Part shown: positions 1 through 64,000 of the stretch, piece after piece
Layout of the letters: every line of letters starts with the position of its first letter
Position numbering within the stretch: position 1 is the stretch's first letter
Sequence record: PX880101.1
Length of the DNA stretch: 64,000 nucleotides
Reading direction: 5' to 3' (one strand)
Origin: a phage
Position numbers and translations under genes: made by a program
Notes under the pieces: generated by a model
The model's input: the letters and a program-made list of their open reading frames with translations, nothing else
Told to the model about the DNA's origin: nothing
Databases searched by the model: none

Positions 1-872
1 CAGAGGAAGCAATTAACTCCTTGTATGCAAACCAGTTAGGGTTTGATGTTAAAGAGTTTGTTGAAGATCCTAGCCAGTTTTTAACTGATCAAGAACACGC
101 AGAGATTCACCAATCATGGGCAAAAGCTGGAAAAATCAAAGTGTTCAAACATTTCGGATCTATTCCGGTGGACGAGTTGATTACCAAGCTTAAGCAAATG
201 GTTTGCCTGTACCATTGCCGTTATATTGTGCTGGATCACCTGTCCATGGTAATTTCAGGGCTTAATGTTAAGGATGAGCGAAAAGAACTGGACATGGCTA
301 TGACTCAGCTGGCTGCGTTTTGTAAGCAGTTTAACGTGTTTATCTTGGTGATCGCTCACCTCAAACGTACAGAGATTGTGCCTCCTAAGGACAAGGATGG
401 TAACCCGTTACCTTTCTGGTATCCTGTGCGAAAAGAGAATTTGCGAGGATCGGCGGGGCTTGAACAGTTGAGTTGGGTAGTCATAGGTGTCGAGGCCGAA
501 GAAATGGTGGATCGTTCTCGTGGACGTGTCCGTCTGGTAGGTCTTAAAAACCGTCCAGCAAAAACTCTAGGTATTGCTGACACTTTGGTTATGGACCCGC
601 ACACAGGTAAGTTCCATGATGCCAGTAATTGGTACTGGGACAAAGAAATGCAAATGTTTACAGACGGAGAAGGTGGGGAGGTTGTTTGGAGACCTCAGGC
701 TATGTTTGAGGATCAGGAGCATGCAGTTGTAGAAACACCTATGGGCAAGGTTGTGGCTGATAAGGTTGTAACTCCTACTGTTAAGCCTGTTGACACGCAG
801 GAAGACCTCCAGTACGATGATCCATCCTCTGACCAGGTCCCTGGTTTTGAGGATGATGAAACGCCTTTTTAA
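1..872 (+). CDS. Replicative DNA helicase, C-terminal RecA-like domain (T7 gp4/DnaB-like); 5' end lies outside the window
   Basis: Frame is open back to the window edge; LRGSAGLEQLS and IAHLKR segments resemble the DnaB/gp4 helicase C-terminal motifs. Confidence 0.65.
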   Translation, partial: EEAINSLYANQLGFDVKEFVEDPSQFLTDQEHAEIHQSWAKAGKIKVFKHFGSIPVDELITKLKQMVCLYHCRYIVLDHLSMVISGLNVKDERKELDMAMTQLAAFCKQFNVFILVIAHLKRTEIVPPKDKDGNPLPFWYPVRKENLRGSAGLEQLSWVVIGVEAEEMVDRSRGRVRLVGLKNRPAKTLGIADTLVMDPHTGKFHDASNWYWDKEMQMFTDGEGGEVVWRPQAMFEDQEHAVVETPMGKVVADKVVTPTVKPVDTQEDLQYDDPSSDQVPGFEDDETPF

Positions 873-930
873 TGTTTAACAAAGAGTGGGAGGGGTAGTA
901 CAACCGCCTCCCCTTTAAGGAGAACTGTAT

Positions 931-3354
931 ATGAGCATGTGGTCGTTCGATTTTGAGTCATCCGGTTTGCTGGAAGACCCAGATCTTTATTATCACTGCG
1001 GTCTGTTTAAAGAGCTGAATAAGAACCGTTTTATGCTGTTCCTTCCTCTAAATGACCGCACACACTACTCCGAGGAGGATATAGAAAAGGCTAAGAACTT
1101 CATTCTGGCAAAGAAAACTCTTTATAAAGATTTTGAAGTTCGCATAGCAGATTTTTCGGAGTTGGAAGGTTGGCTTACAGGCAATTCCGACTGGTCACCA
1201 ACAGCTTTGAACTGCCATAACTGCTACAGTTATGACTTTATGCTGATGGAGAGATTGTCCGGTATTCATTTTGATATGTTCCGTGATCCTAAATGCATGG
1301 GGACTATCAACGACCACCAGGTTAACCTGTTTGATACGTTGGCGATGAGCCGAATTTTGTGGCCTGATCGCCCTCTACCAAAAGGTTGTCCGGACGCTGT
1401 ATTCAACCCGGTTACTAAGAAAATGCAGCCTGTTGGTCCTCACGGCCTTATGGCATGGGGCTACGCCCTTGGTAACCAGAAAGTTCAAATTGATGACTGG
1501 CGCGATCTTCCGTTGTGGAAGTATGTGGATCGTGTATTCGAGGACGTTATCATCCAGGAGCTGCTCTGGAAAGAGCTGGTAGCGGAATCAAAAGGTGTAT
1601 TCTACGGCAAATCTGACATGCAGAACTTTATGTACGATCCTGCCAAAGAGAAGCCGAAAGGGTTCAAGAAGATCACCTGGAAGAACGCATTACGCCGGGG
1701 TATGCTGCAGCACTTCCTGATGGAGCTGCAGGCCCGTCAGGGTGTATATTTCGACATAGATGGAGCTATTGCTTTACGTGACCGTTGTGATGCGTGGATG
1801 AAAGAGATCGCTGATCGTGTTGAACCTCAACTTCCTTTAAAAGAGTTGTCAATGTCTCAGCGGCCCAAGTTCCCTGAAAAGCCGTTTAACCAAGATGGGA
1901 CAATCTCCAATAATGGTTGGAAATGGTTAAAAGATAAGCTTGGCTATCCTGTGGACATGAGCGCTTTAGAGTTCAAAGCCCCACCTAAGCGAGCATTTAC
2001 CTCCACAGGGGATGTCAGTAAGATGGGGATAAAATGGTGTGAAGAGATGGGCTGTAAAGACCCTGATAAGATGGCTGATTTCTTGAGGGGCTATATTAAG
2101 GGCACCTCCACACCACAACCTTTACCTAAAGAGCTAATGGATCAGGCAATAAGTGATCTACAGCAGAAGCGAATGCCTGACTGCAAGATACCTATGAAAA
2201 TCAGCAATCAGGACGACATTAAGCGATACCTGATCAGTGCTGGTTGGCTTCCGACAATGTGGAGAACTAAGGATGTAACTAAAGACAGCAAGAAGAAAGC
2301 TCTACCTGATGCAGATGTTGATGCACGAGTATATGCATATATGGACGAGCTTTTAGAGTCAGAGTATTGTGACCTGATTATCAACTTCTGGAACAAAACT
2401 GATGCTAAGTTCCAGACAACCGTGCACAAGTTCCGAAGCTTTCCTAACTCCGAAAGGATTAAAAAGGAAGTATTCGGGAAAATACGTAGAAAAGCCAGGG
2501 CACTTATTACTTCTCCGCAACTGAAAGATACGTTTGGACACCTATGTCCGAATCTTGAAAAATTGAACGGAGAGATGGCTAAAGATATCGTCTTGTGGTT
2601 ATCCTTGCGAAACCGCAGATCGGTCCTTGATCCAATCAAGGAGGATAAGGTTGATACTGGTCTTCTTAATCACCCACGTTTGAAGATTGACCATAAGCTT
2701 CCTGCTAAAAGTTCTGGATTAACAAACACTTCCCGACAGAAACACAGTATTTGTGCGAACATGCCTAAACCATCTCCTAAAGTGGTTATGGGTAAAGAGA
2801 TGCGTAGTCTGTGGGGTGTTCCTCCAGGATACTTTGAGATTGGTATTGACGGGTCCAACTTAGAGCAGCTTATCGGGGCTTGGGGTGCCTTTGAGTTCGA
2901 CAACGGCTTGTATTATGATGTTGTAAGTAACGGGGACGCACACCAAAACAATGCTGAGGCATATACAAAAGTAGCAGGTAGAGAGGTGTCTCGTAACGAC
3001 GGTAAACCTATCACGTATGGGGTTATGTATGGGGCACAAAAAGATAAAGTTGCAGATATGCTGGACATCTCTCCAGAGTTGGGACAAAGGGTAATCGATG
3101 CACTCTGGGATGCCAACCCAGGTCTTAAGGGGCGCAAAGAGGATCTGGAGAAATTCTGGGAAGCAACAGGTAAGAAGTTTATCTACTCTTTTGATGGTCA
3201 TGCTATCTGGACCCGATCTAAACACTCTTTACTTAATGCATACCAACAAAATGGCGGTGCATCGTTGTGTGACTTAGTTGGAATACTCATGCACCACCAG
3301 ATGGTGAAGCGTGGGTGGTACGATGAAGGTGTTCGTCGTATTATTTATTACCAT
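931..3354 (+). CDS. DNA polymerase family A, exon 1 (3'-5' exonuclease plus polymerase motifs A and B)
   Basis: FDFESSG (Exo I), IDGSNLEQL (motif A), KPITYGVMYGA (motif B), NAYQQNGGASLCDL (helix before motif C); the unspliced frame ends IIYYH-K-stop at 3355-3360, before motif C is complete. Confidence 0.85.
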
Positions 3355-3630
3355 AAATAACATTGTGGCTTCATAGAGTAATCTATGTCGAATAACCTCT
3401 TTAACTGCGGGAAGCCTAAACCTTATGGCAAGGTAATCCGCAACGAAGCGCTCAAAAGAGCGAACGCTCAGAGGCCATTCCGAAAGGAAGTAGACCAGCA
3501 AGTGCGGTCGAAATGGGAGGATTCCTGTGGTTGCTTATCATAGGAATATGAGATGGTCCGATCCTACGTGAAAACGTATGGCTATGCACGTAAAGGTGCG
3601 GGGTAGCTTAACGACCTACCTGAACTATTG
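3355..3630 (+). other. Candidate group I self-splicing intron without ORF, inside the DNA polymerase gene
   Basis: Follows exon base U (3354) and ends in G (3630); GTGG at 3365-3368 can pair with exon end CCAU; GNRA-capped hairpins at 3372-3387 and 3478-3489; R-like UCAGAGGCCAU (3468-3478) and S-like AGAUGGUCC (3551-3559). Confidence 0.55.
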
Positions 3631-3984
3631 GATGAGTACCAACTTCAAGTCCCTGACACACCGAAGTATAAGACTGTGTACACCTTCGACACAATCGAAG
3701 AACTGGAAGCATTTAAGGCAGAGCAGGAGGCCAAACTTCATGTGTTCGACGGTCATAAGTACAAAAAGGCACGCAAGGATGAGGACGGAAACGAAGTGGT
3801 TGACAGAGACGGAAACACGGTGTACGATCCTATCCTGAATGATGACGGAAAGCTTGAACTTATCTGGAGCCCTGTGGGTGAAATGGTGGTGCATTGCTTC
3901 TGGCAAGCTTCTAAAATGATGGGCGTCCCGTTCCAGATCACAGGTGAATACTTGTGTGGTCGTAATTGGGGTGATTGTCACTAA
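3631..3984 (+). CDS. DNA polymerase family A, exon 2 (motif C Asp-Glu through conserved C-terminus)
   Basis: No ATG (only in-frame TTG at 3628); frame starts DEYQLQV, completing YH|DE motif C, and ends GRNWGDCH, like the T7 gp5 and Klenow C-termini. Confidence 0.7.
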   Translation, partial: DEYQLQVPDTPKYKTVYTFDTIEELEAFKAEQEAKLHVFDGHKYKKARKDEDGNEVVDRDGNTVYDPILNDDGKLELIWSPVGEMVVHCFWQASKMMGVPFQITGEYLCGRNWGDCH

Positions 3985-4033
3985 TGTAAACTATCAACAC
4001 ATGGAAGTGTTGTTGAGCAAAGAGGAGACTTTT

Positions 4034-4318
4034 ATGGTAGTAGAACCAACAAAAACATTTACATCCATGACTATCCCTGTTATTATGCAGGTGGAGTGTG
4101 TTCAGGTATCTCAAGTGTGGCCAGGCACTAAAATCCCAACAGGGCCTGATTTCTTTCAGGTTGGGAAAGTGTACAATGTCTGGAAGGCACCAGATTGTCA
4201 CCCTTTCATTAAAGATGACCGTGGAATGCTGTGGTATCTTGGAAATGATTTGACACTGCACCTTGGGAATGCTATTATTGCAGTATTCAGACTTAACAAG
4301 AAGGAGACCGATCAATGA
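4034..4318 (+). CDS. hypothetical protein
   Basis: ATG 6 nt after GAGGAGA; upstream part of the listed ORF 3944-4318 overlaps the polymerase 3' end. Confidence 0.5.
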   Translation: MVVEPTKTFTSMTIPVIMQVECVQVSQVWPGTKIPTGPDFFQVGKVYNVWKAPDCHPFIKDDRGMLWYLGNDLTLHLGNAIIAVFRLNKKETDQ

Positions 4319-4542
4319 CGACTTTGGTTAAAGCTACCTTTGTAGAAGAAAAGATGACAGACATGTCATTCTTTAAAGAAGGAAAGACCTACGAGGTTTA
4401 TTACGATAAAGCTCGTGCAAACAAAATGATTAAAGACGAGGAAGGGGTTGACTGGTATATCTCTCACCTGGCAAACGGTGAGTATCATATCTACGGAACC
4501 ACTTTGCTTGCCAAGTTTGTAGTTGTTGAAGAGGACCTATGA
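4315..4542 (+). CDS. hypothetical protein
   Basis: AAGGAG SD; start overlaps the upstream stop. Confidence 0.55.
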   Translation: MTTLVKATFVEEKMTDMSFFKEGKTYEVYYDKARANKMIKDEEGVDWYISHLANGEYHIYGTTLLAKFVVVEEDL

Positions 4543-4733
4543 AAGTAAAGTATCTTGCTGAAGGTATGAATAGGTATTTTACCCTTGGTGAAGAATATTG
4601 GCCCTTTACAAACAACGGCGATGTCTACGTGAAAGATAATTTCGGCACGCCGTGGTTTCTGCACTCTAATGGGCTGGGATACTCCATTTACTGCGGTGCA
4701 GTGAACAACACAACTCTTGCAGAGTTCGTTTAG
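4539..4733 (+). CDS. hypothetical protein
   Basis: Start overlaps upstream stop (ATGA); SD-like GAGGA. Confidence 0.5.
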   Translation: MKVKYLAEGMNRYFTLGEEYWPFTNNGDVYVKDNFGTPWFLHSNGLGYSIYCGAVNNTTLAEFV

Positions 4734-4743
4734 AGGAGGTAGG

Positions 4744-5115
4744 ATGTTAGTAAAAGGTACCCACACAGTCAAACAACGTATTGAAGTTGAGATTGATGAT
4801 TGTGAGCTGAAGCATATTTTACGGTCATGCTCCAACGTTTTGCTCCTTAGTATTCTTCAGGAGCGAGCGGAGAACGAGTTCTTAAATGCATTGGCAGGCC
4901 GTCCCGGTGACTTCTGTGTGCGTAAGCGTGGTGACAACAAGTCGTGGTTGTGGGAGATCGATGCCGACTGGGATTACCACAAAAATGAGGGTATAGATGG
5001 GCCTATTCGTGAACTGACGGACAAAGAGATTCAGATGTACAATGAAGTTTGTCATTGGGCAACACGCCAACAAATTTACCTAGACCCTGTGTGGCTGATT
5101 GAAAATAGTCGTTGA
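4744..5115 (+). CDS. hypothetical protein
   Basis: Internal ATG preceded by AGAGGAGGT chosen over the listed upstream start at 4717. Confidence 0.5.
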   Translation: MLVKGTHTVKQRIEVEIDDCELKHILRSCSNVLLLSILQERAENEFLNALAGRPGDFCVRKRGDNKSWLWEIDADWDYHKNEGIDGPIRELTDKEIQMYNEVCHWATRQQIYLDPVWLIENSR

Positions 5116-5140
5116 CAAGAAGTAAGGCTAGATGTAAGAT
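5112..5140 (+). promoter_or_regulatory. sigma70-like promoter TTGACA-N17-TAAGAT
   Basis: Hexamers read directly, 17-nt spacer, about 50 nt upstream of the 5192 start. Confidence 0.5.
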
Positions 5141-5191
5141 ACTCCCCACAAACAGAGTATTGATTGTTAAATAATTAAGGAGACCTCTAAG

Positions 5192-5446
5192 ATGAAAATC
5201 ATGTTGAAACCAGAATGCGTTGCAAACGACCGAGCTTTTAAAGATTGCACACTTGGCGCTACTTATGAAGCAGAGTTTTGTGAGAACCCTTTGGTAAAAG
5301 CCCTTCTGGAAGAAGGGGCCCCTTTATCACAAGAAGAGATTGATGAGCTGGAAAACTCAGCACAGTGCCTTACCTTTAAAGATGATGAAGGAGACTCTGT
5401 CTGGTGCACTGTTAATGAAGTAGTTTTTGTAAAACCTGAACATTAA
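5192..5446 (+). CDS. hypothetical protein, paralogue of 5510-5782
   Basis: AAGGAGA SD; shares the segment RAFKDCT / SAFRDCT with the next gene. Confidence 0.6.
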   Translation: MKIMLKPECVANDRAFKDCTLGATYEAEFCENPLVKALLEEGAPLSQEEIDELENSAQCLTFKDDEGDSVWCTVNEVVFVKPEH

Positions 5447-5449
5447 TAC

Positions 5450-5478
5450 TTGACAACAGTGATGGGGCCTAATATAAT
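5450..5478 (+). promoter_or_regulatory. sigma70-like promoter TTGACA-N17-TATAAT
   Basis: Consensus hexamers with 17-nt spacer; lies inside the listed ORF 5450-5782, so the real start is downstream. Confidence 0.55.
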
Positions 5479-5509
5479 GGCCCTATCAAAACGAAAGGGG
5501 ACCACAGCA

Positions 5510-5782
5510 ATGACCAAACAATATCAACGAATTAAAGCCAAGGTTAAGCCAGACTATCTGGAGAAGGACTCTGCTTTTCGGGACTGCACAGCTGACAAAG
5601 TTTATACAGGGGCCGTCCTGTTGAACGATGAACTTGAAGTAGATATTCTGGGTAAAGAGGCAACTATTAAGGACGACCAAGGCGATTATGTTTGCTGCAC
5701 CACACGTGAGCTAGAAATCTTAGAATACTTCGGTGAAATCTTCACCTCTCTTGATGATTACTTAGATGATGAGGAAGCGTGA
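5510..5782 (+). CDS. hypothetical protein, paralogue of 5192-5446
   Basis: ATG after AAAGGGGA, downstream of the promoter; shared KDCT segment. Confidence 0.55.
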   Translation: MTKQYQRIKAKVKPDYLEKDSAFRDCTADKVYTGAVLLNDELEVDILGKEATIKDDQGDYVCCTTRELEILEYFGEIFTSLDDYLDDEEA

Positions 5783-6171
5783 TGAAAAATATTTGGGATA
5801 TCGATATCTTTGAAGCCTCTAAGCTTGATGGTGCTGATGGAGTGATTATGGTGTCTGATGGCAAGGCAACACTAACTTCCGGAGATATCATCTATGCCTT
5901 GGACGAGCTGGCGCTTCTGAAATCTACCGGTAACACTTTGGAGGAGCGTCTTCAGGGATTCGCTTTCAAAGAAGGTACAAATACAGCCATGATGTGCACC
6001 ACACGGACAGTTCAGGTTGGTAACGGTGTCTATATGATTATTGCTGTGTGTCCTAAATTCAGCAACGTCAACAAAGATGATGCTGACGCGGTCAACGATG
6101 TGGTTGTTCTCTTCGTGGGTGACGCTATGGCAGATCTGATGAATGCAGGAGAAGCAGCAAATGAAGACTGA
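5779..6171 (+). CDS. hypothetical protein
   Basis: ATGA start/stop overlap with the upstream gene. Confidence 0.55.
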   Translation: MMKNIWDIDIFEASKLDGADGVIMVSDGKATLTSGDIIYALDELALLKSTGNTLEERLQGFAFKEGTNTAMMCTTRTVQVGNGVYMIIAVCPKFSNVNKDDADAVNDVVVLFVGDAMADLMNAGEAANED

Positions 6172-6463
6172 AAACATCACCCCAGCAGGGTTCTTAAAAG
6201 TATACCGTGAACTGCTATATACTACAGAGGACAGTGTTCTAGAGTATCCAGAATATCTTTTGCTGTATAAGTATCTGCAGGAGGCTGGTGAAAATCTGCC
6301 AGTTAGTGCAGAAGGTGGTCCAAACTGGATATACAGCGCATGGAGAAAGGTTGACATTCTCCCAGACCCAGGTAAAGATATGGTAGTTTGGCAGCTTATC
6401 AACAACATCGGGATTCCAATCTTTGATGAAGCTGTTAAAATCTATTTTGAACTTGACGATTAA
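6161..6463 (+). CDS. hypothetical protein
   Basis: ATG 9 nt after AGGAG; the listed 6143 start has no SD. Confidence 0.45.
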   Translation: MKTENITPAGFLKVYRELLYTTEDSVLEYPEYLLLYKYLQEAGENLPVSAEGGPNWIYSAWRKVDILPDPGKDMVVWQLINNIGIPIFDEAVKIYFELDD

Positions 6464-6480
6464 TATCAGGAGACCTTAAG

Positions 6481-6726
6481 ATGACTGAAGCAGTTGCTCG
6501 CGCAGGACAGAAAGTACGTTGTGTTGAAGTGGGTTTTGGTGGCAAAGGGTGTCAAAACTTGACTCAAGGCAAGGAATATGCTGTTATCTCTGGTGGTGGC
6601 GACGAAAGTATTGTGTTCGAGGGCCACATCCTGGATGCTGAAAACTTTGAAATCTTTGACGACGATGGGGATCCGATCACCTGCCTGCTGGACGGGAATT
6701 GGGGAACTTTCGAAGTGATTGGCTAA
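6481..6726 (+). CDS. hypothetical protein
   Basis: AGGAGA SD 7 nt upstream. Confidence 0.55.
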   Translation: MTEAVARAGQKVRCVEVGFGGKGCQNLTQGKEYAVISGGGDESIVFEGHILDAENFEIFDDDGDPITCLLDGNWGTFEVIG

Positions 6727-6809
6727 CAAATACCTATTGTAATTTACAGAAGGGGATGCTAAAATAGTATCTCCTTCTATGTTGTTCAAATAAAATCGGA
6801 GATTCCATA

Positions 6810-7178
6810 ATGGAACAAATGAACGATCAAGAGTCGGTTGCGATGAACGAGCAAGAACAACCTCAAGAATTTTTCTTAGGGTTAAGTAAAGATCAAGTGT
6901 CTCTTTTGCTAGTGCTTTCTTCTTTCATGGGAAGACTTCAGGAGCTCACACAACAACCGGAGGCTGAACAATTATTTCAGGCTCTGCGTGAAGAAGAAAA
7001 ATATCGTCGTTTGGACTATGCCTTAGGTTGGGTAGCTCAACAACGAGATATGTTGATGGCCCTCTCTGGGACCACAAGTTTTGCAATGGGCCTGTTGGCT
7101 CAAGTTCAGGACAAATTAATTCAAGCAGGGTTTGCACACACGGCAAACACTAACGAAGAACAAGGAGACAAAGAATGA
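6810..7178 (+). CDS. hypothetical protein
   Basis: GGAGA SD; coupled to the next gene by ATGA overlap. Confidence 0.55.
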   Translation: MEQMNDQESVAMNEQEQPQEFFLGLSKDQVSLLLVLSSFMGRLQELTQQPEAEQLFQALREEEKYRRLDYALGWVAQQRDMLMALSGTTSFAMGLLAQVQDKLIQAGFAHTANTNEEQGDKE

Positions 7179-8446
7179 GCGTTATTCAACAATTCGCTAA
7201 CCCGATGAATCCGCGTGAAACTGTTTTACTGGCTCACGGCATGATTAAACGCGTCAGCATCAAGCCTATCAAAGGTGCTGATCCTACAACAGGTATTAAA
7301 ACCACTGTGTGGCAAGGTAAGAAAATTGAGTCCAGCCACACCATCTCTTTACTGATTTCTGAACTGGATTCCTCTGATAACCTACTTCAAGGTGGTGAAG
7401 AAGTTTGGATCAGTATGGGCGATAAGCTGCTTAAACCGGGTCATCAAGACTCTGTCTCTGTTAAAATTGATGACAAGTGGGAAACCGTAACGCCAGGATG
7501 GATCGTAAATATCCCTTTGAAGGCAAACGAGCATAACGGTAAGACCTACTACAAAGGCTCACTGGCTAAGATGGTTAAGCTGGGTGCAGGAGAGACTCCA
7601 GCAGCGACTCAGCAGCAAAAACCGCAACAAGGTGCACAATCACAAGGCCAGAAGCAGAAACCTCAGCAGAATGCCAATCAGGACGTTTTACGCATCTATG
7701 GTGATGTGACTCAGATTGTTGGCAACGTGGTTACTGTTAATGACCACAAGATTGGCGAAGGTGCTATGGTTGTAACTGATGAGCAGCTTAAAGACCTGGT
7801 GGTAGGTGGTCGTGTTGCAGCCATTGTTGACAAAGACACCGGAAACATTATCAGTGGTTTCAAAGCCTATCCTCCTAAGGCAGAGAACGGTACTCAAGGC
7901 TCTGGTGGCAAGCGTAAATCCTCTTACGACCCTATCGGTGTGGAAACGGGGCATAGCATCAATGCGTTGCAAATCATCCTGGATCGCGGGTTTAAGGTAG
8001 ACGACCCACTAGGAGTGGCTAAAACACTACACGTAGTCACTATTGAGCTTAAGAAAGAGTATGCTCAAGCCACCAACCGAACTGAAGATGAAGTAGGTGC
8101 CAGTGTCGGTAATGCGGTGTTGAACGCTTGTCGCCGTATTGACAAGAAAACGAAAGTTGATGATTTTGCAGCGGCAATTACTGCAGAAGCAAAAGATGTC
8201 TTGACTAATCTGGCTGAGCCGTTGTACGATTGGATCAAGAACGGTGCTGGGTCAACTGACCATCAAGAACCTCAGGCTGCCAAACAGGAAGCAGCTCCAC
8301 AGCAAAACACTGTAGACGCTCCTCCTGTAAATGATGGGGAAGATGACCCGATGGATCAGAATCCAGCACAGTATGACTTCTGTGATGACATACCTTTCGC
8401 TCCGGTAGGTCTGCAATATGGTAAAAGTAGAATCTACGCATTGTAA
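7175..8446 (+). CDS. Putative ssDNA-binding protein (Q-rich linker, acidic tail with DDIPF motif)
   Basis: Low-complexity [20 protein letters not shown] linker and acidic segment DFCDDIPF resembling the E. coli SSB tail, but 15 residues follow the motif; position after helicase and polymerase. Confidence 0.4.
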
Positions 8447-9041
8447 GAGGTGCATCAAGTGCGGAGAGGTGAAAAACCTCTCCGAGTTCTACAAACATCC
8501 AAAGATGGCTGACGGTCATCTTAATAAGTGCAAAGAGTGCTGTAAGAAGGCCAGCAGAGAGGCTGACCAGTTTTCCCACGACTCTTCAGAAAAAGGTGTA
8601 ATACGCGTGCTGTACAAGGCTCAAAAGTGCAACAGCAAGCAAAGAGGTCACCCTCCTCCGACTTACACCAAAAAAGAGTTTAAGGAGTGGCTATACCTGA
8701 ACGGTTACAAAGAGTTGTATGATCAGTGGGTAGCCAGCGGATACGACAAAAGGAAAAAGCCTTCTTGTGACAGGATAGATGATTTCAAAGGGTACTCTTT
8801 TGATAATATCCGTTTAACAACCTGGGGAGAAAATAAAGACAAGCAGACGGAGGATATTCTGTTGCATAGAAGCACCAGCGGTAGACGGTGTAAAAATGTA
8901 AGGAGGCTGGACATGAATGGCAACGTTCTTAAAGAATGGGTATCCCACAATTCTTGTAGAAGAGAAACCGGAATATGTGTTGATTACTACATTCATGAAA
9001 AAATTCCAGCTCCCGATGGATACCTCTATGAATACTTTTAG
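8418..9041 (+). CDS. HNH homing endonuclease (N-terminal zinc finger plus HNH_3-like CDRID...[10 protein letters not shown] motif), free-standing
   Basis: CKRCIKCGE...HLNKCKEC zinc-binding segment and [24 protein letters not shown]; overlaps the 3' end of the SSB-like gene by 29 nt. Confidence 0.6.
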
Positions 9042-9056
9042 CACCTAACTGACATA

Positions 9057-9086
9057 GCCCTGCCCGAAAGGGTGGGGCATTTTTGT
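9057..9086 (+). terminator. Rho-independent terminator (9-bp stem, GAAA loop, T-run)
   Basis: GCCCTGCCC-GAAA-GGGTGGGGC followed by ATTTTTGT. Confidence 0.55.
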
Positions 9087-9103
9087 ATAAGGAGATCTGA
9101 AAA

Positions 9104-9520
9104 ATGACATTAGAAGATATCATTGTTAAACCTGAGAACTATGACCAATACAACCTGTCAACTCAATCTGTAGACCTTGGATGCGCCACGGTCAGTGCGT
9201 GGATGGTTAACGGAAAAGAGCTGGATAAATGCTTAGAAGCTCACATGTCTATTAACAAGTTTCTGGATGAAAATACTCACTGGCTTGAGGGTGCAGGTGT
9301 ATATGCTTCATGGTTGGAGAGTATGGGATTCGACTACCAATCTGAAGAGGGGTGGTGGAGCTATTTAGCTATCTGCCCAGAGACGCTGCAATGCTTCATG
9401 AAATATTCTGAAGATTTGGAGTACCGGGCGGTGGTTGATAGTGCTATTGCCCGTTATAGCCGTAAACCTTTTTCCCACGACATTAAAACTGTGGAAGAAT
9501 TTGTTGAAGTTTTCTGTTGA
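9104..9520 (+). CDS. hypothetical protein
   Basis: AAGGAGA SD. Confidence 0.55.
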   Translation: MTLEDIIVKPENYDQYNLSTQSVDLGCATVSAWMVNGKELDKCLEAHMSINKFLDENTHWLEGAGVYASWLESMGFDYQSEEGWWSYLAICPETLQCFMKYSEDLEYRAVVDSAIARYSRKPFSHDIKTVEEFVEVFC

Positions 9521-9616
9521 CACAAGTTGAAAGGTGTGCAATTATAACTTCATAGAACGGGAGGACGTGATGAACGAAGAAAACTGGGATGTATAACTAA
9601 CAGGAGGCCACTGCCC

Positions 9617-9814
9617 ATGATTTATCGAATCCGTGTAAGAGAAGATGCACCAGGCTGTTACTTTGACTGGCGTGGGTGGTGGTTTCTCCACCCAATGGAT
9701 GGACTCACAGATAGAATGCTGGAGGCTGCCCTTTATACAGATACCGACATAGAATATAATCTTTATCTGAAGGACGGTATAGATAACGGCCTGTTTGAAG
9801 CAATTCCTGTGTAA
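9617..9814 (+). CDS. hypothetical protein
   Basis: AGGAGG SD. Confidence 0.45.
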   Translation: MIYRIRVREDAPGCYFDWRGWWFLHPMDGLTDRMLEAALYTDTDIEYNLYLKDGIDNGLFEAIPV

Positions 9815-9882
9815 GAGACTATGATAGCCATGTTTTATGATCTTCCTGTAGCACCACCACCTGTTGAACCCGGAGAACTAAG

Positions 9883-10308
9883 ATGATCTATGAAATGCCA
9901 AAACTGATTCGCGACGATGCCCAAAACGCCCACACCTTTATCATGGGCAAGCGCATGGATATTATTTGTCATAAAGACTTCTGGGAAGGGAGTTACTTCA
10001 CAGAGTATTTTGGTAAACTGGACAATGGTCTGCTGATCCAGTTCTACACCGATGCGGAAAACAACATTCACTGGGAGTTCGAAACTGAAGATATCCATAA
10101 ACTTTTCACCTTCCTCGGTATTAAGGTTGAGGCCAAGTTTGAAGAAGGTGAGTGCGACGATTGTGGATTCTATGAGGTAACAGATTTCTACCTTCCAAGT
10201 GGTAAAAATCTCTACTACGAAAGCCACTTCGGCAACTCAAATATGCCACAGTGTTGGGATGAGTTTTTGGAAATTGCAGAAGAGGAGCTGGAATACCGTG
10301 ATTATTGA
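9883..10308 (+). CDS. hypothetical protein, translationally coupled to the macro-domain gene
   Basis: ORF; the downstream GTG start overlaps its stop. Confidence 0.5.
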   Translation: MIYEMPKLIRDDAQNAHTFIMGKRMDIICHKDFWEGSYFTEYFGKLDNGLLIQFYTDAENNIHWEFETEDIHKLFTFLGIKVEAKFEEGECDDCGFYEVTDFYLPSGKNLYYESHFGNSNMPQCWDEFLEIAEEELEYRDY

Positions 10309-10756
10309 TACTGTAGAGGGAGATCTAATCTCCCTTTTCAAGAAAGGGGCAGGACACATGATCCACGGTTGCAACTGCTTTCACACAATGGGTGCAGGCA
10401 TAGCGAAAGATATTGCCCGTGAGTTCCCTCAAGCATTGGCAGCAGACAAAGAGACTGCTTATGGTAATCTAGACAAGCTGGGTATGTTTTCTTGTTGGGA
10501 GCATTTTGCCAAGAACAAGGTTGTATATGGAATCAACCTATATACTCAGTTCTACCCAGGACCTAATGCTGAATACTTCTCAATCATGAAAGGCTTTGAG
10601 CGAGTCAACGAGGTATTCAAAGGTATGTCATTACCGTTCTACATTCCTAAAATCGGATGCGGTATTGGTGGTCTAAAGTGGGAACACGTGGAAGACGTCA
10701 TTAATCTTGCCACCACCGACATCGATGTGATCGTGGTGGAGTACAAAAAGTGTTGA
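10298..10756 (+). CDS. Macro-domain protein (ADP-ribose binding / hydrolase fold)
   Basis: VEGDLISLFKKGAGHMIHGCNCFHTMGAGIAKDI and IPKIGCGIGGLKWEHV match the macro-domain NAAN and G-rich loop pattern; GTG start assumed (GAGGAG upstream). Confidence 0.65.
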   Translation: MIIDTVEGDLISLFKKGAGHMIHGCNCFHTMGAGIAKDIAREFPQALAADKETAYGNLDKLGMFSCWEHFAKNKVVYGINLYTQFYPGPNAEYFSIMKGFERVNEVFKGMSLPFYIPKIGCGIGGLKWEHVEDVINLATTDIDVIVVEYKKC

Positions 10757-10781
10757 CGACCATCTTCTGAGGTGATATAGT
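10753..10781 (+). promoter_or_regulatory. sigma70-like promoter TTGACG-N17-TATAGT
   Basis: Hexamers read directly. Confidence 0.5.
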
Positions 10782-10810
10782 TTCCACAACAACTAAGAGA
10801 GGAGAGCACT

Positions 10811-10981
10811 GTGGAGACTAAAATCTTAATTCTTGCTGTGGTAGATACAACCGAAGGAGCTATATTCGAATCTGCAGGAGGGTATTTCTACCTACCATAC
10901 GGAAAAAGAACTTCCGAGCCAAGTAAAGATTCAATCCTCAAAGTGTTCCCGTGTGCTTTCTGGCTGGAGATTTTGGTATAA
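10811..10981 (+). CDS. hypothetical small protein (GTG start)
   Basis: GTG after AGAGGAGAG; 56 codons; not in the supplied ORF track. Confidence 0.3.
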   Translation: METKILILAVVDTTEGAIFESAGGYFYLPYGKRTSEPSKDSILKVFPCAFWLEILV

Positions 10982-11007
10982 GATTGCAGAGGATTTTGGA
11001 GAGAATT

Positions 11008-11202
11008 ATGAGAAACAAGAAAGAGCTTTACTCTGGCGAGTGGATTAACGATCAACAGATCGGAGAGGTAACCTGCTTCCGATGTTTTACCAGGTACAAT
11101 ATTAAAACTGCACCAAAAAGTGTTCCAAAGACTGACGGTTATTACATAAAAGAACCTCATTGCCCAAAATGTAAATGCCGATTGTACTGGAGCAATCTGT
11201 AA
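11008..11202 (+). CDS. hypothetical small zinc-ribbon protein
   Basis: CFRCF...CPKCKC cysteine pairs; internal ATG chosen over the listed 10951 start. Confidence 0.4.
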   Translation: MRNKKELYSGEWINDQQIGEVTCFRCFTRYNIKTAPKSVPKTDGYYIKEPHCPKCKCRLYWSNL

Positions 11203-11206
11203 GAGG

Positions 11207-11234
11207 TTGACATCTGAAAACTGCAGTGTATAAT
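11207..11234 (+). promoter_or_regulatory. sigma70-like promoter TTGACA-N16-TATAAT
   Basis: Consensus hexamers upstream of the 11266 gene. Confidence 0.55.
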
Positions 11235-11265
11235 ATACGCATAAACTAACAGAGAGTGATGTATT

Positions 11266-11457
11266 ATGGTAATTTTTAACCGGGATGGTATCATAGTTAG
11301 ACAGCACCCGTTCCTTGAATACTATCAAATTGAGCAATGGTGCTACGGGGATTGCAGTCACTCCTATGGGCAAAGTTGGGGATATCGCACAGTTTTTGAA
11401 TCAACAGACCTTGACAAAGTAAGACAGAAAGTTTTAGAACTTATTAACAACAAGTGA
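11266..11457 (+). CDS. hypothetical protein
   Basis: ORF downstream of the promoter. Confidence 0.5.
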   Translation: MVIFNRDGIIVRQHPFLEYYQIEQWCYGDCSHSYGQSWGYRTVFESTDLDKVRQKVLELINNK

Positions 11458-11466
11458 GTATGATAT

Positions 11467-11799
11467 ATGGTAACATTAGAAAGACGTAAAGCTATCGCCG
11501 CCACACTGGCAGACATCTTTTGGGATTGCAACTTAAAAGATACCAGAAATTGTGGCGCATCTGTAGATGTATTATTCCCACGGCCCACCATTGTTGCAAT
11601 GGGAAACCTGTTAAACGTAGTGTACGGAGCATGGGACAAAGAAGGTGGATTCTATATCTGGCAACCTGACTACAGAGCCTGGAAAGAGGTAAGGGGTGCG
11701 GTTGACTTTGGGCCTGCAAGTGCTAAGATGGATGGCTGGGAAATTTATGTTGGAAACGACATGAAGCTGAAAGGCGAGATTGTTTACTGGTTACCTTAA
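11467..11799 (+). CDS. hypothetical protein
   Basis: ORF in co-oriented array. Confidence 0.5.
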   Translation: MVTLERRKAIAATLADIFWDCNLKDTRNCGASVDVLFPRPTIVAMGNLLNVVYGAWDKEGGFYIWQPDYRAWKEVRGAVDFGPASAKMDGWEIYVGNDMKLKGEIVYWLP

Positions 11800-11819
11800 G
11801 AAAGTGCAGGAGATAAAGT

Positions 11820-12065
11820 ATGAACAAAGGGTGGACATTTGTAGACGGAGTTAAAAACATGCCTCTAGGAAAGTATATCGTAGCCATGGCTGATGAGGAT
11901 GGCAATGTAGATTTCGGAGCTTGCGAGGTTGTTCTTGCAGGATCTGGTAACTATGTGAGTAAAACCGGGATAATTAACGGTCAGTTCTACTTTGATCACA
12001 ACCCTGTTGTAGCGTATATGGCTATGCCAGAGTTCAAGTTCCCAAAGGAGGGTGCAGATGTTTAA
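11820..12065 (+). CDS. hypothetical protein
   Basis: AGGAGA SD. Confidence 0.5.
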   Translation: MNKGWTFVDGVKNMPLGKYIVAMADEDGNVDFGACEVVLAGSGNYVSKTGIINGQFYFDHNPVVAYMAMPEFKFPKEGADV

Positions 12066-12255
12066 GCTTAAATCTGCATGGAACATCGCTGTGGGGGACG
12101 AGATCCGTATCCCAGGTGGAAAGACCATTATGAAGATATCTCGTATTGAGTACGAAGGTGACCGTGTATTCCACATCTTCGCAGAAGATGGTCGAGAAAT
12201 TTATATACAGGCAGGTTCTCACATTTATATCCGTAAGAAAGGGGACGACAAATGA
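12058..12255 (+). CDS. hypothetical protein
   Basis: ATG after AAGGAGGG. Confidence 0.5.
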   Translation: MFKLKSAWNIAVGDEIRIPGGKTIMKISRIEYEGDRVFHIFAEDGREIYIQAGSHIYIRKKGDDK

Positions 12256-12581
12256 CAGAGATCATCATTTCAACTGCAGGGTATGTGTTCCTGACAATCA
12301 TTGCACTGACTATTTTGGTGACAGTGTATGGGTTTGTTATCCTTCCTATCCTTGAGACATTTAGTTTGTGTCGGTGTTGGAGAAAAGCTTACGGTCCACA
12401 ACCATGGAAGGACTGGCCCCACCTGGTGCGCTTAGCGTTCTCTTATGCTTACGATCACTCCAGTAGTGCATGCATAACCGGATACCACGCCCACAACTGG
12501 AGCTGGGAAGGATTGAGGAAATGGAATGTTACAAAGACCATACCTCTACGCATGTACAAACCTAAAAACAAAGACAGCTGA
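12252..12581 (+). CDS. hypothetical membrane protein
   Basis: Hydrophobic N-terminal segment; ATGA coupling. Confidence 0.5.
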   Translation: MTEIIISTAGYVFLTIIALTILVTVYGFVILPILETFSLCRCWRKAYGPQPWKDWPHLVRLAFSYAYDHSSSACITGYHAHNWSWEGLRKWNVTKTIPLRMYKPKNKDS

Positions 12582-13598
12582 TACTTGAAAATTCCTGGCA
12601 TATCAAGTGTAAGGGGGATTTCTAAAATGGATTTCCTCCTTTTGATATTTCACCGGGCTGGATATTTTAAAATTCTTAGAAAATCAGAAAATGGATCGAA
12701 AACTAAAATGGATTTTTCAGAGTAGGCGCGACAAGCTGAATAACTCATCCTATCGTTTGCACCATATTCCAGGCCACCATTATAGATTTCCCACACATGC
12801 TAACCTCCCTCTACTAGAACTTCCTCCACTTGCCCTTAACCTTCTATGGTAACAATCTAACCACTATCTTGAAGTTGCGGTGCAGCTTTCCAAGTACTCG
12901 ATCTACTTTTCATTTCATGGCTTGGATTTTCTGAAAATTTTTCTCGATAAATTTCTCAGTACTCGATCTGTTTTTCGTTTTCTGAATCGGATTTTCTGGA
13001 AATCGTTCCGGATCTCGACCTGAAATTTTTGGGGACGAAATCGATTTTTCGTTTTCAGAAATGGATTTTTAAAATTTCTATATGGGAATATTTTATGGGA
13101 TACTGTTTTATAGGAAATTGTTACGGAGGGTAATTAGCATGCTAATTAAATTTATTAAATGCGAGGAGTTCTCATTTAGAATTTTGAATGATAATCATTC
13201 TCGTTTGCAGAATAACGGGCAGGCCCGGTGATTGTCTCCCGGCCCCTGTTGCCCCGGCTTGTTATTATAGTATCACACAGGACAAAGAAAGCAAGGATTT
13301 TTTGCATAAATTTTTAAATGATAATGATAACCGTTCTCATTTTATGCAGCGCCCATCCCCGGTGGTTGTCTCCCCCGTCACCGGTGCCTGCCGTCCTTTC
13401 GATAGGTATATTTTGCCACCTGGCGGGGCCGCTGTCAACACTTTTCAAAAAAAAATTTCTAACCTGATGCGCTGACCGCTGCAACCTGGCGGGGCCAGCC
13501 TGGCAGGGCCTAACTGACCAGGTAGGAGATAATGAAGGCTTGCAAACCTGGTGGGCCTATGCTATAGGATAGGTAACAATTGAAGAGGAGGTACAAAA
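12582..13598. repeat. Repeat-rich non-coding spacer (AAATGGATTT-type motifs, about 45-bp degenerate direct repeats, two about 60-bp tandem units)
   Basis: No convincing ORF; direct repeats read at 12620-12720, 12895-13075, 13185-13250 and 13313-13375. Confidence 0.55.
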
Positions 13599-13775
13599 AT
13601 GGAAGGTAATATGATCCCCCTGGAAAATGTAGCTATTAATGACACTGAGGCTATCGCCCTGGTTGAAAAGGCTATGGCGGGAGCGTTGGAACATAAAGAA
13701 GAGTACGAAAAAATGATGGTTAACCTGGCAGGGGCGGCGGCTGGAGAATTCTACCCAAAAAATAATTTTAACTAA
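13599..13775 (+). CDS. hypothetical protein (58 aa)
   Basis: ATG after GAAGAGGAGGT; not in the supplied ORF track. Confidence 0.4.
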   Translation: MEGNMIPLENVAINDTEAIALVEKAMAGALEHKEEYEKMMVNLAGAAAGEFYPKNNFN

Positions 13776-13778
13776 TGG

Positions 13779-13807
13779 TTGACAGCTCGGACAGTTCTTG
13801 TTATTCT
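13779..13807 (+). promoter_or_regulatory. sigma70-like promoter TTGACA-N17-TATTCT
   Basis: Hexamers read directly. Confidence 0.45.
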
Positions 13808-13860
13808 TATCCTCGCAAGGTGAACAACACCACACCAATTAACAGAGAGGATAAAAAATC

Positions 13861-14058
13861 ATGAACGCCTACGGAATTAAAGTACGTCGCAACACTCGCC
13901 AGGTGGTCACCAATCAAGTGATTTGCCGGGTGGATGTAACCATCAACAACGGGCAAGGCCTTTATAAATTTCGTCGCGGTCATAGCTATACCCTGCAGCA
14001 GCTTAACCGTTGCGCCCTGACAAAAGGTCAGATCAACCACTGGTTTAATAAAAAATAA
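13861..14058 (+). CDS. hypothetical protein
   Basis: AGAGGATAAAAAATC-ATG leader. Confidence 0.5.
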   Translation: MNAYGIKVRRNTRQVVTNQVICRVDVTINNGQGLYKFRRGHSYTLQQLNRCALTKGQINHWFNKK

Positions 14059-14061
14059 ATA

Positions 14062-14090
14062 TTGACACGTAGTCTGACACAAAATATACT
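14062..14090 (+). promoter_or_regulatory. sigma70-like promoter TTGACA-N17-TATACT
   Basis: Consensus hexamers. Confidence 0.55.
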
Positions 14091-14122
14091 TAAATCACAA
14101 AAGACACTAAGAGGATAAAATC

Positions 14123-14521
14123 ATGAAAACTACAACCTTTAATTTTGACAATGCCGACTTCTCTTTTTCTGATGTTAAGAATTGCCGCCGTGATCGTGGA
14201 TTTTACAAGGCTTATAATCTGGTTGGCCTAGACGATGATAATAATTTGCACGAAGTAGCGGAGATCCGGTACTATGCCGCCGCCAGCGGTAACACTAACT
14301 ACTGCGTTTTTTGGATACACGACAACAAGAATAATAAGTACGGTTATACTGGTGGCAAGGCGAGCGGTCACGGTTATGATAAGGCCAATGCAGCACTTGA
14401 GAGCGCGTTAAATGCTATGGGGATCACTGCCAACGGCTGGATCTATGAAGATGAGTTTTTGTCAGCACTTGCTGCCCACCTGGGGTATAAAAAGCACATT
14501 GTGACATGCGCCCACGAATAA
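14123..14521 (+). CDS. hypothetical protein
   Basis: AAGAGGATAAAATC-ATG leader. Confidence 0.55.
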   Translation: MKTTTFNFDNADFSFSDVKNCRRDRGFYKAYNLVGLDDDNNLHEVAEIRYYAAASGNTNYCVFWIHDNKNNKYGYTGGKASGHGYDKANAALESALNAMGITANGWIYEDEFLSALAAHLGYKKHIVTCAHE

Positions 14522-14531
14522 AAAAAAATTA

Positions 14532-14559
14532 TTGACACGCTGCAAAATTAAAGTAAACT
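14532..14559 (+). promoter_or_regulatory. sigma70-like promoter TTGACA-N16-TAAACT
   Basis: Hexamers read directly; followed by leader hairpin GGCGGGAA-TGT-TTCCCGCC. Confidence 0.5.
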
Positions 14560-14608
14560 AGACACAAAAGGCGGGAATGTTTCCCGCCAACACAAAGGAA
14601 AAAAGATC

Positions 14609-15004
14609 ATGAATAAGAACGTACGCCGCATCATGAACGAACTGGCAAACGATGAAAAAATTATTGATATGCATTTGGTAAACATTTGCCGCCGTTGTGT
14701 AACATATAACAACCGCGCCGCAAAAGCGCGTGAGATGAACGCAAAAGGCACCTTAAAGCCCTTTCAGGTGGTTGTAAAATCTATAACCAGTGCAGCAGAC
14801 CAGGCGCATGACCACAACAACGGGAGCACTAATATTGATCCGTCTTACGTAATGAAACGGATCCGGACTTGCAAGAATAAAGAGCAGGTGTATAACGTCA
14901 TAGATTGGTTGGACTCCCTGGGCGATGTGGTTTATAATAGGTTTTCTGCAGCTATCGAGATCCAGCTTGACAGACTGGACGGGAAAGTACTGAAAACTTA
15001 CTAA
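14609..15004 (+). CDS. hypothetical protein
   Basis: ORF after promoter and leader hairpin. Confidence 0.55.
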   Translation: MNKNVRRIMNELANDEKIIDMHLVNICRRCVTYNNRAAKAREMNAKGTLKPFQVVVKSITSAADQAHDHNNGSTNIDPSYVMKRIRTCKNKEQVYNVIDWLDSLGDVVYNRFSAAIEIQLDRLDGKVLKTY

Positions 15005-15051
15005 GTTTATTTTTAGATGGCCTTGACGCCAGGGCCATCAATAAAGTAAAC
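15005..15051 (+). promoter_or_regulatory. Conserved 45-bp intergenic cassette, copy 1 (T-tract, inverted repeat GATGGCC-N10-GGCCATC, embedded TTGAC and TAAAGT/TAAACT)
   Basis: Near-identical copies at 15626-15670 and 19364-19408; each follows a stop codon and precedes an SD. Confidence 0.5.
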
Positions 15052-15083
15052 TAATCCCAGTTAAGCTAAAAGGAGGCTTGAAG

Positions 15084-15203
15084 ATGAGCACTACACGCCA
15101 GCACACAAAGGTAACTATTATCGTTTGCATCATTGGTTATATCCTGGCGCAAATGTTGATGGGTAGCGCCAACGGTGTCGCAAAATTTTTCTTAAACTTT
15201 TAA
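15084..15203 (+). CDS. hypothetical small membrane peptide (39 aa)
   Basis: AAAAGGAGG SD; hydrophobic core. Confidence 0.35.
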   Translation: MSTTRQHTKVTIIVCIIGYILAQMLMGSANGVAKFFLNF

Positions 15204-15231
15204 TTGACAAGCTAACTTAGATCGGTATACT
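15204..15231 (+). promoter_or_regulatory. sigma70-like promoter TTGACA-N16-TATACT
   Basis: Consensus hexamers. Confidence 0.55.
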
Positions 15232-15281
15232 AAACACATCAACGGGAAAACTTCCCAGAACACACAAAAGGAGAAAACACC

Positions 15282-15623
15282 ATGACCACTATGACCGCCG
15301 CAGAAAAAGCTATTCAGATCGCTGCCCTGAAAAAACAGATCGCAGACCTTGAGAATAAGATCGATAACTTTGAAATCGACGAGGACAAGTACGACGAAAA
15401 CTATGATGAATGGTTAGACGAGATCTACGGCGAAATTATGATCGGAAACATTTCTTTTCTTCCGTCGCGTATCCTCAAGGAGCTAGATCCTATCGCTTAC
15501 CGCTGCGGATTTAGCGACTACATCGACAGCCTGGATATTGAGGACGATGAAGAATACCAGGAATTACAGACAGAGTTGGAAGAAGCAAAAGAAGAGCTTG
15601 CGGAGCTGGAAGAAAACGAGTAA
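15282..15623 (+). CDS. hypothetical acidic coiled-coil protein
   Basis: AAAAGGAGA SD; D/E-rich heptad-like sequence. Confidence 0.55.
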   Translation: MTTMTAAEKAIQIAALKKQIADLENKIDNFEIDEDKYDENYDEWLDEIYGEIMIGNISFLPSRILKELDPIAYRCGFSDYIDSLDIEDDEEYQELQTELEEAKEELAELEENE

Positions 15624-15625
15624 GA

Positions 15626-15670
15626 TTATTTTTAGATGGCCTTGACTCCAGGGCCATCAATAAAGTAAAC
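15626..15670 (+). promoter_or_regulatory. Conserved 45-bp intergenic cassette, copy 2
   Basis: ATTATTTTTAGATGGCCTTGACTCCAGGGCCATCAATAAAGTAAAC. Confidence 0.5.
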
Positions 15671-15712
15671 TTTATACTGTTAACACTGAACTAATGCATA
15701 GGAGTTAAAACC

Positions 15713-15958
15713 ATGGCAGCACTAATCACTAAATATTACGCCCCTACCAACACCAAAAGCGCCCGTATCATGGTAAAAGGCTTCGGACGTAAAAAGGTTT
15801 ACACCTGGGATTATGCCTTAGACACGGAAGACAACTACACCAACGCGATGACAGATTTTATTAATGAGCTGAACACGCGGATCTTGACAAATTATAAAAT
15901 TACCGATATTGCCTATATAGGGGAAGGCGGGATCTGTTTTGTCGGTATCGTCAAATAA
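15713..15958 (+). CDS. hypothetical protein
   Basis: TAGGAGTTAAAACC-ATG. Confidence 0.5.
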   Translation: MAALITKYYAPTNTKSARIMVKGFGRKKVYTWDYALDTEDNYTNAMTDFINELNTRILTNYKITDIAYIGEGGICFVGIVK

Positions 15959-16034
15959 ACTGTTTTTTCGGTGGTCCTGGTAGCAGGGCCATCTATAAAG
16001 ATAGTTTATCAATACAATGAAAGGAGAAAGTAAC

Positions 16035-16388
16035 ATGATCAGTGGGGCAAGTTTTATTATTGGCGCTATTGCTACGGCTTTAATTGTAAACAAGATCCAA
16101 TCTAAAAACGAAAAAGAGAGCAACGCGCTCACAGAATACCCATTTTGGATATTCAACGACAATGAAGACTACATTATCAAGTACAAGAATGAGAAGGGCG
16201 ACCAGGTAACACCGCGACCGATCCCGGCCTACAAGATGCAAGAAACACTATACCGCCTAAAGGCTGGAGGCGCAAAAATCGTAGACTTTTGGGGATATGA
16301 TTGCAAGGATCAGGAGGTTATAAAACGGCGTATCCGGGCTATTCAGGCCAATATTGAAGTTAGCAAGGGGGGAATATATGAAGATTAA
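16035..16388 (+). CDS. hypothetical membrane protein
   Basis: ATG after GAAAGGAGA; hydrophobic N-terminus. Confidence 0.5.
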   Translation: MISGASFIIGAIATALIVNKIQSKNEKESNALTEYPFWIFNDNEDYIIKYKNEKGDQVTPRPIPAYKMQETLYRLKAGGAKIVDFWGYDCKDQEVIKRRIRAIQANIEVSKGGIYED

Positions 16389-16575
16389 TTTTGAGAAGAT
16401 TGTAAAGCGATCTCATGATTCCGAAGAGCTGCCGGAACGCCGCCAGCGTAACAATAAACTGAATAAGCCAAAAAGATTTGGGAAGATCTGGCGGAATCAT
16501 TATGATCGTAAATTGCCGGGCCTCCTTTTGGAACGTGAACGGCAGGCGGAACGATACCGCCACAAAGGCAACTAA
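16378..16575 (+). CDS. hypothetical basic protein
   Basis: ATG after AAGGGGGG; R/K-rich. Confidence 0.4.
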   Translation: MKINFEKIVKRSHDSEELPERRQRNNKLNKPKRFGKIWRNHYDRKLPGLLLERERQAERYRHKGN

Positions 16576-16583
16576 CAACCAAC

Positions 16584-16611
16584 GCCCCGCCATCGTGCGG
16601 GGCTTTTTATT
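16584..16611 (+). terminator. Rho-independent terminator
   Basis: GCCCCGC-CATCGT-GCGGGGC followed by TTTTTATTT. Confidence 0.6.
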
Positions 16612-16755
16612 TCTACCCTACGAATAGCGCCCCTGGTTGGCCCTGTAAGCGCCAAAAAGGCCCCACCTATGCAATCGCCCCCTTTAACCTGAAAACATCG
16701 CTTAGGGCCGTTTTATGGCGTTAAAAATATCATTGACAGTGATTTTATTTAAAGC

Positions 16756-16783
16756 TTGACATCTTAAACAGGTTAGCTATACT
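16756..16783 (+). promoter_or_regulatory. sigma70-like promoter TTGACA-N16-TATACT
   Basis: Consensus hexamers. Confidence 0.55.
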
Positions 16784-16815
16784 AACCACATCAAAGAGAG
16801 AAAGGAGTAAACGCC

Positions 16816-17076
16816 ATGCGTAAATTAAAAAATTTTGATAAAGTTGATGTTGTCCTGAATAATTTTTACTACTGCAACAACAAGGCCATTTGGTGGCGTG
16901 ATAGTTCCACCGATAAAGTCAAGGCGCGCTTTCTCCAGGGGCACTGGCAAGGCCGCCCAGTGATTAAAATCATGGGGCAATTGGTAGCGTTTAAAAATTG
17001 CCGCCGTGTTGATGACGTTGAGGAGATTTTAAACATTTTGCGCCACAATAATTTAAAAAATAGTGTTGACAAGTAA
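16816..17076 (+). CDS. hypothetical protein
   Basis: AAAGGAGTAAACGCC-ATG. Confidence 0.5.
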   Translation: MRKLKNFDKVDVVLNNFYYCNNKAIWWRDSSTDKVKARFLQGHWQGRPVIKIMGQLVAFKNCRRVDDVEEILNILRHNNLKNSVDK

Positions 17077-17093
17077 ATCTCAATAAGTATAAT
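17066..17093 (+). promoter_or_regulatory. sigma70-like promoter TTGACA-N16-TATAAT
   Basis: Consensus hexamers; followed by leader hairpin GGCGG...CCGCC. Confidence 0.55.
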
Positions 17094-17150
17094 TAAACAC
17101 ACAGGCGGGAAAACTTACCGCCACTAACAAAGAAAACAGGAGAAAATATC

Positions 17151-17774
17151 ATGACCACCGTTAACATTACCACAGGTTACAATTTATCTTTCGACGTGCT
17201 GACCGACGAACAAAAAGAAAAAGCCATTGAAATGGTACGCGAAAGAGAAGAACACAGCGGGGATGACTTTTTTGCAGAAAGTGTAATTGAACACTACAAA
17301 GAATATATCTTTCCAGAGTACGGCCTTGAAGATACCGAAGTACATTGGTCCGGCTTTTGGTGCCAGGGTGACGGCGCGTCAATCAGTGCTGAAAACGTGG
17401 ATTTAGAAAAATTTTTGCGTAAAGTAAAGGCCCTGACCAAGTTCCGATCAATTCGTCACTTGTTCGGCACAATGCACGATGGCGAGTTATCAGCCAGTGT
17501 TGAACGCGACAAGTACAGCCATTACAGCCATGAAAACACTGTAAGCGGATACATTGATACCACCTGGCTAGATCTGACCGCCAAACAAGAAAACAAAGTG
17601 GAAGACCTGGAAGAGCTGATCACCGAGACGGTACGGGAGCTATCCCGCAAGGTTTACGTAGACCTGGAGGAGGCCTATCTAGAACAGTTCACTACCGAAA
17701 ACCTGATCGGCCTTATTGAGGCCAATGATTGGCGGTTTGATGTGGATGAATATGGAGAGATGAGTTTTTCATAA
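17151..17774 (+). CDS. hypothetical protein (207 aa)
   Basis: ACAGGAGAAAATATC-ATG; no motif I can name. Confidence 0.55.
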   Translation: MTTVNITTGYNLSFDVLTDEQKEKAIEMVREREEHSGDDFFAESVIEHYKEYIFPEYGLEDTEVHWSGFWCQGDGASISAENVDLEKFLRKVKALTKFRSIRHLFGTMHDGELSASVERDKYSHYSHENTVSGYIDTTWLDLTAKQENKVEDLEELITETVRELSRKVYVDLEEAYLEQFTTENLIGLIEANDWRFDVDEYGEMSFS

Positions 17775-17865
17775 ATAAAGTGTTGCAATAATCTAAAAAC
17801 CTGCTATATTAAAACTCAAGGGGGGGCAAGACGTTTGCCCCACACAAAACAAAGAGGAAAACATT

Positions 17866-18246
17866 ATGAAAAACACTACTAAAGCTATTGACACCGTTAT
17901 GTTTAACCTGGTTACCTTTCGCGAGGATATGAAAGATCTTCCACGTGAAACAGTGTGCGATCACATTGAAAACTATCGCAAACTAATCAAAGAGTTGCCT
18001 TTAAAACGTGACCAGTATGCGGCTAACGCTATGCTCAACGCCATGATCAAAAAGATGATTCAGTGTGATTTAACCCTGGCCTATGATTATGCAGGTGGTC
18101 GTTTTGCAGTATACAATCAGCCCGTGCCTGGTATGAGCACCACCGAAGAATTGCACGCGTTAAATCTGAAACAAGATGTATGGGATAACATGCCCCGCGT
18201 GGTGGTGTGGGCAGAAAGCGGAAAGATTTACGGCGATAATTTTTAA
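17866..18246 (+). CDS. hypothetical protein
   Basis: AAGAGGAAAACATT-ATG after promoter TTGCAA-N16-TATATT and GC hairpin. Confidence 0.55.
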   Translation: MKNTTKAIDTVMFNLVTFREDMKDLPRETVCDHIENYRKLIKELPLKRDQYAANAMLNAMIKKMIQCDLTLAYDYAGGRFAVYNQPVPGMSTTEELHALNLKQDVWDNMPRVVVWAESGKIYGDNF

Positions 18247-18310
18247 TCAGGTAACAGGCGGCATATTTGCCGCCTTATTGTTAAACAGAACTGCAAAAGA
18301 GGTACATAGA

Positions 18311-18682
18311 ATGGAATTTATTATTTTGGCTGTAGTAGTTGCCTTGTTCAACGCCTGGATCGCTGGCAAGATAGGTAGATCCGCTTTTCTATGGTTTGTT
18401 ATATCTATTTTCCTGGGAGTGGTTGCAACTATTGTATTGGTTATCCTTGCAATTGTTGACAAGGGCGATAATAGAAAGGGTAAAGTGTTTTCCGACCTGT
18501 ATGACGCACAAACGTTTGTCAACGCCTATTATAGTGATCTTCCAGTCTCCCTACGCTGCAGCCTGGCACAACAGGTTTTTGATGAGGCTAAAACCAGAGA
18601 CCAAGCCCATGAGATATGTTTAACTGAAGCGGATCGCCTATTTGAGAGGAATAGAAAATATGTGGACCAGCCGTTTAAATAA
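18311..18682 (+). CDS. hypothetical membrane protein (two predicted TM helices)
   Basis: ATG after AAAGAGGTA; hydrophobic N-terminus. Confidence 0.5.
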   Translation: MEFIILAVVVALFNAWIAGKIGRSAFLWFVISIFLGVVATIVLVILAIVDKGDNRKGKVFSDLYDAQTFVNAYYSDLPVSLRCSLAQQVFDEAKTRDQAHEICLTEADRLFERNRKYVDQPFK

Positions 18683-18900
18683 CGCCACGTTAATTAATCC
18701 CTTTAGTGAAGATTTGAAGCCAGCCGCCTGGCGTGACGGATTCAATAACGAACGCTTTATTTTCAGGCCTGATCTTGAGGAATTTTATAACAATGGATCG
18801 AACAACAGCGGAGATAATTTTTCTTGTGGTGTGCGTGGTGATAGGACTCCTGGGGGCCATTGTAAACCACGTCACTACTAACAGGAGGGAAGGGGGAGAC

Positions 18901-19020
18901 GATGACAACCAAGGATAAGCCATGCGCTGATAAGGTGCGCCGTGTTATGGTATGGCTTGAGATTATCGCCCTTGAAATATTGTTAGGCGTAGGGATGTAC
19001 TTTATCGCTGTAAGTAACTA
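18901..19020 (+). CDS. hypothetical small membrane peptide
   Basis: ATG after GGGAAGGGGGAGA; the region 18640-18920 has overlapping alternative frames. Confidence 0.3.
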
Positions 19021-19025
19021 AGAGC

Positions 19026-19060
19026 GGCCCCCGATCATGGGGGCCTATCTTTTAAAAAAT
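19026..19060 (+). terminator. Rho-independent terminator
   Basis: GGCCCCC-GATCAT-GGGGGCC followed by a T-rich run. Confidence 0.55.
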
Positions 19061-19159
19061 TTTTCTTCCGGGGTGTTGCAATCCGGTCCGGAATGTGGAT
19101 AATAACAATCAACGGGGAGCTAATCCCCACCACCACAAAAACCAGAAAGGAGAAACAAA

Positions 19160-19360
19160 ATGAGCAACAATATCCGCGTTATTAACTTCAAAAAAGAAGA
19201 AAAAATTGCCGTGCTGATTGACGGTCAAGAAATCTTCAAGGGCGACTATGAAGATCATCAAACGGCGATTAGTATCACTCGCGTGATTGGTTATCATAAT
19301 TTCTACCCCCAAGGCGCTGAGGCAGCAGTTAAACGAATCAAAGAGATTGTAGGCCTGTAA
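19160..19360 (+). CDS. hypothetical protein
   Basis: GAAAGGAGAAACAAA-ATG. Confidence 0.5.
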   Translation: MSNNIRVINFKKEEKIAVLIDGQEIFKGDYEDHQTAISITRVIGYHNFYPQGAEAAVKRIKEIVGL

Positions 19361-19363
19361 AAT

Positions 19364-19408
19364 TTATTTTTAGATGGCCTTGACTTCAGGGCCATCGATA
19401 AAGTAAAT
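19364..19408 (+). promoter_or_regulatory. Conserved 45-bp intergenic cassette, copy 3
   Basis: TTATTTTTAGATGGCCTTGACTTCAGGGCCATCGATAAAGTAAAT. Confidence 0.5.
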
Positions 19409-19444
19409 TTAAACCCTGTTAAAATACCACGCAGTTAACAAGGA

Positions 19445-19753
19445 GTGATAGACATGTTTATCCAGGCTAATAATCTTTATTTCTTTGATGGTCAGATCGT
19501 AGATGGTGTGGAAGTGGAGATCACCGGGTGCCCTGGCGGTCAGGCTATGACTTTTCGGAATAATGCCTTTGATGATTCTCATATCGTTATGAGAATGGAA
19601 GTTACGAAGCTGGACGACAAGAAAACACTTATTGACTATTCTGTGAAAGATCATCCAGACTACCGCATGATCCATGGTGATTTGTGCATTGTTGACCGTG
19701 ACAAGGTGGGCGGCATTGTGATCGCTATTGTGAACGATGTTTTCTCAAACTAA
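19445..19753 (+). CDS. hypothetical protein
   Basis: AACAAGGAGTGATAGAC-ATG. Confidence 0.55.
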   Translation: MIDMFIQANNLYFFDGQIVDGVEVEITGCPGGQAMTFRNNAFDDSHIVMRMEVTKLDDKKTLIDYSVKDHPDYRMIHGDLCIVDRDKVGGIVIAIVNDVFSN

Positions 19754-19846
19754 TTTCAGCAGGCGATTTTATGAAAGTCAAACTATATTACCTTAATGAG
19801 CTTAACCCCCTTGCCCAGGTCCGCGCCCTAGCTAATACCTTGATTT

Positions 19847-20110
19847 GTGAGAAATCTGTATATTGTGTTGAGCTTAACACGTCTCAAAGGTGGTTACTTT
19901 GACATCCATGCTGCAATCAACGGCCTGAATATGGAATTTATACGCTTACGTAACAGCCGCCGGAATCTGGCAAGAATGGAACAAGATCCGGCCCACCTTC
20001 GCAAGCTGGTTATTGAAAATCATCTGATGTTTAATGCCGAGGGGGATTATTACCATTTTCACCGCAAACGCTGGTACCGTGGCGGCAATACAGGCAAGAA
20101 TGCAAAATAA
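19847..20110 (+). CDS. hypothetical protein (start uncertain)
   Basis: ORF; no clear SD at the first ATG. Confidence 0.3.
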   Translation: MRNLYIVLSLTRLKGGYFDIHAAINGLNMEFIRLRNSRRNLARMEQDPAHLRKLVIENHLMFNAEGDYYHFHRKRWYRGGNTGKNAK

Positions 20111-20146
20111 GGCCCCTAGCAGGGCCTGCAGCAATATAATCACATA

Positions 20147-20180
20147 AAGGCCATGCGGTTGCATGGCCTTTATTATTTTG
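20147..20180 (+). terminator. Rho-independent terminator
   Basis: AAAGGCCATGC-GGTT-GCATGGCCTTT followed by ATTATTTT. Confidence 0.55.
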
Positions 20181-20312
20181 GCGTTACAACGGCATACGGG
20201 GCGCTTAAAAAATTTTTAAAGAAGTACTTGCATCATTCCCGACAATATGGATAATAAGAGTTGTCGAGGGGGAGGCCCCCAATCGTTGACCAGATAGATA
20301 GGAGTTAAAATC

Positions 20313-20597
20313 ATGGCTATTGTTACCGCTGGCGATGTAGTAGAAATGGAAGCAAAATACTTAAAAGCGGGTATGCACATCCTACGGAATGATCAAGAGT
20401 TATTATTAACGATGGTTGACTATAATCACGGCCAGGATTATCCAAGCATCGACTACTTTTTTGAGTATGTTGATGAAGAGTTGAAAGAGGATGAGGCCTA
20501 TTGCGGTGAGTTCTGCAACTTCTTTTGTCCTGATGAGGTTGTAAAGGTTATTTATCAACCTGGCGTAGCTTTCCCGCTGCACGCTATCAATAAATAA
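20313..20597 (+). CDS. hypothetical protein
   Basis: TAGGAGTTAAAATC-ATG. Confidence 0.5.
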   Translation: MAIVTAGDVVEMEAKYLKAGMHILRNDQELLLTMVDYNHGQDYPSIDYFFEYVDEELKEDEAYCGEFCNFFCPDEVVKVIYQPGVAFPLHAINK

Positions 20598-20652
20598 ACC
20601 TGGCGGGGCCGAAAAGGCCCCCAATTATGAAAATAAAGAGAGGCAAATCATC

Positions 20653-20886
20653 ATGATGGAACAAATTAAACGCGCCGAGGCTATTAATGGCAACGTGATC
20701 TATTTTGTCAGCAAAAACGAAAAAGGCGTACCATATGCGGCAGTAATAGTACAACCTGACGGCGATTATTGGTTTACTGTGTACGGCGCTTATTCTTTTG
20801 GGCGTCCAGTGCATGATAAAATTTTGAAAGTAGCGAACCCTACCGGGAAGAATATCACAGCAGAAAAATTTTTTGAAAATAGTTGA
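20653..20886 (+). CDS. hypothetical protein
   Basis: AAGAGAGGCAAATCATC-ATG. Confidence 0.5.
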   Translation: MMEQIKRAEAINGNVIYFVSKNEKGVPYAAVIVQPDGDYWFTVYGAYSFGRPVHDKILKVANPTGKNITAEKFFENS

Positions 20887-20961
20887 CATGACCATATAAG
20901 ACTGTAATATATAAATCAAAGGGGGCAACGAACCCCACCAACTACAAAGAGGATAAAAATC

Positions 20962-21141
20962 ATGGCTATTATTGCAAAGACTGAGATCGTAGGCTTAGAT
21001 TCTATTCTCCTCGCATATGAGGAAGCTATAGAAATGTATGTGGTTTCCTATGGTGAGTATATCCGTGAATATAAATCTATTGATCTGGCTTTTGAATGTT
21101 ATATCCGCCAGGTTAATAAAGCGTACGATGATTATCGTTAA
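20962..21141 (+). CDS. hypothetical protein (59 aa)
   Basis: Promoter TTGACA-N16-TAATAT, then AAAGAGGATAAAAATC-ATG; not in the supplied ORF track. Confidence 0.4.
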   Translation: MAIIAKTEIVGLDSILLAYEEAIEMYVVSYGEYIREYKSIDLAFECYIRQVNKAYDDYR

Positions 21142-21225
21142 AATAGTTTGACAACAGCCATCTTACAAAGCATAATACATAAGGCGGTGGAATGGTCCGC
21201 CACCTGGAACAAAGAAGAGGTAAAC

Positions 21226-21474
21226 ACCATGAAAAGCAATAAAGGTTATAACGGTTACAAAAACAAAACTCATTGGAATGTAAGCCTTTGGATTAATAAC
21301 GATGAGTCATTGTACCGGTTGGCCCAAGGCTTTATTAACGCCAATGCTAATCGTAATGATGCGGCGCGGGATATGATGCTTTTTCTGGAGCTAACCGGAC
21401 AAGATAAGACCCCGGACGGCTTCAAGTACAGCACTACGGCGATCCGTGCCGCGATGGTTGGAATGAAACACTAA
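21226..21474 (+). CDS. hypothetical protein
   Basis: Internal ATG after GAAGAGGTAAACACC; promoter-like TTGACA lies inside the listed 21148 start region. Confidence 0.45.
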   Translation, partial: TMKSNKGYNGYKNKTHWNVSLWINNDESLYRLAQGFINANANRNDAARDMMLFLELTGQDKTPDGFKYSTTAIRAAMVGMKH

Positions 21475-21665
21475 AAGCACATAGCTGCCTTACCCTGGGG
21501 CTGTGGTAGCGGCCCCATGAATAAGGTTACTAACAGAAGAGAATAAACACCGTGAAACAGAAATTAATCGATGCAGTGATCTTGGTTATTGCCCTGGGTA
21601 TTGGCCTGATTGCAACCATGTCTAATATGATCTTGTCTTCCAACGGTATCTGGTGAGGTTGGCAA

Positions 21666-21881
21666 ATGATCACTAACAAAACAGGCAAAACGGAATTTTT
21701 ACGCAACTTACAGATCGGCAAGCCTGAGATCTGGTACTGCACTAAAACACCGCGTGACGAAATGAAAGACTTCACCGCCACGCTGCAACGGGTAAAGATA
21801 TCTATCACGCAGAAAAAGGCCTTACTAGTGGTGGAAGGGGAGATCCCCCAAACCGTTGTTATAGTTGAGCGTACAGCATAG
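21666..21881 (+). CDS. hypothetical protein
   Basis: ORF with GAGGT upstream. Confidence 0.4.
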   Translation: MITNKTGKTEFLRNLQIGKPEIWYCTKTPRDEMKDFTATLQRVKISITQKKALLVVEGEIPQTVVIVERTA

Positions 21882-21972
21882 TTTAATTTATACAGATACC
21901 TGAAAATTAACCAACAAAGCATAAACAGGCGGTTACCGCCGCCTTAAACGTAGCAGAAAGAGGATAGACACA

Positions 21973-22257
21973 ATGAAAAAGATGATCGCAGTGGTTACCC
22001 TGGTTGTTGGACTTAATGCGCCTGTAATGGCTAAAGAGCTGGCAAAAGAGGTTAATCTAACGGATATTCATGCCGTCAATCAAATCGGGGTTACTTATCG
22101 CTTATGCCTTGCCGCTAAAACTTTTAAGGACGGCACAACAGAGTACTACGGATTCGAGGGTATCCGGTGCGGTGAGCTTGCTCGCGACCTTAAGGAAGAT
22201 CCAGACCTGGAGGAACTGCCCATAACCGTGAACGGGAAAACTTACGTGAACCGTTAA
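21973..22257 (+). CDS. hypothetical secreted protein (N-terminal signal peptide)
   Basis: MKKMIAVVTLVVGLNAPVMA signal-like N-terminus; GAAAGAGGATAGACACA-ATG. Confidence 0.5.
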   Translation: MKKMIAVVTLVVGLNAPVMAKELAKEVNLTDIHAVNQIGVTYRLCLAAKTFKDGTTEYYGFEGIRCGELARDLKEDPDLEELPITVNGKTYVNR

Positions 22258-22259
22258 CC

Positions 22260-22394
22260 ATGAGAAAGATAATTATTACCATGGGGATCGTGGCGGCAAT
22301 GTTGGCGATCTTTCCCTTTATGGTTAGGTATGTGCTGATTAATGTTGTCCTGGTAGTCAGCGATCTGGTGTTATATATTAACTCATTGTTTTAG
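22260..22394 (+). CDS. hypothetical small membrane peptide
   Basis: ATG overlaps the upstream stop; hydrophobic. Confidence 0.3.
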   Translation: MRKIIITMGIVAAMLAIFPFMVRYVLINVVLVVSDLVLYINSLF

Positions 22395-22402
22395 GCGCGA
22401 TA

Positions 22403-22594
22403 ATGACAGCGGAAGAAGTTAAAAAAGTACTGGCGGTACTGCGTTATCATAATCATTGCAAGGTGAAGAATGATCCTGATTATCTTGATTCATCCCTTGA
22501 AGAGGATACACTACAAGCCATAAGCAACATGCAAGAATTGCTTAAGCGTATGACAGAGAAAAACCGACCGGACTACATAGGGGGTAAAATATGA
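22403..22594 (+). CDS. hypothetical protein
   Basis: ORF in array. Confidence 0.45.
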   Translation: MTAEEVKKVLAVLRYHNHCKVKNDPDYLDSSLEEDTLQAISNMQELLKRMTEKNRPDYIGGKI

Positions 22595-22902
22595 TCGCTA
22601 TTACGCCAACCGTTTTAGATTGGTATCGGCAACGCATAGCGCCTCCGCTGGCTATCTTCAAAGATGCGGAAGCAAAACAACGCCGGATCTCAATACATGA
22701 GATCATCAACCTTAACGCTGGAGGCACACCATACCGCCCAGGACCTGGCCGTGAGATGGACAATACATTGGCGATCCTGAAGATACGCCGTAAACGGTCC
22801 TCCCTTACGCTGGATTCATTACACACAATGCAGTCTCCGTTCCAGGTGACTGGGAAACGGATCGCCAGGTCCTGGACAAAGGCCAATGACCGGACCGTAT
22901 AA
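22591..22902 (+). CDS. hypothetical protein
   Basis: ATGA coupling. Confidence 0.45.
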   Translation: MIAITPTVLDWYRQRIAPPLAIFKDAEAKQRRISIHEIINLNAGGTPYRPGPGREMDNTLAILKIRRKRSSLTLDSLHTMQSPFQVTGKRIARSWTKANDRTV

Positions 22903-23121
22903 ATAAAAAGTGTTTTGGTACTGATTTTGGGGTTGACTTGTTCGGCCCCTTTTGCTATTCTTATTAAACGGGCGGCACTTGGGAACAGGGGGAGACAATC
23001 ACCAGGCCTGCCTGTCATATAAGAACTATAAAAACCGTTGACATCTGCCAGGGGGGTGGGGTAACATTTATCTTGAAGGGGCAAAGGTGCCCACACAACA
23101 ACCAGAAGAGAGGAAAACACT

Positions 23122-23394
23122 ATGTCAAGCTGGATTAATCAAGAAGTCGAATCACGTTTTAATGCTATTTGGGATCTCATCGAAAAAGAAGACGGCACAT
23201 CAAGCCCCTACCTCAACAATTTGGAATTCCATTTTGTGGAAGCGATGAACGCAGAACATGATCACGAAGGTGGTGCGGACGAGTTCGCTAAAGGGTATGG
23301 CTTCAATAATGCCAACGAAATGATCGAGGCGGTTGTACTCCAGGCTGAGGAAGATTATCAATTAAAAACGCTTGAATTCTGCCGCCGTAAGTAA
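23122..23394 (+). CDS. hypothetical protein
   Basis: Promoter TTGACA-N18-TAACAT, hairpin GGGCA-AAGG-TGCCC, CACACAACAACC, AGAAGAGAGGAAAACACT-ATG. Confidence 0.5.
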   Translation: MSSWINQEVESRFNAIWDLIEKEDGTSSPYLNNLEFHFVEAMNAEHDHEGGADEFAKGYGFNNANEMIEAVVLQAEEDYQLKTLEFCRRK

Positions 23395-23454
23395 TAGGAT
23401 AATGACACGGGCCGGGAGGCCCACTAATCAGAACCACACAAAGAGGTAAACATC

Positions 23455-23718
23455 ATGAAACGTCTTGATCAGCTTAAACTAGTTCAGTACATGGCCTACA
23501 AAGTTCTTGAAGTCCAAAAAGGTAGCAAAAAAGAGGTTTGCGAGAAAGCATATAAGATCTTTACCCGTAAAAAAGATGATTGGATGTTACGCCAGACCAA
23601 AAAAGCCGATATCCTGGGATACCTGGAAGAAGAGATCCGACTTGAAGAACAAGAAGAGATCCGCCGTAGTGAGGCAGATTATCAGGCAGCTTGGGAAAAC
23701 TGGATGAGTAACAAATAA
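23455..23718 (+). CDS. hypothetical protein
   Basis: Hairpin GGGCC-GGGA-GGCCC, CACACAA, AAGAGGTAAACATC-ATG. Confidence 0.5.
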   Translation: MKRLDQLKLVQYMAYKVLEVQKGSKKEVCEKAYKIFTRKKDDWMLRQTKKADILGYLEEEIRLEEQEEIRRSEADYQAAWENWMSNK

Positions 23719-23785
23719 TACAACAAGTTACATGGTCAGGGGCAATAAAGCCCCTTGATCGCATAAAAAATTATGCTATCCTTGG

Positions 23786-23814
23786 TTGACAAGGATCGTC
23801 AGTTTTGCTATATT
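23786..23814 (+). promoter_or_regulatory. sigma70-like promoter TTGACA-N17-TATATT
   Basis: Consensus hexamers. Confidence 0.55.
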
Positions 23815-23862
23815 CTTTTTGAAGGGAAGTTGTAAGAAAATTAACTAAGAGGTAAAAACACC

Positions 23863-24282
23863 ATGAACATTAAATCTAATAATCCGGCATATAGCTTTGA
23901 TAACGCTTTTTGTCACGGTCCGGCGGCGAAAGGATTCGAAATCGATGGTAAACTAATTATTGTCAATGTTGACGGGGAAGAGGTTGCAGTATATCCGGTG
24001 GCAGACGTAAAAAGCCGTTTACAATGCCGCATTGATGTTACCGCCTATCAGCTTGATCCGGTCCGCATAGTTGCCCTGGTCCTGGAAGAAGAAATTAAAG
24101 CCATGCACCATAGCAACAGATTTATTGGTGACGCGCAGGATAATATGAAAGTATGCCGCCATAAAGTTAATGAAGTGCTTAAAGAGTACGGCTATAAAGA
24201 TCTTATGATCAAACGTGAGGAAAAATTCCGCTACCGTAACGACCTGGCAAATCGAATCTATGAAATATACGAATCATTATAA
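23863..24282 (+). CDS. hypothetical protein
   Basis: TAAGAGGTAAAAACACC-ATG. Confidence 0.55.
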   Translation: MNIKSNNPAYSFDNAFCHGPAAKGFEIDGKLIIVNVDGEEVAVYPVADVKSRLQCRIDVTAYQLDPVRIVALVLEEEIKAMHHSNRFIGDAQDNMKVCRHKVNEVLKEYGYKDLMIKREEKFRYRNDLANRIYEIYESL

Positions 24283-24300
24283 TTTCTTAACTAAACTATC

Positions 24301-24328
24301 AGGGGCTTTAAAAGGCCCCTTTCTTTTT
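24301..24328 (+). terminator. Rho-independent terminator closing the plus-strand early block
   Basis: AGGGGCTTT-A-AAAGGCCCCT followed by TTCTTTTTGT. Confidence 0.6.
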
Positions 24329-24929
24329 GTCTGTATTTCTCCTACCACAAACGGCCCAGCCTGGCAAGTGGAATAATTGACTAGCCATCAATCCCACACA
24401 CTGTACAAATATACATGGAAAATAACTATTGCATAATTTTTCATTGTGTGGTAGCAAGTCCATTTTTACCCGTTTTCTCTCTCAAAATTGCACGTAATGC
24501 CGCTATTGCACAAATTTTAACCTGATGCACATCTCCAATATCTTGTCAACAACTAAAAATCTTTATAAGTCATACACTTACACAGCATCGAAAGCGTGTT
24601 CTACGCGAAAAATCGAGTATAACTATAGCCGCCAGATCTCAGAATTCACGTACGCACGCCATTCTATAGCCTGCAAAGTATTTATTCCAACCACAGAATA
24701 ACGGAATAGTCAATACCTGCATAAAATAATTATTCGTGTAAACTGCATAACATAAATCAGCTCAGGTGTCAACATTTTTCGTAAACAGTCCGAAATTATC
24801 ACGATGAGTTATCATAAACAGAGAAATCTTTAGTCGTCTAATGTTTACTGTACATTACTATACTGACTGGAATCATTAGATGACTAAGAGAAAGATAAGA
24901 AATAATTAATAATGTAATTATTTTACCTG

Positions 24930-25240
24930 TAACAATAAGGCAACTATGCAAACGAATGGCATGGCGCGACGGAGTCGCGACATAATATAAAAGCAGTAAC
25001 CATCACCCCCGTGATAGTTTGTCTGCAATCTATTAATCAGATCATAGTTGCCTTGTATTCAGTTAATCATGACATAATAAGCAAGGCAACTATAGATCTG
25101 CTAATAGTTGCCCTGCTTTTATATTATGTCATAGAAACACCCGAAGGGGTGACCAAAGGTCACCTGGCATGGCCAGTGAAAGATTATTAACTTGTTAATT
25201 GTTAACTTGCTAATTGTTTTCATGCAAACGAATGTCATGG
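24930..25240. repeat. Cluster of inverted and direct repeats (GGCAACTAT in both orientations; 18-bp inverted arms GACATAATATAAAAGCAG; CATGCAAACGAATGNCATGGC direct repeat; palindrome CGCGAC-GGA-GTCGCG)
   Basis: Read directly from the sequence. Confidence 0.6.
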
Positions 25241-25249
25241 CTTATCCTA

Positions 25250-25330
25250 TCTGTGTAAACAGTTAAGGTGTAAACTATCCAGGCGTAAACAGTCTATGCG
25301 GGAACAATCTATACGTGAACAGTGAAACAT
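25250..25330. repeat. Iteron-like array: five or six copies of GT(A/G)AAC(A) at about 15-bp spacing
   Basis: tgtgTAAACAg, gtGTAAACt, gcGTAAACAg, gGGAACAat, cGTGAACAg, GTGAAACat. Confidence 0.55.
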
Positions 25331-26805
25331 GAAATAATAACAATCGTTATTGTGTCGAAAGTGTATAAGGTGTCATAGTATGTCAGACAAGTTTTTCTCC
25401 TCTTTGTCAAGTGCTGCATGAAAATTTACAAACTGGTATGGTAGCATTTTTGCGGCCCTGTTTACATTCAGTTGTGTATGTATAACCCTTGTTGTGTGGG
25501 CGTTTAGACGTCTGGACGGTTGGAAGTCTACAGGTCAATATCTAATCTATTGGCTGCTAACTATATCCCACACAAATAGTAAGAAATACAATTGTTATGT
25601 GAGTAAACGGTAACTCATGTTATCAATCCCTGTATGGATCGCCAGTGGTGCGCATAATGGGTATTATGTTAAATTGCCCGTAATGATAACTATTCTCACA
25701 ATGATAGGTATTCTCATTCACTCCCACAAGATAGGTTGCAAATGTTGTGCCACTGTGTGAACGGCCTCACCTATTAATTTGCCTCACTGCCTCGATATTT
25801 GAGAATTGTTATAAGAATGAGAAGTATTCCCATTTCGTCCGCCTGGCAGCACTCCAGTCGCTACCGCTCATGACAGGGCAGAACTGGGTCCATTCAGATA
25901 TTTCTGGCTGACTCTTCAGGTCTGTGTGGGAAAAGCCAACCTCTCCGGCGGGGCAGGGGTAGGTCAATTAAAAAATTTACGTGGTGTATGAAGAGCCCTT
26001 CAGGTAAGGCATGTATTATGGGATGAAACACCCTTCAGGCAATGATATTTGTGGGTGGGATATTTGCTGGAAAGCCAGATATGACGGGACTCCTGGCGGG
26101 GCAGGGGTAGTACAGACAGGGGAAATATGGTGGATGTAGTTGGGTGGATTGATCAGGCAGGTAGAGTATGGAATATGTTACAAGTATGTTAAATATGGAG
26201 GATGAATATCTGTAGGATTTGTGTGTAAAATCAAAGACTTAAGTGGTGTTGTGGTATTTTCTATAAATAATTCAAGTTTAATAGGTAATATTTGTCTCTA
26301 TCCGCTTTGTGTGGTAAACAAATTCAGATGGTGTTGGTTTACAAGTGTATACATAATATACAAATTAAAGATACAAGAAACCCCCCTCCCCCTTCGGCTA
26401 CCATTCACCTTTTCCTCTGACTGGTACTTAAACACTTATTCAGACTCTTCAGGTTATCACCCATATATCATATGGCAGTGACTGGTGTCCTCCGGCCCCT
26501 CTTTCGTCACCCGTCCGCTTCGCCATGCTAATGCCATAGCCAACGGTTCGGTTGTTCACCCTGTTCACTCAGGTGTATCTCCATACCCCTTCAAACCGAA
26601 GAGAACAGAAAACCCGAATTACTCGGTAAAAGAAAAGAGAAGAACTTAATTTTATCAGGATAGGCAAGAATGTCAAGGCATGACTGCTCACTAAACAAGC
26701 AAACAGTCATGTGTGGAAGGTAAGTGATTGTGGTGGTAGGAAATTTAGTTGAAAGATGTGTTATAGGTGCGCTTCCAGCACTTTAGCCGGGCAGCTAATT
26801 GTGTG

Positions 26806-27021
26806 TCAGTCCAGCGGTTCATCCTCTACTTCACTGAAATCAATGTTCATGGTCTCTTCCCAACCATCGATCTCAGCACAAGAGTGGAGTTCTTTAGGGT
26901 TTACTCCCAAAGCCTCAGCAACAGAGTCTATATTTAACACCTCTGGCAGGTATGATTCATCGAATTCAAGGTAAATCAGGCCACGAGTGTTGTCAGCTCC
27001 ACCAAATATTTCTATCTTCAT
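26806..27021 (-). CDS. hypothetical small acidic protein (N-terminus MKIEIFGG)
   Basis: Own promoter with extended -10 (TGTATAAT) and CAGAGGAGA SD upstream on the minus strand. Confidence 0.5.
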   Translation of the reverse strand: MKIEIFGGADNTRGLIYLEFDESYLPEVLNIDSVAEALGVNPKELHSCAEIDGWEETMNIDFSEVEDEPLD

Positions 27022-27142
27022 AAAATCTCCTCTGGAAATGAGAGTGTGAACAGGGTTTTATACGTTCTAATGCACAGGAATTATACACGTTTTCCTCTTC
27101 AGGCCATGCTTTAGCATGAGGAACCTGTGTGGGCTCGGTGCT

Positions 27143-27355
27143 TCATAGTCTACCACCCCTGAACTCTTCGTGCTCAGGCATAATAGAGAACCAGATATCT
27201 ACGATGTCTTCCCACGTTAGGTCATCAGCCTCAGGATCTACCTGGAGCGAAGATGGAGAATCTTCAGAATCGAAGTTTTCCTCTTTCACTGGCTCAGCCA
27301 AGGGACATATAGTCACTCCTTTGGATGTCTCTTCAGATGCATGTGTGTTTATCAT
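27143..27355 (-). CDS. hypothetical acidic protein
   Basis: ORF in the minus-strand array. Confidence 0.45.
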   Translation of the reverse strand: MINTHASEETSKGVTICPLAEPVKEENFDSEDSPSSLQVDPEADDLTWEDIVDIWFSIMPEHEEFRGGRL

Positions 27356-27715
27356 GTTCCACCCGTGAGTATTCCGGCAACAGCCGCTATGGACGTAATG
27401 ATCATCAGGATCACCACTAAAACTTCGGACAATGTTCTCATTGTGTACCTCATATTCTCCAAACTATGTGTGGATACTATCACGAGAGTGGCAATGTGTC
27501 AACAGAAACGCCGCGAGGGTTTGGTTAAAATCCGAGCGTATGGTGATTTGGGTCAAAACGGACGTGCGTTCTCGCTACGCTCGAAATATGGAGTTGTTTG
27601 TAGGAAGCTCTTAAACGCTCTGTAATGAGATTATCTGTCCAAGGTATGCAATCGTGCACCAGATAAAGAAAAGGACGCCACAGAGCGTCCTAGGTGTCTT
27701 AAATTTGATATTTTG

Positions 27716-28015
27716 CTATACCCATGAGGGCTTATCAAGGTTGGAGTAGCTGAAAGGTGTCAAAAGGTGACTGTCAAAATCCCTCAAACTATCCAAATCT
27801 TTTTCCTCGTCCTGACACCATCTGTGCCTACATTTATTGTTGTAGTGCATGGAATGCATGGCGTTCTGCAACTTAACAGGCACAAGTGATTCAGGAGTAG
27901 ATAGTATTGTTGGGTATGCCAGAACCACCTCAAACAGTGGAAACACATCGAAACTAAAGTCTACCTCTGCAGAGGTTGATGGCATATAGGAGTATTTAGC
28001 CGCCTTTGTAGACAT
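27716..28015 (-). CDS. hypothetical protein
   Basis: ATG after GAGGTGG overlapping the upstream stop. Confidence 0.45.
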   Translation of the reverse strand: MSTKAAKYSYMPSTSAEVDFSFDVFPLFEVVLAYPTILSTPESLVPVKLQNAMHSMHYNNKCRHRWCQDEEKDLDSLRDFDSHLLTPFSYSNLDKPSWV

Positions 28016-28023
28016 AATCCACC

Positions 28024-28356
28024 TCACACAGGTTTGATAATACCTTTACCGAATAACTCTTCGTATCTAATCTTGTCCGGATCCCACTCCTGGATAATTT
28101 CGAAGACAATATCCAACCCAGGAACAATCACTTCTCCAGTGTCAAGCTTAGCAAGAACAAAACCGGAAGGTTGAATGGTTTCCCAGTTACGGCGATCAGA
28201 ATAAAATACTTCGAAAATATCACCAACCTCAATCCGTTTCTGTTGCTCAAGATGCTCAAGGTTCTCTTTCATACGGATGCAACGGATTTTTCGTACAGGC
28301 CATAGACCACCTGCATCACGTTCATTCAATTCTTTTACAGTGATCGGCATACCCAT
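28024..28356 (-). CDS. hypothetical protein
   Basis: ORF downstream of the terminator at 28378-28410. Confidence 0.5.
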   Translation of the reverse strand: MGMPITVKELNERDAGGLWPVRKIRCIRMKENLEHLEQQKRIEVGDIFEVFYSDRRNWETIQPSGFVLAKLDTGEVIVPGLDIVFEIIQEWDPDKIRYEELFGKGIIKPV

Positions 28357-28377
28357 CTCAAATCTCCTTCATAGATA

Positions 28378-28410
28378 GTAAAAAGAGGGGCCTAAGCCCC
28401 CCTCTTTGTC
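28378..28410 (-). terminator. Rho-independent terminator (minus strand)
   Basis: Minus-strand AGAGGGGGGC-TTAG-GCCCCTCT followed by TTTTTAC. Confidence 0.55.
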
Positions 28411-28411
28411 A

Positions 28412-28717
28412 TTATTCTACAGAGCGTTTGAACAGAATGTCTGCCTCAGACATGTGCTCAACCTCTTCTTCGATTTTAGCTCGACGTTTTTCAGCCTCAT
28501 ATCGAATATCGAACTCGGTAGCCACCAAAGATTTGATGAATTTAGGAGAATACAGATGATCCTGCTTCTCAACAAGAATGATATCCTTGATGGCATCTTT
28601 CAGATCTTTAATCTGAAGCTGGAGTTCCACCAGTTCTTCGATTGTTTTGCGAAGGCGATCACGTTCTGCAGTGTCAGAAGGAAGAGAGGTGAACAGTTCA
28701 ACTTTAGATTTAGCCAT
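28412..28717 (-). CDS. hypothetical coiled-coil protein
   Basis: ORF; charged heptad-like sequence. Confidence 0.5.
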   Translation of the reverse strand: MAKSKVELFTSLPSDTAERDRLRKTIEELVELQLQIKDLKDAIKDIILVEKQDHLYSPKFIKSLVATEFDIRYEAEKRRAKIEEEVEHMSEADILFKRSVE

Positions 28718-28745
28718 AGTAAGAGTCTCCTTATGTTGTTTTAAA

Positions 28746-28997
28746 TTAACGTTCTACAAAAATACCGTTCAGTTCAATAACCAGGAATTTCTGGTCTTCA
28801 CTATCGTCTCGTGCCAGCACCTCACAGACGTATCGGTCATCCCCATCATCATCGCAGTCAAATACAAGACTGAGGACTTTATCATGATAAACCTTCGCCA
28901 CTACCGCCTCATAAGTATTGCCGATTGTGAATCCAAGATAATCTCCGATGCATTTGACAACAACATGGTCGCCAGCATTCAAGTCAATCTTCGTCAT
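28746..28997 (-). CDS. hypothetical protein
   Basis: ATG after AAGGAG (internal start of listed ORF 28746-29063). Confidence 0.5.
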   Translation of the reverse strand: MTKIDLNAGDHVVVKCIGDYLGFTIGNTYEAVVAKVYHDKVLSLVFDCDDDGDDRYVCEVLARDDSEDQKFLVIELNGIFVER

Positions 28998-29152
28998 TAC
29001 TGCGCTCCTTGGGTAATAATACTGTATGTAAAACTTTAACCAGAGATGTGAATAACGCCCCAAAACACACCGATAGCGCTAAAACAGACAAGGCCATCAT
29101 TAAAGCTTCAGTAAAATCAGTCACTCCTCACCTCTTGTTAGTCACTATACTG

Positions 29153-29416
29153 TCATTTATCCTTGCCGTCAAGAACTTTTTTAAATCTTTCAGGAATATC
29201 ACCTGTTCTTAGATAGTTCATGACCTCACAAGGTTCCCACTTGAATTTCTTACAAAGCAGGGCGGCTGAGATTGTTTCATTGCGAAAAGAAAGGATATTA
29301 ATATCCCATTCTGAGAACCCCAACTTCCGAAGGGTAGCTACAGAAATCCTCACCGCAACCCAGCAGCAAAAACATGCAACAAACGCCACTGCTATAACCC
29401 ACATCAGGATGTTCAT
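29153..29416 (-). CDS. hypothetical membrane protein
   Basis: Hydrophobic N-terminus. Confidence 0.45.
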   Translation of the reverse strand: MNILMWVIAVAFVACFCCWVAVRISVATLRKLGFSEWDINILSFRNETISAALLCKKFKWEPCEVMNYLRTGDIPERFKKVLDGKDK

Positions 29417-29505
29417 ACAAGCACCTCACTGAAATACAAGACACAGTGTTAAGGTTACTGACCAGCAAATAATTAACAGTACCGTTGCAACCTTGGCAAG
29501 ATTTA

Positions 29506-29793
29506 TCATAGTGCCTCTAAGATTTCATATCCTTCGGGTCGGAATACAAGCCACTCCGTGGCTCCGTTTGGTCGATACGCTTTATACAGAACAACCTGGT
29601 CTCGGCACATGCACATGGCTACATAGTTTTCATCCACACCTGCAGCCTGCATTGCATCTTCTTCTCCGGCAACTGCTTTGCTTACAACTTCCTTGGTAGG
29701 CAGGTGTGCGATCAGCTCGTCACCATCATTAATTCCAAAATGGCTGAGTTCGCCGTTGGTATCTTTAATCTTAATCTTAACCAGATCTTTCAT
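29506..29793 (-). CDS. hypothetical small acidic protein (tandem family member)
   Basis: MKDLVKIKIK N-terminus, acidic C-terminus; ATGA coupling. Confidence 0.5.
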   Translation of the reverse strand: MKDLVKIKIKDTNGELSHFGINDGDELIAHLPTKEVVSKAVAGEEDAMQAAGVDENYVAMCMCRDQVVLYKAYRPNGATEWLVFRPEGYEILEAL

Positions 29794-30122
29794 TAGTCTT
29801 CCCCCAGGTTCAAAGGTCCTAAGATTTCATATGCCAGATTAGAAGTTACAAGAGGGTCTTCTGCGTCTTTAGTATTATACCACCCGTGAATAACCAGAGT
29901 CCCACTTTGTTTCATGTCCAACTGGAACTCTTCTGCCGTTTCCTCATCCAGCTCCAAGATTTCCATAAGGTATTTGATGTTAGGGAGGTATGCAGCTGTT
30001 ACAGTCCCCTCTACCAGACCTTCAGGCCAACCTACATCTGGATGACAAGTAGGAACCAGGTTGGTCAGCTTAATGGTGTACGCTTTTTCTGCACGAGCCT
30101 TCAGTAACGGGTCAATCTTCAT
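29793..30122 (-). CDS. hypothetical small acidic protein (tandem family member)
   Basis: ORF; coupled starts and stops. Confidence 0.5.
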   Translation of the reverse strand: MKIDPLLKARAEKAYTIKLTNLVPTCHPDVGWPEGLVEGTVTAAYLPNIKYLMEILELDEETAEEFQLDMKQSGTLVIHGWYNTKDAEDPLVTSNLAYEILGPLNLGED

Positions 30123-30472
30123 TATTCGTCCTCCTCTTCGGTACCTGCTTCCAGTAATAAGTTAAGAATATCTTCTGCACAAGGCTCATAGAACTCTTGG
30201 CCTTCATTATCGATGATTTTATAGTCATCTCCACGAATAATCAGGGGATCACTCTCAAAATTATCGAGACCTTTAACAACGACAACACGATCGATTGCCA
30301 TCATTGTAAGAACTTTATCGACATCTTCCTCTGCTACACCATACTGCAGCAGAATGTCTTTGGTAGGAGGAACAGCATCCACCACAACACCGTTACCAAA
30401 ACCTTCCGGGAGTTTAGCTAAAATATCTTCCGGAACCACATTCACATCAAAACCAGTAATTTCTACTTTCAT
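30122..30472 (-). CDS. hypothetical small acidic protein (N-terminus MKVEITG)
   Basis: ORF; acidic C-terminus EEEDE. Confidence 0.5.
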   Translation of the reverse strand: MKVEITGFDVNVVPEDILAKLPEGFGNGVVVDAVPPTKDILLQYGVAEEDVDKVLTMMAIDRVVVVKGLDNFESDPLIIRGDDYKIIDNEGQEFYEPCAEDILNLLLEAGTEEEDE

Positions 30473-30733
30473 TTACAGCACCTCTTCGTCAACTACTTCA
30501 TAAAAATGGCTTGGGATTGCAATAGCGTTCTCACCTTCACCCAAGAACACTGTCCCACTAACGATTAACATTAGAAGAACGTCTGCGATACCTTCCTCGG
30601 GGACGTTGCCAAAACCTTTGATCAGCTCGTAGGTTGGAATATTTACCTCTAAGATGTCACCATCTTTAGAACGGAAATCAACACCGTCCTGAATCTCTGC
30701 CGTTTCAAGGTTTTTCAATTTAATCTTCATCAA
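30473..30733 (-). CDS. hypothetical small acidic protein (tandem family member)
   Basis: MMKIKLKNL N-terminus; C-terminus VVDEEVL. Confidence 0.5.
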   Translation of the reverse strand: MMKIKLKNLETAEIQDGVDFRSKDGDILEVNIPTYELIKGFGNVPEEGIADVLLMLIVSGTVFLGEGENAIAIPSHFYEVVDEEVL

Positions 30734-30809
30734 TCGGTCTCCTGTCTTGTTAAGATGAAGGTATTATTTCACACAGGGTTGGCGTTGTCAACACCTGTGT
30801 GCAAGAAAA

Positions 30810-31205
30810 TTACTGAAACAGTGCAGATAAATTACCTTCTGGTGGGAACTTATCTGCCAAAAACGGTGTTAGCACAGTAGCCTTCTGAAGATCTGGGGTC
30901 CACTCGTTGTTCAGAACATCCCAGTAGTACGCAATATTGCTGTGTGGGTGCCGCATTACGAACTTTTTCCCTTCGTAGTCATCTGAAACCTCTACAGAAG
31001 AAATAACAACAGAATCTTCAAGGGTTTCTTCATAGAAAGATCCACCTTCAAATTTCCAACGAGATGCAAGAGCCCCTGCCTTGAACGCTGCAGATAACGG
31101 ACTGTCGGCAAGAACATACATTTCTTGCACTCTGTCGCTGCGATCTTTGCTTCTTACGTTGTATACAGTATCTGAGCTATACTCAACACGGTATAGGCTT
31201 ACCAT
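30810..31205 (-). CDS. hypothetical protein, paralogue of 33017-33415
   Basis: Shared segments HP.S...YW....W.P...A..L. Confidence 0.55.
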   Translation of the reverse strand: MVSLYRVEYSSDTVYNVRSKDRSDRVQEMYVLADSPLSAAFKAGALASRWKFEGGSFYEETLEDSVVISSVEVSDDYEGKKFVMRHPHSNIAYYWDVLNNEWTPDLQKATVLTPFLADKFPPEGNLSALFQ

Positions 31206-31537
31206 TACCGCACCTCCTCAATAACTTCCACATCTGAACCTACCACAAATGCAAAAGGACAGGTTTCATGAAAGATATCCGGATCGCCGCCAAGCTTGCT
31301 AACAATTTCTCCACCACTAATAAACACAAGCTCACCGATATTCATCAGATTGCTGAAATAGTACCCATAATGATTAAAGAATGCAGCAGGGTCAGGTAGA
31401 CTAGTAGCCTCAAGCACTACATCGGTTGAGGTTACTTTCTTATCATAACCTCTCGCCTTTTGAGATGCAAGATCTGCAGAATCCTCAGGAGACCGGAGAT
31501 GCACAGGAATTGTTTCACCAATAAAGCGTACTTTCAT
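31205..31537 (-). CDS. hypothetical small acidic protein (tandem family member)
   Basis: MKVRFIG N-terminus; C-terminus GSDVEVIEEVR. Confidence 0.5.
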   Translation of the reverse strand: MKVRFIGETIPVHLRSPEDSADLASQKARGYDKKVTSTDVVLEATSLPDPAAFFNHYGYYFSNLMNIGELVFISGGEIVSKLGGDPDIFHETCPFAFVVGSDVEVIEEVR

Positions 31538-31541
31538 ATTA

Positions 31542-31805
31542 TCACCCAACAACCATAGCTTCAAAAGGAGTCATGAACGAATAAACGGCATCATCATCTG
31601 CTTCAGGGAATGCTCCCAAAGACTTCATGTCTGAGCCCTTGACAAATACAAGGTTTTGATCAAAAGCTTCTTGGGGGTCAATCCGATACATATTTCGTAG
31701 AATATCGCTTACCTCCTCATCAAGAGGTGAGTATGCTGTGCACGTTTTTCCGATCAAGCTTTGAGAATCAGGGTAGCCACCTGAAGTTTTAAAATAAACA
31801 ATCAT
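31542..31805 (-). CDS. hypothetical small acidic protein (tandem family member)
   Basis: ORF in tandem array. Confidence 0.5.
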   Translation of the reverse strand: MIVYFKTSGGYPDSQSLIGKTCTAYSPLDEEVSDILRNMYRIDPQEAFDQNLVFVKGSDMKSLGAFPEADDDAVYSFMTPFEAMVVG

Positions 31806-31896
31806 ATAGTATCACCTCTGGTAAGAGATTGGGATTCCTTTCCCATAAATAATTACAAATCTTCCTTAGCGAGGAAGTATGCTAATCCAAGCAGGA

Positions 31897-32166
31897 TTAT
31901 TCCTCTACAATCTCATACACATCAGGAGTTACAATCAACTCTTCTCCATTACCAGGTGCAACAAACACCACCAAACCCTCAGGTGTGTGCTTTTTAGCCA
32001 TCTCGATAACATCTTCTCGCAGAGCTGGCTCCATCAGATCAAAACCTTCACCCAGGGCATCACGAACCACCTTCATATAGTCCACTGGTTGTGCTTCAAC
32101 AATCATGCCTTCAACCAGACCACAATTTTTGTCTGCCAGCTCAGTTTTGAATAATTTAATTTTCAT
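31897..32166 (-). CDS. hypothetical small acidic protein (tandem family member)
   Basis: MKIKLFK N-terminus; C-terminus VYEIVEE. Confidence 0.5.
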   Translation of the reverse strand: MKIKLFKTELADKNCGLVEGMIVEAQPVDYMKVVRDALGEGFDLMEPALREDVIEMAKKHTPEGLVVFVAPGNGEELIVTPDVYEIVEE

Positions 32167-32303
32167 TTAGAGGTCTCCTCAATTATTTGATATTAATAGC
32201 CGTAACCTAACACATTAACTACAACTGCGATTGCAAACATAATTTCAAAGCATGCAATCTCTACATTTGGGACTAATTTCTTAATCACACCCATTGTAGC
32301 ACC

Positions 32304-32624
32304 TCATTCTCCAAAGTCAATCTTTACTTTGCCTTTCCCCTTACCTTTCTTTCCACCGCATTTAGCCAGCTGACGTGCTGCAACATCTACCATACGGTCA
32401 GTTGCCTCGTAAGCATCACTGCCTTTAGCCTTGGCAATAACTTCTTTTCCAGAATTGTCAAAAATGAACGCCATAACTTCCTGGTGATCATTTTCAACTT
32501 TTACACTCACACGTGCATAGTTAACAGAGGGATGTAAACGCTCCAGCTTGGACATTTTGCGGGAAATAAAAGATACCATACCTTCTGTGATTTCTACATT
32601 GTTGCCAGTGATTTCAATTTGCAT
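32304..32624 (-). CDS. hpf: Ribosome hibernation promoting factor / RaiA-family protein (HPF homologue)
   Basis: MQIEITGNNVEITEGM...KLE...VKVE...AKAKGSDAYEATDRMVDVAARQLAK aligns along its length with E. coli HPF (recalled as MQLNITGNNVEITEAL...KLEQ...LKVEK...ASAEGQDMYAAIDGLIDKLARQLTK). Confidence 0.75.
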   Translation of the reverse strand: MQIEITGNNVEITEGMVSFISRKMSKLERLHPSVNYARVSVKVENDHQEVMAFIFDNSGKEVIAKAKGSDAYEATDRMVDVAARQLAKCGGKKGKGKGKVKIDFGE

Positions 32625-32673
32625 AACGTGTTCCTTTTAAGGAAGAGGGAATAACTATCTCTCTTTGAAAACA

Positions 32674-32702
32674 ATGATACTAAATCTGAAGCGTTGTGTC
32701 AA
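32674..32702 (-). promoter_or_regulatory. sigma70-like promoter TTGACA-N17-TATCAT driving hpf (minus strand)
   Basis: Minus-strand hexamers with 17-nt spacer, about 50 nt upstream of the hpf ATG. Confidence 0.55.
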
Positions 32703-32708
32703 CAGTTT

Positions 32709-32999
32709 TTACAGCTTGTTGTCGATAGTTTTTAAAATATCCACAGCAAGATCTGCCATTTTTCGAACATACTCTGCAAACTCAACAGGATCCTTGATCA
32801 AAGAATTCACAGGGTCGTACCCTAGAGCGTTTAAAATGGCTGCAGCATCTACAACCTTCTCATCATTTGCGAAGATCTCTCCGTCAAACTTGTAGGTCCA
32901 TTTTGAGTCAACCTTAGCAGAGCAGGGTTTGTCCATGCTTGTTACACCATCGTCTTTAAACTCTCCTGCGTTATCAATATTTAGAATTAAATCCATCAT
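32709..32999 (-). CDS. hypothetical protein
   Basis: ORF. Confidence 0.5.
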   Translation of the reverse strand: MMDLILNIDNAGEFKDDGVTSMDKPCSAKVDSKWTYKFDGEIFANDEKVVDAAAILNALGYDPVNSLIKDPVEFAEYVRKMADLAVDILKTIDNKL

Positions 33000-33016
33000 G
33001 GTGACACCTCACTGTT

Positions 33017-33415
33017 TCAGTTTAGCTTTTCTTCAACAACCCCATAACTTGGGGCAGAGTCAAGAGCTTTCTGGTTTAAAAGTGGCGTAGCAGAATCTGC
33101 AAACGGTGTCCAAGTTTTTGTTCTGGCATTCCAGTAATGCTTCACTCTGGAATCTGGATGCACTATAACAAAAACTTTTTCACTTGTCAACACATTAATT
33201 TCTTCTACACCCTTGCTGATAATTTCTCCGTCATAGCCCCCAGTCTGGTATCCTTCGTACCAGGTTCTTGCATAGGCATAGCCAGCCTGCCAGCATGCAG
33301 CCTCCTCCGAGGTGGAGACTACGTAGAAGTCTTTCTCAAATTCCGGAATACGCCCTTGCTTTACGCTCCAAGCTCCGCGAATTTTCATTGTTACTTTGAA
33401 AAGCTTGTTCTTCAT
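33017..33415 (-). CDS. hypothetical protein, paralogue of 30810-31205
   Basis: Shared segments with 30810-31205. Confidence 0.55.
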   Translation of the reverse strand: MKNKLFKVTMKIRGAWSVKQGRIPEFEKDFYVVSTSEEAACWQAGYAYARTWYEGYQTGGYDGEIISKGVEEINVLTSEKVFVIVHPDSRVKHYWNARTKTWTPFADSATPLLNQKALDSAPSYGVVEEKLN

Positions 33416-33416
33416 A

Positions 33417-33671
33417 CTACCGCTCTACAATCTCTACGTCTGTTCCTACACCGAAGGCATAGTAATGTTCTTCCCCAAAGTAATACTTGGGGACACCCGC
33501 TTTGATCAGATCTAACCCGCGAATAAATACCACACCGTGTGATACAGTGGAATGCTTCTGACGCACAGGATCGTTGTCAGGCAACCATTCAAAGTACACC
33601 GCAGGTACAACCTTTCCCTTCAGGAAGGATTGTCCCAAGTAGACGTTAGAATCAAGAATTTTAACCTTCAT
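33417..33671 (-). CDS. hypothetical small protein (MKVKIL family)
   Basis: MKVKILDSNVYLGQ...GTDVEIVER. Confidence 0.5.
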   Translation of the reverse strand: MKVKILDSNVYLGQSFLKGKVVPAVYFEWLPDNDPVRQKHSTVSHGVVFIRGLDLIKAGVPKYYFGEEHYYAFGVGTDVEIVER

Positions 33672-33888
33672 TCTCGTCCTCCACTATCTCTACATCCTCA
33701 CCAAGGGCAAAGTTGTAGGTCCACTGGCTGTCAAAGCAGTCCTGAGATGCACCAGCGGCAATAAGATCTGCACCTTTTATTTTTAAAAGGTCAGGATAAT
33801 CTTCGTTAGGGATAGCGGTAAACACTTTCCCCACTAAGGGCTCCTGACCAATATAGAAGCTTGAATCTAAAACTTTAACTTTCATCAA
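33661..33888 (-). CDS. hypothetical small protein (MKVKVL family)
   Basis: MMKVKVLDSSFYIGQ...GEDVEIVED. Confidence 0.5.
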   Translation of the reverse strand: MMKVKVLDSSFYIGQEPLVGKVFTAIPNEDYPDLLKIKGADLIAAGASQDCFDSQWTYNFALGEDVEIVEDENEG

Positions 33889-34172
33889 CGGTCTCCCTCA
33901 GGCGGTTGTGGGACGTAAACACTGTTACGAATATCGTCAGCAGTGTAGTAATAAGTGGTTCCAACCCTATCTCGGGCTGCAATGTACTCTGCTATACCAA
34001 CAAGTGCCATTGATTTGGTGGCGTATCTTCCCCACTCGTTAGCTCCCCAGTAGAATTTAGACCAGTAGGGAATAAGACCGAACAAATATACCTTTTGACG
34101 AACTTCCCAGTAAGTGCCTTTTCCGACAAGTTTAAACTCTACTTCACTACTGTTAATCTTTTTCATTATCAA
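33885..34172 (-). CDS. hypothetical protein
   Basis: ATGA coupling. Confidence 0.45.
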   Translation of the reverse strand: MIMKKINSSEVEFKLVGKGTYWEVRQKVYLFGLIPYWSKFYWGANEWGRYATKSMALVGIAEYIAARDRVGTTYYYTADDIRNSVYVPQPPEGDR

Positions 34173-34465
34173 TCTCCCTCTACCGTGGTCGGATTGTCAG
34201 TAAGAAATTGAGCATTGGCTGGAGGCACGCCTGACATTTTCCACACAACCATAAGTTTATAACCAGGCACTCTATTAAGTGCAGATCGAGTAGAGTTTGT
34301 GCACGTATACTTTCGCTTTCCAAACCCGTTCTCCATCATAATCCAGTACCCAGTATCTTTGTCACCAGGTATCGGTAGACCACCTTCATCAACCCACTGA
34401 ATTGACCACGGCACGATGGCTACAGCTTTATATTTAAACTTTTTAAACCACTCAAAAAGTTTCAT
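34169..34465 (-). CDS. hypothetical protein
   Basis: ORF. Confidence 0.45.
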   Translation of the reverse strand: MKLFEWFKKFKYKAVAIVPWSIQWVDEGGLPIPGDKDTGYWIMMENGFGKRKYTCTNSTRSALNRVPGYKLMVVWKMSGVPPANAQFLTDNPTTVEGD

Positions 34466-34560
34466 AATTCAGCCCCGCATAGACATAATCACTATAAACA
34501 GGCAAACAATGAATCCGAATGCCACGCCACCCATAAACGTTAATATTGATGCAATCATAG

Positions 34561-34746
34561 TCAATCAGCCTCGCCTGGCAACTCTTCTACCTTAACATGC
34601 CGAAAAGTGTTACCGTAATGGTTGATCCATGACATCAGCTCACTTTCTTGCTCTTCCTCTGGGATGAACTCTCGAATACTGACAAGTTTTAAGAAAACCC
34701 AATCACAATCTGCACCCATTCTACCAGACAGACAATAGTGCTTCAT
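34561..34746 (-). CDS. hypothetical protein (start uncertain)
   Basis: Internal ATG after GGAGGG. Confidence 0.35.
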   Translation of the reverse strand: MKHYCLSGRMGADCDWVFLKLVSIREFIPEEEQESELMSWINHYGNTFRHVKVEELPGEAD

Positions 34747-34765
34747 AAAAACCCTCCCGCCCGGT

Positions 34766-34960
34766 TTAGAATATTGCTTCTTCCATTGCGCCTGAGAGCA
34801 ACAAAGAGGCAATCTGGCTAACATTCATCTCAGACTCTACTTCCTCCCCTTTGAAAGGTTCGCGGCAGAATAGGACTGTTTCAGGACTTTTACTTCGAAC
34901 AATATAATACAAATCATTCAATGTGTTGTAGTAATAAGTGTTAAAACGTAAGTTTTTCAT
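34766..34960 (-). CDS. hypothetical protein
   Basis: ORF. Confidence 0.4.
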   Translation of the reverse strand: MKNLRFNTYYYNTLNDLYYIVRSKSPETVLFCREPFKGEEVESEMNVSQIASLLLSGAMEEAIF

Positions 34961-35244
34961 TTTCTAGTCCCCTTCTTAGATTTTTGTGCAGAAACGCTTT
35001 CTGCAATACGAGACAGGCGTTCTTCTGAAGCTTTACCTATCCCAGGTTTCTTGAGCGGGTTATCTTTATGACCGCAATCCAATTGGATATTGGATACCTC
35101 CCCAATCTTGTAAGTCAATTCTAGCAAAAGGTTGTCGTCCTTGTCAAATGTTTTTACGATAAATTTTTTATCGTTCTCCTGAACTTCATATCTGGTACCT
35201 GCAGTATACAGCATGGTGCCATCAGCATAGGATATCCAGATCAT
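34957..35244 (-). CDS. hypothetical protein
   Basis: ATGA coupling. Confidence 0.45.
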   Translation of the reverse strand: MIWISYADGTMLYTAGTRYEVQENDKKFIVKTFDKDDNLLLELTYKIGEVSNIQLDCGHKDNPLKKPGIGKASEERLSRIAESVSAQKSKKGTRK

Positions 35245-35588
35245 TGAGCCTCCTTTTGCTGCAACAGCATTAACTCTTTGTTAGAGATCTTTACTGCTGT
35301 TTTTATTGTTCCATCTTCACGAAACCACGACCAGAACTCTACAGTGTCACCACTATCAAGTAAAGCATACCCATGGTAAAAATCTTTGTCCTTAGACAGT
35401 TTCTCATCGATATCTGCATCGACACATTCGTGATCCATAGCATTTTGCCTGAACGCATCGGTTATGCCAATGCACGCCTTGCTCTCAAGACTGGTATATC
35501 CGATATCTTTTAATTCAGTTTCCCAAGTCCAGTACCCTATAAAAGCTAAAACAGCTACCCACAGTAATAACGTTTTAATCTTTGGCAT
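35241..35588 (-). CDS. hypothetical protein with N-terminal signal anchor
   Basis: MPKIKTLLLWVAVLAFIGYW hydrophobic N-terminus. Confidence 0.5.
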   Translation of the reverse strand: MPKIKTLLLWVAVLAFIGYWTWETELKDIGYTSLESKACIGITDAFRQNAMDHECVDADIDEKLSKDKDFYHGYALLDSGDTVEFWSWFREDGTIKTAVKISNKELMLLQQKEAQ

Positions 35589-35650
35589 TCTCTCTACCTC
35601 TTTCTTAGTTTATTTCACTATGGCACATCCTTTGTGCCATATCTCAACTA

Positions 35651-36121
35651 CTACTTAAATAGTAGTTCAAAATAGTGCAAAATTAACAGAAGTTGAACTA
35701 CACCTAGTGCAACGGCGAGTATGTTAATCTTAGAATCGAAAAACTTCTTAACTTTTACTCTAAAAGGTTCCTTAATGTCCTTTACGATCCTATCTATAGA
35801 TGACCTCATATCCCTGATTACCATCCTGAACATTAAAGACGGATGCTCCCCCATCTCTGTAACGGAATCGAAAACATACTCTCTTCGGTCATAAGGGCCG
35901 CCAGCTCTGCGTATTAACCTCTCCACAGAGACCTCGAACGTCACACCTGTAACGTAATCATCTATAACAAGTCGTGACGGGTCTTTACCTTTACTATCAA
36001 GAGGTATCAAAGTTATCTTTCCAGATTTTGTTAAAATTTCCCCTTTTTCAAGCAAGGTGTACCAATGCTCTCTGCCAAGACTGTTGAGGCACGTTTTTAC
36101 ATATTTAACAAACATCGTCAC
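35651..36121 (-). CDS. hypothetical protein with C-terminal TM helix
   Basis: Hydrophobic C-terminus. Confidence 0.5.
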   Translation of the reverse strand: MTMFVKYVKTCLNSLGREHWYTLLEKGEILTKSGKITLIPLDSKGKDPSRLVIDDYVTGVTFEVSVERLIRRAGGPYDRREYVFDSVTEMGEHPSLMFRMVIRDMRSSIDRIVKDIKEPFRVKVKKFFDSKINILAVALGVVQLLLILHYFELLFK

Positions 36122-36303
36122 CCCTCATCGCACGTCTGATATAACCACTCTATAAAATCTTGATACCATTCGCCCTCTGAGCGCTCCGTAGGCCAATAAT
36201 CTTCACCCTCTCGTGCATTAAAATCTGAGTATTCAACTTTCCACTCCTTTACCAGCTCGTGGAGAAGGTTTTCAGCCTGCTCTAAAGATTTATTTTTTAC
36301 CAT
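36118..36303 (-). CDS. hypothetical protein
   Basis: ATG after AAGGAGA. Confidence 0.4.
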   Translation of the reverse strand: MVKNKSLEQAENLLHELVKEWKVEYSDFNAREGEDYWPTERSEGEWYQDFIEWLYQTCDEG

Positions 36304-36522
36304 TGCTGTCTCCTTTTTCAAGATAGTTATACATCAGAACTGCACCACCTAAGATGGCTACCAGTAACAATATCCCAGATAGCATCTCAATAAACATGGC
36401 TTGAAACACTGGAAGGTCTCCCTAAATTAACGCACCATTTTAAATACATGCTCTTTTCCCATAAAGGTGCCTGGCTAAGATCTGCGTAGAACGCAATCTC
36501 TTTAAGAACAGTATAGATAGTT

Positions 36523-36750
36523 TTAGGTGCGGTCTCCATCCCTACTCTCCTTCCTGATATTCTTGTAGTAATCAACTAGGCACATTATTACGATGAAGAT
36601 AACAACAGGCCAAAAAGGTGCAGCAGTGATGATGGTGATAAAATCATCAAACTTCACCCTTCGTCTGGACACGATGCATACACCTGTCAAGAATACCGCT
36701 GTTATAACGGACATTACCAGGTAACCTATTAGCACAACATTTATACTCAT
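36523..36750 (-). CDS. hypothetical membrane protein (two TM helices)
   Basis: Hydrophobic. Confidence 0.45.
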   Translation of the reverse strand: MSINVVLIGYLVMSVITAVFLTGVCIVSRRRVKFDDFITIITAAPFWPVVIFIVIMCLVDYYKNIRKESRDGDRT

Positions 36751-36780
36751 TGGTCCTCCCTTTGTAGGTTAAATTGTATA

Positions 36781-37314
36781 CTACAAATGGTCGCTGAGGG
36801 TGTCAAGAAAATTATCCCGTTCTTTCTCAGAGTTTTCATGTGTGTAGCTGAAAAACATATCGAGAATAACCTTATTGATATATTCCAGCTCCTCTGTGTT
36901 CAGATGCTTAGCAGGATCTACAATGACATCCCAAATATCATACAGACCACACTCATGATACCCATAACGCCACTCAATTGTCAAGCTGAGCGGCAAATCT
37001 TTACCTTCACAAACAACCTTCCATCTACATATGTTGGTATCTGGTCGTACCTGTGCACGGTACACCTGCACAAAATCCAATTTGAATTTGAGGTACTCGT
37101 CATACAATTTAAGCACAAAGCTCTCGATTTGTGGAGACACTTTTGCAGCAAACTGTGCGTATTTGTACTTGCACTGGATGATCTTTCTGCGTTTTGCAGT
37201 TAAATTTTTTGCCGCCAGTTGTTCTTCAGTGTATCTCCACCTACGATCAACAAACGCAACAGGGTCTTTGTCCCCATATAGGTCTTCCCAGTTAATCAGA
37301 AGCATACCTGTCAC
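36781..37314 (-). CDS. hypothetical protein
   Basis: ORF. Confidence 0.5.
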   Translation of the reverse strand: MTGMLLINWEDLYGDKDPVAFVDRRWRYTEEQLAAKNLTAKRRKIIQCKYKYAQFAAKVSPQIESFVLKLYDEYLKFKLDFVQVYRAQVRPDTNICRWKVVCEGKDLPLSLTIEWRYGYHECGLYDIWDVIVDPAKHLNTEELEYINKVILDMFFSYTHENSEKERDNFLDTLSDHL

Positions 37315-37544
37315 TCCTCCACAACTTCAAGGCCTTTACCGCCTCGCTCTGGCAGATTACTTAAAGATAGGTAATACATATAATCAGGAGAGATCCTGCC
37401 AGACTCTGCACCTGCAGCTAGTAAATCCTTCCCTTTAACCAGGACAACATTCTCGTTTGCAGATAGCCGTTTTGCTTCCACAATTTTACCAACACAGTCA
37501 ACCAAGGAAGGGTACCCTAAATCTGTAAGAAATTTAACTTTCAT
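37311..37544 (-). CDS. hypothetical small protein (MKVKFL family)
   Basis: MKVKFLTDLGYP...VVLVKGKDLLAAGAES...LEVVEE. Confidence 0.5.
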   Translation of the reverse strand: MKVKFLTDLGYPSLVDCVGKIVEAKRLSANENVVLVKGKDLLAAGAESGRISPDYMYYLSLSNLPERGGKGLEVVEE

Positions 37545-37581
37545 GCTACCTCCTACCTACCGTCCCTGGTAAGATAAATTA

Positions 37582-37980
37582 TTACTGAACAGAGCGCGGT
37601 GCTGGGAAGGATAACTCTTCTAAAGAGAAGATTTCATTTCCTACCACCCAAGTTGCTGGGTCATCTGGATCAACAGGTTGGATAATCATTACCTCATCCG
37701 CCTCGCACACACGTTTCCCACCCATAGTAGCGTCAGCCACTAACATACGCGGCTCTTCAGAAATGCACAGGTAGCCACCTCGGCCCACTGTTCCTTCCAC
37801 GGGATCCTGCCCTTTGACCACAATGAATACCTTCTCTCCTGTGGCGATATTACTTTTCACACTAACAGTTTGACCAACTTTAGATGTACCGATCTTGGTG
37901 GCTTCAAACATTAAATCCCGAATTACTGTTGCATAGTTGCCGGACACTTTCTTACCTTCTTTAGTAATCTCAATCTTCAT
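37582..37980 (-). CDS. hypothetical protein (N-terminus MKIEITKEG)
   Basis: ORF. Confidence 0.5.
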   Translation of the reverse strand: MKIEITKEGKKVSGNYATVIRDLMFEATKIGTSKVGQTVSVKSNIATGEKVFIVVKGQDPVEGTVGRGGYLCISEEPRMLVADATMGGKRVCEADEVMIIQPVDPDDPATWVVGNEIFSLEELSFPAPRSVQ

Positions 37981-38216
37981 AATCTAGGCTCCTTAAATGA
38001 ATCTATGTAATCAATTAAATCCCAAGCATCGCGATGGGCTGTCAGAGGGTATACTTCTCCGAGAGGGATCATAGCAATAAGTCTATCAAAAACCCAGTCT
38101 GGACGCAACATTTTATGGTGATATTCCCACTCACCTTCCACAGATTTTTTCTCAGTGATCAGGATCTCTGTGTAGTGTTTCGCCTGTCTTGAGTAGATTG
38201 AAAATGACTTGTACAT
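37977..38216 (-). CDS. hypothetical protein
   Basis: Internal ATG after AAGAGGGGG. Confidence 0.4.
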   Translation of the reverse strand: MYKSFSIYSRQAKHYTEILITEKKSVEGEWEYHHKMLRPDWVFDRLIAMIPLGEVYPLTAHRDAWDLIDYIDSFKEPRL

Positions 38217-38252
38217 AAATGACCCCCTCTTGTTGAAAACAACAATACACAA

Positions 38253-38537
38253 CTACCAGGTTACTGTCAAGTAGGCAACCGTATTATTTTTCTCTGGGGA
38301 GATGCCAACAACATCTACCTGCAGACCTCCTGCCCTTAAATCTCCAACAATGTGCGGGAAGTAATCTGAGAGATGCGAGGGTAGATTTATCGAAAATCCG
38401 CACCCCAGAAAGCCTGCTAACGCTTTATTTTGTATCTCCCCTACAATCGCATCATAAATGGAGTTAAGCTCGTCAGGGAGCGTTACAGGACGTTTTAGCG
38501 CTAACTGGTGTAATTTGTCCTTAGCACTCATTTTCAT
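38253..38537 (-). CDS. hypothetical protein
   Basis: ATG overlaps the methyltransferase stop (ATGA). Confidence 0.45.
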   Translation of the reverse strand: MKMSAKDKLHQLALKRPVTLPDELNSIYDAIVGEIQNKALAGFLGCGFSINLPSHLSDYFPHIVGDLRAGGLQVDVVGISPEKNNTVAYLTVTW

Positions 38538-39067
38538 TTCAGGTCTACCTCTGGTGGTGCCAACCACATAAATGGCGGCAAGCCTAAACGGTTTTTCTTA
38601 TCCCACACAAAATATGCATATGCTTGCCCGTCAGTTCTGCCATTTGATTGAAAAGATGGACGCTTAGATATTGTGATCACAGTGGTAGGTGCATTATCAA
38701 GCCACCATTCAAATCTGGCTTTGCTTTCCAGAAAATTAAGACGCAAAAGCATAATAACTACGTCAGCATCTTTCAACGCCTTGTCTACAAACTCACGAGC
38801 CAAACTGTATGGTGGGTTGGTGATAATACAGTCAACATGGTTGTATTCTGTATTCAGATAGTCAACACCTTCTTGGATTTCTCCCCATGCAGATCCTAAC
38901 GGCATACGGGAGTAGAACACACCTGAGGCACTATTCCTGCAAGGCTCTAAGTAGGTCCAGTCTTCTGGGAACGGAATAAGGTCATACAGCCCTTCTGCAC
39001 ACCACTCCGGTGTCACATACTCATCGTAGGCGTTACGTTGTTCATCAGGTTTTCGAGCACAAGTCAT
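38534..39067 (-). CDS. DNA methyltransferase (N6-adenine or N4-cytosine type, NPPY motif)
   Basis: IITNPPYSLAREF catalytic motif. Confidence 0.6.
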   Translation of the reverse strand: MTCARKPDEQRNAYDEYVTPEWCAEGLYDLIPFPEDWTYLEPCRNSASGVFYSRMPLGSAWGEIQEGVDYLNTEYNHVDCIITNPPYSLAREFVDKALKDADVVIMLLRLNFLESKARFEWWLDNAPTTVITISKRPSFQSNGRTDGQAYAYFVWDKKNRLGLPPFMWLAPPEVDLK

Positions 39068-39118
39068 GCAAATCTCCAGATCATAAAAGCCCTCCGAAGA
39101 GGGCTTTAGAATTAATGT

Positions 39119-40168
39119 TTAAGCTTCTTCGACAATCCCTGCACCCAGGATTTTTTCATTGAGCTCTTTTGCTGTTTTAATAATATTGTCCACCAGACGC
39201 TTGCGAGTCTTATCTTTTACCTTAACCTCTTCACCGCCGTTCAGGGTTGTCTTCAATTGGGACAGAATGTCTTGAAGTTCAACGACAGAGAATCGCTGCA
39301 GATCTTCTGAGGTAATCTCGCCTAAGGCAATCTTAACGGTCTCACCACTTTCCATCTGCAGGTTCAGGAACACAGTGTGAACATCACCTTTCGAACCACC
39401 CGCTTTTGCAGATTCAACAGCATGAACTAGCTCATCTAAAGAGGTGCACTGGTGAATCTCCGGAAGACCTGCTTCACCTAGCACACCTTCTTCATCACCT
39501 TTTGCCAAAAGCTTTTTAGGTTTTTGTCCGTTCTGGATGCGTTGTATGTTGCCTTCATCCAGAATGATAGCTCCAGTTCGAGCTGCCAGCTCCTCTCCGT
39601 CCAACCACACTTCGCCACCAGCTGTGATGGATGCGATCTCATCTTCTGTCAGCACCCAACCGTAGTATTTTTCGATCAGGCGTTCGAAACGTTTTTTCCA
39701 GTAGCTGACCTGAGTATTCATGTTCACACCATTGCCATAAGTGCCGCCTTGATAGTAGTGGAACATAAACTCTGTGTCCGGAGCCACAGTGCGTTCTTTG
39801 CAACCCAGCCATAGGATTGTTCCAGCAGAGCAGCACATCCCTTCAGCATGTGCAACAACGCTTGCCTGAGACTCGCGGAATGCCTGTAGATAAGCCATTG
39901 CAATGTGCACGCAACCCCCAGGGCTATTGATGATCACACGAATGCTTTCTTCCGGCTGAGCCATACGGATCGTCTGCAGACGAGACATATGATCCTGCAG
40001 GTCCTCCAAATCGTCGATATAAAGAACGTGGTCAACAACAGGTGTTGGGTAGCTGTATGTTTCCATAATACCACCCGGCATACCAAACATTTTATTACTC
40101 ATAGGTTCGAAACCGTTCTGTTTTTCTTTCATGCCGTGTACCATGGTGCTGCGAGGTGTTAAATTCAT
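39119..40168 (-). CDS. ClpP/S14-family serine protease with about 150-aa C-terminal extension
   Basis: VINSPGGCVHIAMAYL and GMCCSAGTIL (active-site Ser context). Confidence 0.65.
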   Translation of the reverse strand: MNLTPRSTMVHGMKEKQNGFEPMSNKMFGMPGGIMETYSYPTPVVDHVLYIDDLEDLQDHMSRLQTIRMAQPEESIRVIINSPGGCVHIAMAYLQAFRESQASVVAHAEGMCCSAGTILWLGCKERTVAPDTEFMFHYYQGGTYGNGVNMNTQVSYWKKRFERLIEKYYGWVLTEDEIASITAGGEVWLDGEELAARTGAIILDEGNIQRIQNGQKPKKLLAKGDEEGVLGEAGLPEIHQCTSLDELVHAVESAKAGGSKGDVHTVFLNLQMESGETVKIALGEITSEDLQRFSVVELQDILSQLKTTLNGGEEVKVKDKTRKRLVDNIIKTAKELNEKILGAGIVEEA

Positions 40169-40228
40169 GAGAAATCCTTAATATTGGAAGTTGAAAGCTA
40201 TTTATTTAAACCTGATTCACATTTACCT

Positions 40229-40540
40229 TTATTTAGCAATCACTATGGAATACTTACGATTGTCAGAAGCATCACAACTCAATGATTGCCAGTCTACCAC
40301 ATACCACGTATCATTGTCAACAATTACTTTATCGCCTGTTCTGTAGCAGATGCTGCTTTCAATAATTCGAGACTCGATAAAGAATCTGTGTCGGCGCTCA
40401 CGTAGCAACGCTAAGTTGATTATGTTACCACCGCTGTCCTTGATCCACACATTCTTGGATCCTTTATTTGCCAAAATTGTCTCGCCGTTATAGACAAACA
40501 GGCAGTATATTTTATTCAGTTTCTCTTGTATTGTAGCCAT
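40229..40540 (-). CDS. hypothetical protein
   Basis: Promoter TTGACA-N17-TATTAT (40566-40597) and GAGAGAAGGA SD. Confidence 0.5.
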   Translation of the reverse strand: MATIQEKLNKIYCLFVYNGETILANKGSKNVWIKDSGGNIINLALLRERRHRFFIESRIIESSICYRTGDKVIVDNDTWYVVDWQSLSCDASDNRKYSIVIAK

Positions 40541-40565
40541 ACTGTCCTTCTCTCTGTTTTGTCCG

Positions 40566-40597
40566 ATAATAATATCTAAAGTTTACCTATTTGTCAA
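40566..40597 (-). promoter_or_regulatory. sigma70-like promoter TTGACA-N17-TATTAT (minus strand)
   Basis: Minus-strand hexamers; preceded by hairpin GGGTGG-TTATT-CCACCC, a possible terminator after phoH. Confidence 0.55.
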
Positions 40598-40641
40598 CAA
40601 CTGTTTTAGATATTTAAGGGTGGAATAACCACCCTTCTGTA

Positions 40642-41430
40642 TTACTCGGAAACAGGGGTCCAAATATGATTTGCACGATCCTCAATAAGATTGAGTGCGA
40701 TCTGACGACCCAACCCAGAACGAACGACATCGTCTGGACTATCAAAGCTGATCATTCCAACCTCAGGATCTGGATGACGAGTAAAGAAATCCGTCACCCA
40801 TGCAAGGCCAGATTTACCAGGGATGTCACGTTGGCTATTATCACCCATAATTACAAGGGTGGCTTGATCAGAGATCCTTGTGATAATTGACAACATTTCT
40901 TCAGGGTTAGTTTGCTGTGCCTCGTCAATCAGGACAAAGCATCGCTCATCGAAACTACGACCACGAATGCTTTCAACTTCACAAATCTCGATACGGCTGT
41001 TCTGACCGTCTCCCAGCATTGCGGCAAAAGCACCTTTGCCAACACGACGACAAATCGTGTCCATCATGCTTCGAAGATAGGGCCACAGTTTCTGCATTGC
41101 ATTTCCAGGTTTAAATCCTGAAGTCTTTCCTGTCTGAACGTAAGGACGTGCAACAATAATCTTATCAATCTCGTTCTTACGCAGAAGATCACCTGCATAT
41201 GCAGATGCCATGAATGTCTTACCGGATCCAAACACACCGTTTACAATAATAATCTTACGTGACCCTAGATAATCAAGATACTTTTGCTGCTTCTTATTCA
41301 TTGGTCGGAGAGCTGGAGCGGTGTGCTCTCTTTCGTCAGCAAATTTCTCAGCAGCCTTACGCAGGCGATCAGATTTGCGAGCCTCTCTAGCTTCATCACG
41401 CATGCGCTTTGTTTCTTTAGCTCGACCCAT
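40642..41430 (-). CDS. phoH: PhoH-like ATPase
   Basis: Walker A VNGVFGSGKTFMA and PhoH-like length and layout. Confidence 0.8.
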   Translation of the reverse strand: MGRAKETKRMRDEAREARKSDRLRKAAEKFADEREHTAPALRPMNKKQQKYLDYLGSRKIIIVNGVFGSGKTFMASAYAGDLLRKNEIDKIIVARPYVQTGKTSGFKPGNAMQKLWPYLRSMMDTICRRVGKGAFAAMLGDGQNSRIEICEVESIRGRSFDERCFVLIDEAQQTNPEEMLSIITRISDQATLVIMGDNSQRDIPGKSGLAWVTDFFTRHPDPEVGMISFDSPDDVVRSGLGRQIALNLIEDRANHIWTPVSE

Positions 41431-41468
41431 GTTGGGACTCCTTTCAGATTGAGATGTGCCAAGTACTT

Positions 41469-41819
41469 TTACTGCAACAGTTTTTCAATAGCCGCTTCCA
41501 TGCTGCTTGCAACAGCCTGAACTCGGATATTCATCTCTTCTTGGTGGATCAGCTCCTTAAGCTCTTTAATGGTAAATTCTTTAGAGAAACCTTCCACCAT
41601 AATCTTGTGCAAGGCTTCTTGCGTGTCTACTTGCAAGAACTTTTCCAGTTTGTTGGCAGAGGCTTCTAAATCAGCCCGAATACGAGGGTCATCTGTGCGA
41701 TTCAGCATTAGGCGTAAGCCATCAAGATTAGTAGAAATAGCATCTGCATGTTGAGTAACTAACCGTGGCAAAATGAGATCTACAAACTTATTAGCCAAAT
41801 CGATACGTTCTTGTGTCAC
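41469..41819 (-). CDS. hypothetical protein (GTG start)
   Basis: GTG overlaps the upstream stop (GTGA). Confidence 0.45.
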   Translation of the reverse strand: MTQERIDLANKFVDLILPRLVTQHADAISTNLDGLRLMLNRTDDPRIRADLEASANKLEKFLQVDTQEALHKIMVEGFSKEFTIKELKELIHQEEMNIRVQAVASSMEAAIEKLLQ

Positions 41820-41929
41820 TGTTGCACCCCCTCTTCATCTTCATGATGTTTCTTTTCACGCTTGTGTTTTTTCTTAAGCTCAAGCGCAATCTCTTTCTTG
41901 TACGCCTTCTTCAAGGCTTTTTTAGCCAT
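41816..41929 (-). CDS. hypothetical small basic protein (37 aa)
   Basis: ATG after GAGGAGGTG; K/R/H-rich; not in the supplied ORF track. Confidence 0.35.
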   Translation of the reverse strand: MAKKALKKAYKKEIALELKKKHKREKKHHEDEEGVQQ

Positions 41930-41991
41930 TTGGCACCTCCTCTGCTTTCATTACGGCAATTATAACCAACTCAACAAAGCTTTGTCAACAA

Positions 41992-42465
41992 CTAGTCTAC
42001 CTGAACCCAACCGCCTGATACTTTTTTAAACATTCTTTGGTTATCACTGCCTCGGAACGGTTTCTTGGTTGGTAAATCTTTTACATACTTACCGTCAATG
42101 ATGATATCAGCCAGTTTAAGAACATCACTAGAGATATGGTCAAATGTGAACCCAGTATATACAAGAATAGTTTTCTTGTCACCAAATTTTTCCTTAATTT
42201 TCTCCATCAGGCTAATAATATCTGGCTCATTATAGTATGCTAAGGGTTCTCCACCCAGTAGAGAGATACCGCACACAGACGGGTTATCTAAATCTGACAA
42301 GATTTTTTGCAAGTCTTCTTCAGTGAACTTCCTCCCCTTATCTTTTGACCAAAATGCCTGATTAAAGCAACCAGGGCAAGCGTGTGGGCACCCAGATACC
42401 CACAAGGCAGTTCTAATACCTGGTCCTTCGGTGTAAGATATTTCTGTGTATCCAGCAATGTTCAT
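41992..42465 (-). CDS. nrdG: Anaerobic ribonucleotide reductase activating protein (radical SAM)
   Basis: CPHACPGC CxxxCxxC cluster; adjacent to nrdD. Confidence 0.85.
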   Translation of the reverse strand: MNIAGYTEISYTEGPGIRTALWVSGCPHACPGCFNQAFWSKDKGRKFTEEDLQKILSDLDNPSVCGISLLGGEPLAYYNEPDIISLMEKIKEKFGDKKTILVYTGFTFDHISSDVLKLADIIIDGKYVKDLPTKKPFRGSDNQRMFKKVSGGWVQVD

Positions 42466-42578
42466 AGATACTCCGCATCACATTTAGGGCAATGCCAAAT
42501 AAAATCGTCTAGTGCCTTGCACCAACGAAGATTACAACTACAGCCGCACTTGCAAATTTTATAAATACCTGATGACAT
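42462..42578 (-). CDS. hypothetical zinc-ribbon micro-protein between nrdD and nrdG (38 aa)
   Basis: ATG after TAGGAGGTG; CKCGCSC...CPKC; stop overlaps the nrdG ATG. Confidence 0.4.
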   Translation of the reverse strand: MSSGIYKICKCGCSCNLRWCKALDDFIWHCPKCDAEYL

Positions 42579-42641
42579 ACTGCACCTCCTAGCTCACTGT
42601 GTGTCAATAATATGCCACATCCTTGTGGCTTTTGTCAAGAA

Positions 42642-44765
42642 TCAGCAACCACAACTTCCGTAGTGCTTAACTCGCTCGATAACTTCCGCTTGCTTACCTT
42701 TATTGTAAGGACGGGAGTTAGGACTGGAAAGGTATCCAGACACACGTCGAATTACACTGATCGTTCCCTCTTCATGGTTTCCACACTCTGGGCATACAAA
42801 GCCTTTAGCTGTTGCACTGAACTCACCAGAGAAACCACACTTGAGACATTTATCCACAGGTTGGTTAATACCAAAATACATAATGTGTTTATACCCGAAG
42901 TCAACAAGAGCCTCTAAAGCATCCAGGTTGTTTTTCAGGTTAGGTGTTTCTACGTATCCGATGTTGCCACCAGAGGAGATCATAGCAAAACCTTCCTCAT
43001 ACTCCCACTTATCAAAAGGAGAGCTATTTATCCATACTGGCTGATGGAAACTGTTGGTGAGATATTCATGCTCGTGCTTCAACACTTCCGGATATTCACG
43101 ATCCAGACAGGTTGCAGCTTTATAGCATAGACTCTCAGAAGGAGTGCCGTACAAGCTAAATGCTAGTCTACTTTCCTTCTTGTATCGCTCACAAGCATCT
43201 CTCATGTGCTGAAGGATTCCAAGAGCTAAAGCCTTGTCACCCTCTCTGCCCAAAATCTGACAGGTTTCATACACACCGATATACCCAATACTGATGGAAG
43301 CGTACCCGTCATAGAAGAGTTTATCAATACTCTCTTCAGGATCCAGGCGAGCAAGAGCGCCTTCACACCACATGATGGGGTTCTGCCCTGCCTTTGTTCC
43401 TTTTAGACGATTAACCCTTACAAGGTGAGCCTCGTATGCAAGATCCAAGTATTCGTCAAGAACTGCAAAGAAATCAACACCTTCCGTCTTGGCTTTTGCC
43501 GCAATCATTGGCAGGTTAAGGCTAACAACGCCTAAGTTAAATCTGCCAAGGTATTTCTCCTCGCCTGTTTCCAAGTCATTGTATTTGCTAAGAAAACTCC
43601 TGCAACCCATGCTAGTTACTTTGCCATCTGTCGAGCCTGTCACTTTTCTATTTAGTGGTACAGATACGAAGTCAGGATAGATACGTTCTGCACAGCATTC
43701 CAGAGCTAATCGTTTCAAATCATAGTTAGGATCCCCAGGGTTCATGTTGACACCCTCTTCCAGGAAGAACAGCACTTTAGGGAACACAGGTGTGATACGT
43801 TCTTCACCAAGACCCATTTTGTGGACTTTCAGGTAGTTTTTGGTAATCATTCTACCAAAGACCGAGGTATCCAGTCCTAAACTCAATGTGATGAATGGAG
43901 TTTGCCCGTTGACAGAAGTTAACGTGTTGATTTGATAGAGCAAAGTCTGCATGCTGTCAAATACGTCTTTATCTGTCATTTGCATTGCAACAGTTTCAGC
44001 ATCCGGCAACCAATGTTCCTGGCAAAATTTAAGGTTCTTCTCATAGGTTGCTTCAGCATACTGTGCCAGATAATGATCAATATGGCTCATAGTCTGACCA
44101 CCATATTGAGCACTAGCTACCGCACTAGAGATTTGGCTAAGGATTGTTGTTGCAACCCCTATTGACTTCGGCTTACTGACATAGGCGTTACCAATGTTGA
44201 ATCCGTTTTCCAACATATCTGGATAATTTACCAAACAACAGTTTGTTAACGGACTGATCAAGTAGTCAAGATCATGCACATGGATGAATCCTTTATTGTG
44301 CTCTTCGGAGACACGGTCTGGCAGGATCTGTGTTGATGCAAGGTGTTTGCTAAGAATACCTGCAAGCAGGTCGCGATGAGTGTGTACATGATTAGTAGGC
44401 TTATTTGCGTTTTCTTTTGTAAATTCATCACAAGTTCGATCCAAGAAGCCACTAATATCTGCAAGCAGTTTTCCACCTGCCTCTCTGTTATTATCTCTTG
44501 TCTGTCTATACTGGATGTATTCTCTGGCTGCACATTTTAAACCCATATCCATAAGAGCATCTTCAACAAGGATATGGATATTTTTTACAGAGATCGTGCA
44601 CTGGTCGGTTGGTAGATTGTTAGCAACAACTTCATTAACCGCGCAGGCGATCCGGTAAGCTTCTTCTTCAGTATGTCCAGACTCAAGTAAGGCGGACTCT
44701 GCCGCCTTGATCACCTTAATTCCGTTATAGAACTCTTCTCTACCGTCCCGTTTTACAACTTTCAC
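42642..44765 (-). CDS. nrdD: Anaerobic ribonucleoside-triphosphate reductase (class III) with ATP cone
   Basis: N-terminal ATP-cone KRDGREEFYNGIKV; glycyl-radical motif RRVSGYL near the C-terminus; cysteine cluster. Confidence 0.9.
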   Translation of the reverse strand: MKVVKRDGREEFYNGIKVIKAAESALLESGHTEEEAYRIACAVNEVVANNLPTDQCTISVKNIHILVEDALMDMGLKCAAREYIQYRQTRDNNREAGGKLLADISGFLDRTCDEFTKENANKPTNHVHTHRDLLAGILSKHLASTQILPDRVSEEHNKGFIHVHDLDYLISPLTNCCLVNYPDMLENGFNIGNAYVSKPKSIGVATTILSQISSAVASAQYGGQTMSHIDHYLAQYAEATYEKNLKFCQEHWLPDAETVAMQMTDKDVFDSMQTLLYQINTLTSVNGQTPFITLSLGLDTSVFGRMITKNYLKVHKMGLGEERITPVFPKVLFFLEEGVNMNPGDPNYDLKRLALECCAERIYPDFVSVPLNRKVTGSTDGKVTSMGCRSFLSKYNDLETGEEKYLGRFNLGVVSLNLPMIAAKAKTEGVDFFAVLDEYLDLAYEAHLVRVNRLKGTKAGQNPIMWCEGALARLDPEESIDKLFYDGYASISIGYIGVYETCQILGREGDKALALGILQHMRDACERYKKESRLAFSLYGTPSESLCYKAATCLDREYPEVLKHEHEYLTNSFHQPVWINSSPFDKWEYEEGFAMISSGGNIGYVETPNLKNNLDALEALVDFGYKHIMYFGINQPVDKCLKCGFSGEFSATAKGFVCPECGNHEEGTISVIRRVSGYLSSPNSRPYNKGKQAEVIERVKHYGSCGC

Positions 44766-45040
44766 TTTTTCTCTCCAAAACCATTCTTAACAAAAGAGAT
44801 GAAATCGTCGGCACCGCCTATATGGACACTGTCAAGATCGCTTTCTAAGAAGATCTGCGGCAACGTTCTGGGGACAATTGGACTGCACTTCTCAATAAGC
44901 TCTTCTTTTGTGTAGCCCTCGCCAAGTGTCTTATATACAAAAGGCAGACCTTTGCTGATTGCAAATTCTTTTGCTCTGACACAATGTGGGCAGTTATCCT
45001 TACCGTAAATGATGATGAAAAAAGATTTTTCGCAGCTCAT
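44762..45040 (-). CDS. Glutaredoxin / NrdH-like redoxin
   Basis: CPHC active site in IIYGKDNCPHCVRAKEF; 92 aa. Confidence 0.8.
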   Translation of the reverse strand: MSCEKSFFIIIYGKDNCPHCVRAKEFAISKGLPFVYKTLGEGYTKEELIEKCSPIVPRTLPQIFLESDLDSVHIGGADDFISFVKNGFGEKK

Positions 45041-45043
45041 ATA

Positions 45044-46132
45044 TTAAAACTCCCAAATTTCTTCTTCAGCGTCGTTAACAGTTGTGTTGACGCGGTAGTC
45101 AGTGTTCGACATTTCTTGGTTCGCCGTCTGTTGTAATGAAGGTTTCATCCACACCTGCATGAACGGTAGCGGGTCCTTTGTTGGCGGCACAAAGTCTTTG
45201 TCGATGTCGTAGTAATCATAAATCGGTGAGCAGTTATAGTCAACCCACTCTTTAAGCAACGGTGAGTTAAGACCTATAATCGCTCTTCCTTCGCTGAAAA
45301 TATAGTCACTCCAACCGTACTCTTTGGTTCGTACTTCATCAAAAATCTCTTTTAACTCCCCCTTTATCTCAAGGAAGCTTTTCTCCCATGCGGGATCATT
45401 AAGCAAGATATCAATGATGGCAAAATCACCTTTCGAATGTAGCATTTCGTCAAGCATGATTTTTTGAACAAGCTGCGCCACCTGAACAAAGATACCCTGT
45501 TCAGCTACTGCGAAAGTGCATGCAAAACTTGCAATAAACTCAATACTTTCCAGAGCTAAAAGCGCAAAAAGCGCTCTAAGAATGCATTTCCGCACAATAT
45601 CTTCTTCAACACTAGAAGGATCCAAGCGGTATTTTGCACCAATAACCTCAAGCTCTTGCATGTATTTGACAATAACGCCGGATCTGCTCAGAACGTTTTG
45701 GTTTTCCTGAATCTCTTCTATAATCTCACGGGCATTGGGGAGGCATTGTCTAACAATCTCTGAGTAAGTTAGTGCGTGAAGAACTTCAATCTCTGACTGT
45801 TTCATCAATAGAGTGAAAAGCTCACTATTAGTGATGAATGGTGAAAAGAGGCAGATGATCGATCTTGCCGCAACGCTATCAGCCTCCCATTGCCACATCA
45901 AGGTCTGCACCATCACGTCATAAGTTGACTTTGAGCATGTTACAAAATCTGAAATAGATTGCGACAAATCCACTTCATCCTCTGCCCAATCTTGCTCTTT
46001 TTGTTTTTTGTATAGTTCAAACAGTTGTGGATATTTTTTGTTGATAGAGTCGTACATACCCATTTGCTGTCCCAGAAACAGCGGATAGTCACCAGTTTTA
46101 TGAGCGGTGTTCTCAGCATTAAATACAGCCAT
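45044..46132 (-). CDS. nrdB: Ribonucleotide reductase class Ia small subunit
   Basis: Ferritin-like diiron fold segments; directly downstream of nrdA; internal ATG with GAGGT SD taken as start. Confidence 0.85.
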   Translation of the reverse strand: MAVFNAENTAHKTGDYPLFLGQQMGMYDSINKKYPQLFELYKKQKEQDWAEDEVDLSQSISDFVTCSKSTYDVMVQTLMWQWEADSVAARSIICLFSPFITNSELFTLLMKQSEIEVLHALTYSEIVRQCLPNAREIIEEIQENQNVLSRSGVIVKYMQELEVIGAKYRLDPSSVEEDIVRKCILRALFALLALESIEFIASFACTFAVAEQGIFVQVAQLVQKIMLDEMLHSKGDFAIIDILLNDPAWEKSFLEIKGELKEIFDEVRTKEYGWSDYIFSEGRAIIGLNSPLLKEWVDYNCSPIYDYYDIDKDFVPPTKDPLPFMQVWMKPSLQQTANQEMSNTDYRVNTTVNDAEEEIWEF

Positions 46133-46170
46133 TATTCTACCTCTAAAATGGGGCCGAAGCCCCTTTAAAA

Positions 46171-48486
46171 TTATAGTGCACAGCTTTCGCAATACGGATC
46201 TTCAACTGAACTATCTGCAATCAAAGGATAGTTCTTTCTGGTTTCATCTTCAGCCTGTTTCTTGGCATGAAGTTCCTCTGCCAAGGAGTCACCAGCACCA
46301 ACCCTAGAGTTTAAATAATACCATGTCTTCATCCCGAATTTAGTGGCACGGATAAGGTACCCTAACTGCTCCTTCATTGAAATTTTACCATCTTTCAACT
46401 TGGTGTAGTCTATGTATAAATCCGCGCTGATTGCCTGACCTGTGAATTTTTGAATCACGGCATACATATCGATCATGTCGTTAGTATCAACGTCCCAAGC
46501 CGAGGTGTAATACTCTTTCAACTCATCATAGTCAGGAACGATAAACAGCACCTGCCCTTGTGGCGACTTTTTAAAGATAATGTGCTCACGGACAGGATAA
46601 ACCCCGTTAGTGGTGTTTGTTGCCAGCGAAGAGCTTTCATTAGGCATATATGCTTCAAGAACGCTATTACGTAGCCCACCATTCTCAATGATTTCTTTAC
46701 GTAACCCTTCCCAATCCTGTTTAAGAGAAGGATCTTTCACCACGCTATCGACCTCTTTGTTATAGGTGTCGATTGGTAACCAACCTTCTGGATATTTTGT
46801 TTTATGCATCCACTCGCAGACACCACGCTCTTTTGCCAACCGTAAACTTGCCTTATGCAAGCTGTAGCTGTGAAGTTCTGCAAGATCGTGAACGAGCTGT
46901 TTACTTTCAGGAGACCCGTAAGTAACCTTGTGGCTGGCAATAAAATGTGCAACATTGGTAAGGCCAACCCCGATGGATCTGCGTTTTTTAACTGTGCTTT
47001 CCATATTTTCATACGGATATGTCATGATTTCCATAACATTGTCAATCATAAGCACCGTATAGTATGCAACATCCTCATACTCCTCTGGAGTAACCCTCCC
47101 AGCTACAAGAGATGACAGGAAGCACAATGCAACCTCTCCATCATCAGCATCGTACTTGAAGATATTACGCATATCTGAATAGCCTTTTGTCGGGAGGGCT
47201 ATTTCTGCACACAGGTTGCTTGAATAGATCACATCTTTAAAAGGTGTATGTCTATTCATCTCATCTGTCCAGTATACGTACAGCCTTCCCACCTCAGTGC
47301 GCTGCGTGATCAGTTCAACAGCAAGATCTCTAGCTCGGATCCATGTTTTAGGAATACTGTCATCTTTAGCAATACGATCAACCTCTGCATCAAACTCCTC
47401 CATAGACATGGTGAAGATACCCTCATGCAGTTGAGGCGCGTGCTTATAAGAAACAAGCATCCAATCTAAATTCTTAGCCACACGGTTGATAAACGACCTA
47501 TTAATACCGATGGAGTAGTCCATGGTGTTGATTCTTTTTGAAGCAACAGTCATAGGGTTTCTCAAACGGATTAGCTCATCAATCTGCGGGTCCAGTGCAA
47601 GGAATGATACTGTTGCAGAACCACCACGTGATTGTTGTCTGTTCTCCTTAACCCCAGCATCAATACCTCGATAATATGGAATCTTACCCATATGTTTAAT
47701 AGTGTTACCACGAACACCATCGCCTGCAGATCTTGAGGATAAGTAGTAGCCGATACCTGCTTGGTTAACCGTCATTGTGTACGCAACTTCACGTGCCACA
47801 CCAATAGATTTTGCTGTATCGTCAGCTTTTATTACACAACAAGATGCATACCCTGTCTTACCTGTGCGCAGCCCGTTTAAGTACGGTGTTGGGGCATTGA
47901 TCTTTAAGTCGGACAGATAAGTGTATAATTTTACAACATCGTTGATACGACGTTCTTTCGGCATATTCTTCATGACAGCCATTGCTATCCCCATAAACAT
48001 CATCTGGGGAGATTCAAACAAGGTGTCTTTAAGAGTATCCTTGATCCCGTATTTGTCGCGAAACTGTTTAAGGACTGCATAGCCATAACCGAGATCTTTA
48101 CTGTGGTCAATAACAGCGTCTAAAGTGTTTAGCTCGGTAAAGCTATAACCCATATCCTCCCAATAACCTTTCTCAACCATGTCATTGTAAAATGATGGTA
48201 AGGAAGGGATCTTTGTAAACCCTCCAAAAGCCTCTTTATAGATCTGACCAATAAGAACACGACCAGCCATACGGGAATGTGCTTCGTCTTTACGGCTAAC
48301 ACAAGAGTCTATAATAGCTTGGTTAACTTCTTTGGTTGTACATCCATCATACAACCGCTTGTAGGCATCCAGTGCAATATGTGACCAATTGCCGTTACCA
48401 TCGTCACCGAAAATAGCTGCCTTATTTAAACGTTCTGGATCGAATGCCACTTCACATCCGTTGCTTTTAATTACCTTGGTGATCAA
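46171..48486 (-). CDS. nrdA: Ribonucleotide reductase class Ia large subunit with ATP cone
   Basis: N-terminal ATP cone VIKSNGCEVAFDPERL; 771 aa; C-terminal CESCAL tail. Confidence 0.9.
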   Translation of the reverse strand: MITKVIKSNGCEVAFDPERLNKAAIFGDDGNGNWSHIALDAYKRLYDGCTTKEVNQAIIDSCVSRKDEAHSRMAGRVLIGQIYKEAFGGFTKIPSLPSFYNDMVEKGYWEDMGYSFTELNTLDAVIDHSKDLGYGYAVLKQFRDKYGIKDTLKDTLFESPQMMFMGIAMAVMKNMPKERRINDVVKLYTYLSDLKINAPTPYLNGLRTGKTGYASCCVIKADDTAKSIGVAREVAYTMTVNQAGIGYYLSSRSAGDGVRGNTIKHMGKIPYYRGIDAGVKENRQQSRGGSATVSFLALDPQIDELIRLRNPMTVASKRINTMDYSIGINRSFINRVAKNLDWMLVSYKHAPQLHEGIFTMSMEEFDAEVDRIAKDDSIPKTWIRARDLAVELITQRTEVGRLYVYWTDEMNRHTPFKDVIYSSNLCAEIALPTKGYSDMRNIFKYDADDGEVALCFLSSLVAGRVTPEEYEDVAYYTVLMIDNVMEIMTYPYENMESTVKKRRSIGVGLTNVAHFIASHKVTYGSPESKQLVHDLAELHSYSLHKASLRLAKERGVCEWMHKTKYPEGWLPIDTYNKEVDSVVKDPSLKQDWEGLRKEIIENGGLRNSVLEAYMPNESSSLATNTTNGVYPVREHIIFKKSPQGQVLFIVPDYDELKEYYTSAWDVDTNDMIDMYAVIQKFTGQAISADLYIDYTKLKDGKISMKEQLGYLIRATKFGMKTWYYLNSRVGAGDSLAEELHAKKQAEDETRKNYPLIADSSVEDPYCESCAL

Positions 48487-48713
48487 TTTGCTTCCTCCAC
48501 TTCACTAACGTATTTATCAAGGCAGGTATCAGTATCTTGCTGGATAAAAGTATCCTCTTCTACAGAGATATTTATAATTTTACCTGTATACTCGTCATAA
48601 TAGACATCATCATACATTTTAATATCGTTTGTCAGGCCATTGAACCAAAGCCAACCAACATACTCTGCCCGACTTGCAAAACCAAGATCCTTCCACTTGG
48701 AGTTATGACTCAT
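48483..48713 (-). CDS. hypothetical protein
   Basis: ATG after AAGGTGGTG. Confidence 0.4.
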   Translation of the reverse strand: MSHNSKWKDLGFASRAEYVGWLWFNGLTNDIKMYDDVYYDEYTGKIINISVEEDTFIQQDTDTCLDKYVSEVEEAN

Positions 48714-48723
48714 CTTCACCACC

Positions 48724-49224
48724 TTAGCTTTCAATACCGAATAATTTTTCCAGGCGATGCAGATCTTCAAAATTGAAAGGTTCATCAACAATATGAATAT
48801 CTTCAGCCTTTTCAGATTGTTTTGTATACTTTCTTACATTAACACGATCCTCTACAGGGATATCATACGGGAGATCTTGAACAAGCATTGCCTCACCAGG
48901 TGCTTTATCTACATCTAAAATATCTACACCGTTATACATTTGTGGGTATCTAAAGTCTGCACGCATGACACCAGCAAATACATCTGCCTTTCGATAATGT
49001 GTTGGCTTATTTTTGCATCGAACGTTTTTTCCACGAAGAACATCAATACTTTTTAAATCAAACCCTACGGCAAAGAGTGCAGCTCGGAGACCGTTTCGTG
49101 TGCGAACGTTAAACCCGGGGACGGTAGATAGAAAATCTAAAGTAACTGAAATAAATGTCTTTTTAGGAATCATAACATTACTCATATCTGTCTCCATTTC
49201 TGGCTCACCAACAAAGTGAGCCAT
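48724..49224 (-). CDS. hypothetical protein
   Basis: ORF. Confidence 0.5.
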   Translation of the reverse strand: MAHFVGEPEMETDMSNVMIPKKTFISVTLDFLSTVPGFNVRTRNGLRAALFAVGFDLKSIDVLRGKNVRCKNKPTHYRKADVFAGVMRADFRYPQMYNGVDILDVDKAPGEAMLVQDLPYDIPVEDRVNVRKYTKQSEKAEDIHIVDEPFNFEDLHRLEKLFGIES

Positions 49225-49283
49225 TATTATAGATTATCTAATACTATTAGTCAACACAAAAGTTACCTATCGCTGTGATAGGA

Positions 49284-50267
49284 TTAACCTTTCACGAAGT
49301 GGTTATTAAGCAGTTGTCTGTGCTGAACCCACCCACAAAAGTTGGCAGACCAGAATTTACCATCACGGTCTTGATGGGTTACACCTTCCTGCCAAGTACT
49401 GATGTCTTGTGTGATTTCACATGAAGACAGGTAGTAGTTTAAACGTTCCATTGCGTTATCGTGATCCATAGGTGTTGCCTGGTGCTCGTAAGGGCTTGCA
49501 TGAATACGATCCCCACCAATCAATTTTTTAGCCACACTATCTGCCTTTTCAAACGTGCTGTCAATATTTCGATAAGATACTTGTGCACAGCAACTAGCAC
49601 TGATAGACAGAGCTTCTTTAGTATCGAGAATGCAGAGCTTTCCTTCTGTGTCACGTACAGCGTAGTTAAACTCTCCGTCCAAATAAACGTGCTCTACATA
49701 TGGGGTGTGCCATTGACCCGGTTTAAGGATTTCAGGAGTGCTATTCTCAAGAGCCTCCCACATACAATTAGCTAACATCTGAATCGTAGGATCCGCATCG
49801 TGCCAGCAACGGAGGTGGAAAAAATTATTCCACTCGGTGCTTGTTACAACTGTTTTCATGCGCTGGAACGGCTCCACTAAGCGGTTACATACTTGCTTAT
49901 GGTAACCAGCAAGGGCGAACTTCTCTGCATGCCAAGCGGCGTTTTTTGCAGCTTCTTTCCAAAACTCTTCAGGAGTTAGCTCCATGTCAGTGTACTCTAC
50001 ACGGATCTTTTGATCGTGTTCCCCACCATCTTCCATTCCTCGCTTATTTACACCGAAGCGAACTGGCATTGCCGGATTCTCCACAATCTGTTGCAGCATC
50101 TTGCCGACAGGTACTGCACGGGAAGACATGGCGTTTCGGCTGAACACTCGGTGCGTCATAAGCTCTGAGTGAATAATTCGAGGGTACTCTAGTTCAAAAG
50201 TGGTGATACGCTTACCTTTCTCGGAAATGCTGTCAGCAATAATCTTTGCAGTGCACAGTTTTAGCAT
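49284..50267 (-). CDS. thyX: ThyX-like flavin-dependent thymidylate synthase (variant signature THR-X7-S)
   Basis: ELMTHRVFSRNAMSSRA compared with the ThyX signature RHRX7S. Confidence 0.6.
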   Translation of the reverse strand: MLKLCTAKIIADSISEKGKRITTFELEYPRIIHSELMTHRVFSRNAMSSRAVPVGKMLQQIVENPAMPVRFGVNKRGMEDGGEHDQKIRVEYTDMELTPEEFWKEAAKNAAWHAEKFALAGYHKQVCNRLVEPFQRMKTVVTSTEWNNFFHLRCWHDADPTIQMLANCMWEALENSTPEILKPGQWHTPYVEHVYLDGEFNYAVRDTEGKLCILDTKEALSISASCCAQVSYRNIDSTFEKADSVAKKLIGGDRIHASPYEHQATPMDHDNAMERLNYYLSSCEITQDISTWQEGVTHQDRDGKFWSANFCGWVQHRQLLNNHFVKG

Positions 50268-50467
50268 TATTTAGCTCTCCTTGTTTTAATTTTGGAAATT
50301 TCGTCTGGGTTTATGTTGGCCTTAAATGCAAGGTATCTGTTGAACATGTCAGAGCACATATCTTGGGTGATCCTAGAGGCATACACTAGCTTACCTCCTA
50401 GATCATACACCTCTAGCCAGTCACCGTATCTGACTACAGGATCGCCACCTTTAGAACATCTGCCCAT
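50267..50467 (-). CDS. hypothetical protein
   Basis: ORF. Confidence 0.4.
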   Translation of the reverse strand: MGRCSKGGDPVVRYGDWLEVYDLGGKLVYASRITQDMCSDMFNRYLAFKANINPDEISKIKTRRAK

Positions 50468-50468
50468 T

Positions 50469-51062
50469 TCAAATACCTTCTAAAAATTTTCCTATTTTAT
50501 ACCAGCTATTAGCGGTATAGTCAACACTGACCTTTAACTCCTCGAATTGCTCATAAGGCGTATCTTTTAGGATTTTAATAACTTCAGGTCGTGAAGCGAA
50601 TTGGTTCAGGTATTCATGCCTGTCGTCAATTATAACATCTACAGCCACATTCCCTTTGAAATGTGTGGCGTAGAAGCCGTGGCCCTGGGTGTGATCGTCC
50701 AGATCCATAAAATCACTGGTCCAACGCTTTAAGAACCTTGATTTAGATGCAAGGTGACCTTTCTTGCATACCGAGATAAATGCAAGCTTGTGACCACGAG
50801 CCACCAAATCTTTCATAACCTCAATAGCCCCCTCTTCAGGCTTAAGGAAGTCGTAGAGGAACGGATCACTCCAGAAATCAAAAGGTCCTATGATGTTTTC
50901 TTTGGGACGATCAGGCCAATACTTTGACAGATCGTAATACATTAGCCCATTAGAAGGTTTAGCCACTGTCTTACTGGCTGGACCATACAAACGCTCCAAC
51001 CACTCCCACCATGCTGTTCCTGAATCTACCAGTGTCAGATCTACATCAATTCCGATTAACAT
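50469..51062 (-). CDS. HAD-superfamily phosphatase (putative 5'-deoxyribonucleotidase)
   Basis: HAD motif I IGIDVDLTLVD. Confidence 0.5.
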   Translation of the reverse strand: MLIGIDVDLTLVDSGTAWWEWLERLYGPASKTVAKPSNGLMYYDLSKYWPDRPKENIIGPFDFWSDPFLYDFLKPEEGAIEVMKDLVARGHKLAFISVCKKGHLASKSRFLKRWTSDFMDLDDHTQGHGFYATHFKGNVAVDVIIDDRHEYLNQFASRPEVIKILKDTPYEQFEELKVSVDYTANSWYKIGKFLEGI

Positions 51063-51673
51063 TCTTCTTGGGCCTCTTTAGCATCAATATACTTGCACAC
51101 AATCTCCGATGCACACTCCCAAGGTGCACCTTCAGGGTTTACAACATCAAACTCAACCCCTTTTATTCCGTTCTTTTCCAGACTTAGATAGGTTCTGGAA
51201 TCATTTCCCCAGTCATATCCTACACGGTGAATACGGAACAACAACAGATCTCCACCTGTGCTGTATGCGTACTCGCTAAGGCATGCCAGCTCCTCTTTGA
51301 ATCCCCCATCGGAGTAAACAATAACCCCTTTACCTTCAGGGAAATCTTTCTTCAAAGATGCGACTGCGGCTTTACCGAAAGCATCTTCACCAAAGATAGG
51401 TTTAATCAGATTTTCACTACAATGGATCATCCATTCTCGCGGAGAAACATGCTTGCCGTCTATCATTAAGAAAGGGCAAGGCTCTTCTTTGTAGTGGCGG
51501 TCATAAAGTGCATTCCAGAGTTGAGGAGTTACACCAGCTGCCTTAATTGCCACGCTGAAGAGCATCTCCTTAACCTCACGGTGGTGTGAGTTAGGAATAG
51601 CTTCCAACAAGAGATCTGCAATGTGATCCTTACCACTGCTGGGTGGGGCGTTAAGAACAATAATATCCATCAA
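51056..51673 (-). CDS. P-loop kinase, putative deoxynucleoside monophosphate kinase
   Basis: LNAPPSSGKDHIADLL resembles the T4 gp1 dNMP kinase P-loop (GVKRSGKD). Confidence 0.5.
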   Translation of the reverse strand: MMDIIVLNAPPSSGKDHIADLLLEAIPNSHHREVKEMLFSVAIKAAGVTPQLWNALYDRHYKEEPCPFLMIDGKHVSPREWMIHCSENLIKPIFGEDAFGKAAVASLKKDFPEGKGVIVYSDGGFKEELACLSEYAYSTGGDLLLFRIHRVGYDWGNDSRTYLSLEKNGIKGVEFDVVNPEGAPWECASEIVCKYIDAKEAQEEC

Positions 51674-51873
51674 AAACCTCCGTGGTATTCTTCAACTGCA
51701 TCAATAATACTTTTACACTTATCTACCAGCTCGTTAGCCACTACAGCATCGTCTTCCCAAACAGCTTCCTCAATCTGATCAAGCAATGATCGCATCTTAC
51801 CCATCATTTCTGGGATAAAGTTTTCTGAAAAGCTGTCTGGAATTGTTAACTTTAGTGTCATTGCGGTCTCCAA
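51670..51873 (-). CDS. hypothetical protein
   Basis: ORF. Confidence 0.45.
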   Translation of the reverse strand: METAMTLKLTIPDSFSENFIPEMMGKMRSLLDQIEEAVWEDDAVVANELVDKCKSIIDAVEEYHGGF

Positions 51874-51888
51874 TCATACTATGCGTTA

Positions 51889-52347
51889 TTAGAAGTTTGT
51901 TTTTACACGTCCCTTTTCATCAACTTCGTTGTTAGCTAAAAGCGTTACAAAGTCTGTGAAACGGACATGAAGAACTCTTTTCTTGTCAAGGTATCCTAAA
52001 GCCACCCCTGAGAAATTTAGCATCAAAGGGGCTAAAGAAGCTCTAGCACTGAAATGCTGTTGTTCTACCCTTCCAACACCCTTAGTATAGGATGGGTTGA
52101 GATTGTAAGTTCTGAATCCAAGTTTTGTTGGAGCTTTAGAATTAAAAACAACTTTGTAGCGTTTCTTACTCAACTTATGCTCCAGGATAAGCATTCCCTT
52201 ATCGCCCTTGATAAGTTGAAAATCTGTAAAGTGCTCTTTTAAGACGAAAGGTAGTGCCAGTCCCATCGCCTGCCCCCTTTGTACCGCTGTCTCACCAAAA
52301 GCTTTTGCATCAGTAAGTTCTTTGGTCAAGTCTATGCTTTTGATCAT
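51889..52347 (-). CDS. hypothetical protein
   Basis: ORF. Confidence 0.5.
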   Translation of the reverse strand: MIKSIDLTKELTDAKAFGETAVQRGQAMGLALPFVLKEHFTDFQLIKGDKGMLILEHKLSKKRYKVVFNSKAPTKLGFRTYNLNPSYTKGVGRVEQQHFSARASLAPLMLNFSGVALGYLDKKRVLHVRFTDFVTLLANNEVDEKGRVKTNF

Positions 52348-53128
52348 ACCTAGTCTCCAAAATGTATTGTAGTTCTTTCTTACCTATACTCTTCATTCCG
52401 GCAGTCTTACCTGCTTCTTCTTGAAAGGAAGAATAGCATTCAGCAAACACTCTGTCAACACCGTCAACTAAAGATTTTATGAAATATGTTGATTCTTCAG
52501 ATTTTGGGTCATCCTCCCCCAATACTTTTCCAGCATTATACCCAACACGTCTTACACAGAAGTCGTAGTCATCTGGAGTGCTAAAAGAAAATAACCTATT
52601 CTCCCCAATCTCTACAGGATCCCTATTGCACTCCTTTTTCTCCCAAATTTGGAAAACACATGGCACGTCATAAGGTTTGCCATTAAGTAAAAACGAATTC
52701 TTAGGGCACCTTTCGCTGTAGACAAGGTGCATCGACATGTCCAGTTTGTTTGCAAAAAATATTTTTTCAAATGTCCGTGGCAAGATGAAGGCTATAGCCC
52801 CTCCAAGCTCTAGCAATGATGCACAATGGTTGAAGAATTTGCAAGCTAAAGATGAATTCTTGCCAAATGGTGGGTTACCTATGAAGACATCTGCCTTGGG
52901 ATGAACCTCCAAGAAGTTTGCCTGAATGCACGGTGTTGGTCCTTCAAATTCAGGATCTGGTACTAAATCGTACGACAGTATCTCTGAAAATAGTTTTGAA
53001 AAAGAACCCCTTCCAGCAGAAGGCTCAACGTATGCACAATTCCCATACTTATCTTTTACTTTACCAACAAGATATTCTGCATACTCAGGGTTTGTGTAAT
53101 ATTTGTCGTTGGACTCTTTCTTGCTCAA
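52310..53128 (-). CDS. N6-adenine DNA methyltransferase (NPPF motif)
   Basis: EPSAGRGSF (AdoMet motif I) and FIGNPPFG (motif IV); no ATG, TTG after GGAGG taken as start. Confidence 0.65.
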   Translation of the reverse strand: MSKKESNDKYYTNPEYAEYLVGKVKDKYGNCAYVEPSAGRGSFSKLFSEILSYDLVPDPEFEGPTPCIQANFLEVHPKADVFIGNPPFGKNSSLACKFFNHCASLLELGGAIAFILPRTFEKIFFANKLDMSMHLVYSERCPKNSFLLNGKPYDVPCVFQIWEKKECNRDPVEIGENRLFSFSTPDDYDFCVRRVGYNAGKVLGEDDPKSEESTYFIKSLVDGVDRVFAECYSSFQEEAGKTAGMKSIGKKELQYILETRYDQKHRLDQRTY

Positions 53129-53135
53129 AGTGCCT

Positions 53136-53165
53136 CCAAAAGGAAAAGGGAGGCGCAAGCCTCCC
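53136..53165 (-). terminator. Rho-independent terminator (minus strand) immediately upstream of the methyltransferase start
   Basis: Minus-strand GGGAGGC-TTGC-GCCTCCC followed by TTTTCCTTTT. Confidence 0.55.
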
Positions 53166-53173
53166 TATAATTG

Positions 53174-54157
53174 TTAGATTATCTGAATCAGGGTGTTTTT
53201 CATTTCTTCTCTGGTACGGATGTTGTTACGGTCACGAACAACAGATCCACAACCTTCGCAGCGGTATGTTTTAAATGCACTCAGCTGAGTATATGCCAAA
53301 GCTTCTTCCTCGTGAAGGTGTTCTCCACCACAGCGTGGGCAACGAACCTTTGGCTCCTCGTCCTGGTAGTACAATGACATGTTTGGGTGCTGCTTAGCAA
53401 ACGGGCGAGCCAGCAAATACAGTCCTTCCAGAGACAGGATATCACCAACATTATACTCCCGCATCTGTTTAAATGCCTCAAGATCGCCATGGACACACTT
53501 GATCCACATTTCAAATGTGTGATCAATCAGTTTCTGTCTGGCCAGTTGGAAGTATTTGCATGCATACTCCAAAGTGTTTGCATTCAAACGGAATGCCTTC
53601 TTGATCATTTTAAGGGTGTCAACCTCTTTGTAGGGGCTTGTTGGAGGCAACCCGTGAAATGCAAATCGTTGGTTGGCCCACCCGCAGTCAAAACCTGAAT
53701 TGTGGGCTACTGCGACATCGCATTTATCCAGATAATACCACAAATCCTGAATCAATTCGAGATCATTGTGAATATCCTCATCCCACATTTTGTAATCGGG
53801 AAGAGCGCAGTCAACCACACTAGGGCTGTCTAACCACTTACCTGCGAAAGTTAGCATATAAGGCATAACTTCAATACCACAGGTTTGAATGTTGGTCTTA
53901 TAGTGCCCAAAGAACCAGCCGTTTGTTGGGGATGTCTCTGTATCATACACCCAAACTTTAGCGCCTTTGTGCTCTTCAAGGAAGCGCTCCGTTGCTTCTC
54001 CTACAATCTCTGACATATTCTCTTGTGCACGTTTAAGCTGTAGTCGGATCCAGCTCTCACGTGACTCACGGCCTAAAAATTCACGAGCAATTTGTCTATT
54101 AGTGTATCCCTGTTGCTTTAGTGTTAAAATTTGCTCAAGAGTTAACTTTGTCATCAT
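53174..54157 (-). CDS. DnaQ-like 3'-5' exonuclease with N-terminal HTH and C-terminal zinc ribbon
   Basis: VWVYDTETSP and VAHNSGFDCGW (DEDD-type exonuclease); CPRCGG...CEGCG. Confidence 0.55.
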   Translation of the reverse strand: MMTKLTLEQILTLKQQGYTNRQIAREFLGRESRESWIRLQLKRAQENMSEIVGEATERFLEEHKGAKVWVYDTETSPTNGWFFGHYKTNIQTCGIEVMPYMLTFAGKWLDSPSVVDCALPDYKMWDEDIHNDLELIQDLWYYLDKCDVAVAHNSGFDCGWANQRFAFHGLPPTSPYKEVDTLKMIKKAFRLNANTLEYACKYFQLARQKLIDHTFEMWIKCVHGDLEAFKQMREYNVGDILSLEGLYLLARPFAKQHPNMSLYYQDEEPKVRCPRCGGEHLHEEEALAYTQLSAFKTYRCEGCGSVVRDRNNIRTREEMKNTLIQII

Positions 54158-54169
54158 CGTTAAGATTCC

Positions 54170-54391
54170 TTAGTAAAACTGAAGAATGTCTTTTAAAGCG
54201 AAGTCACGATATTCGCCCTTGTCTACATCGAAGGCACGCATCAACCACTGCTCTTCTTTATGATACTCTGTAGAGCCAAACCATAAATTAGGCTCAGTAA
54301 CGCAGCGATCTGCAACAACACCTTTCCAGTTACGGTATTTCATCCTGATCAGGACTGAGTCGCAAGGATTGAATACCTTTTTCATCCCCAT
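54170..54391 (-). CDS. hypothetical protein
   Basis: ORF. Confidence 0.4.
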   Translation of the reverse strand: MGMKKVFNPCDSVLIRMKYRNWKGVVADRCVTEPNLWFGSTEYHKEEQWLMRAFDVDKGEYRDFALKDILQFY

Positions 54392-54935
54392 AGAAATCTC
54401 TCTCCTCAGTTTTCTTTATAAACTCCTGCATGTAGAACTCAATAGCCTCATGCTTGGTGCACTCCGGATTAATGACAAGATTGAGATCTGATTCTGCTCG
54501 TGCAATGATCGTAGCTTTAGAGCATCTCCTCAAGAACTTTGTCATATCATCTCTGTAGTTTTTGTGGAGCGGGAAGTCGCTGTAGTCTTTCTCCAAATAG
54601 TCAGCCATCCGGCGCAACGCCTCTGATAAACTGCAATCTGTATACTCGTTACAGTATTTCATCCAGTATTTAAGCACATACCCCTCAAAGGTATTAGTGC
54701 ATTGAGACAAAACACCCCTGCAACGACCAGTCAGATGATCATGATCTAAACAAGGCTTACGAAGTGGCTCGCACAAGATTGGATCAAGACCATCCTGCTC
54801 CTCTGACAATTCTTTTCGAAAGTTGGCTATGTCCTTAGAATCTTTTAACCACCCGTTATGAACGGGAGCTTTGACAGCTTTCTTTCTTATTTTACGCTTT
54901 GCGATAATCCCTCCAGATGCGCCCTGCCTATCCAA
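54330..54935 (-). CDS. Endonuclease VII-family (T4 gp49-like) junction-resolving nuclease
   Basis: CLDHDHLTGRCRGVLSQCTN matches the EndoVII DHDH...RG.LC..CN motif. Confidence 0.6.
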   Translation of the reverse strand: MDRQGASGGIIAKRKIRKKAVKAPVHNGWLKDSKDIANFRKELSEEQDGLDPILCEPLRKPCLDHDHLTGRCRGVLSQCTNTFEGYVLKYWMKYCNEYTDCSLSEALRRMADYLEKDYSDFPLHKNYRDDMTKFLRRCSKATIIARAESDLNLVINPECTKHEAIEFYMQEFIKKTEERDFYGDEKGIQSLRLSPDQDEIP

Positions 54936-55516
54936 TAAGCATCTGCAAGATCGGCCTTACCTTGTACCAAATTGATCCCATCTAGGAACCCAGGTTCAGA
55001 TACTTCGCAGGCCTTAACCATCAACTTTTTATCCATCGTAACAGGTTTCTTCACAGTATGCTCTTTACCTGTCCTTTTGTCAAGCTTTTTCTTCTCCTCA
55101 AAAGCAAGTTCCTCAGGAAGATGACTACGAGCAAACTTTTTGGCAGTTGTTGGTGTCACTGTGTGAACCTTAAACAGGCCGTCATTTTCACAATCAGCTA
55201 AAGCATCCCAAAGCATAACTTCGAGACCGTAAAACAACCCAGCCAGTTCACGTGTGGCATCCCCGCGTGATCCAAAGGAAAGCCCTTCCATAACCACGGT
55301 GTCAACGTGGTGCGTGTGGATATAATATCTGACCTGTTTGCAGATCCAGTCAATACGCTCAGCAGCTGTTGCAAAAGAAACCGTCCCTGGTTTCTTCTCT
55401 TTTGCAGATGAGCTTTGAGTTCGTAACACAACCTTGTGAACAGGCTTTCCATCGTCCCATACAACGCAAGCTGTGTGTGTCAACGACTGGTCTATGGATA
55501 ATAGACGCTCTCTCAT
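54887..55516 (-). CDS. RuvC-like Holliday junction resolvase
   Basis: LSIDQSLTHTACVVW, VVMEGLSFG and ADLADAYWIG fit the RuvC-fold acidic residue pattern. Confidence 0.6.
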   Translation of the reverse strand: MRERLLSIDQSLTHTACVVWDDGKPVHKVVLRTQSSSAKEKKPGTVSFATAAERIDWICKQVRYYIHTHHVDTVVMEGLSFGSRGDATRELAGLFYGLEVMLWDALADCENDGLFKVHTVTPTTAKKFARSHLPEELAFEEKKKLDKRTGKEHTVKKPVTMDKKLMVKACEVSEPGFLDGINLVQGKADLADAYWIGRAHLEGLSQSVK

Positions 55517-55848
55517 GCTTCCTCATCCTCCTCTCCTTCATCAGGAGCATAAGCCTTATCTTTGAACAGGACGAGAGAGCAAAGCTTAACATCTGTTTCC
55601 ACACTGGTGAACATGCATAACCGCTCGCCCTCAATCAGCTCACAATCCTCTTTTAAAACAGCAGACCATACACGGTCATCTGCGTAATCATCCGTGTACA
55701 GGATGTATGAAATGGTGTCATCTTCGTACAACCGCCACATACCTGTGGCAACAATAAATGTATTTTTTGTTTTAATGGTCCCTGTTGTATGATCATCCTC
55801 AAAAACAGCTTCCATAATTGCATTATCTACAGAATTTTTAGTCATCAA
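55513..55848 (-). CDS. hypothetical acidic protein
   Basis: ATGA coupling. Confidence 0.45.
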   Translation of the reverse strand: MMTKNSVDNAIMEAVFEDDHTTGTIKTKNTFIVATGMWRLYEDDTISYILYTDDYADDRVWSAVLKEDCELIEGERLCMFTSVETDVKLCSLVLFKDKAYAPDEGEEDEEA

Positions 55849-56984
55849 ATTGCTCCAACATTTCTAAGAACGTTAACAAGTTTTGTTTGATCATTGAATG
55901 TTCGCTTCATATACAAACAGTCAAAAATTATACTCATCCATTGACCTACGGAAATTCTACGATCAACACCATTGAAGTCAGTATACTTAACAACACCTTT
56001 CGGGAACCACTTCTTGTACTGATCAATAATAGCCACCCACATCTCCTTTGGAGTGCTGCACTGAGACAGTAGGTAGAATGCTGAGGCATCCCCGAACTTA
56101 CCCTTACCGATAAGTCCTTGATACGGCTTGATATTGTCAGCAGAGTCACCACACAGCATTTGGTATCCGAAGAACAGCATTCCGTAACCACCAACCTCTC
56201 CATTAGGCTTCATGAAGATGTTCCCCATACCGTTATCGATCAGCATAGGGGTTTCCCTTACAAAATCTCCCTTATCGTTTCGCATGGGATCGAACACAAG
56301 CCCCGGTAGTGTTCTTTGGTCCTTATCAATAGAGATAATAAACTTGTTGAACTTACCTGTTTTTTGGTAGTGGTTCCAACCTTCAAATTGCTGAATAGCT
56401 AACCAGTCGTCAGCCTCGATACCGTTGATCACTTGAGCATTATACTGCTTTTGGAGATACTGTCTTGCATCTCCAAGCAGCAGTGGTCGAAGAGTATTGT
56501 TACGGTTGGCCTTGTATCTTTCCGGCATTGGAAGATCTAGTCTGAAGTTACCTGTGCCTCCCAACACCCCGACACATCGCTCTTCCGGAATACCCAGATA
56601 GTTAAGAACTGCATTAGCTTTACACTTAATTGTGTGTAAGCAGTTCTCTACAGGATCAGGGGTTTGGATATCCAAGACATCGAAATCTTCTCGTGTCCAC
56701 GGAATAAACTCCTTGCCAGCCTTTTTACATGCAGCTTCACGGTTGGTATTCTCAGCTTTTAACCAACCACCAACGGTGTTCTTCTGCCGCCCCCAGAACT
56801 CTGTTCGTGTTTTAAACATCTTCTTACGTCCGGAGGCTTTGTGTGTTACCTCAATTGTCCTTTTTTCACAACTTGCTGCAGCTTGATATGCAACCTGATC
56901 GAAGTCATAATAAACTATAGCGTCAGGTTCAAGAAGATCAGCCAGACAATCTATGGACTCAATAAGTGGATATTCTCTACTCAA
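55845..56984 (-). CDS. 5'-3' exonuclease / flap endonuclease (FEN family)
   Basis: GIEADDWLA (FEN EADD motif) and CGDSADNIKPYQGLIGKGK (H3TH GDxSDNI...G.G.K). Confidence 0.7.
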   Translation of the reverse strand: MSREYPLIESIDCLADLLEPDAIVYYDFDQVAYQAAASCEKRTIEVTHKASGRKKMFKTRTEFWGRQKNTVGGWLKAENTNREAACKKAGKEFIPWTREDFDVLDIQTPDPVENCLHTIKCKANAVLNYLGIPEERCVGVLGGTGNFRLDLPMPERYKANRNNTLRPLLLGDARQYLQKQYNAQVINGIEADDWLAIQQFEGWNHYQKTGKFNKFIISIDKDQRTLPGLVFDPMRNDKGDFVRETPMLIDNGMGNIFMKPNGEVGGYGMLFFGYQMLCGDSADNIKPYQGLIGKGKFGDASAFYLLSQCSTPKEMWVAIIDQYKKWFPKGVVKYTDFNGVDRRISVGQWMSIIFDCLYMKRTFNDQTKLVNVLRNVGAI

Positions 56985-57285
56985 AGACCCTCCTGTTAGT
57001 TATTCTGCAAGATGGTTGGATGCTGTAATGGAATGCATCATCACTCTCTGCAATAAGTGACTCAACATCCCAATACTTTTCAAAAAGGAACGGATTAGAC
57101 CCCCAGTGGTGGGTTATTTTCATCAAGGAGTCTGGTATCATATAACCACAGATCTTAATTACATCGCCAGGTTGAATTGTGTTTTCATGAAGGTTGCTTG
57201 CCTTCTTCAGAATCATACCTTTATGATTCTCGTTTGCATACAACTGGACAATATCTTTATCTTCAACAATAAAAATTTTAAGCAT
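56977..57285 (-). CDS. hypothetical protein
   Basis: ORF. Confidence 0.45.
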   Translation of the reverse strand: MLKIFIVEDKDIVQLYANENHKGMILKKASNLHENTIQPGDVIKICGYMIPDSLMKITHHWGSNPFLFEKYWDVESLIAESDDAFHYSIQPSCRITNRRVFE

Positions 57286-57344
57286 ATCTAGTTCTCCTAG
57301 TTTATAGATATCTGACCGATAATATCAGATTAATAACACTTTTG

Positions 57345-57638
57345 TCAAGACTTTTTAGTCTTTCTTGGAGAGCTTTTTGTTGATCTTTTCCTTTTGTGGT
57401 AGATTCCAAGTGCAGCGTTTTCTTGGGCGCACGTTTTAACAGTTCTCAGACAAGAACTTTCAGCTTTAGGCAGGTTTAACTCCCACCAACCAAGCCAGTA
57501 AAGTTCTGATTCAGACAACTGCTCAGATTCAGCCTTCCGATACAGGGCTTGCATACCTCTGATGATATCGTCCAGAGGTGTATCGAATACAAAAGCTGTC
57601 TTATCAAATTTCTCTTTTGCAGGTTTCTTAGCCATCAA
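57345..57638 (-). CDS. hypothetical protein with basic C-terminus
   Basis: ORF. Confidence 0.45.
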   Translation of the reverse strand: MMAKKPAKEKFDKTAFVFDTPLDDIIRGMQALYRKAESEQLSESELYWLGWWELNLPKAESSCLRTVKTCAQENAALGIYHKRKRSTKSSPRKTKKS

Positions 57639-58092
57639 GGTAACCCTCTATCCACGAAAAGTCAGTCTTCCATTCTGGAACTTTACTAAGCTCACGCCAC
57701 TCTGCAAAGCAGTCTCGGTAATACGCCTCTGCCATACCTTTGGTGATCTTATTCACCTTAGCCAACTGATTAACTGCTTGAGCATACTTTCCACGGATAT
57801 TTGCTAACCCAGGATGCACAGATGTGTGACAATCTGGGCACAACGCTATCAGTCCGACAAGCCGGATCACTCCCTCTTCGAAAGTGTAAAGTTCATGACA
57901 CTCCACTGGATGTTTGCTGCCTTTACCTCCGCACACCTCACAAGTGTAGTTGGCTTCTCTGTAGCACTTCTTACGGATCTTATCCCACTCACTCTTCTTC
58001 ACAGCGTTTCGTAGGTTATTATACCAAGCTGTTTCTGGGATCAGTTGCACAATAAGCCTGCGTTCAGACTTCATTAAACGTCCGTCTTCCAC
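57628..58092 (-). CDS. HNH endonuclease
   Basis: CEVCGGKGSKHPVECHELY...CPDCHTSVH. Confidence 0.75.
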   Translation of the reverse strand: MEDGRLMKSERRLIVQLIPETAWYNNLRNAVKKSEWDKIRKKCYREANYTCEVCGGKGSKHPVECHELYTFEEGVIRLVGLIALCPDCHTSVHPGLANIRGKYAQAVNQLAKVNKITKGMAEAYYRDCFAEWRELSKVPEWKTDFSWIEGYLDG

Positions 58093-58101
58093 GTATTCTC
58101 C

Positions 58102-58308
58102 TCATTCAAAGAAATGGGTGCGAGGACAAGATCCAGCCTCGCCTTGTTTCACAAGCTCGTAGAGCTCACCTTGACTTGTCTCATAAAGGCAAATACGTTT
58201 ACCATTGTCCCGATATACATCGACAAGATACGCTGTTTCACCTGCAAACACGACACCACAGGCCAGACATGCTGCCATGAACAAAATTGCCAACAGAAAA
58301 TCTTTCAT
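58102..58308 (-). CDS. hypothetical small secreted protein or lipoprotein next to the lysozyme gene
   Basis: MKDFLLAILFMAACLAC signal or lipobox-like N-terminus. Confidence 0.45.
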   Translation of the reverse strand: MKDFLLAILFMAACLACGVVFAGETAYLVDVYRDNGKRICLYETSQGELYELVKQGEAGSCPRTHFFE

Positions 58309-58371
58309 GGTTAAACCCTCCTAAACATTTTATGAGGCAACAATACCACGTCCGTGTGGTTATGTCAATGA

Positions 58372-58842
58372 TCAATCAAGGACAACACCGCCTGCCTTTT
58401 TAAACACCTCGATCAACTTCTCAATCTTCTGTTCATGCTGACCATATCCAGCACCAGGTAACGAAGCCCAGCGGGAACGGCATTTATGGATAGCCTCGTG
58501 GATACGCCCTTCGTCAATGTCGGCGAGAGCCTTGCACTCACGGATCAGTTGCAACGCAATCTTGTCCTGACTGGCAGGGCCAAAATCTGGCAATCCTAAC
58601 TGTTCCATGTAGTGTTTAGCAAACTTCTCCAAAACCTGGTAACGCCCAGCAGCGGAGGAGGTAAGTTTAGCATTTAGCTTAACGTACACACCTGGATGCT
58701 TGCTGTAATCGCTAAACAGCTTGCCACCAACTATGACATCATAGCCCCGATCCTTGGTGGGTTGTCTACCATTATCTGTGCCTTCTGAATATGCGATCAT
58801 ATCCAAGAAAGCTTTTCGTTGAACATTTTTATCAAGTTTCAT
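58372..58842 (-). CDS. Endolysin, lambda R-like lytic transglycosylase
   Basis: NVQRKAFLDMIAYSEGTDNGRQ...GYDVIVGG...AGRYQ...WASLPGAGYGQHE closely parallels lambda R. Confidence 0.9.
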   Translation of the reverse strand: MKLDKNVQRKAFLDMIAYSEGTDNGRQPTKDRGYDVIVGGKLFSDYSKHPGVYVKLNAKLTSSAAGRYQVLEKFAKHYMEQLGLPDFGPASQDKIALQLIRECKALADIDEGRIHEAIHKCRSRWASLPGAGYGQHEQKIEKLIEVFKKAGGVVLD

Positions 58843-58966
58843 TTTTCATACTCTCCAGTTTACTCATAACTAACCAGATCAACAACACTACACAGTGTGG
58901 TTATGTAGGTGCCAATTGAAAAACCATCATTCGATTGGCTACCGTTACCTACTAAACCTTCCTACA

Positions 58967-60250
58967 TCATTCCAGAACCTCCCAAGTGTCTGGGTCAACA
59001 TTTCGGACGCATATACCGACAGGGAATTGGTAGTTGTTGTCTTCTGTCCTTGATTGATATTTGAAGGTGACAAACTTGCCGATCATTTCCTGCATCCTGT
59101 CATAGCTACGCTCCTCGTGCGTGCCTTTCATCTTCATTTTAACAATAACACCTTCCTTGTCAACACAGATAAGAACACCTTCATCATTCTTATCTTTCTC
59201 AACGTCAATAACTTTCACCTCTGCGTCGTTGAACTTTTTCCATTTCAATGCTTCAGATGTTCGCTGACCGTACTCGTATTTACCGCAGAAATTACGCATG
59301 ATAGTACCTTCATATCCTTCGGACATGAATATACCAACAGATTCTTCGCAATGATCAACTGTGTACGCAAGCTCTGCGTCAACAACCTTGATATGGTCAA
59401 GCATCAGAGTGGTAACGGTATCCTCTGCATCCATAAGATCCTTGCAGCGTCCAGACTCTGTTTCTGGATCCCACCACACCTTGTCGCTAGGAATATCAAA
59501 AATGTGATACTCCAGATCGTAGCTACAGTACCCACCGTAACGCAAATCATCACGAACAGGCTCAACATCGACAGGAATATCTACCTTGTTGAAGTTTTTG
59601 TATGTTGATAAGCCTGCCTTAATTGCTGCATGACGGCGTTTTTTATCTGCCTCATAGTCTTTATCGATCTCGGCCTGAATCTCTTCCTGTGTGCGCCACC
59701 GTTTAGCAAGAGACACTATTTTCTGCAAAGGAAGACCATGAATGTATAGTTCCCCATCAAGTTGTTTAATCCCAGTGGTAGAATGGAAAGAACGAAGTTG
59801 CTCTAAAAGCTTTCCTTGAATAGGGTAGGACTTATTACCACGGGAAATAAATTTAGGCTCACCATTTTGGAAAACAACAAGCAGACGAAGGCCATCTAAC
59901 TTACGCAAGATCCAGCAAGGTAATTTAAGTGCCTTGCCACGCTTCAGGTAGTCATGCACCAGCATGGGTAAAAGATCAACACCCTGCTCGCAATCTTCCA
60001 TGTTTTCAACATACCCCAGACGGACTTGTTTTTCCCACTTGCTGATAGCCTCAAGCTCGGCCTGTTGCTCAGCTGTAGTCTCGTTGGCACGACCTACGTT
60101 CTTAGGTGTGCATACCGTCTCTTTGTACTGCAGTTTACCATCAAGCTTGCCAAACTCTACGATAACCTTATCACCATCCGTGAATACTTTCCACTGTTGG
60201 TAGCTGCCATCTTTATTCAGTGCGTACAGTGTTGTTTTGATCTGATGCAT
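58967..60250 (-). CDS. ATP-dependent DNA ligase
   Basis: Motif I KLDGLR (KxDGxR). Confidence 0.8.
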   Translation of the reverse strand: MHQIKTTLYALNKDGSYQQWKVFTDGDKVIVEFGKLDGKLQYKETVCTPKNVGRANETTAEQQAELEAISKWEKQVRLGYVENMEDCEQGVDLLPMLVHDYLKRGKALKLPCWILRKLDGLRLLVVFQNGEPKFISRGNKSYPIQGKLLEQLRSFHSTTGIKQLDGELYIHGLPLQKIVSLAKRWRTQEEIQAEIDKDYEADKKRRHAAIKAGLSTYKNFNKVDIPVDVEPVRDDLRYGGYCSYDLEYHIFDIPSDKVWWDPETESGRCKDLMDAEDTVTTLMLDHIKVVDAELAYTVDHCEESVGIFMSEGYEGTIMRNFCGKYEYGQRTSEALKWKKFNDAEVKVIDVEKDKNDEGVLICVDKEGVIVKMKMKGTHEERSYDRMQEMIGKFVTFKYQSRTEDNNYQFPVGICVRNVDPDTWEVLE

Positions 60251-60519
60251 TACTCGGTCTCTTCCTTAAAAATTTTAAACATCTCTTCTTTACTCATTAC
60301 CAACCAGTCTCCCATAAAGTCAACTAGCCAATCTCCCTGGTACAAGACAAGGTTACCAAAAGGCTCGACAAGCTCACACATGCGACGAAGATCTCTGGTC
60401 CGAACAGGTGACGATGTAAACACACCTGTATCAATCCACCGTTGCAGATCAGATACTGATGAAGAGCTTCCGTCAAACTGATGTGCTTCTACAGGTTTAG
60501 CAAGATTAAATAACGGCAT
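60250..60519 (-). CDS. hypothetical protein
   Basis: ORF. Confidence 0.45.
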   Translation of the reverse strand: MPLFNLAKPVEAHQFDGSSSSVSDLQRWIDTGVFTSSPVRTRDLRRMCELVEPFGNLVLYQGDWLVDFMGDWLVMSKEEMFKIFKEETE

Positions 60520-60814
60520 TGCAGTCCTCCTTCTGTAGTAGGTCTTTTATAGGATAAACAAGTAAGTGTGGGTCGTAATAACGTATAGTCCTATTCTGCC
60601 ACACTATGAACTTTATTACAACCAAATTTACAATATCTTTATCACCATGTAGCCCAACACACACATTTGTCCATATTTTGTGGTTGAAGACCTTGCTATC
60701 GATGTAGATTTTAGTGTCAAACTTATCTTCCATTCTACCAATAAGTTTGATCAGCTCCTTCATCTGGTCGCCAAACACAGCATCTTTTTCAAGATCTCTG
60801 GAATGCTTGTACAT
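60506..60814 (-). CDS. hypothetical protein
   Basis: ORF. Confidence 0.45.
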   Translation of the reverse strand: MYKHSRDLEKDAVFGDQMKELIKLIGRMEDKFDTKIYIDSKVFNHKIWTNVCVGLHGDKDIVNLVVIKFIVWQNRTIRYYDPHLLVYPIKDLLQKEDCNAVI

Positions 60815-60876
60815 AACTGACTACCTCACTGCATACTTTCCATAATAAGTAAAGCCGGGTAATCCCGGCTATGTTG

Positions 60877-61590
60877 TTAAATATACTCTGTTACATCCTT
60901 GAAGCTCGAAGGCTTCATAATCTTACCTTTACTGTCAAGGAATATAATAACTTTATTGCCGTTGTAGAACTCCTCTTTAGCAACGAAACCTTCGTAGCGA
61001 CCACCAAAACGACGCTCAAGATCTTTAATCTCCAACTCGATGAGTTGTTCAGCAGGCATATCTGCACTGGCACCGTGTGAATGCCGTAGATGGTTGATCC
61101 GTGCAAACTTACTGTCATTAGATTTTAGAACCTTCCGCATCATCCCACACACATCCCCGCTAAGCTGGAACAGCAAAGCTGTTGATAACTCCGCTAGTCG
61201 GTAAGATGACGCTCTTTGCTTGGATGTGTTTTTCGCAGCGATCAGTGTATCATAGAACTCACCGATCTTGAACTTAAGACCTCGCGGATTATCAAACAGG
61301 TTTGACCACTTTTCGTGGTTATCATTAACAAGATAAGCTGCATAACTTGTGACAACGTGAAGATCGCAGGCCTCTTTTAGCAGGTGATCTCCACCATCAC
61401 CTTTCTCCAGCTCTTCCAAAACCTCATTGAACTCTTCCTCAATGAAGCTAAGCTGTAATTCGAATGGTGTGTATGATTTTTTCACTTTAGCTGCCACACG
61501 GTTCCAGTTTTCCACCCAGTTGGCAGACCAAAGGTAGTTTTCAGGCTGGGACAGTTTTTCCAGGTTGTCGATCAGTTTAGTATTCAGCAT
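60877..61590 (-). CDS. hypothetical protein (possible MazG-like all-alpha NTP pyrophosphatase segment)
   Basis: EEEFNEVLEELEKGD...KEACDL resembles the MazG EExxE...E..D pattern; weak. Confidence 0.35.
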   Translation of the reverse strand: MLNTKLIDNLEKLSQPENYLWSANWVENWNRVAAKVKKSYTPFELQLSFIEEEFNEVLEELEKGDGGDHLLKEACDLHVVTSYAAYLVNDNHEKWSNLFDNPRGLKFKIGEFYDTLIAAKNTSKQRASSYRLAELSTALLFQLSGDVCGMMRKVLKSNDSKFARINHLRHSHGASADMPAEQLIELEIKDLERRFGGRYEGFVAKEEFYNGNKVIIFLDSKGKIMKPSSFKDVTEYI

Positions 61591-61603
61591 TAAAGGTCTC
61601 CTT

Positions 61604-62365
61604 TTAAAGTTCCATAAAGTTTTCTACAGTTTCAATAAATGCTTTATCAGAGAAAGCGTCAACAGCACCGTTAAACCATACAGGGATCCCGCGATCCTCA
61701 TATTGATAAAGGTCGCTACGTGAAATGCCACTTCCATCTGCACTCTGCGAATCATACTTGTTTACAATCAGCAGTTTTGTGCCTTTACAAGTAGCAGGAA
61801 ACAATTCCCAGTTAAAATTAATAACTGTGTTAGAACAACCTACCAGGATCACCATATCATTGCTTGTGAGAGATGTCAACAGGTCATACATGTCTGTATA
61901 CTTAGGAGCAACCTCACCGAAGAACACTACATTGGGCTTAACCCAGGTATACTTGCCTGTATCTACCTCCGTGTATCCGATATTTTTAATTACATCATTA
62001 CCTTCAGCATCTTCGTAGGTGATTTCAGGCAAATACCCGTGGACATGTAAAATATCTTCATGTTTTACACCAGCACGCTCCAGCAAATCATCTACATTGG
62101 TAGTAAGGTTGATCACACGACCAGACCAGCGGGAATACCACTCAGCGATCCGAAGATGTGCAAGGTTAGGATCAACACTGCCCAGAGCTACACGACGTGC
62201 ATTGTAAAAGTCATGCACCTTATAGTAGTTCTTGGCAAAGGTGTGGATGTTGCACACCTCATCGATGCTGAAATTCTCCCACATTGCAGTGCTACCAGAT
62301 CGGAAAGTGGGAATACCAGATTCAGCGCTCAAACCAGCACCGGAGATAATAATCAGTCGTCGCAT
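61604..62365 (-). CDS. Sir2-family NAD-dependent protein (sirtuin-like)
   Basis: ISGAGLSAESGIPTFR (Sir2 GAGISxxxGIPxFR motif) and TNVDDL. Confidence 0.75.
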   Translation of the reverse strand: MRRLIIISGAGLSAESGIPTFRSGSTAMWENFSIDEVCNIHTFAKNYYKVHDFYNARRVALGSVDPNLAHLRIAEWYSRWSGRVINLTTNVDDLLERAGVKHEDILHVHGYLPEITYEDAEGNDVIKNIGYTEVDTGKYTWVKPNVVFFGEVAPKYTDMYDLLTSLTSNDMVILVGCSNTVINFNWELFPATCKGTKLLIVNKYDSQSADGSGISRSDLYQYEDRGIPVWFNGAVDAFSDKAFIETVENFMEL

Positions 62366-62373
62366 AAGTGTCC

Positions 62374-62724
62374 TCAGTAGATGTTTTGTTTAATCTCTAT
62401 TCCAAACTTCTTGAATGAGTCAGCAGCAAGCATAAATTTACGAGCTGCCGATGGATTAGAAGTATGCACGAAAATAATCACGTTGTCAATAAGTGGTGGC
62501 TTTCCGAATACAAGTTTCTCCTCTAGCGCAGAGAAGCAGTCGTACCCTTCAAGCACTTCACCTAGATCATTGTCAAAATGCCACTCAGAAACGCGCCTGT
62601 AGAGCTTTCTATTATCGTTAATAAAATCCATGAACTCAGAAGAGTTCTTCAGCCAAAGAGCATCTTGGATTCCGTAATTTGACGGATCTCTCAAGTCATC
62701 TAGCCACACAATCAACTTCTTCAT
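62374..62724 (-). CDS. hypothetical protein, translationally coupled to the RNA ligase-like gene
   Basis: ATG overlaps the upstream stop (ATGA). Confidence 0.45.
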   Translation of the reverse strand: MKKLIVWLDDLRDPSNYGIQDALWLKNSSEFMDFINDNRKLYRRVSEWHFDNDLGEVLEGYDCFSALEEKLVFGKPPLIDNVIIFVHTSNPSAARKFMLAADSFKKFGIEIKQNIY

Positions 62725-63638
62725 TGCATATAGTCCTCGTTGTGAAAATAGCAATCAAGTATCTCACGGCGTTCCTGCTCCAGGAGGCAGTTCCACACAT
62801 CTTCTGTGTAATTGCTACGAATGAAGTTTACCATGCCATAAAACTCTTCGTCAATACGTTTAAAGATATCATCATCCCAAATCTTCCAAGCTTTACCCCT
62901 CATTACGGCCTTCCGTGCCAAATAGTATGGAGACTTGATCTTCAGCTGCAGGTCATAAGGGTAGTAAGGCTTACGGATCATATACCCTTCGCCCCTTGTT
63001 TCTGCAGCTAATTCTTTTGCATAGCTGAACGGGATTTCACGCACAGTGTGAGGACGTTTTGCACCAAGGTATTTGGCAATCCCATCTAAAGCTGCTTCTG
63101 GTAGCATTATTCCAGAATCATTATATCTGCAACCTATCAAATATGCGCCATGGTCTTCTTGAACAATATGCGGATCTGAAGGGTGACAAATTTCAAACAT
63201 GAATGTCATGTTTTCATTGCCCATAACCTTCTTGATAAGATCTAAATTACCACATTGCTCTTGGATGGTTTCCTTTGCAAGGTTACAATATGGAGAATCA
63301 AGAGACCCGGTTGTTGAGAACAATAGGTCACCTTTATGAGATGATACCACACCAAGGAATCCGTTCTTTTTCTCTACCGCAGTCACAAGCTTATTGTCAG
63401 GCAGGTTGGTGGAGTTTTCTCCCAAGTTAAACACTTTTGTGAAGGGCCATGCCACAACATTTCCTTCATTACCTACAACAATGCCTCGGCACTCCAGTAA
63501 ACGAGGGGACAAATGCCATAAATTGTTGTAAAATACTTTTCTAGCATATTTATAGATCTTTAACCCGAGATCTGGGTAATACCTACTGGTTACAAGACCT
63601 TTGTCAACTAGGTCGTCTGCATTAAAATACTTCATCAT
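62721..63638 (-). CDS. Putative RNA ligase (Rnl2-like nucleotidyltransferase)
   Basis: Motif I-like EKKNGFLG (compare T4 Rnl2 EKIHG), motif IV-like EGYMIRK, motif V-like LKIKSP. Confidence 0.5.
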   Translation of the reverse strand: MMKYFNADDLVDKGLVTSRYYPDLGLKIYKYARKVFYNNLWHLSPRLLECRGIVVGNEGNVVAWPFTKVFNLGENSTNLPDNKLVTAVEKKNGFLGVVSSHKGDLLFSTTGSLDSPYCNLAKETIQEQCGNLDLIKKVMGNENMTFMFEICHPSDPHIVQEDHGAYLIGCRYNDSGIMLPEAALDGIAKYLGAKRPHTVREIPFSYAKELAAETRGEGYMIRKPYYPYDLQLKIKSPYYLARKAVMRGKAWKIWDDDIFKRIDEEFYGMVNFIRSNYTEDVWNCLLEQERREILDCYFHNEDYMQ

Positions 63639-63699
63639 ACGTTCCTCATTTGTCGTTTTGTCAGTCTATCCTGTCACACAAATAACCTAGTGTCAACAC

Positions 63700-63728
63700 T
63701 TGAAATTAACAAAACAGTTAGATATACT
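63700..63728 (+). promoter_or_regulatory. sigma70-like promoter TTGAAA-N17-TATACT
   Basis: Hexamers about 30 nt upstream of the 63757 ATG. Confidence 0.5.
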
Positions 63729-63756
63729 ATCGTTGAAATTAAAACGGAGGGTCACT

Positions 63757-64000
63757 ATGTCTAAAATGCTATATATCGTGCGTGGTCTACCAAGGTCTGG
63801 CAAATCAACACTGGCAAATGCGCTATCTTTAGAGGGTCTGTATCCACATTTTGAGAACGACATGTTCTGGTATGACGATGACGGCAATTACAACTGGGAT
63901 GCAAGTAAAGTAACACTCGCAGCGAAATGGTGCAAAGATAACGTAGAAGATATGATGCGTATGGGATACGACCGTATCGTGGTAAGTAATACGTTTACAA
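63757..64000 (+). CDS. P-loop kinase, possible polynucleotide 5'-kinase (3' end outside window)
   Basis: GGAGGG SD; Walker A GLPRSGKST and later IVVSNTF resemble T4 Pnk (GCPGSGKST, VIISDTN); frame open to the window end. Confidence 0.45.
   Translation, partial: MSKMLYIVRGLPRSGKSTLANALSLEGLYPHFENDMFWYDDDGNYNWDASKVTLAAKWCKDNVEDMMRMGYDRIVVSNTFT

Follow-up and report, generated by a model that had tools for sequence, protein, structure and literature searches.

Are the very short, strongly hydrophobic ORFs scattered through a leftward block of small accessory genes in this phage real genes, and what might their products do? The window (the whole 64,000-nucleotide stretch analysed, record PX880101.1) comes from a Vequintavirus, an rV5-like E. 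coli myophage, and the block carries several sigma70-type promoters. A sequence-only reading had listed five such ORFs (A–E) as small membrane proteins, either holin- or antiholin-like or membrane modulators, missed by standard annotation. Analysis of the window sequence showed that all five are present on the minus strand and translate into the peptides quoted, and that the same range (27352–36397) also holds a similar, unlisted sixth ORF (F). The six peptides are 27–46 aa long with one transmembrane (TM) helix each, and a cytoplasmic tail is absent altogether in four of them (A, C, D, and F). Most of the five listed ORFs are genuine conserved genes encoding one-helix membrane mini-proteins.

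Table 1. Micro-ORFs and associated features in the window (KD17, best 17-residue Kyte-Doolittle window; SD, Shine-Dalgarno sequence; TMD, TM domain)
Feature	Position	Strand	Description
Micro-ORF A	27352..27441	-	29 aa, MRTLSEVLVVILMIITSIAAVAGILTGGT, one TM helix, no tail; KD17 2.83
Promoter-like site TTGACA-17-TAGTAT (with TG)	27474..27502	-	~33 nt upstream of A
Micro-ORF B (= rV5 gp156)	28984..29124	-	46 aa, acidic N-terminus, one TM helix, charged tail KERSNDED; KD17 2.35
Promoter-like site TTGACG-17-TATAGT	29144..29172	-	20 nt upstream of the GTG of B
gp155	29153..29416	-	87 aa, N-terminal TM helix, neighbour of F
Micro-ORF F	29426..29509	-	27 aa, MINLAKVATVLLIICWSVTLTLCLVFQ; KD17 2.66
Micro-ORF C (= rV5 gp145)	32193..32294	-	33 aa, basic N-terminus, marginal TM segment with one Glu; KD17 2.50
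sigma70 promoter-like site TTGACT-16-TGcTACAAT	32293..32320	-	10/12 match, extended -10
Micro-ORF D	34469..34558	-	29 aa, MIASILTFMGGVAFGFIVCLFIVIMSMRG; KD17 2.71
Downstream direct repeat copy	34469..34478	-	GCGGGGCTGA here, GCGAGGCTGA in most relatives
Upstream direct repeat copy	34561..34570	-	10 nt, GCGAGGCTGA; end of preceding gene, its stop, SD
Micro-ORF E (= rV5 gp131)	36290..36409	-	39 aa, one TM helix, charged tail YNYLEKGDSNGKK; KD17 2.57
gp129	36523..36750	-	75-78 aa, two TMDs, two genes upstream of E
Endolysin	58372-58842		22-31 kb from the micro-ORFs, with lipoprotein-like neighbour

The KD17 values of the five listed ORFs (2.35–2.83) bear out the TM-grade hydrophobicity claimed for them: among 600 decoys (small ORFs lying within long genes of the window, out of frame or on the opposite strand), 17 reached at least 2.0 and 2 reached at least 2.4 (Fisher p ~1e-9). 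The SD-antiSD duplex energies of the micro-ORFs, from -5.8 to -8.9 kcal/mol, resemble those of real genes (median -8.15 for 32 genes versus -2.2 for 656 decoy start codons), with GAGG in A and GAGGTG in C at -6.9 kcal/mol each and -7.2 kcal/mol in D. The junctions are likewise tight or overlapping, as the earlier reading had noted. The stop of A shares ATGA with the start of the next gene, and the start of F shares ATGA with the upstream stop; the stop of F overlaps the SD of gp155, whose start lies 9 nt downstream. B has a 14-nt overlap with the next gene, and E overlaps genes on both sides, with its 14-nt overlap kept in L019–L021 and shorter in L022/L023. The spacers to neighbours are 9 and 26 nt for C and 2 and 3 nt for D. 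The coordinates first listed held for A, C, and D, while the starts given for B (29100) and E (36397) were wrong, the true ones being GTG codons at 29124 and 36409. This placement is based on the GTG/ATG switch across relatives (ATG at the same position in most relatives for B; ATG in FV3, NHEP1, and the deep lineages for E) and on SD strength (AAGAGGTGAGGA, -7.1 kcal/mol, for B and -8.9 kcal/mol for E), whereas the two listed ATGs lack an SD (-0.2 and +0.6, respectively).

Presence was counted over 118 Vequintavirus records, and intactness and omega were assessed over approximately 14–15 loci. B, E, and F were found in all 118 records, and A was found in 114 and is replaced in NHEP1. E is intact in 14/14 loci with an omega of ~0.11 (p=8e-9), variable columns of 4/4/19 by codon position, and 17 synonymous versus 3 nonsynonymous events in its TM core; the corresponding values for B are 14/14 loci, ~0.25 (p=1e-4), and 12 versus 2 events. 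The synonymous excess in this crown-group test was absent in off-frame controls. Despite heavy divergence, F is intact in 15/15 loci and in L017 and L018, its omega is ~0.44 (p=3e-3), and substitutions to polar residues or stops are avoided (1/18 observed versus 5.2 expected, p=0.017). A second, independent selection test, comparing L022 with L024 in the sister clade, gave pN/pS values of 0.17 for A (p=2e-4), 0.40 for E (p=0.012), and 0.45 for B (p=0.006). A, B, and E, which occur in uncultured sister lineages at ~50–60% identity, show purifying selection in two distinct clades. Their deep-lineage homologues are syntenic and length-conserved amid neighbour proteins of only 38–79% identity: A is found in L022/L024, B keeps 45–46 aa in all relatives including the deep lineages, and E keeps 37–40 aa at 55–61% identity with ATG at the same position. 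All six micro-ORFs are confined to Vequintavirus and its uncultured sisters.

Protein-level purifying selection is shown for E, B, A, and F. The coding evidence is tiered, with E, B, and A ancient, F well supported, D suggestive only, and C ambiguous. Of the age strata, the old one comprises A, B, and E and the intermediate one F and C; D is a recent insertion that is still polymorphic. Conservation in related phages extends to the deep lineages for A, B, and E, while D is carried by only ~91 of the 118 records and C has no deep-lineage copy. The description as small membrane proteins is well supported for A, B, and E and for F, which was not listed; support is moderate for D and weak for C.

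The claim that standard annotation had missed these ORFs proved largely wrong. The rV5 proteins gp131 (E), gp145 (C), and gp156 (B) were published as 'membrane protein, 1 TMD', as called by TMHMM and Phobius (Kropinski et al. 2013, PMC3606486, Table S3), and the products of the window are 92–100% identical to them. A, B, C, and E match PHROG families end to end (phrog_34195, phrog_16755, phrog_15151, and phrog_15251, respectively; E-values of 1e-21 to 1e-36), with the phrog_34195 match beginning at the Met of A, and these families have no assigned function. They are the same genes, differing only by strain-level substitutions; D and F appear in neither source, and no PHROG family was found for either. 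BASEL records annotate all five listed ORFs, and pharokka-style records annotate most of them (MiataMamis all five, NHEP1 all but A); D is annotated in the JeffSchatz, NHEP1, and MiataMamis records. Only F, among the six, is absent from all nine record tables examined. The literature searched yielded no expression, Ribo-seq, or proteomic evidence supporting any of the six.

The reading that we prefer, and to which we give about even chances, is that the micro-ORFs encode single-pass microproteins of the inner membrane (27–46 aa) that act as intramembrane modulators and not as holins; 'membrane modulators' is the most plausible of the roles suggested earlier. Each micro-ORF would be translated from a polycistronic mRNA through SD-directed initiation or coupling to a neighbour. 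The product, essentially one TM helix, extended in B and E by a short, charged cytoplasmic tail (net acidic in B), would insert into the E. coli inner membrane, where helix-helix contacts would modulate another membrane protein. Conservation within the helices of E (IEMLSG, with a conserved Glu, and ILGGA) and B (ALSVLALSV.FGA.FT) is residue-specific beyond mere hydrophobicity, suggesting specific helix packing. The likely partners of E would be its co-conserved neighbours gp129 (2 TMD) and gp133 (1 TMD), and the module ORF128-gp129-gp130-E-gp132-gp133 is kept in all lineages. The likely partner of F would be gp155, whose TM helix it resembles. No separate F was found in the deep lineages, and comparison of the N-terminal helix of their gp155 homologue (LLLVIICWSVVAF) with F (VLLIICWSVTLTL) gave a shuffle-test P of ~0.0007 for a likeness spotted post hoc; gp155 is the probable parent of the TM segment of F. 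For A, B, C, and D, the likely partners would be host inner-membrane proteins, as with AcrZ, MgrB, and MgtS in E. coli. Searches of Pfam, NCBIfam, PHROGs, and PADLOC with all six revealed no match to a holin, type I toxin, small-membrane-protein, or defence family and no homology to any characterised protein. All six look like dispensable accessory genes.

Alternatively, the products could be membrane-damaging or host-shut-off peptides like the type I toxins TisB, Hok, Ibs, and ShoB, or superinfection-exclusion factors, with helices that oligomerise and depolarise or seal the inner membrane, altering host physiology or blocking the entry of rival-phage DNA; we consider this unlikely. Type I toxins are hydrophobic single-helix peptides of 19–50 aa (TisB 29 aa, ShoB 26 aa, IbsC 19 aa, LdrD 35 aa, and Hok 50 aa), and the micro-ORF products resemble them and small exclusion proteins in size, in having just one helix, and in carrying short charged tails. 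GxxxG-type motifs are present in D (GVAFG) and A (GILTG), and weak antisense promoter-like matches lie inside B, C, D, and E. However, these matches reach only 9/12 and fall in AT-rich sequence antisense to TM codons, and over the full promoter scan the number of matches (32) only mildly exceeds that in shuffles (20.9 +/- 5.1). The micro-ORFs have no NCBIfam or Pfam toxin family match and no demonstrated antisense RNA, and they lie in co-directional operons with translational coupling, whereas type I toxins occupy stand-alone toxin-antitoxin loci. Moreover, the phage would be harmed if it made six different depolarising peptides ahead of replication, and the residue-specific helix conservation is easier to reconcile with recognition of a partner than with generic pore formation.

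A reading that is rather improbable, and inapplicable to A, B, E, and F, is that some of the ORFs do not function as proteins. C would then be a transcribed leader, promoter, or operator region of ORF146 that is open by chance, D would be a recent insertion at a junction, translated only to couple the genes on either side, and the hydrophobicity of both would be a by-product of T-rich sequence. C has a full-length tblastn match in 118/118 records, a test whose reach does not extend to ORF integrity. Its substitutions show no synonymous excess (5.5 synonymous versus 14.5 nonsynonymous events, p=0.26), and its last 23 codons are nearly invariant, synonymous sites included, with a 7-bp inverted repeat in the invariant part. 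The ORF is broken in 1–2 genomes, by a premature stop in Mangalyan and by ATG -> ATA in SKEL, where an in-frame ATG is present at codon 3. The -10 of the promoter-like site at 32293..32320, conserved in all loci, overlaps the ATG of C, and in the deep lineages, where C is absent, the HPF/ORF146 gap is just 81 nt and also holds a promoter (TTTACA-17-TATAAT in L022). Against this reading stand a stop-to-stop change (TAA -> TGA), the alternative ATG where the first is lost, and the absence from C of both covariation and any signal of RNA structure (z=-0.36); no known RNA families or tRNAs were found in the region. The coding status of C is ambiguous, and it may have no function as a protein. D is a ~96-nt insert between 10-nt direct repeats, the downstream copy of which contains its last codons, its stop, and the SD of the next gene; genomes without D carry a single copy exactly at the junction. 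D is a presence/absence accessory gene, missing from 23% of genomes and from all outgroups; JEP1, CYGL, L004/L017, and L022–L025 are among those that lack it. Its omega of ~0.36 (p=0.06) is not significant on its own. Nevertheless, all carriers have D as an intact ORF, its variable columns by codon position are 5/0/5, and its seven amino-acid changes are all conservative (7/7 hydrophobic-to-hydrophobic); the coding evidence for D is suggestive only. The SD sites of both C and D are strong, conserved, and correctly spaced, and such hydrophobicity is very rare in decoy ORFs (2/600).

Highly doubtful is a role in lysis timing, in which at least one micro-protein, E above all, would be a holin, antiholin, or accessory that times membrane permeabilisation with gp129; the holin- or antiholin-like label is unsupported, and nothing ties the five ORFs to cell lysis. 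The only holin nominee of the rV5 paper (PMC3606486), gp129 was termed 'putative holin' purely because of its two TMDs; its family, phrog_10061, carries no assigned function, no holin family match was found for it, and its holin role is a guess. E lies two genes downstream of gp129, a linkage held in every lineage including the deepest, and its predicted N-out/C-in layout with a charged tail is common in small lysis regulators; A, B, C, D, and F, however, have no lysis-gene neighbour, the endolysin and its lipoprotein-like neighbour are far away, and the sigma70-type promoters adjoining several micro-ORFs suggest early or middle rather than late expression. At 27–46 aa, the peptides fall short of the sizes known for characterised holins. 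Lambda S105/S107, the phage 21 S68 pinholin, and T4 T/RI/RIII are also small phage membrane proteins, and E does lie near a two-TMD 'putative holin', but the micro-ORF products are much smaller, single-helix, mostly without a basic C-terminal tail, distant from the endolysin, and unmatched to any holin or antiholin family.

As intramembrane modulators, the micro-ORF products are best compared with the bacterial small inner-membrane regulators AcrZ (49 aa), MgrB (47 aa), MgtS (31 aa), SgrT (43 aa), KdpF (29 aa), and CydX (37 aa). They share with these proteins their size and a build of one TM helix plus, at most, a small soluble part, as well as SD-driven short ORFs beside or overlapping larger genes and residue-specific helix conservation. 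Unlike these regulators, they are phage-encoded and have no sequence relationship to them, and the comparison is one of 'works like' only. Fremin et al. reportedly described small-gene families of phage genomes in 2022. Intergenic smORFs of Enterobacteriaceae are covered in 'The Cryptic Bacterial Microproteome' (PMC11188072). As in both surveys, where many smORFs are single TM helices and under-annotated, the genes described here are of this kind; unlike those catalogue-level surveys, specific loci are here followed through age strata in one phage lineage.

Five hydrophobic micro-ORFs proposed on the minus strand by an earlier sequence-only reading (A–E) are present in the window and translate into the peptides quoted there, and a sixth (F) lies within the same range but had not been listed. 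The best Kyte-Doolittle mean over 17 residues (KD17) was 2.35–2.83 for A–E; with F included, the ranges were 2.35–2.83 for KD17 and 2.27–2.95 for the 19-residue mean (KD19), and each of the six has one hydrophobic stretch of at least 17–19 residues above the threshold for a single-pass transmembrane (TM) protein. Among 600 decoys (off-frame or antisense ORFs within long genes, out of all 20–59-aa ORFs of the window), 17 reached a KD17 of at least 2.0 and two reached at least 2.4. Because decoys are so rarely this hydrophobic, the micro-ORFs are not a compositional accident. The prediction of one TM helix per ORF also agrees with TMHMM and Phobius, by which the rV5 counterparts of E, C, and B, gp131 (39 aa), gp145 (33 aa), and gp156 (46 aa), are listed as "membrane protein, 1 TMD" (Table S3, PMC3606486). 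Shine-Dalgarno (SD) pairing with the anti-SD ahead of the micro-ORF starts has energies of -5.8 to -8.9 kcal/mol, values that fall among those of the block's real genes (n=32, median -8.15 kcal/mol) and lie well apart from those at decoy start codons (n=656, median -2.2 kcal/mol). The described start/stop overlaps were likewise found, as the ORFs leave almost no room in their gaps: they overlap their neighbours by ATGA or by 14 nt, or are separated from them by 2–26 nt. The ATGs initially assigned to B (29100) and E (36397) had to be abandoned, since neither is preceded by an SD; the starts at 29124 and 36409 are GTG in the window and ATG in relatives, with a strong SD ahead. The micro-ORF observation is real and non-random, and the re-examination corrected two start codons and added one member, the apparently unannotated gene F.

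Coordinates of the micro-ORFs and of other features in the window
Feature	Coordinates	Strand	Description
A	27352-27441	-	micro-ORF
B	28984-29124	-	micro-ORF (gp156 of rV5)
C	32193-32294	-	micro-ORF (gp145 of rV5)
D	34469-34558	-	micro-ORF
E	36290-36409	-	micro-ORF (gp131 of rV5)
F	29426-29509	-	27-aa single-helix micro-ORF
gp155	29153-29416		neighbour of F
gp129	36523-36750		two-TMD putative holin of rV5
HPF/RaiA	32304-32624	-	short ribosome hibernation factor (Ribosomal_S30AE)
Inverted repeat	32210-32250	-	in the invariant part of C
Element	27513-27691	-	between g27716 and A, apparently non-coding
Hairpin	27672-27691		terminator-like, in the element
44-aa ORF	27525-27659		in the element
Gap-filling ORF	15078-15203	+	hydrophobic
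Gap-filling ORF	18902-19021	+	hydrophobic
Gap-filling ORF	21552-21656	+	hydrophobic
Gap-filling ORF	22260-22394	+	hydrophobic
Promoter-like match	28991-29020	+	in/at B
Promoter-like match	32215-32243	+	in/at C
Promoter-like match	34461-34489	+	in/at D
Promoter-like match	36401-36428	+	in/at E
Endolysin	58372-58842		
68-aa ORF	58102-58308	-	lipoprotein-like N-terminus, directly downstream of the endolysin

The 10 kb around the micro-ORFs matched 122 phage records at 89–99% nucleotide identity, all of them rV5-like E. coli myophages of the genus Vequintavirus. Eighteen GenBank records (MG0656xx) named "Campylobacter phage", with C. jejuni as host, are 95–97% identical to the rV5-like region, casting doubt on the named host, which may stem from contamination or mis-assignment. 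The micro-ORFs occupy the distal part of a long leftward transcription unit (rV5 genes 82–163), in which the GC skew changes sign, fitting minus-strand genes. This distal stretch comprises some 40 small genes without known function, about 10 of which, by our own tally, encode membrane proteins without an assigned role. The suggestion that standard annotation had missed the micro-ORFs was not upheld, because A–E are already in GenBank, A, B, C, and E are in PHROGs, and three are in the 2013 rV5 paper, labelled as membrane or hypothetical proteins. The 2006 rV5 record carries ORF156 (B), ORF145 (C), and ORF131 (E); all five are annotated in the BASEL genome JeffSchatz and in the pharokka-style record MiataMamis, while NHEP1, of the same style, has B, C, D, and a longer E annotated, with A replaced and unannotated. 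Full-length PHROG matches, all to rV5-like hypothetical micro-proteins, were obtained for A (phrog_34195, E-value 4e-21), B (16755, 4e-36), C (15151, 4e-26), and E (15251, 1e-30); D gave only a weak partial match (0.004), and F had no PHROG match and is absent from all nine annotation tables compared. All PHROG matches of the micro-ORFs and of gp129 are of "unknown function", and literature searches turned up no study of these genes by transcriptomics, Ribo-seq, or functional assays. The micro-ORF finding is ordinary and already on record, and what is mildly new is limited to the age series and to the possibility that F arose by duplication, both described below. Four further 1-TMD proteins of 39–46 aa are encoded elsewhere in the rV5 genome (PMC3606486). 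On the plus strand of the window, four hydrophobic gap-filling ORFs of 34–44 aa, several with strong SDs, probably belong to this class, listed in that paper as gp170, gp173, gp181, and gp193, so micro-membrane proteins would be a genome-wide habit of rV5-like phages.

Coding potential was analyzed in 15 related loci (82–97% identity) from GenBank, IMG/VR, and metagenomes by counting, gene by gene across the block, synonymous and nonsynonymous events per codon column; the two off-frames served as controls. Bona fide neighbour genes gave omega-like ratios of 0.02–0.39 with an overwhelming synonymous excess, which off-frame controls never showed. In this crown group of Vequintavirus genomes, E had 22 synonymous versus 9 nonsynonymous events (ratio 0.11, p=8e-9), variable columns of 4/4/19 by codon position, and an ORF intact in 14/14 loci. 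B, also intact in 14/14 loci, gave a ratio of 0.25 (p=1e-4), with 12 synonymous versus 2 nonsynonymous events in its TM core. F was intact in 15/15 loci with a ratio of 0.44 (p=3e-3), and 1 of its 18 amino-acid changes led to a polar residue or stop, against 5.2 expected (p=0.017). The test gave p=0.056 for A and p=0.06 for D, in which the variable columns are 5/0/5 and all replacements are hydrophobic-to-hydrophobic, and C showed no synonymous excess (5.5 synonymous versus 14.5 nonsynonymous, p=0.26). A conservative-substitution test, informative for F and the pooled set only, had too little power for A, C, and D; these three pooled gave P=0.58, a value inflated by C-terminal misalignment in A.

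Protein searches with E and with ORF146, a neighbour of C, recovered uncultured deep sister lineages (L019–L025), whose PhoH/ClpP region shares only about 70% identity with that of Vequintavirus; when IMG/VR and metagenomes were scanned with HPF, which flanks C on the other side, as the anchor, close relatives and the outgroup L004 were returned and nothing deeper. A, C, D, and F were traced via neighbour genes only. In L019, the proteins flanking E share 38–79% identity with their window counterparts. E itself occupies the same place in the deep lineages, with 37–40 aa, an ATG at the position equivalent to 36409, and a conserved IEMLSG motif, joined in L019 and L024 by ILGGA and Y..LEK; its 14-nt overlap with gp132 is retained in L019–L021 and is shorter in L022 and L023 (4 nt by called coordinates). 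B has 45 aa and A has 30 aa in these lineages. Comparison of two deep lineages gave pN/pS values of 0.17 for A (12 synonymous versus 6 nonsynonymous, p=2e-4), 0.45 for B (p=0.006), and 0.40 for E (p=0.012), an independent replicate of the crown-group result. Deep synteny, length conservation, and sister-clade selection thus identify A, B, and E as old, selected protein genes. The conservation expected of genuine genes is borne out for these three and for F, which is present in 118/118 Vequintavirus records, and B and E show selection on coding in both the crown group and the sister clade, F in the crown group, and A in the sister clade; D is borderline. Outside Vequintavirus, tblastn of the six peptides against 50,697 phage records yielded no credible homologue at E-values up to 1–10. 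The sister lineages also have small called genes of their own (among them L017 7154-7273, 39 aa, and L022 184-330, 48 aa) that are absent at the equivalent positions of the window, consistent with turnover of small genes in the block.

Upstream of A lies an apparently non-coding element. Its terminator-like hairpin and the block TTCGAGCG[T/A]AGCGAGA are invariant even in the ~70%-identical sister lineages, while the sequence between them is scrambled, a pattern that disfavours the 44-aa ORF annotated there in some records. No Rfam match was found for the element.

D is present in about 91 of 118 GenBank genomes. Its segment of ~96 nt sits exactly between two copies of GCGAGGCTGA, a repeat holding the stop codon of the preceding gene and the SD of the following one, and genomes lacking D have a single copy. 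D is absent from all outgroups (L004/L017 and L022–L025) and from JEP1 and CYGL; its absence from the outgroups favours a recent gain, with later loss by repeat-mediated recombination in individual lineages as an alternative. No paralogous DNA or peptide that might have been the donor of D was found within the window.

Most of the set can rightly be called small membrane proteins, with moderate support for D and weak support for C. C lacks a synonymous excess and carries a premature stop in Mangalyan. SKEL has ATA in place of the start ATG of C, and another ATG follows in frame two codons later. The TM segment of C is marginal and holds one Glu. Codons 2–4 vary freely, whereas the last 23 codons are almost invariant, synonymous sites included: this stretch has 5 variable columns versus a block mean of 21.2 +/- 8.8 in 70-nt windows and is tied with two other windows as the least variable of the block. 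Predicted folding of the region is no more stable than that of shuffled sequences (z=-0.36), and it has no compensatory pairs. In the crown group, a conserved promoter-like site, TTGACT-16-TGcTACAAT, overlaps the ATG of C, and transcripts from it would start inside C. Within the invariant part of C, a short way past this site, a perfect inverted repeat of 7 bp, ATTGCA-(17 nt)-TGCAAT, could be an operator. The deep lineages have no C, and their HPF-ORF146 gap is 81 nt with a promoter close to consensus (in L022, TTTACA-17-TATAAT). C may be a real peptide, a leader/operator, or both. The adjacent HPF gene is, among phage records, restricted to Vequintavirus and its sister lineages.

F is located 9 nt upstream of gp155 and would be translationally coupled to both neighbours. 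The deep lineages have no separate F, and the N-terminal helix of their gp155 homologue (LLLVIICWSVVAF) can be compared with F (VLLIICWSVTLTL). The Cys-Trp to LGFS spacing identifies the helix of crown-group gp155 as the true orthologue of its deep-lineage counterpart, which makes F an extra copy. The similarity between F and the gp155 helix (mean-of-best 38.2) exceeds that of composition-matched shuffles (29.3 +/- 2.2, P ~0.0007), and F reaches a best score of 48, while none of nine other TM peptides scores above 39. As a post-hoc lead, these comparisons suggest that F originated when the TM-coding 5' segment of gp155 was duplicated.

These results can be assembled into a tentative scenario, which we hold at low confidence, in which the intergenic gaps of the block serve as a cradle for newly arising one-helix membrane micro-genes. 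A, B, and E would be the old members, maintained by selection; F would derive from tandem duplication or splitting of the gp155 5' segment and now pair with or regulate gp155; C would have arisen within a promoter leader; and D would be a newborn 96-nt junction insertion with its own copy of the SD/stop junction, still polymorphic in the population. If this is true, rV5-like phages offer a tractable system for the birth, fixation, and loss of TM microproteins. The re-examination itself yields a dated series of gains, intermediate in age for C and F and recent for the direct-repeat-flanked D. Purifying selection in two clades together with deep synteny marks A, B, E, and F as truly protein-coding and worth cloning. 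Phage-therapy and biocontrol cocktails make use of Vequintaviruses, which are also represented in the BASEL collection, and a list of the genuine micro-ORFs narrows down where to look for the missing holin, exclusion factors, and host-membrane modulators.

Holins typically have ~60–220 aa (a range based on general knowledge and the description in the rV5 paper), usually with 2–3 TMDs or one TMD plus a large periplasmic domain, and a highly charged, basic cytoplasmic tail at the C-terminus. They permeabilise the inner membrane in a timed and lethal way, which releases or activates the endolysin. Linkage to endolysin or spanin genes is usual, not universal. The micro-ORF peptides, in contrast, have 27–46 aa and a single helix; a tail is lacking altogether in A, C, D, and F, is net acidic in B, and is mixed in E. 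With the endolysin gene far from the micro-ORFs at 27.3–36.4 kb, and no holin family match in Pfam, NCBIfam, or PHROG for A–F or gp129, the holin-like assignment is not supported. No holin candidate was seen adjoining the endolysin; the 68-aa ORF there (MKDFLLAILFMAACLACG...) could be a spanin-like lysis component. Antiholins are physical and genetic partners of a cognate holin, made from an alternative start of its gene or by an adjacent gene. The antiholin idea concerns E alone, which is separated from gp129 by one gene on its downstream side, within a module retained in all lineages. The holin status of gp129 is conjecture, as it was nominated solely for its two TMDs (PMC3606486), and a lysis-related role for E, to which nothing but this proximity points, is possible. 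ORF128, labelled "putative glycosidase" in BASEL, was dismissed as support for a local lysis module, having no Pfam match and a PHROG of unknown function.

The micro-ORFs had no meaningful match in Pfam, NCBIfam, or PADLOC, including type I toxin families (Hok/Gef, TisB, Ibs, Ldr, ShoB, DinQ, and Zor; NCBIfam/Pfam, E<=1), and Rfam (E<=1) and tRNA searches found nothing. Type I toxins are paired with a cis- or trans-encoded antisense RNA antitoxin. Between 27.0 and 37.5 kb, four of twelve weak plus-strand promoter-like matches coincide with or border on B, C, D, and E; these 9/12 antisense matches probably reflect the AT-rich antisense of hydrophobic codons, though some may drive antisense RNAs. 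The micro-ORF peptides resemble AcrZ, MgrB, MgtS, and similar proteins in architecture only, with no sequence family match. Since they are almost pure helices with residue-specific conservation, the best-supported, though inferred, mechanism is that they bind a partner protein within the membrane, by analogy with bacterial small membrane regulators.

Follow-up and report, generated by a model that had tools for sequence, protein, structure and literature searches.

Three families of tandem paralogous genes in an rV5-like Vequintavirus, two with predicted small beta-barrel folds

Blocks of small paralogous genes are familiar in large phages, and accessory regions of this sort typically carry host-modulating genes. 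Small acidic phage inhibitors of host proteins include T7 Gp2 and DNA-mimic anti-restriction proteins such as Ocr. The rV5-like phages are among the commonest E. coli phage isolates and are candidates for therapy and biocontrol, yet over half of their genes still lack a functional assignment. The small genes described here fall into three families, A, B, and C, whose catalogued counterparts are phrog_5009, 13920, and 13661 (A), phrog_7379 (B), and phrog_11868, 12359, 12155, 12457, and 12794 (C). Each family gene matches one PHROG end to end (E 1e-27 to 1e-76), and thus the proteins are already catalogued. The PHROGs, however, spread the ten A and C genes over eight families, all labelled "unknown function," so that neither paralogy nor a shared fold is recorded there. 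The rV5 genome paper makes no mention of paralogues.

The window analysed here is a 64,000-nucleotide stretch (PX880101.1) of the genome of an rV5-like Vequintavirus, which infects E. coli and is 99.5% identical to rV5_ev146. Every gene at 29506-37544 lies on the minus strand, and this interval is the far end of the long non-structural transcription unit that this rV5-like Vequintavirus carries on that strand. Twelve of its approximately 27 genes belong to family A (five), C (five), or B (two); genes are referred to below by their lower coordinate (Table 1). An earlier note on this DNA had described at least ten adjacent same-strand genes filling about 8 kb. The common strand is correct, whereas the adjacency and the filling are not, as the 12 genes total 3.6 kb (45% of 8 kb) and are split into three blocks (37311 alone, 33017-33885, and 29506-32166) separated by roughly 15 singletons unrelated to the families and by a gene for a ribosome hibernation factor. 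Adjacent same-strand runs are found at 33661/33417(/33017), 31542/31205(/30810), and 30473/30122/29793/29506; unrelated genes separate 37311 and 31897 from their relatives. A Shine-Dalgarno sequence precedes every gene of the array, and 8 of the 12 family genes overlap the preceding stop codon or begin within 4 nt of it, in agreement with the note's statement that most are translationally coupled. The gene at 32304-32624 scores above the Pfam gathering threshold for PF02482 (Ribosomal_S30AE), which identifies its product as a predicted phage ribosome hibernation factor. Sigma-70-like promoters are predicted before this gene (32702-32674; P144 in the rV5 record) and upstream of 30473 (30791-30763, 11 of 12 consensus matches; P150 in the rV5 record).

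Table 1. Coordinates of the family genes and of related features in the window.
Feature	Coordinates	Strand	Evidence
Family A copy 1, 77 aa, MKVKFL...GLEVVEE	37311..37544	-	HMM convergence; z=11.9, 8.9 vs other A; phrog_5009 E 8e-36
Family A copy 2, 74 aa, protein modelled as five-strand SH3-like beta-barrel	33661..33885	-	HMM convergence
Family A copy 3, 84 aa, 11-nt overlap with copy 2	33417..33671	-	HMM convergence; shuffle z
Family A copy 4, 87 aa, MIVYFKTSGGYP...	31542..31805	-	Profile E 4e-5 then 6e-32; z=6.8 vs 37311
Family A copy 5, 110 aa from ATG at 31537	31205..31537	-	z=8.7, 8.4; profile E 8e-5 then 1e-27
Family B copy 1, 132 aa	33017..33415	-	z=19.0; phrog_7379 E 4e-74
Family B copy 2, 131 aa	30810..31205	-	28% identity to copy 1; phrog_7379 E 2e-66
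Family C copy 1, 89 aa, MKIKLF...VYEIVEE	31897..32166	-	Profile E 6e-4 then 5e-30; AlphaFold2 pLDDT 92.2
Family C copy 2, 85 aa, first gene after sigma-70-like promoter	30473..30730	-	Iterated HMM
Family C copy 3, 116 aa, net charge -21, acidic C-terminal extension	30122..30472	-	z=6.3 vs 29506; pI 4.05
Family C copy 4, 109 aa, N-terminal extension	29793..30122	-	Profile E 0.0085 then 3e-31; z=4.3 vs 30122
Family C copy 5, 95 aa	29506..29793	-	Shuffle z; iterated HMM
Predicted ribosome hibernation factor, S30AE/RaiA family, unrelated, inside array	32304..32624	-	PF02482 E 4e-15, 56.7 bits vs cut-off 23.7
Segment naturally deleted in viable isolate EduardKellenberger (Bas59), 3.8 kb	33103..36908		blastn breakpoints, 15-nt overlap; deletion-genome annotation

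To assess paralogy, we carried out the all-against-all alignment that the note had put forward as a check, comparing the Smith-Waterman score of each of 465 pairs with those of 200 shuffles per pair. Similarity was far above the shuffled controls, with z values of up to 22.8. Eight pairs exceeded z=5, and all eight fell within families: 33417/33661 (22.8), 33661/37311 (11.9), 33417/37311 (8.9), 31205/33417 (8.7), 31205/33661 (8.4), and 31542/37311 (6.8) in family A, 30810/33017 (19.0) in family B, and 29506/30122 (6.3) in family C. Iterated HMM searches of all 404 open reading frames in the window closed on exactly five family A genes and, likewise, on exactly five family C genes. The note's "at least two families" therefore becomes three, and its ten genes with MK.K-type starts represent two families by sequence (A and C), not one. 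A profile-profile comparison of A and C (hhalign) gave a nonsignificant probability of 2 to 11%, and ranking the cross-profile matches against real small genes gave p=0.005-0.13; these comparisons do not establish that A and C descend from one ancestor. Judged from above-chance similarity, a shared strand, and restriction to one lineage, A, B, and C are real tandem paralogue families within one genome.

Family A proteins range from 74 to 110 aa, and the KG.DL.AAGA motif recognized previously is present in this family. Copy 5 (31205), whose start position was taken as annotated in EmilHeitz and rV5, has a 20-residue insert after strand 1, and 31542 matches phrog_5009 (E 1e-4) more weakly in addition to phrog_13920. 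The copy nearest to single-copy homologues in temperate phages is 37311, which is 41 to 49% identical to genes in mEp554, mEp013, and mEp021. The two family B copies share HP.S...YW....W.P, as had been noticed for this second family. Family C proteins are 85 to 116 aa long; the rV5 orthologue of 29506 is present as two open reading frames (gp148/gp149), split by a 2-nt indel (288 versus 290 nt). The description "small acidic" applies to all of C (pI 4.05-4.68) and to most of A (pI 4.05-5.42) but not to 33417 (pI 6.8), and it applies to one member of family B, the other being neutral.

In searches covering 50,697 phage records and 5.8 billion protein clusters, all three families were confined to Vequintavirus-type genomes, except for single-copy relatives of family A in temperate phages and in the T4-like phage Merlin. 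The 5.8 billion clusters included 36 for A, 53 for C, and 6 for B, nearly all on contigs of 120 to 140 kb, and only 38 clusters of family A were found among 1.84 billion representatives. In representatives of two sister genera, Seunavirus EC152 and Mydovirus Mydo, the 20 kb flanking the conserved ClpP gene on each side contained no member of any family. This genus-limited distribution, the absence near ClpP, and the crossover chimera described below bear out the proposal of lineage-specific expansion by repeated duplication.

The chimeric gene (P0012) stands in place of both 33661 and 33417 in genomes L009 and L010. Its 5' two-thirds are of the 33661 type, its 3' third derives from a 33417 allele, and the crossover point lies within the conserved DLIAAGA codons. 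P0012 is the product of an unequal crossover between adjacent A copies, which shows the mechanism of duplication and deletion directly. Tandem duplication via unequal recombination between neighbouring copies most probably enlarged the families; the copies thereafter diverged to 25 to 42% protein identity, and every copy has since been retained as its own orthologue by purifying selection.

The duplications are old. We found no DNA-level similarity or repeats between paralogous copies, and a divergent relative (L007), whose proteins are 29 to 86% identical, carries one-to-one syntenic orthologues of all ten A and C copies. Values of pN/pS (pairwise Nei-Gojobori proportions) were 0.07 to 0.20 for the family genes versus 0.10 to 0.11 for neighbouring genes, pointing to purifying selection. 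The comparison of copy number across genomes, also suggested in the note, revealed near-constancy in about 118 isolates: 33661 and 33417 are both present in all 118 matching isolates, and both B copies in 116 of 119 records. The exceptions are the A chimera and the 3.8-kb deletion. B copy 1 is missing in L007 and truncated by the deletion in EduardKellenberger, and some viable phages have three or four A copies.

These results do not sustain the note's description of the genes as rapidly evolving, and they make it improbable that the array is an arms-race locus with fast evolution, diversifying selection, and frequent copy-number turnover, as in anti-defence loci. Such a reading would fit an accessory block of small acidic proteins; mosaic loci, such as 33417, which has two alleles of approximately 77% DNA identity (the divergence from EmilHeitz); the 86 to 88% identity of 29793 and 30473 to rV5, where their neighbours are 96 to 99% identical; the median identity of 47% for C orthologues in L007 versus 61% for neighbouring singletons; and the rare copy-number variants. 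However, neither raised pN/pS relative to neighbours nor frequent copy-number turnover was found, the divergent relative keeps its ten copies one to one, and paralogues lack DNA similarity. A copy number that hardly varies, together with purifying selection, contrasts with what is seen at classic arms-race loci.

The segment naturally deleted in EduardKellenberger, a viable BASEL isolate, comprises two family A genes (copies 2 and 3), the greater part of B copy 1, and some ten singletons, one of which (35651-36121) is the orthologue of virion protein gp133. The families are at least partly dispensable, as observed on a laboratory K-12 strain, where the isolate does without these two A copies and an intact B copy 1. 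None of the A, B, or C orthologues is among the 19 rV5 virion proteins detected by mass spectrometry (gp1, 27, 30, 32, 33, 36, 37, 41-43, 45, 49, 52, 53, 60, 61, 64, 133, and 228) (PMC3606486).

Structure prediction, another check named in the note, was run for one A and one C protein from family alignments and yielded confident barrel models (AlphaFold2 pLDDT of 90.9 for 33661 and 92.2 for 31897). Family A is confidently predicted to be a single-domain, five-strand SH3-like small beta-barrel. Family C is predicted to have a beta-barrel core with the strand order of family A, three helices being inserted between strands 2 and 3. The closest known counterparts of these predicted folds would be SH3-like small beta-barrels, namely, SH3 domains, the KOW domains of Spt5/NusG, PsaE, and the retroviral integrase C-terminal domain. 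Viral fold searches with A and C returned lists with about nine targets in common, and we somewhat favour the view that the two families share one fold. In these models, the MK(V/I)K(I/L)L start and the (V/Y)E(I/V)VE(E) end form the first and last barrel strands, such that the segments previously described as acidic tails are predicted to be a beta-strand and not tails. No Pfam family, including SH3, KOW, and Sm, reached its gathering cut-off with any A or C protein; the lone matches at E<=1 were those of 29506 to LRAT (13.8 bits) and HTH_16 (12.1 bits), both far below cut-off.

Regarding function, no annotated match to A, B, or C was found in Pfam, NCBIfam, PHROGs (all "unknown"), or PDB sequences, and no paper was found. 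For all but one of the ten A and C proteins, the pI is 4.0 to 5.4 and the net charge is -1 to -21, values that argue against nucleic-acid binding. The position, size, and charge of the products, together with their dispensability and their absence from the virion, make a role in host interaction or anti-defence plausible. The genes may encode accessory proteins that are dispensable, are not part of the virion, and are produced in the cell from predicted host-type sigma-70 promoters. Each would probably bind a partner protein stoichiometrically, as opposed to acting in catalysis or binding nucleic acid, and each paralogue would probably be directed at a separate target in the host or in a competitor, with a part in host takeover, counter-defence, or competition between phages. 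Our preferred reading, old genus-specific families of barrel-fold proteins that bind partners, has a probability of roughly 0.5. Its descriptive and evolutionary part is highly probable, whereas its functional part, in which the products are partner-binding accessory proteins that the phage can do without and does not incorporate into the virion, is tentative. It is unlikely that A and C constitute one ancient SH3-like scaffold from which this genus has derived ten binders, each specific for a target in host immunity or physiology; if true, they would form a new superfamily of counter-defence or host-takeover proteins, and their single-copy relatives, in the accessory slots of temperate phages and in T4-like phages, would serve the same purpose with one target each.

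The paralogues could instead be subunits of hetero-oligomeric assemblies, such as Sm/Hfq-like rings of small beta-barrels, in which case stoichiometry, and not separate targets, would account for the constant number of five copies each of A and C. The copy set is strictly conserved throughout the genus and in L007, and the fold class also includes Sm-like proteins. In other phages, the family A domain occurs in fusions with two matched stretches (P0051, 136 aa) or three (P0047, 264 aa), a Rosetta-stone hint of side-by-side action that could equally be compatible with such assemblies. Because phages with three or four A copies are viable and temperate and T4-like phages have single-copy homologues, we regard this reading as quite improbable. 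Still less credible is that these are KOW/Sm-like factors that bind RNA or the ribosome and retune host translation together with the neighbouring hibernation factor: the location of that gene inside the array is suggestive, but the acidic charge is unfavourable to RNA binding, and the temperate-phage homologues do not adjoin translation genes. Finally, chance or compositional likeness of short acidic reading frames with common start motifs, to which the weakness of some C pairs (z=3.4-4.6; single-sequence phmmer E 0.015-0.2) might point, is already refuted for A and B and barely credible for C, since none of 200 shuffles reached the observed score for the 12 top-scoring pairs (including all with z>5), each C member has other C members among its best non-self matches in the 404 reading frames, usually at the top, family profiles retrieve the same five orthologues in four other genomes, and family alignments yield confident AlphaFold2 models.

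The preferred reading overturns nothing. It reduces twelve "hypothetical proteins" to three families, two with confident fold predictions, and places them as genus-specific, under selective constraint, and dispensable at least in part. It also yields a brief ranked set of candidates that could enter screens for host modulation or counter-defence. The natural deletion and fusion variants are usable as ready-made mutants.

Compared with T7 Gp2 and Ocr, the array proteins are of a similar type in being 70 to 120 aa long, strongly negative, and preceded by predicted host-type promoters; no sequence or fold match to these inhibitors was found in Pfam, fold, and PDB searches. The BASEL study reported that Vequintavirinae are exceptionally sensitive to restriction-modification systems (PMC8594841), which argues against an effective anti-restriction role of the array. 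The array resembles the small early or accessory multigene families of large lytic phages in that its genes lie on one strand, tightly packed and mostly overlapping. Like such families and the "moron" slots of temperate phages, it consists of genes without known homologues that are partly dispensable in the laboratory, and the temperate-phage relatives of family A sit at moron-type positions, either between the Q antiterminator and holin genes or between recombination genes and xis/int. Unlike fluid accessory families, however, the array has a set of copies that is old and almost fixed.

The 8-kb region at 29506-37544 matched 122 phage records, 115 of which cover at least 80% of it. The best match was Escherichia phage rV5_ev146, at 99.5% identity, and the window is therefore from an rV5-like Vequintavirus. 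Eighteen of the matching GenBank records are named "Campylobacter phage" (host Campylobacter jejuni); two of these given in the match table, MG065635.1 and MG065653.1, are 97.8% identical to the region, and records so named are probably mislabeled or derived from a contaminating coliphage. Every gene of the region lies on the minus strand, downstream of genes for a ClpP-like protease and a DNA methyltransferase, and almost all are labeled "hypothetical protein" in published records. The block is described in PMC3606486 as part of a transcription unit with nucleotide-metabolism and replication genes. Two sigma-70-type promoter-like sites within it, at 32702-32674 and 30791-30763, correspond to the annotated rV5 promoters P144 and P150; the former is the own promoter of a ribosome hibernation factor gene located mid-array. 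A GC-rich hairpin at 28382-28407, located downstream of the last family gene at a distance of a few genes, has A and T runs flanking it on both strands and resembles a bidirectional terminator; it corresponds to the rho-independent terminator that the rV5 annotation places after gp153.

To define the paralogs, we aligned the translated products of 31 minus-strand genes located at 28.0 to 38.6 kb in every pairwise combination (465 pairs; Smith-Waterman, 200 shuffles per pair). Eight pairs gave z > 5 (range, 6.3 to 22.8), with every shuffled score below the observed one; all eight fall inside the groups indicated by the earlier note, which had proposed this comparison. Iterated profile searches against all 404 open reading frames (ORFs) of at least 45 amino acids in the whole window ended in closed sets for families A and C. 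Together with the pair that forms family B, this makes three families where at least two had been proposed, and the roughly ten genes with MK.K-type starts were recovered as five A and five C genes. Pairwise matches within family C are weak (phmmer E values of 0.015 to 0.2); the top non-self matches of each member among the 404 ORFs include other C members, usually in first place, and the same five orthologs were recovered from four other genomes. The gene at 37582-37980 (start MKIEIT) and the hibernation factor gene (start MQIEIT) were rejected as members, as profile support was absent.

Coordinates of the features discussed (window positions unless a contig is named)
Feature	Position	Strand	Remarks
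Family A genes	37311-37544, 33661-33885, 33417-33671, 31542-31805, 31205-31537	-	Profile iteration
Family B genes	33017-33415, 30810-31205	-	28% identity, z = 19, motif HP.S...YW....WTP
Family C genes	31897-32166, 30473-30730, 30122-30472, 29793-30122, 29506-29793	-	Profile iteration
Ribosome hibernation factor gene, S30AE/RaiA family	32304-32624	-	PF02482, E 4e-15
rV5 gp133 ortholog	35651-36121	-	phrog_7821, virion structural protein; hydrophobic C terminus
DNA methyltransferase gene	38534-39067		8-kb region downstream of it
ClpP-like protease gene	39119-40168		8-kb region downstream of it
Chimeric 70-aa gene	L009 6001-6213, L010 6001-6213 (contigs)		Corresponds to window 33417-33885
Small paralog set	3944-4318, 4315-4542, 4539-4733	+	Pair with common F..GK.Y.V...KD..G..W(Y/F)L, E 4e-5; third copy possible
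Small paralog pair	5192-5446, 5450-5782	+	Common AF(K/R)DCT...KDD.GD.V.CT, E 2e-7

The paralogs are thus real, but they do not fill the 8 kb as a single tandem array: the twelve family genes account for 3.6 of the 8.0 kb and lie in three blocks, separated by about 15 unrelated singleton genes and the hibernation factor gene. Their description as acidic applies to most members, with the products of 33417 (pI 6.8) and 33017 (pI 7.8) as exceptions (genes are named by left coordinate). Packing is as tight as described, with 8 of the 12 genes overlapping the upstream gene or starting within 4 nt of its stop codon, and each of the twelve is preceded by a Shine-Dalgarno sequence.

AlphaFold2 modeled the family A protein 33661 with a pLDDT of 90.9 (alignment of 25 relatives) as five strands (residues 2-5, 21-23, 33-37, 56-61, and 65-69) and one short helix (38-43), on which the DLIAAGA motif sits. 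The family C protein 31897 (pLDDT 92.2) was modeled with strands at 2-5, 22-27, 66-69, 76-79, and 84-88 and three helices (30-60) between strands 2 and 3. Read on these models, the terminal motifs of the earlier note are structural elements, with MK(V/I)K(I/L)L as predicted strand 1 and (V/Y)E(I/V)VE(E) as predicted strand 5. In Foldseek searches of a viral structure library, the A and C models returned overlapping match lists with about nine common targets, all uncharacterized small phage proteins, some from T4-like RB49, Merlin, and Sf20. A common fold is therefore probable, and a common origin is possible. By sequence the two families, which had been treated as one group, are separate: profile-profile comparison with hhalign was not significant (probability, 1.8%, or 11% with deeper alignments). 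The family A profile ranked C proteins highly when all ORFs served as controls (p = 5e-4), but the enrichment weakened to p = 0.005-0.13 against plausible real genes only, and we therefore claim no sequence-level homology between A and C.

Searches of Pfam, NCBIfam, and PDB sequences found no annotated relative of the family proteins. The rV5 GenBank note likening family B to a Listeria phage A118 protein was not reproduced, as tblastn at E ≤ 1 returned only Vequintavirus records. Of 5.8 billion clusters, 36 belonged to family A, and a search of 1.84 billion representatives at 50% identity, run without a word filter, gave 38; close clusters numbered 53 for family C and 6 for family B. Nearly all lie on 120- to 140-kb contigs, i.e., Vequintavirus-type genomes. 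The gene neighborhood near ClpP (PhoH, ClpP, methyltransferase, and many small genes) recurs in Seunavirus EC152 and Mydovirus Mydo, with no A, B, or C member within 20 kb on either side of ClpP. Beyond Vequintavirus, family A is found in single copy: between the Q antiterminator and holin genes in E. coli prophages and temperate phages mEp021, mEp013, and mEp554; between recombination genes and xis/int in prophage-like contigs; and in phage MagusPhagus and the T4-like Citrobacter phage Merlin. A degenerate DNA pattern search for family A returned only three prophage-like contigs with one copy each. The five-fold expansions of A and of C are therefore Vequintavirus specific. Two metagenomic proteins repeat the A domain within one chain (two copies in P0051, three in P0047).

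We found no DNA-level repeats between paralog copies. The arrangement is largely kept in a 128-kb Vequintavirus-like ENA metagenome scaffold without a close GenBank isolate, whose proteins in this block are 29 to 86% identical to those of the window (64% for the hibernation factor). The full sets of five A and five C genes have one-to-one counterparts there in the same order; family B has a single copy, and between it and the first C gene lies an inserted gene that matches Pfam PF27050 (Phage_P22_Y8K6). Median ortholog identity was 47% for family C, 57% for family A, and 61% for neighboring singletons. Compared with phages EmilHeitz and rV5, pooled pN/pS was 0.14-0.20 for A, 0-0.07 for B, and 0-0.17 for C (with just four synonymous differences from EmilHeitz), versus 0.10-0.11 for neighboring genes. 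By this measure, the family genes are real genes under purifying selection. Four mosaic loci (33417-33671, 29793-30122, 30473-30730, and 37582-37980) are 77 to 88% identical in DNA to EmilHeitz or rV5, whereas the genes flanking them are 96 to 100% identical; 33417 has two alleles of about 77% DNA identity. This pattern suggests that recombination within the genus swaps whole-gene alleles.

Copy number is almost fixed, with 33661 and 33417 both present in 118 of 118 matching GenBank isolates and both B copies in 116 of 119 records; the variation anticipated across related phages was confined to rare fusion and deletion variants. A chimeric 70-amino-acid gene occurs in three assembled contigs and in none of the 118 isolates, and in two of these contigs (L009 and L010) it replaces the adjacent 33661 and 33417. 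It is of the 33661 type in its 5' two-thirds and of the EmilHeitz-type 33417 allele in its 3' third, with the switch in the DLIAAGA codons, and is thus direct evidence of unequal crossover between neighboring paralogs. EduardKellenberger (Bas59, MZ501061.1), a viable BASEL isolate characterized in the laboratory, carries a natural 3.8-kb deletion (window 33103-36908; 15-nt junction overlap) that leaves the 5' part of gene 36781-37314 fused to the 3' end of B gene 33017. Lost through it are two A copies, the greater part of one B copy, and ten singletons, among them the gp133 ortholog. A 2-nt indel divides the 29506 ortholog of reference rV5 into two ORFs (gp148/gp149; 10526-10796 of the rV5 sequence used), and the 31542 ortholog of phage V18 is truncated; each represents a genuine pseudogene or else a sequencing error. 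The claim of rapid evolution is thus supported by neither selection nor copy number, and these same data contradict a true arms-race locus, which is an unlikely explanation.

The middle block, at least, is dispensable on E. coli K-12. The family proteins are not virion components; none is among the 19 proteins found in rV5 particles (PMC3606486). The gp133 ortholog lies inside a block of non-structural small genes, and gp133 is reported for rV5 as a predominant protein of the virion, abundant by mass spectrometry; its absence from EduardKellenberger suggests that this virion component is dispensable. The family proteins appear to be small barrels of one domain each, lacking catalytic motifs and in most cases strongly acidic, and their relatives occupy accessory slots of temperate phages. 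They would most plausibly act by binding proteins, and the retention of each paralog as its own ortholog suggests distinct partners. We hold this reading tentatively, at a probability of about 0.3. An anti-restriction role is unlikely because of the exceptional sensitivity of these phages to restriction-modification systems, as stated in PMC8594841. Hetero-oligomeric assemblies, which the domain fusions suggest, are rather improbable, as the idea is weakened by viable phages with three or four A copies. Binding of RNA or the ribosome alongside the hibernation factor is more doubtful again, being contradicted by the charge of the proteins. Chance similarity among small genes is refuted and can be given almost no weight.

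Keyword searches of the available text of the rV5 genome, BASEL collection, CRISPRi-ART, and mEp021 papers returned nothing on the family genes, nor did the accessible counter-defense and transcriptome literature; the CRISPRi-ART paper targets few genes of its rV5-like phage, EdH4. The genes are already cataloged in at least eight separate PHROG families with function labeled unknown, and neither these entries nor the available text of the rV5 genome paper records their paralogy or fold. Elsewhere in the window, the plus strand carries two further sets of adjacent small paralogs, so that duplicating small genes is a habit of this genome in general. The families are thus a clean, testable candidate set rather than a surprise, because blocks of small paralogous accessory genes, as in this window, are familiar from large phages, and the SH3-like small-barrel fold class predicted for family A and probably shared by family C is a common one.

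Follow-up and report, generated by a model that had tools for sequence, protein, structure and literature searches.

A divergent HPF/RaiA-family protein of rV5-like phages, with altered ribosome-contact residues and a basic C-terminal tail

Phages of the rV5-like group (Vequintavirus) encode a small protein that almost certainly belongs to the HPF/RaiA (S30AE) family, as its sequence and its predicted fold both indicate. We examined its gene in a stretch of phage DNA of 64,000 nucleotides (sequence record PX880101.1, hereafter the window), where a minus-strand reading frame gives a product of 106 residues, MQIEITGNNVEITEGMVSFISRKMSKLERLHPSVNYARVSVKVENDHQEVMAFIFDNSGKEVIAKAKGSDAYEATDRMVDVAARQLAKCGGKKGKGKGKVKIDFGE. 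Compared with Escherichia phage ECO111 5-P, the window region shows 99.9% identity; for most of the remaining rV5-like myoviruses that it matched, the figure is 95-99%. A first-pass annotation, made from the sequence alone, had recognised a phage-encoded HPF/RaiA homologue by the motifs MQIEITGNNVEITEG, KLE, VKVE and ARQLAK; all of these are found in the product, and the identification is borne out by profile matches and by the modelled structure. The gene and its promoter are already known, and the finding as first stated adds no discovery. What we add is a sharper hypothesis on its role, drawn from the specific ribosome contacts that were lost, from the unique tail of basic residues and from the evidence of strong purifying selection.

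In the GenBank entry of rV5 (DQ832317), the gene appears as ORF144, 'sigma 54 modulation factor', and its promoter as 'Sigma70-type promoter; P144'. The rV5 product (gp144, ABI79209), called HPF by Mizuno et al., is 97% identical to that of the window; it is the same gene at the same locus with the same promoter. The allele of the window has 106 residues and reads GNNVEIT near its start, like E. coli HPF, whereas rV5 and most relatives read GNVEIT and have 105 residues. Mizuno et al. 2019 counted rV5 HPF among virus-encoded ribosomal proteins (PMC6375957), and Mathieu et al. 2020 noted hpf in five infant-gut rV5-like phages, 'as already described'; we found no later functional work on phage HPFs beyond the former study and the mention in the latter. 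Across sequence records the product is labelled 'sigma 54 modulation factor', 'ribosome hibernation factor', 'hpf' or 'ribosome-associated translation inhibitor RaiA'. Some records call the gene 'ATP-dependent protease La type I'.

Table 1. Features of the phage hpf locus in the window, with coordinates counted from its first nucleotide.
Feature	Coordinates	Strand	Basis
HPF/RaiA-family CDS (106 aa)	32304..32624, stop codon included	minus	ORF list; orthologue of rV5 ORF144 / ABI79209
Folded HPF domain part	32358..32624	minus	AlphaFold2 block-mean pLDDT 83-95; Foldseek matches
Tail, residues 90-106, GGKKGKGKGKVKIDFGE	32307..32357	minus	Predicted disordered; polybasic Gly/Lys; purine-rich repeat
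-35 hexamer TTGACA (rV5 'P144')	32697..32702	minus	Sequence; DQ832317 annotation
-10 hexamer TATCAT, 17-nt spacer	32674..32679	minus	Sequence
Shine-Dalgarno-like AAGGA, 7 nt before ATG	32632..32636	minus	Read from sequence
Hydrophobic 33-aa ORF, MGVIKKLVPNVEIACFEIMFAIAVVVNVLGYGY	32193..32294	minus	Sequence; rV5 ORF145, MaxBurger bas54_0154

Both family profiles place the protein above their thresholds, so that a search against S30AE speaks for the assignment rather than against it. PF02482 (Ribosomal_S30AE) matches residues 3-89 with 56.7 bits, against a Pfam gathering cut-off of 23.7 (E 4e-15), and TIGR00741 (HPF/YfiA family) gives 56.8 bits against a cut-off of 40.9. Among sequences of solved structures, the best match is E. 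coli HPF 2rql (E 4e-15), with residues 1-90 of the phage protein aligned on 1-89; the top PDB matches are all to E. coli HPF (2rql, 4v8h, 6h4n), with E-values of about 1e-14 to 1e-15. An AlphaFold2 model computed from a 24-sequence alignment (mean pLDDT 84, pTM 0.74) contains the elements E2-8, H14-30, E34-44, E47-56, E61-68 and H71-90, which is the topology of HPF. Searched against the PDB with Foldseek, the model returns 35 matches at E <= 1e-3, and every one is HPF, RaiA/YfiA, protein Y or a related hibernation factor. V. cholerae HPF 4hei leads them (TM 0.81/0.92, rmsd 1.0 Å), the E. coli HPF of the hibernating ribosome (6h4n_x) is included, and query-normalised TM values to solved HPFs are 0.79-0.82 with an rmsd of about 1 Å. 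The objection that the protein might fold differently from HPF therefore fails.

Within the family, the origin of the phage gene, judged by profile scores and identities, is a gammaproteobacterial short hpf and not raiA. This follows from three comparisons: the HPF equivalog of NCBIfam (NF007780) scores 65.2 bits and the RaiA equivalog (NF007654) 22.8 bits; identity to E. coli HPF (44% over 88 residues) exceeds that to E. coli YfiA/RaiA (25%); and the nearest bacterial representative is a short HPF of enterobacterial type, again at 44% identity. Both equivalog scores miss their cut-offs, of 125 and 158 bits respectively; HPF proper of gammaproteobacteria, to which the former model belongs, acts together with RMF to make 100S particles. 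With PF02482, cellular short HPFs and YfiA reach 81-99 bits and the proteins of these phages 48-57 bits; in profile terms the phage protein is an outlier of the family, at roughly half the cellular score. The RefSeq label 'ribosome-associated translation inhibitor RaiA' is unsupported at the subfamily level, given the RaiA score and the YfiA identity above. Nor is the protein a long-type HPF of Gram-positive bacteria, for it is only 106 residues in total, with residues 91-106 predicted to be disordered, and has no folded C-terminal dimerisation domain of about 60 residues.

The closest cellular counterpart for comparison is E. coli HPF (YhbH, 95 aa; 2rql, 6h4n), which has the same fold and a near-identical N-terminus. 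We mapped two published sets of ribosome contacts onto alignments of the family: that of the hibernating ribosome of E. coli (Beckert 2018) and that of HPF and YfiA from enterobacteria and Pseudomonas (bioRxiv 10.1101/2025.10.07.680626). The family contact set consists of a basic track on helix alpha-2 (K80, R83, K87, K89 and K91), a beta-sheet motif (T53/H62/E51), Y30 and K26. Contacts kept in the phage protein, in HPF numbering with the phage number in brackets where it differs, are K26, E44, E60 (E61), D75 (D76), R83 (R84), K87 (K88) and K91 (K92), all given as ribosome contacts in the second source; R83 is the residue that touches m4C1402.

Other contacts of E. coli HPF are lost. Y30, which stacks on A790, is replaced by L; R33, an E-site tRNA contact, by S; E51 by M; T53, part of the m2G966 motif, by F; and H55, a uS9 contact, by F or D. 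On helix alpha-2, K80 is changed to V and K89 to G, which leaves three of the five conserved basic residues, and the C-terminal H95, which stacks on G693, is absent. Altogether, roughly one third of the residues published as contacts of HPF with the ribosome are missing. A further departure occurs at position 17, which is V in the phage protein versus R or K in 84% of 140 diverse homologues. Most of the contact replacements recur in a lineage that is only 64-66% identical; the alignments show them to be conserved, lineage-specific traits, not products of decay.

The first-pass annotation had aligned the product end to end with E. coli HPF. That is true of the HPF domain only, since E. coli HPF has nothing that corresponds to residues 90-106 (GGKKGKGKGKVKIDFGE). 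The Lys/Gly-rich C-terminal tail that the annotation also described is indeed what these residues form. The tail carries a net charge of +4 and brings the pI of the whole protein up to 9.0, versus 6.5 for E. coli HPF. Values of pLDDT below 50 at residues 91-96 and 98-106 predict that it is disordered. Tails of 0-46 residues are normal among short-form homologues, and a (GK)n tail occurs in none of the 98 others. The purine-rich repeat that encodes it is prone to insertion and deletion: one orthologue is 2 residues shorter and two have frameshifted ends (GRKKGKGERQSKD), while the final residues vary among orthologues as IDFGE, IDFWD or IDFE. In the distant lineage, the tail is different yet basic (KYSKSKGIDKRTAKWDY).

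In the cellular factors, the C-terminus of HPF runs along the mRNA path to the E-site codon's position, where H95 stacks on G693 (Beckert 2018), and the longer tail of RaiA heads towards the RMF site (bioRxiv 10.1101/2025.10.07.680626). The Gly/Lys-rich tail of the phage protein extends 11 residues beyond that of E. coli HPF and could plausibly reach the region of the RMF site. E. coli RaiA/YfiA (protein Y, 113 aa) resembles the phage protein in its fold, in the ribosome site shared by the family and in having a flexible extension beyond helix alpha-2; the RaiA tail, in contrast, is acidic (net charge -3).

Homologues were gathered by an exhaustive search of representative proteins, from annotated phage records and from contigs encoding the one close relative that this search yielded. 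Among 1.84 billion representatives, 141 proteins match at E <= 1e-3 and one alone falls below 1e-10. That protein (P0004) has 103 residues, is 64-66% identical and is encoded on contigs of 44-126 kb. Homologues of the genes that neighbour hpf in the window flank it there, so the two loci are syntenic, with hpf at one fixed position in a block of small genes; of the 6-kb region that was compared in the P0004 lineage, 32% matches Vequintavirus DNA, with an identity of about 80%. A word-indexed homologue search gave 5 close relatives, and a scan of viral contigs 2 loci. With tblastn, the protein was found in 119 phage records, all matches being rV5-like save one Salmonella bacterial contig, where the match is the host gene at 42% identity. 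At least 9 phage records among the matches listed have a 100% identical protein, for example MaxBurger, which labels it 'ribosome hibernation factor'. Eighteen records named 'Campylobacter phage' (MG065635, MG065646 and others) carry the locus with 94-97% protein identity; MG065646, the sole one of these inspected, is marked UNVERIFIED and classified as Vequintavirus. Their 'Campylobacter' host label is probably wrong.

Over the folded core, 11 orthologues give dN/dS ratios of 0.03-0.11 with a median of 0.05, at dS values up to 0.69. By this measure the gene is clearly functional and under strong purifying selection. Enterobacterial-type HPFs among those listed are 76-100% identical to E. coli HPF, versus 44% identity between the phage protein and its nearest bacterial representative. 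This gap, together with the syntenic lineage at 64-66% identity, points to one old acquisition of a gammaproteobacterial hpf, followed by vertical inheritance and strong divergence. A 'relatively recent' transfer, as put forward in 2019 (PMC6375957), seems a poor match to this picture.

HPF-like proteins of jumbo phages (Cronobacter GAP32 K4F6Q6 and Escherichia PBECO4 L7TII8) are likewise phage-encoded and share the S30AE fold. They are only 23-26% identical, belong to phrog_8990 versus phrog_12469 for the Vequintavirus protein, and are absent from the tblastn matches at E <= 1e-5. Their low identity and different PHROG suggest that they were probably acquired separately.

The claim that the gene has its own sigma-70 promoter stands. 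TTGACA-N17-TATCAT is present on the minus strand, read from 32702 down to 32697 and from 32679 down to 32674, and is followed by 49 nt to the ATG; it is no special feature of hpf, being one of many. The window holds 20 sites that match at least 11 of the 12 sigma-70 consensus bases, versus 1.5 +/- 1.1 expected from Markov simulations, and in rV5 itself the genome paper described 33 consensus-like promoters spread over the genome. Such sites lie on the plus strand at 4.2-23.8 kb and on the minus strand at 26.7-59.2 kb, each half using a single strand, and the minus-strand sites share their strand with the small-gene block that holds hpf. The hpf promoter is thus real, more than chance would give, and one of a series in this same-strand block. 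Its position in a phage gene block, behind a near-consensus sigma-70 promoter, sets the gene apart from E. coli hpf.

The strand split of the promoter sites implies convergent transcription units. A terminator-like hairpin is readable on both strands at 28382..28407. Between hpf and its upstream neighbour we found no convincing terminator, and read-through from upstream promoters is likely for this reason. Because the promoter is so close to consensus, its sequence suggests transcription by the unmodified host polymerase, and hence early expression; we found no literature on the transcriptome or expression timing of Vequintavirus. Across the 13 loci compared, including the distant lineage (L004), the -35 hexamer TTGACA is invariant, the spacer varies at several positions and the -10 element is TATCAT or TATTAT. 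The ribosome-binding site is kept as AAGGA or GAGGA in rV5-like orthologues. A perfect 7-bp hairpin, AAGAGGG-N7-CCCTCTT, is found between P144 and the ATG in the leader of rV5 and most of its relatives. A corresponding leader hairpin in the window (32625..32673) was considered and set aside, as its stem is imperfect and its folding energy of -7 kcal/mol is not significant (z = -0.9). A second promoter-like sequence, TTGACT-16-TACAAT with an upstream TG, overlaps the 3' end of hpf at 32320..32293.

The first-pass annotation had further suggested that the phage may act on the dimerisation of host ribosomes or on translational shut-off; the available data do not support this part. Mizuno et al. 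2019 expressed rV5 HPF in E. coli and examined the ribosomes by mass spectrometry: its peptides were in the crude extract and absent from 70S or 100S ribosomes purified in high salt, and 100S particles were unchanged (PMC6375957). The rV5 protein is, as said, 97% identical to ours, and the loss of about a third of the contacts weakens the suggestion further. Growth phase, true loss of binding and salt stripping were the explanations offered by Mizuno et al. (PMC6375957). We regard the negative pull-down as weak evidence, because the ribosomes were salt-washed and the samples from the source cells were almost all 70S. High salt may remove host RMF, HPF and YfiA from ribosomes too.

Our leading account, on which we place about half of our belief, is that the protein binds weakly and reversibly in the decoding cleft of vacant ribosomes, and so acts more as RaiA does than as a promoter of 100S. 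Unmodified host RNA polymerase would transcribe the phage hpf early in infection. On vacant 30S or 70S particles of the host, the protein would then dock in a reversible way at the decoding cleft (A/P site), through its retained contacts K26, E44, E61, D76, R84 (at m4C1402), K88 and K92 (phage numbering). Its flexible polybasic tail would follow the mRNA path past the E site, to the region of RMF and the anti-Shine-Dalgarno sequence. With other contacts lost, the protein would bind more weakly and come off more readily, which could explain why the rV5 protein is lost in a high-salt wash. Ribosomes standing idle would be stored or shielded as 70S monomers, with no promotion of 100S dimers, and the phage protein would compete with host HPF and RMF. 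Such docking, with a tail on this path, would bring the outcome closer to that of RaiA than to that of HPF.

Competition of this kind could also serve the opposite end. Mizuno et al. proposed that the phage protein occupies or perturbs the host HPF and RMF sites just enough to prevent or dissolve 100S particles, whereby the ribosomes of slow-growing or stationary hosts would stay available for phage mRNAs (PMC6375957). A tail longer than that of HPF and aimed along the path to the RMF site would suit such a competitor, weakened core contacts would ease its displacement by initiation factors or mRNA, and tblastn finds no RMF homologue of the phage in the window (E above 6). We hold this version to be unlikely nonetheless: the small 100S fraction did not change on expression, though that test was weak, with samples almost all 70S (PMC6375957), and any occupant of the A/P site also blocks translation itself. 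It overlaps heavily with the RaiA-like account, and the net effect is the main difference between them. Because a remodelled surface under purifying selection is joined to a unique (Gly-Lys)n tail, a broader reading is conceivable, if doubtful: an unconventional phage-specific tool, either an antagonist of RMF/HPF hibernation in the host or a protein exapted to a non-ribosomal ligand. Antagonism, if true, would wake ribosomes or keep them for the phage.

Exaptation taken by itself, with an HPF-derived protein working off the ribosome on another RNA, nucleotide or protein ligand, seems to us quite unlikely. It would agree with the negative ribosome pull-down (PMC6375957) and with a remodelled contact surface that is under strong purifying selection and common to two diverged lineages, and it has a precedent in Acb4 (PF13876), a small phage protein that acts as a sponge of cyclic-nucleotide signals in immunity and whose fold resembles V. 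cholerae HPF 4HEI (PMC11722364). Membership in the Acb4 family itself can be rejected: the phage HPF has no match to PF13876 at E <= 1 in Pfam and no other sequence or profile similarity to Acb4, whose helices are arranged differently and which is a tetramer. The arginine that contacts m4C1402 is kept, moreover, as are three of the five basic residues of helix alpha-2, and the pull-down counts for little if high salt strips host hibernation factors as well. A role in host shut-off, in which an early protein would block initiation on free 30S or 70S particles and so suppress host synthesis, is improbable. The promoter is strong and probably early, the gene sits among small same-strand genes without Pfam matches (a host-takeover role of those being assumed), and HPF and RaiA occlude the positions of mRNA and A/P-site tRNA (Beckert 2018); but no mechanism that would spare phage mRNAs is visible, ribosome profiles were undisturbed on expression (Mizuno et al., PMC6375957), and the contact residues are weakened, not strengthened. 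That hpf is a decaying passenger of host origin, without function in the phage, can practically be dismissed: the strong divergence from cellular HPFs would fit, but the dN/dS of about 0.05 already refutes decay, 119 phage records carry an intact copy of the gene, and it keeps its position in the distant lineage, with a conserved promoter.

There is real interest in phages that carry genes of the translation machinery, and coliphages of the rV5-like group are common in the gut and in phage therapy. Control of ribosome hibernation by a phage would bear on the lytic exploitation of slow-growing or stationary hosts.

Ten small ORFs that neighbour hpf have no Pfam matches, and we found no tRNA genes in the window. 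The hydrophobic 33-aa ORF begins 9 nt past the hpf stop codon and is probably co-transcribed with it; the distant P0004 lineage has no called ORF there. An 89-aa ORF that lies two genes downstream of hpf (31897..32166, minus strand) is labelled 'sigma 54 modulation factor' in some records (nom_135, APCEc02_082), which looks like a propagated mis-annotation because it has no Pfam match. At about 30100..34000, also on the minus strand, adjacent small ORFs have similar, acidic ends: ...GTDVEIVER, ...GEDVEIVEDENEG, ...GSDVEVIEEVR, ...PDVYEIVEE and ...FYEVVDEEVL. None of these has a Pfam match, and the likeness of their ends suggests a family of paralogous small proteins.

Elsewhere in the window, the Rfam model of group I introns (RF00028) matches over its full length at 3345..3580 on the plus strand, and scores 64.7 bits (cut-off 50, E 4e-14). 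The match starts at the very end of an 809-aa DNA polymerase ORF (931..3360, plus strand). Public rV5-like records give 'DNA polymerase' and 'hypothetical protein' there, with no intron annotated; the 118-aa ORF that follows (3628..3984, plus strand) could be a second exon.

Follow-up and report, generated by a model that had tools for sequence, protein, structure and literature searches.

Introduction

Bacterial ClpP (MEROPS S14; TIGR00493; E. coli ClpP, PDB 1TYF and 2FZS) and the ClpP-related phage head maturation proteases are the described systems closest to the phage protein reported here. Bacterial ClpP has the same fold, and the head maturation proteases, which like the protein itself are phage-encoded, are the closest curated relatives of its catalytic core. 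A homologous core is also present in the PHROG 1827-type genes of other lytic phages (ICP1 gp211, PAK_P1 gp173, D481_0041 and Kpn02), which lie in a neighbourhood of nucleotide-metabolism or replication genes, as does the gene in rV5-like phages. In the searchable library of literature no characterised phage ClpP-like non-structural protease was found, and none of the gp122-type relatives is characterised there. The paper on a host-factor screen with the V5-like phage LL12 does not mention Clp or Lon dependence.

The gene encoding the protein is located on a 64,000-nt stretch of phage DNA (sequence record PX880101.1), which is referred to here as the window. Its family is already catalogued in GenBank, as PHROG 5410 and in Table S3 of rV5. 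Here we present a description of the gene, its product and its surroundings, which adds a reading of the protein as neither a canonical ClpP nor a head protease, a lineage-restricted C-terminal module, and a proposed class of second proteases that recurs in replication modules among large lytic phages.

Classification and features

The window originates from an rV5-like Vequintavirus, and the protease gene is rV5 ORF122 (gp122), or nomo_125 in Escherichia phage nomo (MN850578, Vequintavirus). Positions 38000-42500 of the window are 100% identical to nomo, and many rV5-like phages are at least 98% identical over the same interval. The source is a close relative of nomo and not nomo itself, because nrdD is an intact ORF of 707 aa in the window, whereas the nrdD of nomo is split by an HNH homing endonuclease.

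More than 100 GenBank records of the rV5 ORF122-type gene carry the label "ClpP ATP-dependent protease subunit". The protein gives a full-length profile match to PHROG 5410 ('ATP-dependent protease') with E=7.7e-155, residues 24-345 falling on positions 4-322 of 323, and its residues 59-168 match Pfam CLP_protease (PF00574) with E=2.3e-12 (47.6 bits versus a gathering threshold of 20.2). In an AlphaFold2 monomer model built on 20 homologues the core (residues 50-210) has a pLDDT of about 85-93, and the top 50 PDB matches of this model in Foldseek are all ClpP, with target-normalised TM scores of 0.65-0.73. Because of the agreement of the Pfam, PHROG 5410 and AlphaFold2/Foldseek matches, the resemblance is real and far beyond chance, and the ClpP/S14-like core with GMCCSAGT (residues 110-117) that had been read from the sequence is confirmed. 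The label 'ClpP/S14-like' holds for the fold alone; in its scores the protein stays below the curated thresholds, and it lacks the docking features of true ClpP. The features of the locus are listed in Table 1.

Table 1. Features of the ClpP-fold protease locus and its neighbours (window positions)
Feature	Position	Strand	Remarks
DNA methyltransferase-like gene	38534..39067		adjoins the protease gene
Intrinsic-terminator-like hairpin	39082..39107	-	12 nt past the protease stop codon
CDS, 349-aa ClpP-fold protease, PHROG 5410	39119..40168	-	ATG start; stop codon included
C-terminal domain, residues 262-349, beta-hairpin and helix-loop-helix	39122..39385	-	model, profile search
Post-core motif NIQRIQNGQKP (206-216) and variable charged linker (217-261)	39386..39553	-	alignment, model
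ClpP-fold catalytic core, residues 45-205	39554..40036	-	profile alignments, model
Codons of Ser114; His137; Glu186	39827-39829; 39758-39760; 39611-39613	-	
N-terminal region, residues 1-44, FGMPG...YSYP motif	40037..40168	-	disorder predicted; alignment
Shine-Dalgarno AAGGA	40175..40179	-	6-nt spacer before the ATG at 40168
ORF121 homologue, 103 aa, PHROG 5456 (unknown function)	40229..40540	-	first gene of putative two-gene unit
Sigma-70-type promoter, TTGACA-17-TATTAT, 11/12	40569..40597	-	read from 40597 to 40569, upstream of ORF121 and the protease; rV5-annotated P121
PhoH	40642..41430		
NrdG (rV5 ORF117)	41992..42465	-	
NrdD	42642..44765	-	intact ORF

Genomic context and transcription signals

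The gene was predicted to lie among nucleotide-metabolism genes, and its neighbours agree with this: PhoH, NrdG, NrdD, further on NrdB/NrdA, and the methyltransferase-like gene. The ORF121 homologue is annotated as 'PhoH-like protein' in nomo (nomo_126); it has no PhoH match. The annotation of nomo_130 as 'putative minor capsid protein' was considered as structural context and dismissed, the product being NrdG. A PADLOC scan of the protease and ORF121 gave no match.

A near-consensus sigma-70 promoter is found on the coding strand 5' of ORF121 and the protease, and a terminator-like hairpin follows downstream, with a 9-bp GC-rich stem, a UUCG loop and then UUUUAU (-14.7 kcal/mol; no shuffle folds as well). 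As the two signals bracket both genes, this suggests that ORF121 and the protease form a compact unit read by host RNA polymerase. Gene 122 of rV5 belongs to transcription unit 82-163 together with DNA-metabolism genes, and the late morphogenesis genes 27-66 form a separate unit with a T4-late-like motif (PMC3606486). A search for the rV5 late motif upstream of the protease returned a single copy with 1 mismatch, located inside ORF121 and with the mismatch in the motif core, which is uninformative.

In the whole window this T4-late-like motif of rV5, TGGTAAAATA, occurs in 18 copies with at most 1 mismatch, versus 6.0 +/- 2.3 expected. Most of the copies lie in the block of minus-strand genes and on that same strand, and the motif resembles an extended -10 element. 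At about 24000..28000 of the window the GC skew changes sign and the gene orientation switches. The counterpart of this region in nomo (about 53-55.5 kb) contains almost no annotated genes and one annotated repeat, and the published map of rV5 shows a 'non-coding' box.

About 3 kb downstream of the protease, at 35651..36121 (minus strand), the window encodes a protein homologous to gp133 of rV5 (PHROG 7821, 'virion structural protein'). Its gene lies in the DNA-metabolism unit, far from the structural module, and is preceded by a copy of the rV5 late-promoter motif with 1 mismatch (36293..36302, minus strand). gp133 is reported to be among the predominant proteins in the mass spectrometry (MS) of rV5 virions and could be an internal or injected protein.

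Active site and docking surface

The alignment of the protease family comprises 20 relatives of 304-355 aa, which share 40-69% identity with the protease of the window. Mean pairwise identity is 73% in the core, 31% in the C-terminal domain and 14% in the linker region. INSPGG, C-S114-A-G-T and M-F-H137 are invariant in this alignment, and neither the nucleophile Ser114 nor the general base His137 varies among about 26 relatives. Both residues align exactly with those of bacterial ClpP, where the Ser is found in G-x-x-x-S-x-G and the His in M-x-H. The INSPGG oxyanion region and the long handle helix, retained at residues 150-169 in the AlphaFold2 monomer model, are likewise shared with bacterial ClpP, and the QGG motif is retained. 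In HMMER alignments the position of ClpP Asp171 corresponds to Glu186 in a G-x-[D/E/Q]-hydrophobic-W motif. This position is occupied by Gln in 15 of the 20 relatives, by Glu in the protein of the window, its closest relatives and PAK_P1, and by Asp in ICP1 gp211. A global MAFFT alignment with E. coli ClpP wrongly placed the ClpP C-terminus on the phage C-terminal domain, and local HMM alignments were used instead.

Identity to bacterial ClpP is about 20%, and the phage protein differs from it by the Glu or Gln in place of Asp171 and by an extra C-terminal extension of 144 aa. Against TIGR00493, the ClpP equivalog, the protein scores 33.2 bits versus a cut-off of 308.6. HMM alignments to E. 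coli ClpP start only at strand beta-1, so that nothing in the phage protease corresponds to the axial loop and helix A at the N-terminus of ClpP. In E. coli ClpP the IGF/IGL loops of ClpX/ClpA insert into a hydrophobic pocket, which we take to consist of Y60, Y62, F82, I90, M92, F112 and L114 (ClpP-ADEP and ClpXP structures). By sequence alignment, not superposition, these positions correspond to R77, I/V79, E99, H107, E109, T127 and A/S129 in the phage family. Five of the seven aligned positions are invariant and polar or charged, with R77, E99, H107, E109 and T127 in place of Y60, F82, I90, M92 and F112.

Because of the low TIGR00493 score, the absence of the axial loop and helix A and the unconserved docking pocket, the 'ATP-dependent' ClpP label is unsupported at the level of sequence, and the annotation as a ClpP subunit appears to be an uncritical transfer. 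The region of the docking pocket (residues 77-129; window 39827..40036 region) contains an invariant polar set that includes an invariant T-H-A-E-G motif, and the patch R77/E99/H107/E109/T127 could be a new interaction or metal-binding surface.

Terminal regions

The N-terminal residues (about 1-44) are variable and predicted to be disordered, apart from the conserved FGMPG...YSYP motif. Behind the core, the extension (residues 206-349) is 30% charged and its folded part is mostly helical. The charged, helix-rich tail of about 150 aa that was described at first is correct in these respects, but it is not uniform. It consists of a post-core motif conserved in the family as NIKRxQxGQxP (206-216), a largely disordered linker region that varies from 18 to 45 aa across the family, and a C-terminal domain of about 85 aa in which a beta-hairpin is followed by a helix-loop-helix (pLDDT 82 when modelled alone). 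F293, E297 and R322 are invariant in the C-terminal domain, which is net acidic, with a charge of -7 to -19 in most relatives.

An exhaustive profile search among 1.84 billion representative proteins found the C-terminal domain in five clusters, three of them full-length proteins of the same architecture and two fragments of such proteins. When the extension was scanned against Pfam on its own, all matches were noise below the thresholds (e.g., MpsC with 17 bits versus a cut-off of 23). A fold search of BFVD with the C-terminal domain gave one significant match, a 303-aa protein presumed to belong to the gp122 family, and no viral head protein. The nearest fold is the Rho N-terminal / SAP-like helix-loop-helix (PDB 1A62), with a weak score and no sequence similarity. 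The phage domain differs from PDB 1A62 by its additional N-terminal beta-hairpin and, being net acidic, from the nucleic-acid-binding SAP/Rho_N domains.

Capsid maturation in rV5-like phages

In the complete genome of nomo the protease gene is located at 67837-68886, the portal gene at 101606-103162 and the gene for the major capsid protein (MCP) at 105091-106101, with portal and MCP on the opposite strand to the protease gene, at a distance of 33-37 kb. Because of this distance and orientation in the near-identical nomo, the protease gene is not adjacent to portal and capsid genes in the full genome, and the original prediction of a position outside any structural-gene context is upheld.

The head module of nomo is arranged in the order portal (nomo_179), Peptidase_S78_2 protein, 325-aa protein, head decoration protein and lambda-E-type MCP. 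Directly 3' of the portal, a 139-aa XkdF-type protein is encoded that matches Pfam Peptidase_S78_2 (XkdF-like phage serine protease) with E=8.7e-18. It is about 41% identical to the product of the ICP1 gene annotated 'capsid protease' and homologous to the 'prohead core protein protease' of PcCB7V, to phi92 gp121 and to head maturation proteases of phages of Gram-positive hosts. On these similarities, the XkdF-type gene beside the portal is probably the capsid-maturation protease of rV5-like phages. In many GenBank records this gene (nomo 103231-103650) is named 'hypothetical protein', 'DNA methyltransferase' or 'DNA-binding protein', and the best PHROG of its product, 1530, is likewise named 'DNA methyltransferase'. 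The 325-aa protein nomo_181 (VOG1355) received no function in the profile scan and is a probable scaffold. BLASTP of the C-terminal domain of the ClpP-fold protease against this scaffold candidate gave no similarity (best E=0.33).

MS of virions of Pectobacterium phage CB7 detected the portal, CB7_5 (at the XkdF-type position), the VOG1355 protein, the decoration protein and the MCP, and lists no Clp-type protease (PMC7344957). The ClpP-like gene is present in the close CB7 relatives CR8 and POP15. MS of mature rV5 virions, in which 19 proteins were detected, contained 0 of 5 gp122 tryptic peptides. This absence carries little weight, since head proteases are often lost from the capsid and the dataset comprises only 19 proteins.

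The core matches NCBIfam NF045542 ('head maturation protease, ClpP-related') with 60.3 bits versus a cut-off of 120 (E=2.1e-16), and PHROGs 1684, 94, 2976 and 133 (ClpP-related head maturation) are among its best curated-family matches. The match to NF045542 (E=2e-16) is better than that to cellular ClpP (E=4e-8), and this closer relationship suggests that the gp122 core probably descends from head proteases.

Distribution in other large lytic phages

Throughout the sampled genera of Vequintavirinae the protease is conserved, with the fixed gene order PhoH ... protease - methyltransferase. This order, with a few small ORFs between PhoH and the protease, recurs in rV5, Seunavirus EC152 and Certrevirus CR8, and EC152 has a weak ORF121 homologue upstream of its protease gene. 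ICP1 has PhoH, two small ORFs and the protease in the same order.

The core matches PHROG 1827 ('ATP-dependent protease' of other lytic phages) with E=1.3e-39, and its HMM matches include ICP1 gp211 (E=9e-38) and PAK_P1 (E=4e-27). A core-only homologue adjoins a dNMP kinase in the T5-like phage Kpn02, lies between DHFR and repair/replication genes in the KVP40-like D481_0041, and in PAK_P1 (gp173) is surrounded by small genes of the early region, with dCMP deaminase and ligase nearby. Except for ICP1 gp211, the PHROG 1827-type proteins are core-only (148-245 aa), whereas the Vequintavirinae-type proteins are extended; ICP1 gp211 is extended as well. Its extension is similar in length and layout (acidic linker, beta-strands, helices) but has no detectable sequence similarity, and since hhalign found none between the C-terminal domain profile and ICP1 gp211, the extensions of the two types cannot be called homologous. 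The C-terminal domain of beta-hairpin and helix-loop-helix is limited to Vequintavirinae-type proteins.

In ICP1 the block gp176-gp211, of which gp211 is the last gene, contains nucleotide-metabolism genes that peak at 12 min, and the capsid cluster gp122-126 with the predicted protease gp125 is late (PMC7567579). A separate head protease is confirmed in the rV5-like phages and, of the other lineages, only in ICP1. T4-like and T5-like phages have their own head proteases.

Proposed function and significance

With a probability of roughly 60%, gp122 is an auxiliary, non-virion ClpP-fold serine peptidase of the replication phase, a second protease alongside the XkdF-type capsid-maturation protease. 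It would be made during the replication phase of infection, would assemble into ClpP-like rings, for which the handle helix is retained, and would degrade or process specific cytoplasmic proteins of the host or the phage. It would presumably work without docking host ClpX/ClpA, since neither the axial loop nor the hydrophobic pocket for the IGF loops is conserved. Tethered by its flexible linker, the acidic C-terminal domain may serve in protein-protein interaction, either to recruit a substrate or partner or to control entry to the chamber. Of the two functions offered in the original prediction, a protease aimed at host proteins is compatible with all findings and is preferred here with host or phage targets, although no substrate could be inferred.

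The other function offered at the outset was a displaced prohead protease-scaffold fusion. In this reading the C-terminal domain would be a scaffold-like or capsid-targeting module that brings the protease inside the procapsid, for cleavage of scaffold or capsid proteins as the head protease itself or as an additional one. The ClpP-related head maturation families among the best curated matches of the core speak for it, and protease-scaffold fusions classically consist of a protease followed by a helical tail at the C-terminus. The helix-loop-helix at the extreme C-terminus recalls the coat-binding domains of scaffolds, such as the C-terminal helix-loop-helix of the P22 scaffold, and with gp133 another virion protein is encoded within the same non-structural unit. 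Against this stands the XkdF-type protease in the canonical position after the portal. gp122 differs from the ClpP-related head proteases in scoring only half of the NF045542 cut-off, in not lying beside portal and MCP, which are on the other strand, and in being read from a sigma-70 promoter in a DNA-metabolism transcription unit. Its C-terminal domain is unrelated to the scaffold candidate or to the head proteins in BFVD and is acidic, unlike basic coat-binding domains; the protein is absent from the rV5 virion MS, and the ICP1 homologue is in the mid-infection block, apart from the late capsid cluster. The fusion is thus unlikely, and the structural reading is rejected with reasonable confidence. 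An equally improbable explanation is a genuine ClpP subunit, which as a tetradecamer would dock host ClpX/ClpA or mix with host ClpP and so redirect ATP-dependent proteolysis in the infected cell. The fold, the Ser-His pair, the handle helix, the QGG motif and the annotation used in the GenBank records would agree with it, but the TIGR00493 score lies far below the cut-off, the axial loop and helix A cannot be aligned, five of the seven docking positions are invariantly polar or charged, and no phage-encoded ClpX-like partner is adjacent.

A processing protease for phage proteins of the same region, such as gp133 or enzymes of replication and nucleotide metabolism, rather than one for host degradation, is unlikely too, if slightly less so. 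The tight linkage to ORF121, PhoH and the methyltransferase, conserved across genera, and the nearby gp133 gene would fit such a role, whereas core-only homologues of other phage lineages occur without such neighbours. Less probable still is a ClpP-like decoy with weak or no activity, which would titrate a host factor and would have kept its catalytic site by ancestry only. The replacement of the acidic triad residue by Gln in most relatives is in its favour and may indicate reduced or altered activity in these proteins. Because the Ser114/His137 pair and the surrounding INSPGG, CSAGT and MFH motifs do not vary among sequences with an overall identity of only about 40%, we argue for a catalytically competent serine peptidase with a working active site rather than a decoy.

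A wider proposal builds on the auxiliary, replication-phase peptidase and is put forward tentatively, as something possible but doubtful. The ClpP-fold proteases in the nucleotide-metabolism or replication modules of large lytic phages that are unrelated to one another (Vequintavirinae, ICP1, KVP40-like, T5-like and PAK_P1-like phages) might constitute an unrecognised, ATPase-independent class for host takeover or counter-defence. In the Vequintavirinae a specific host protein or defence protein would then be brought to the chamber by the tethered acidic C-terminal domain, with the invariant polar THAEG patch as a new surface for interaction in place of the ClpX-docking pocket.

Two annotations are corrected by this analysis: the ClpP-like gene is neither a canonical ClpP nor a head protease on the present reading, and the XkdF-type gene beside the portal is the probable real capsid protease. 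Large virulent phages of therapy and biocontrol (rV5-like, ICP1, PAK_P1-like and T5-like) carry a conserved second protease. If this protease is autonomous and acts on host or phage proteins during replication, its activity in host takeover or regulation would be new, and the nature of its substrate could show which host pathway or defence has to be neutralised by these phages.
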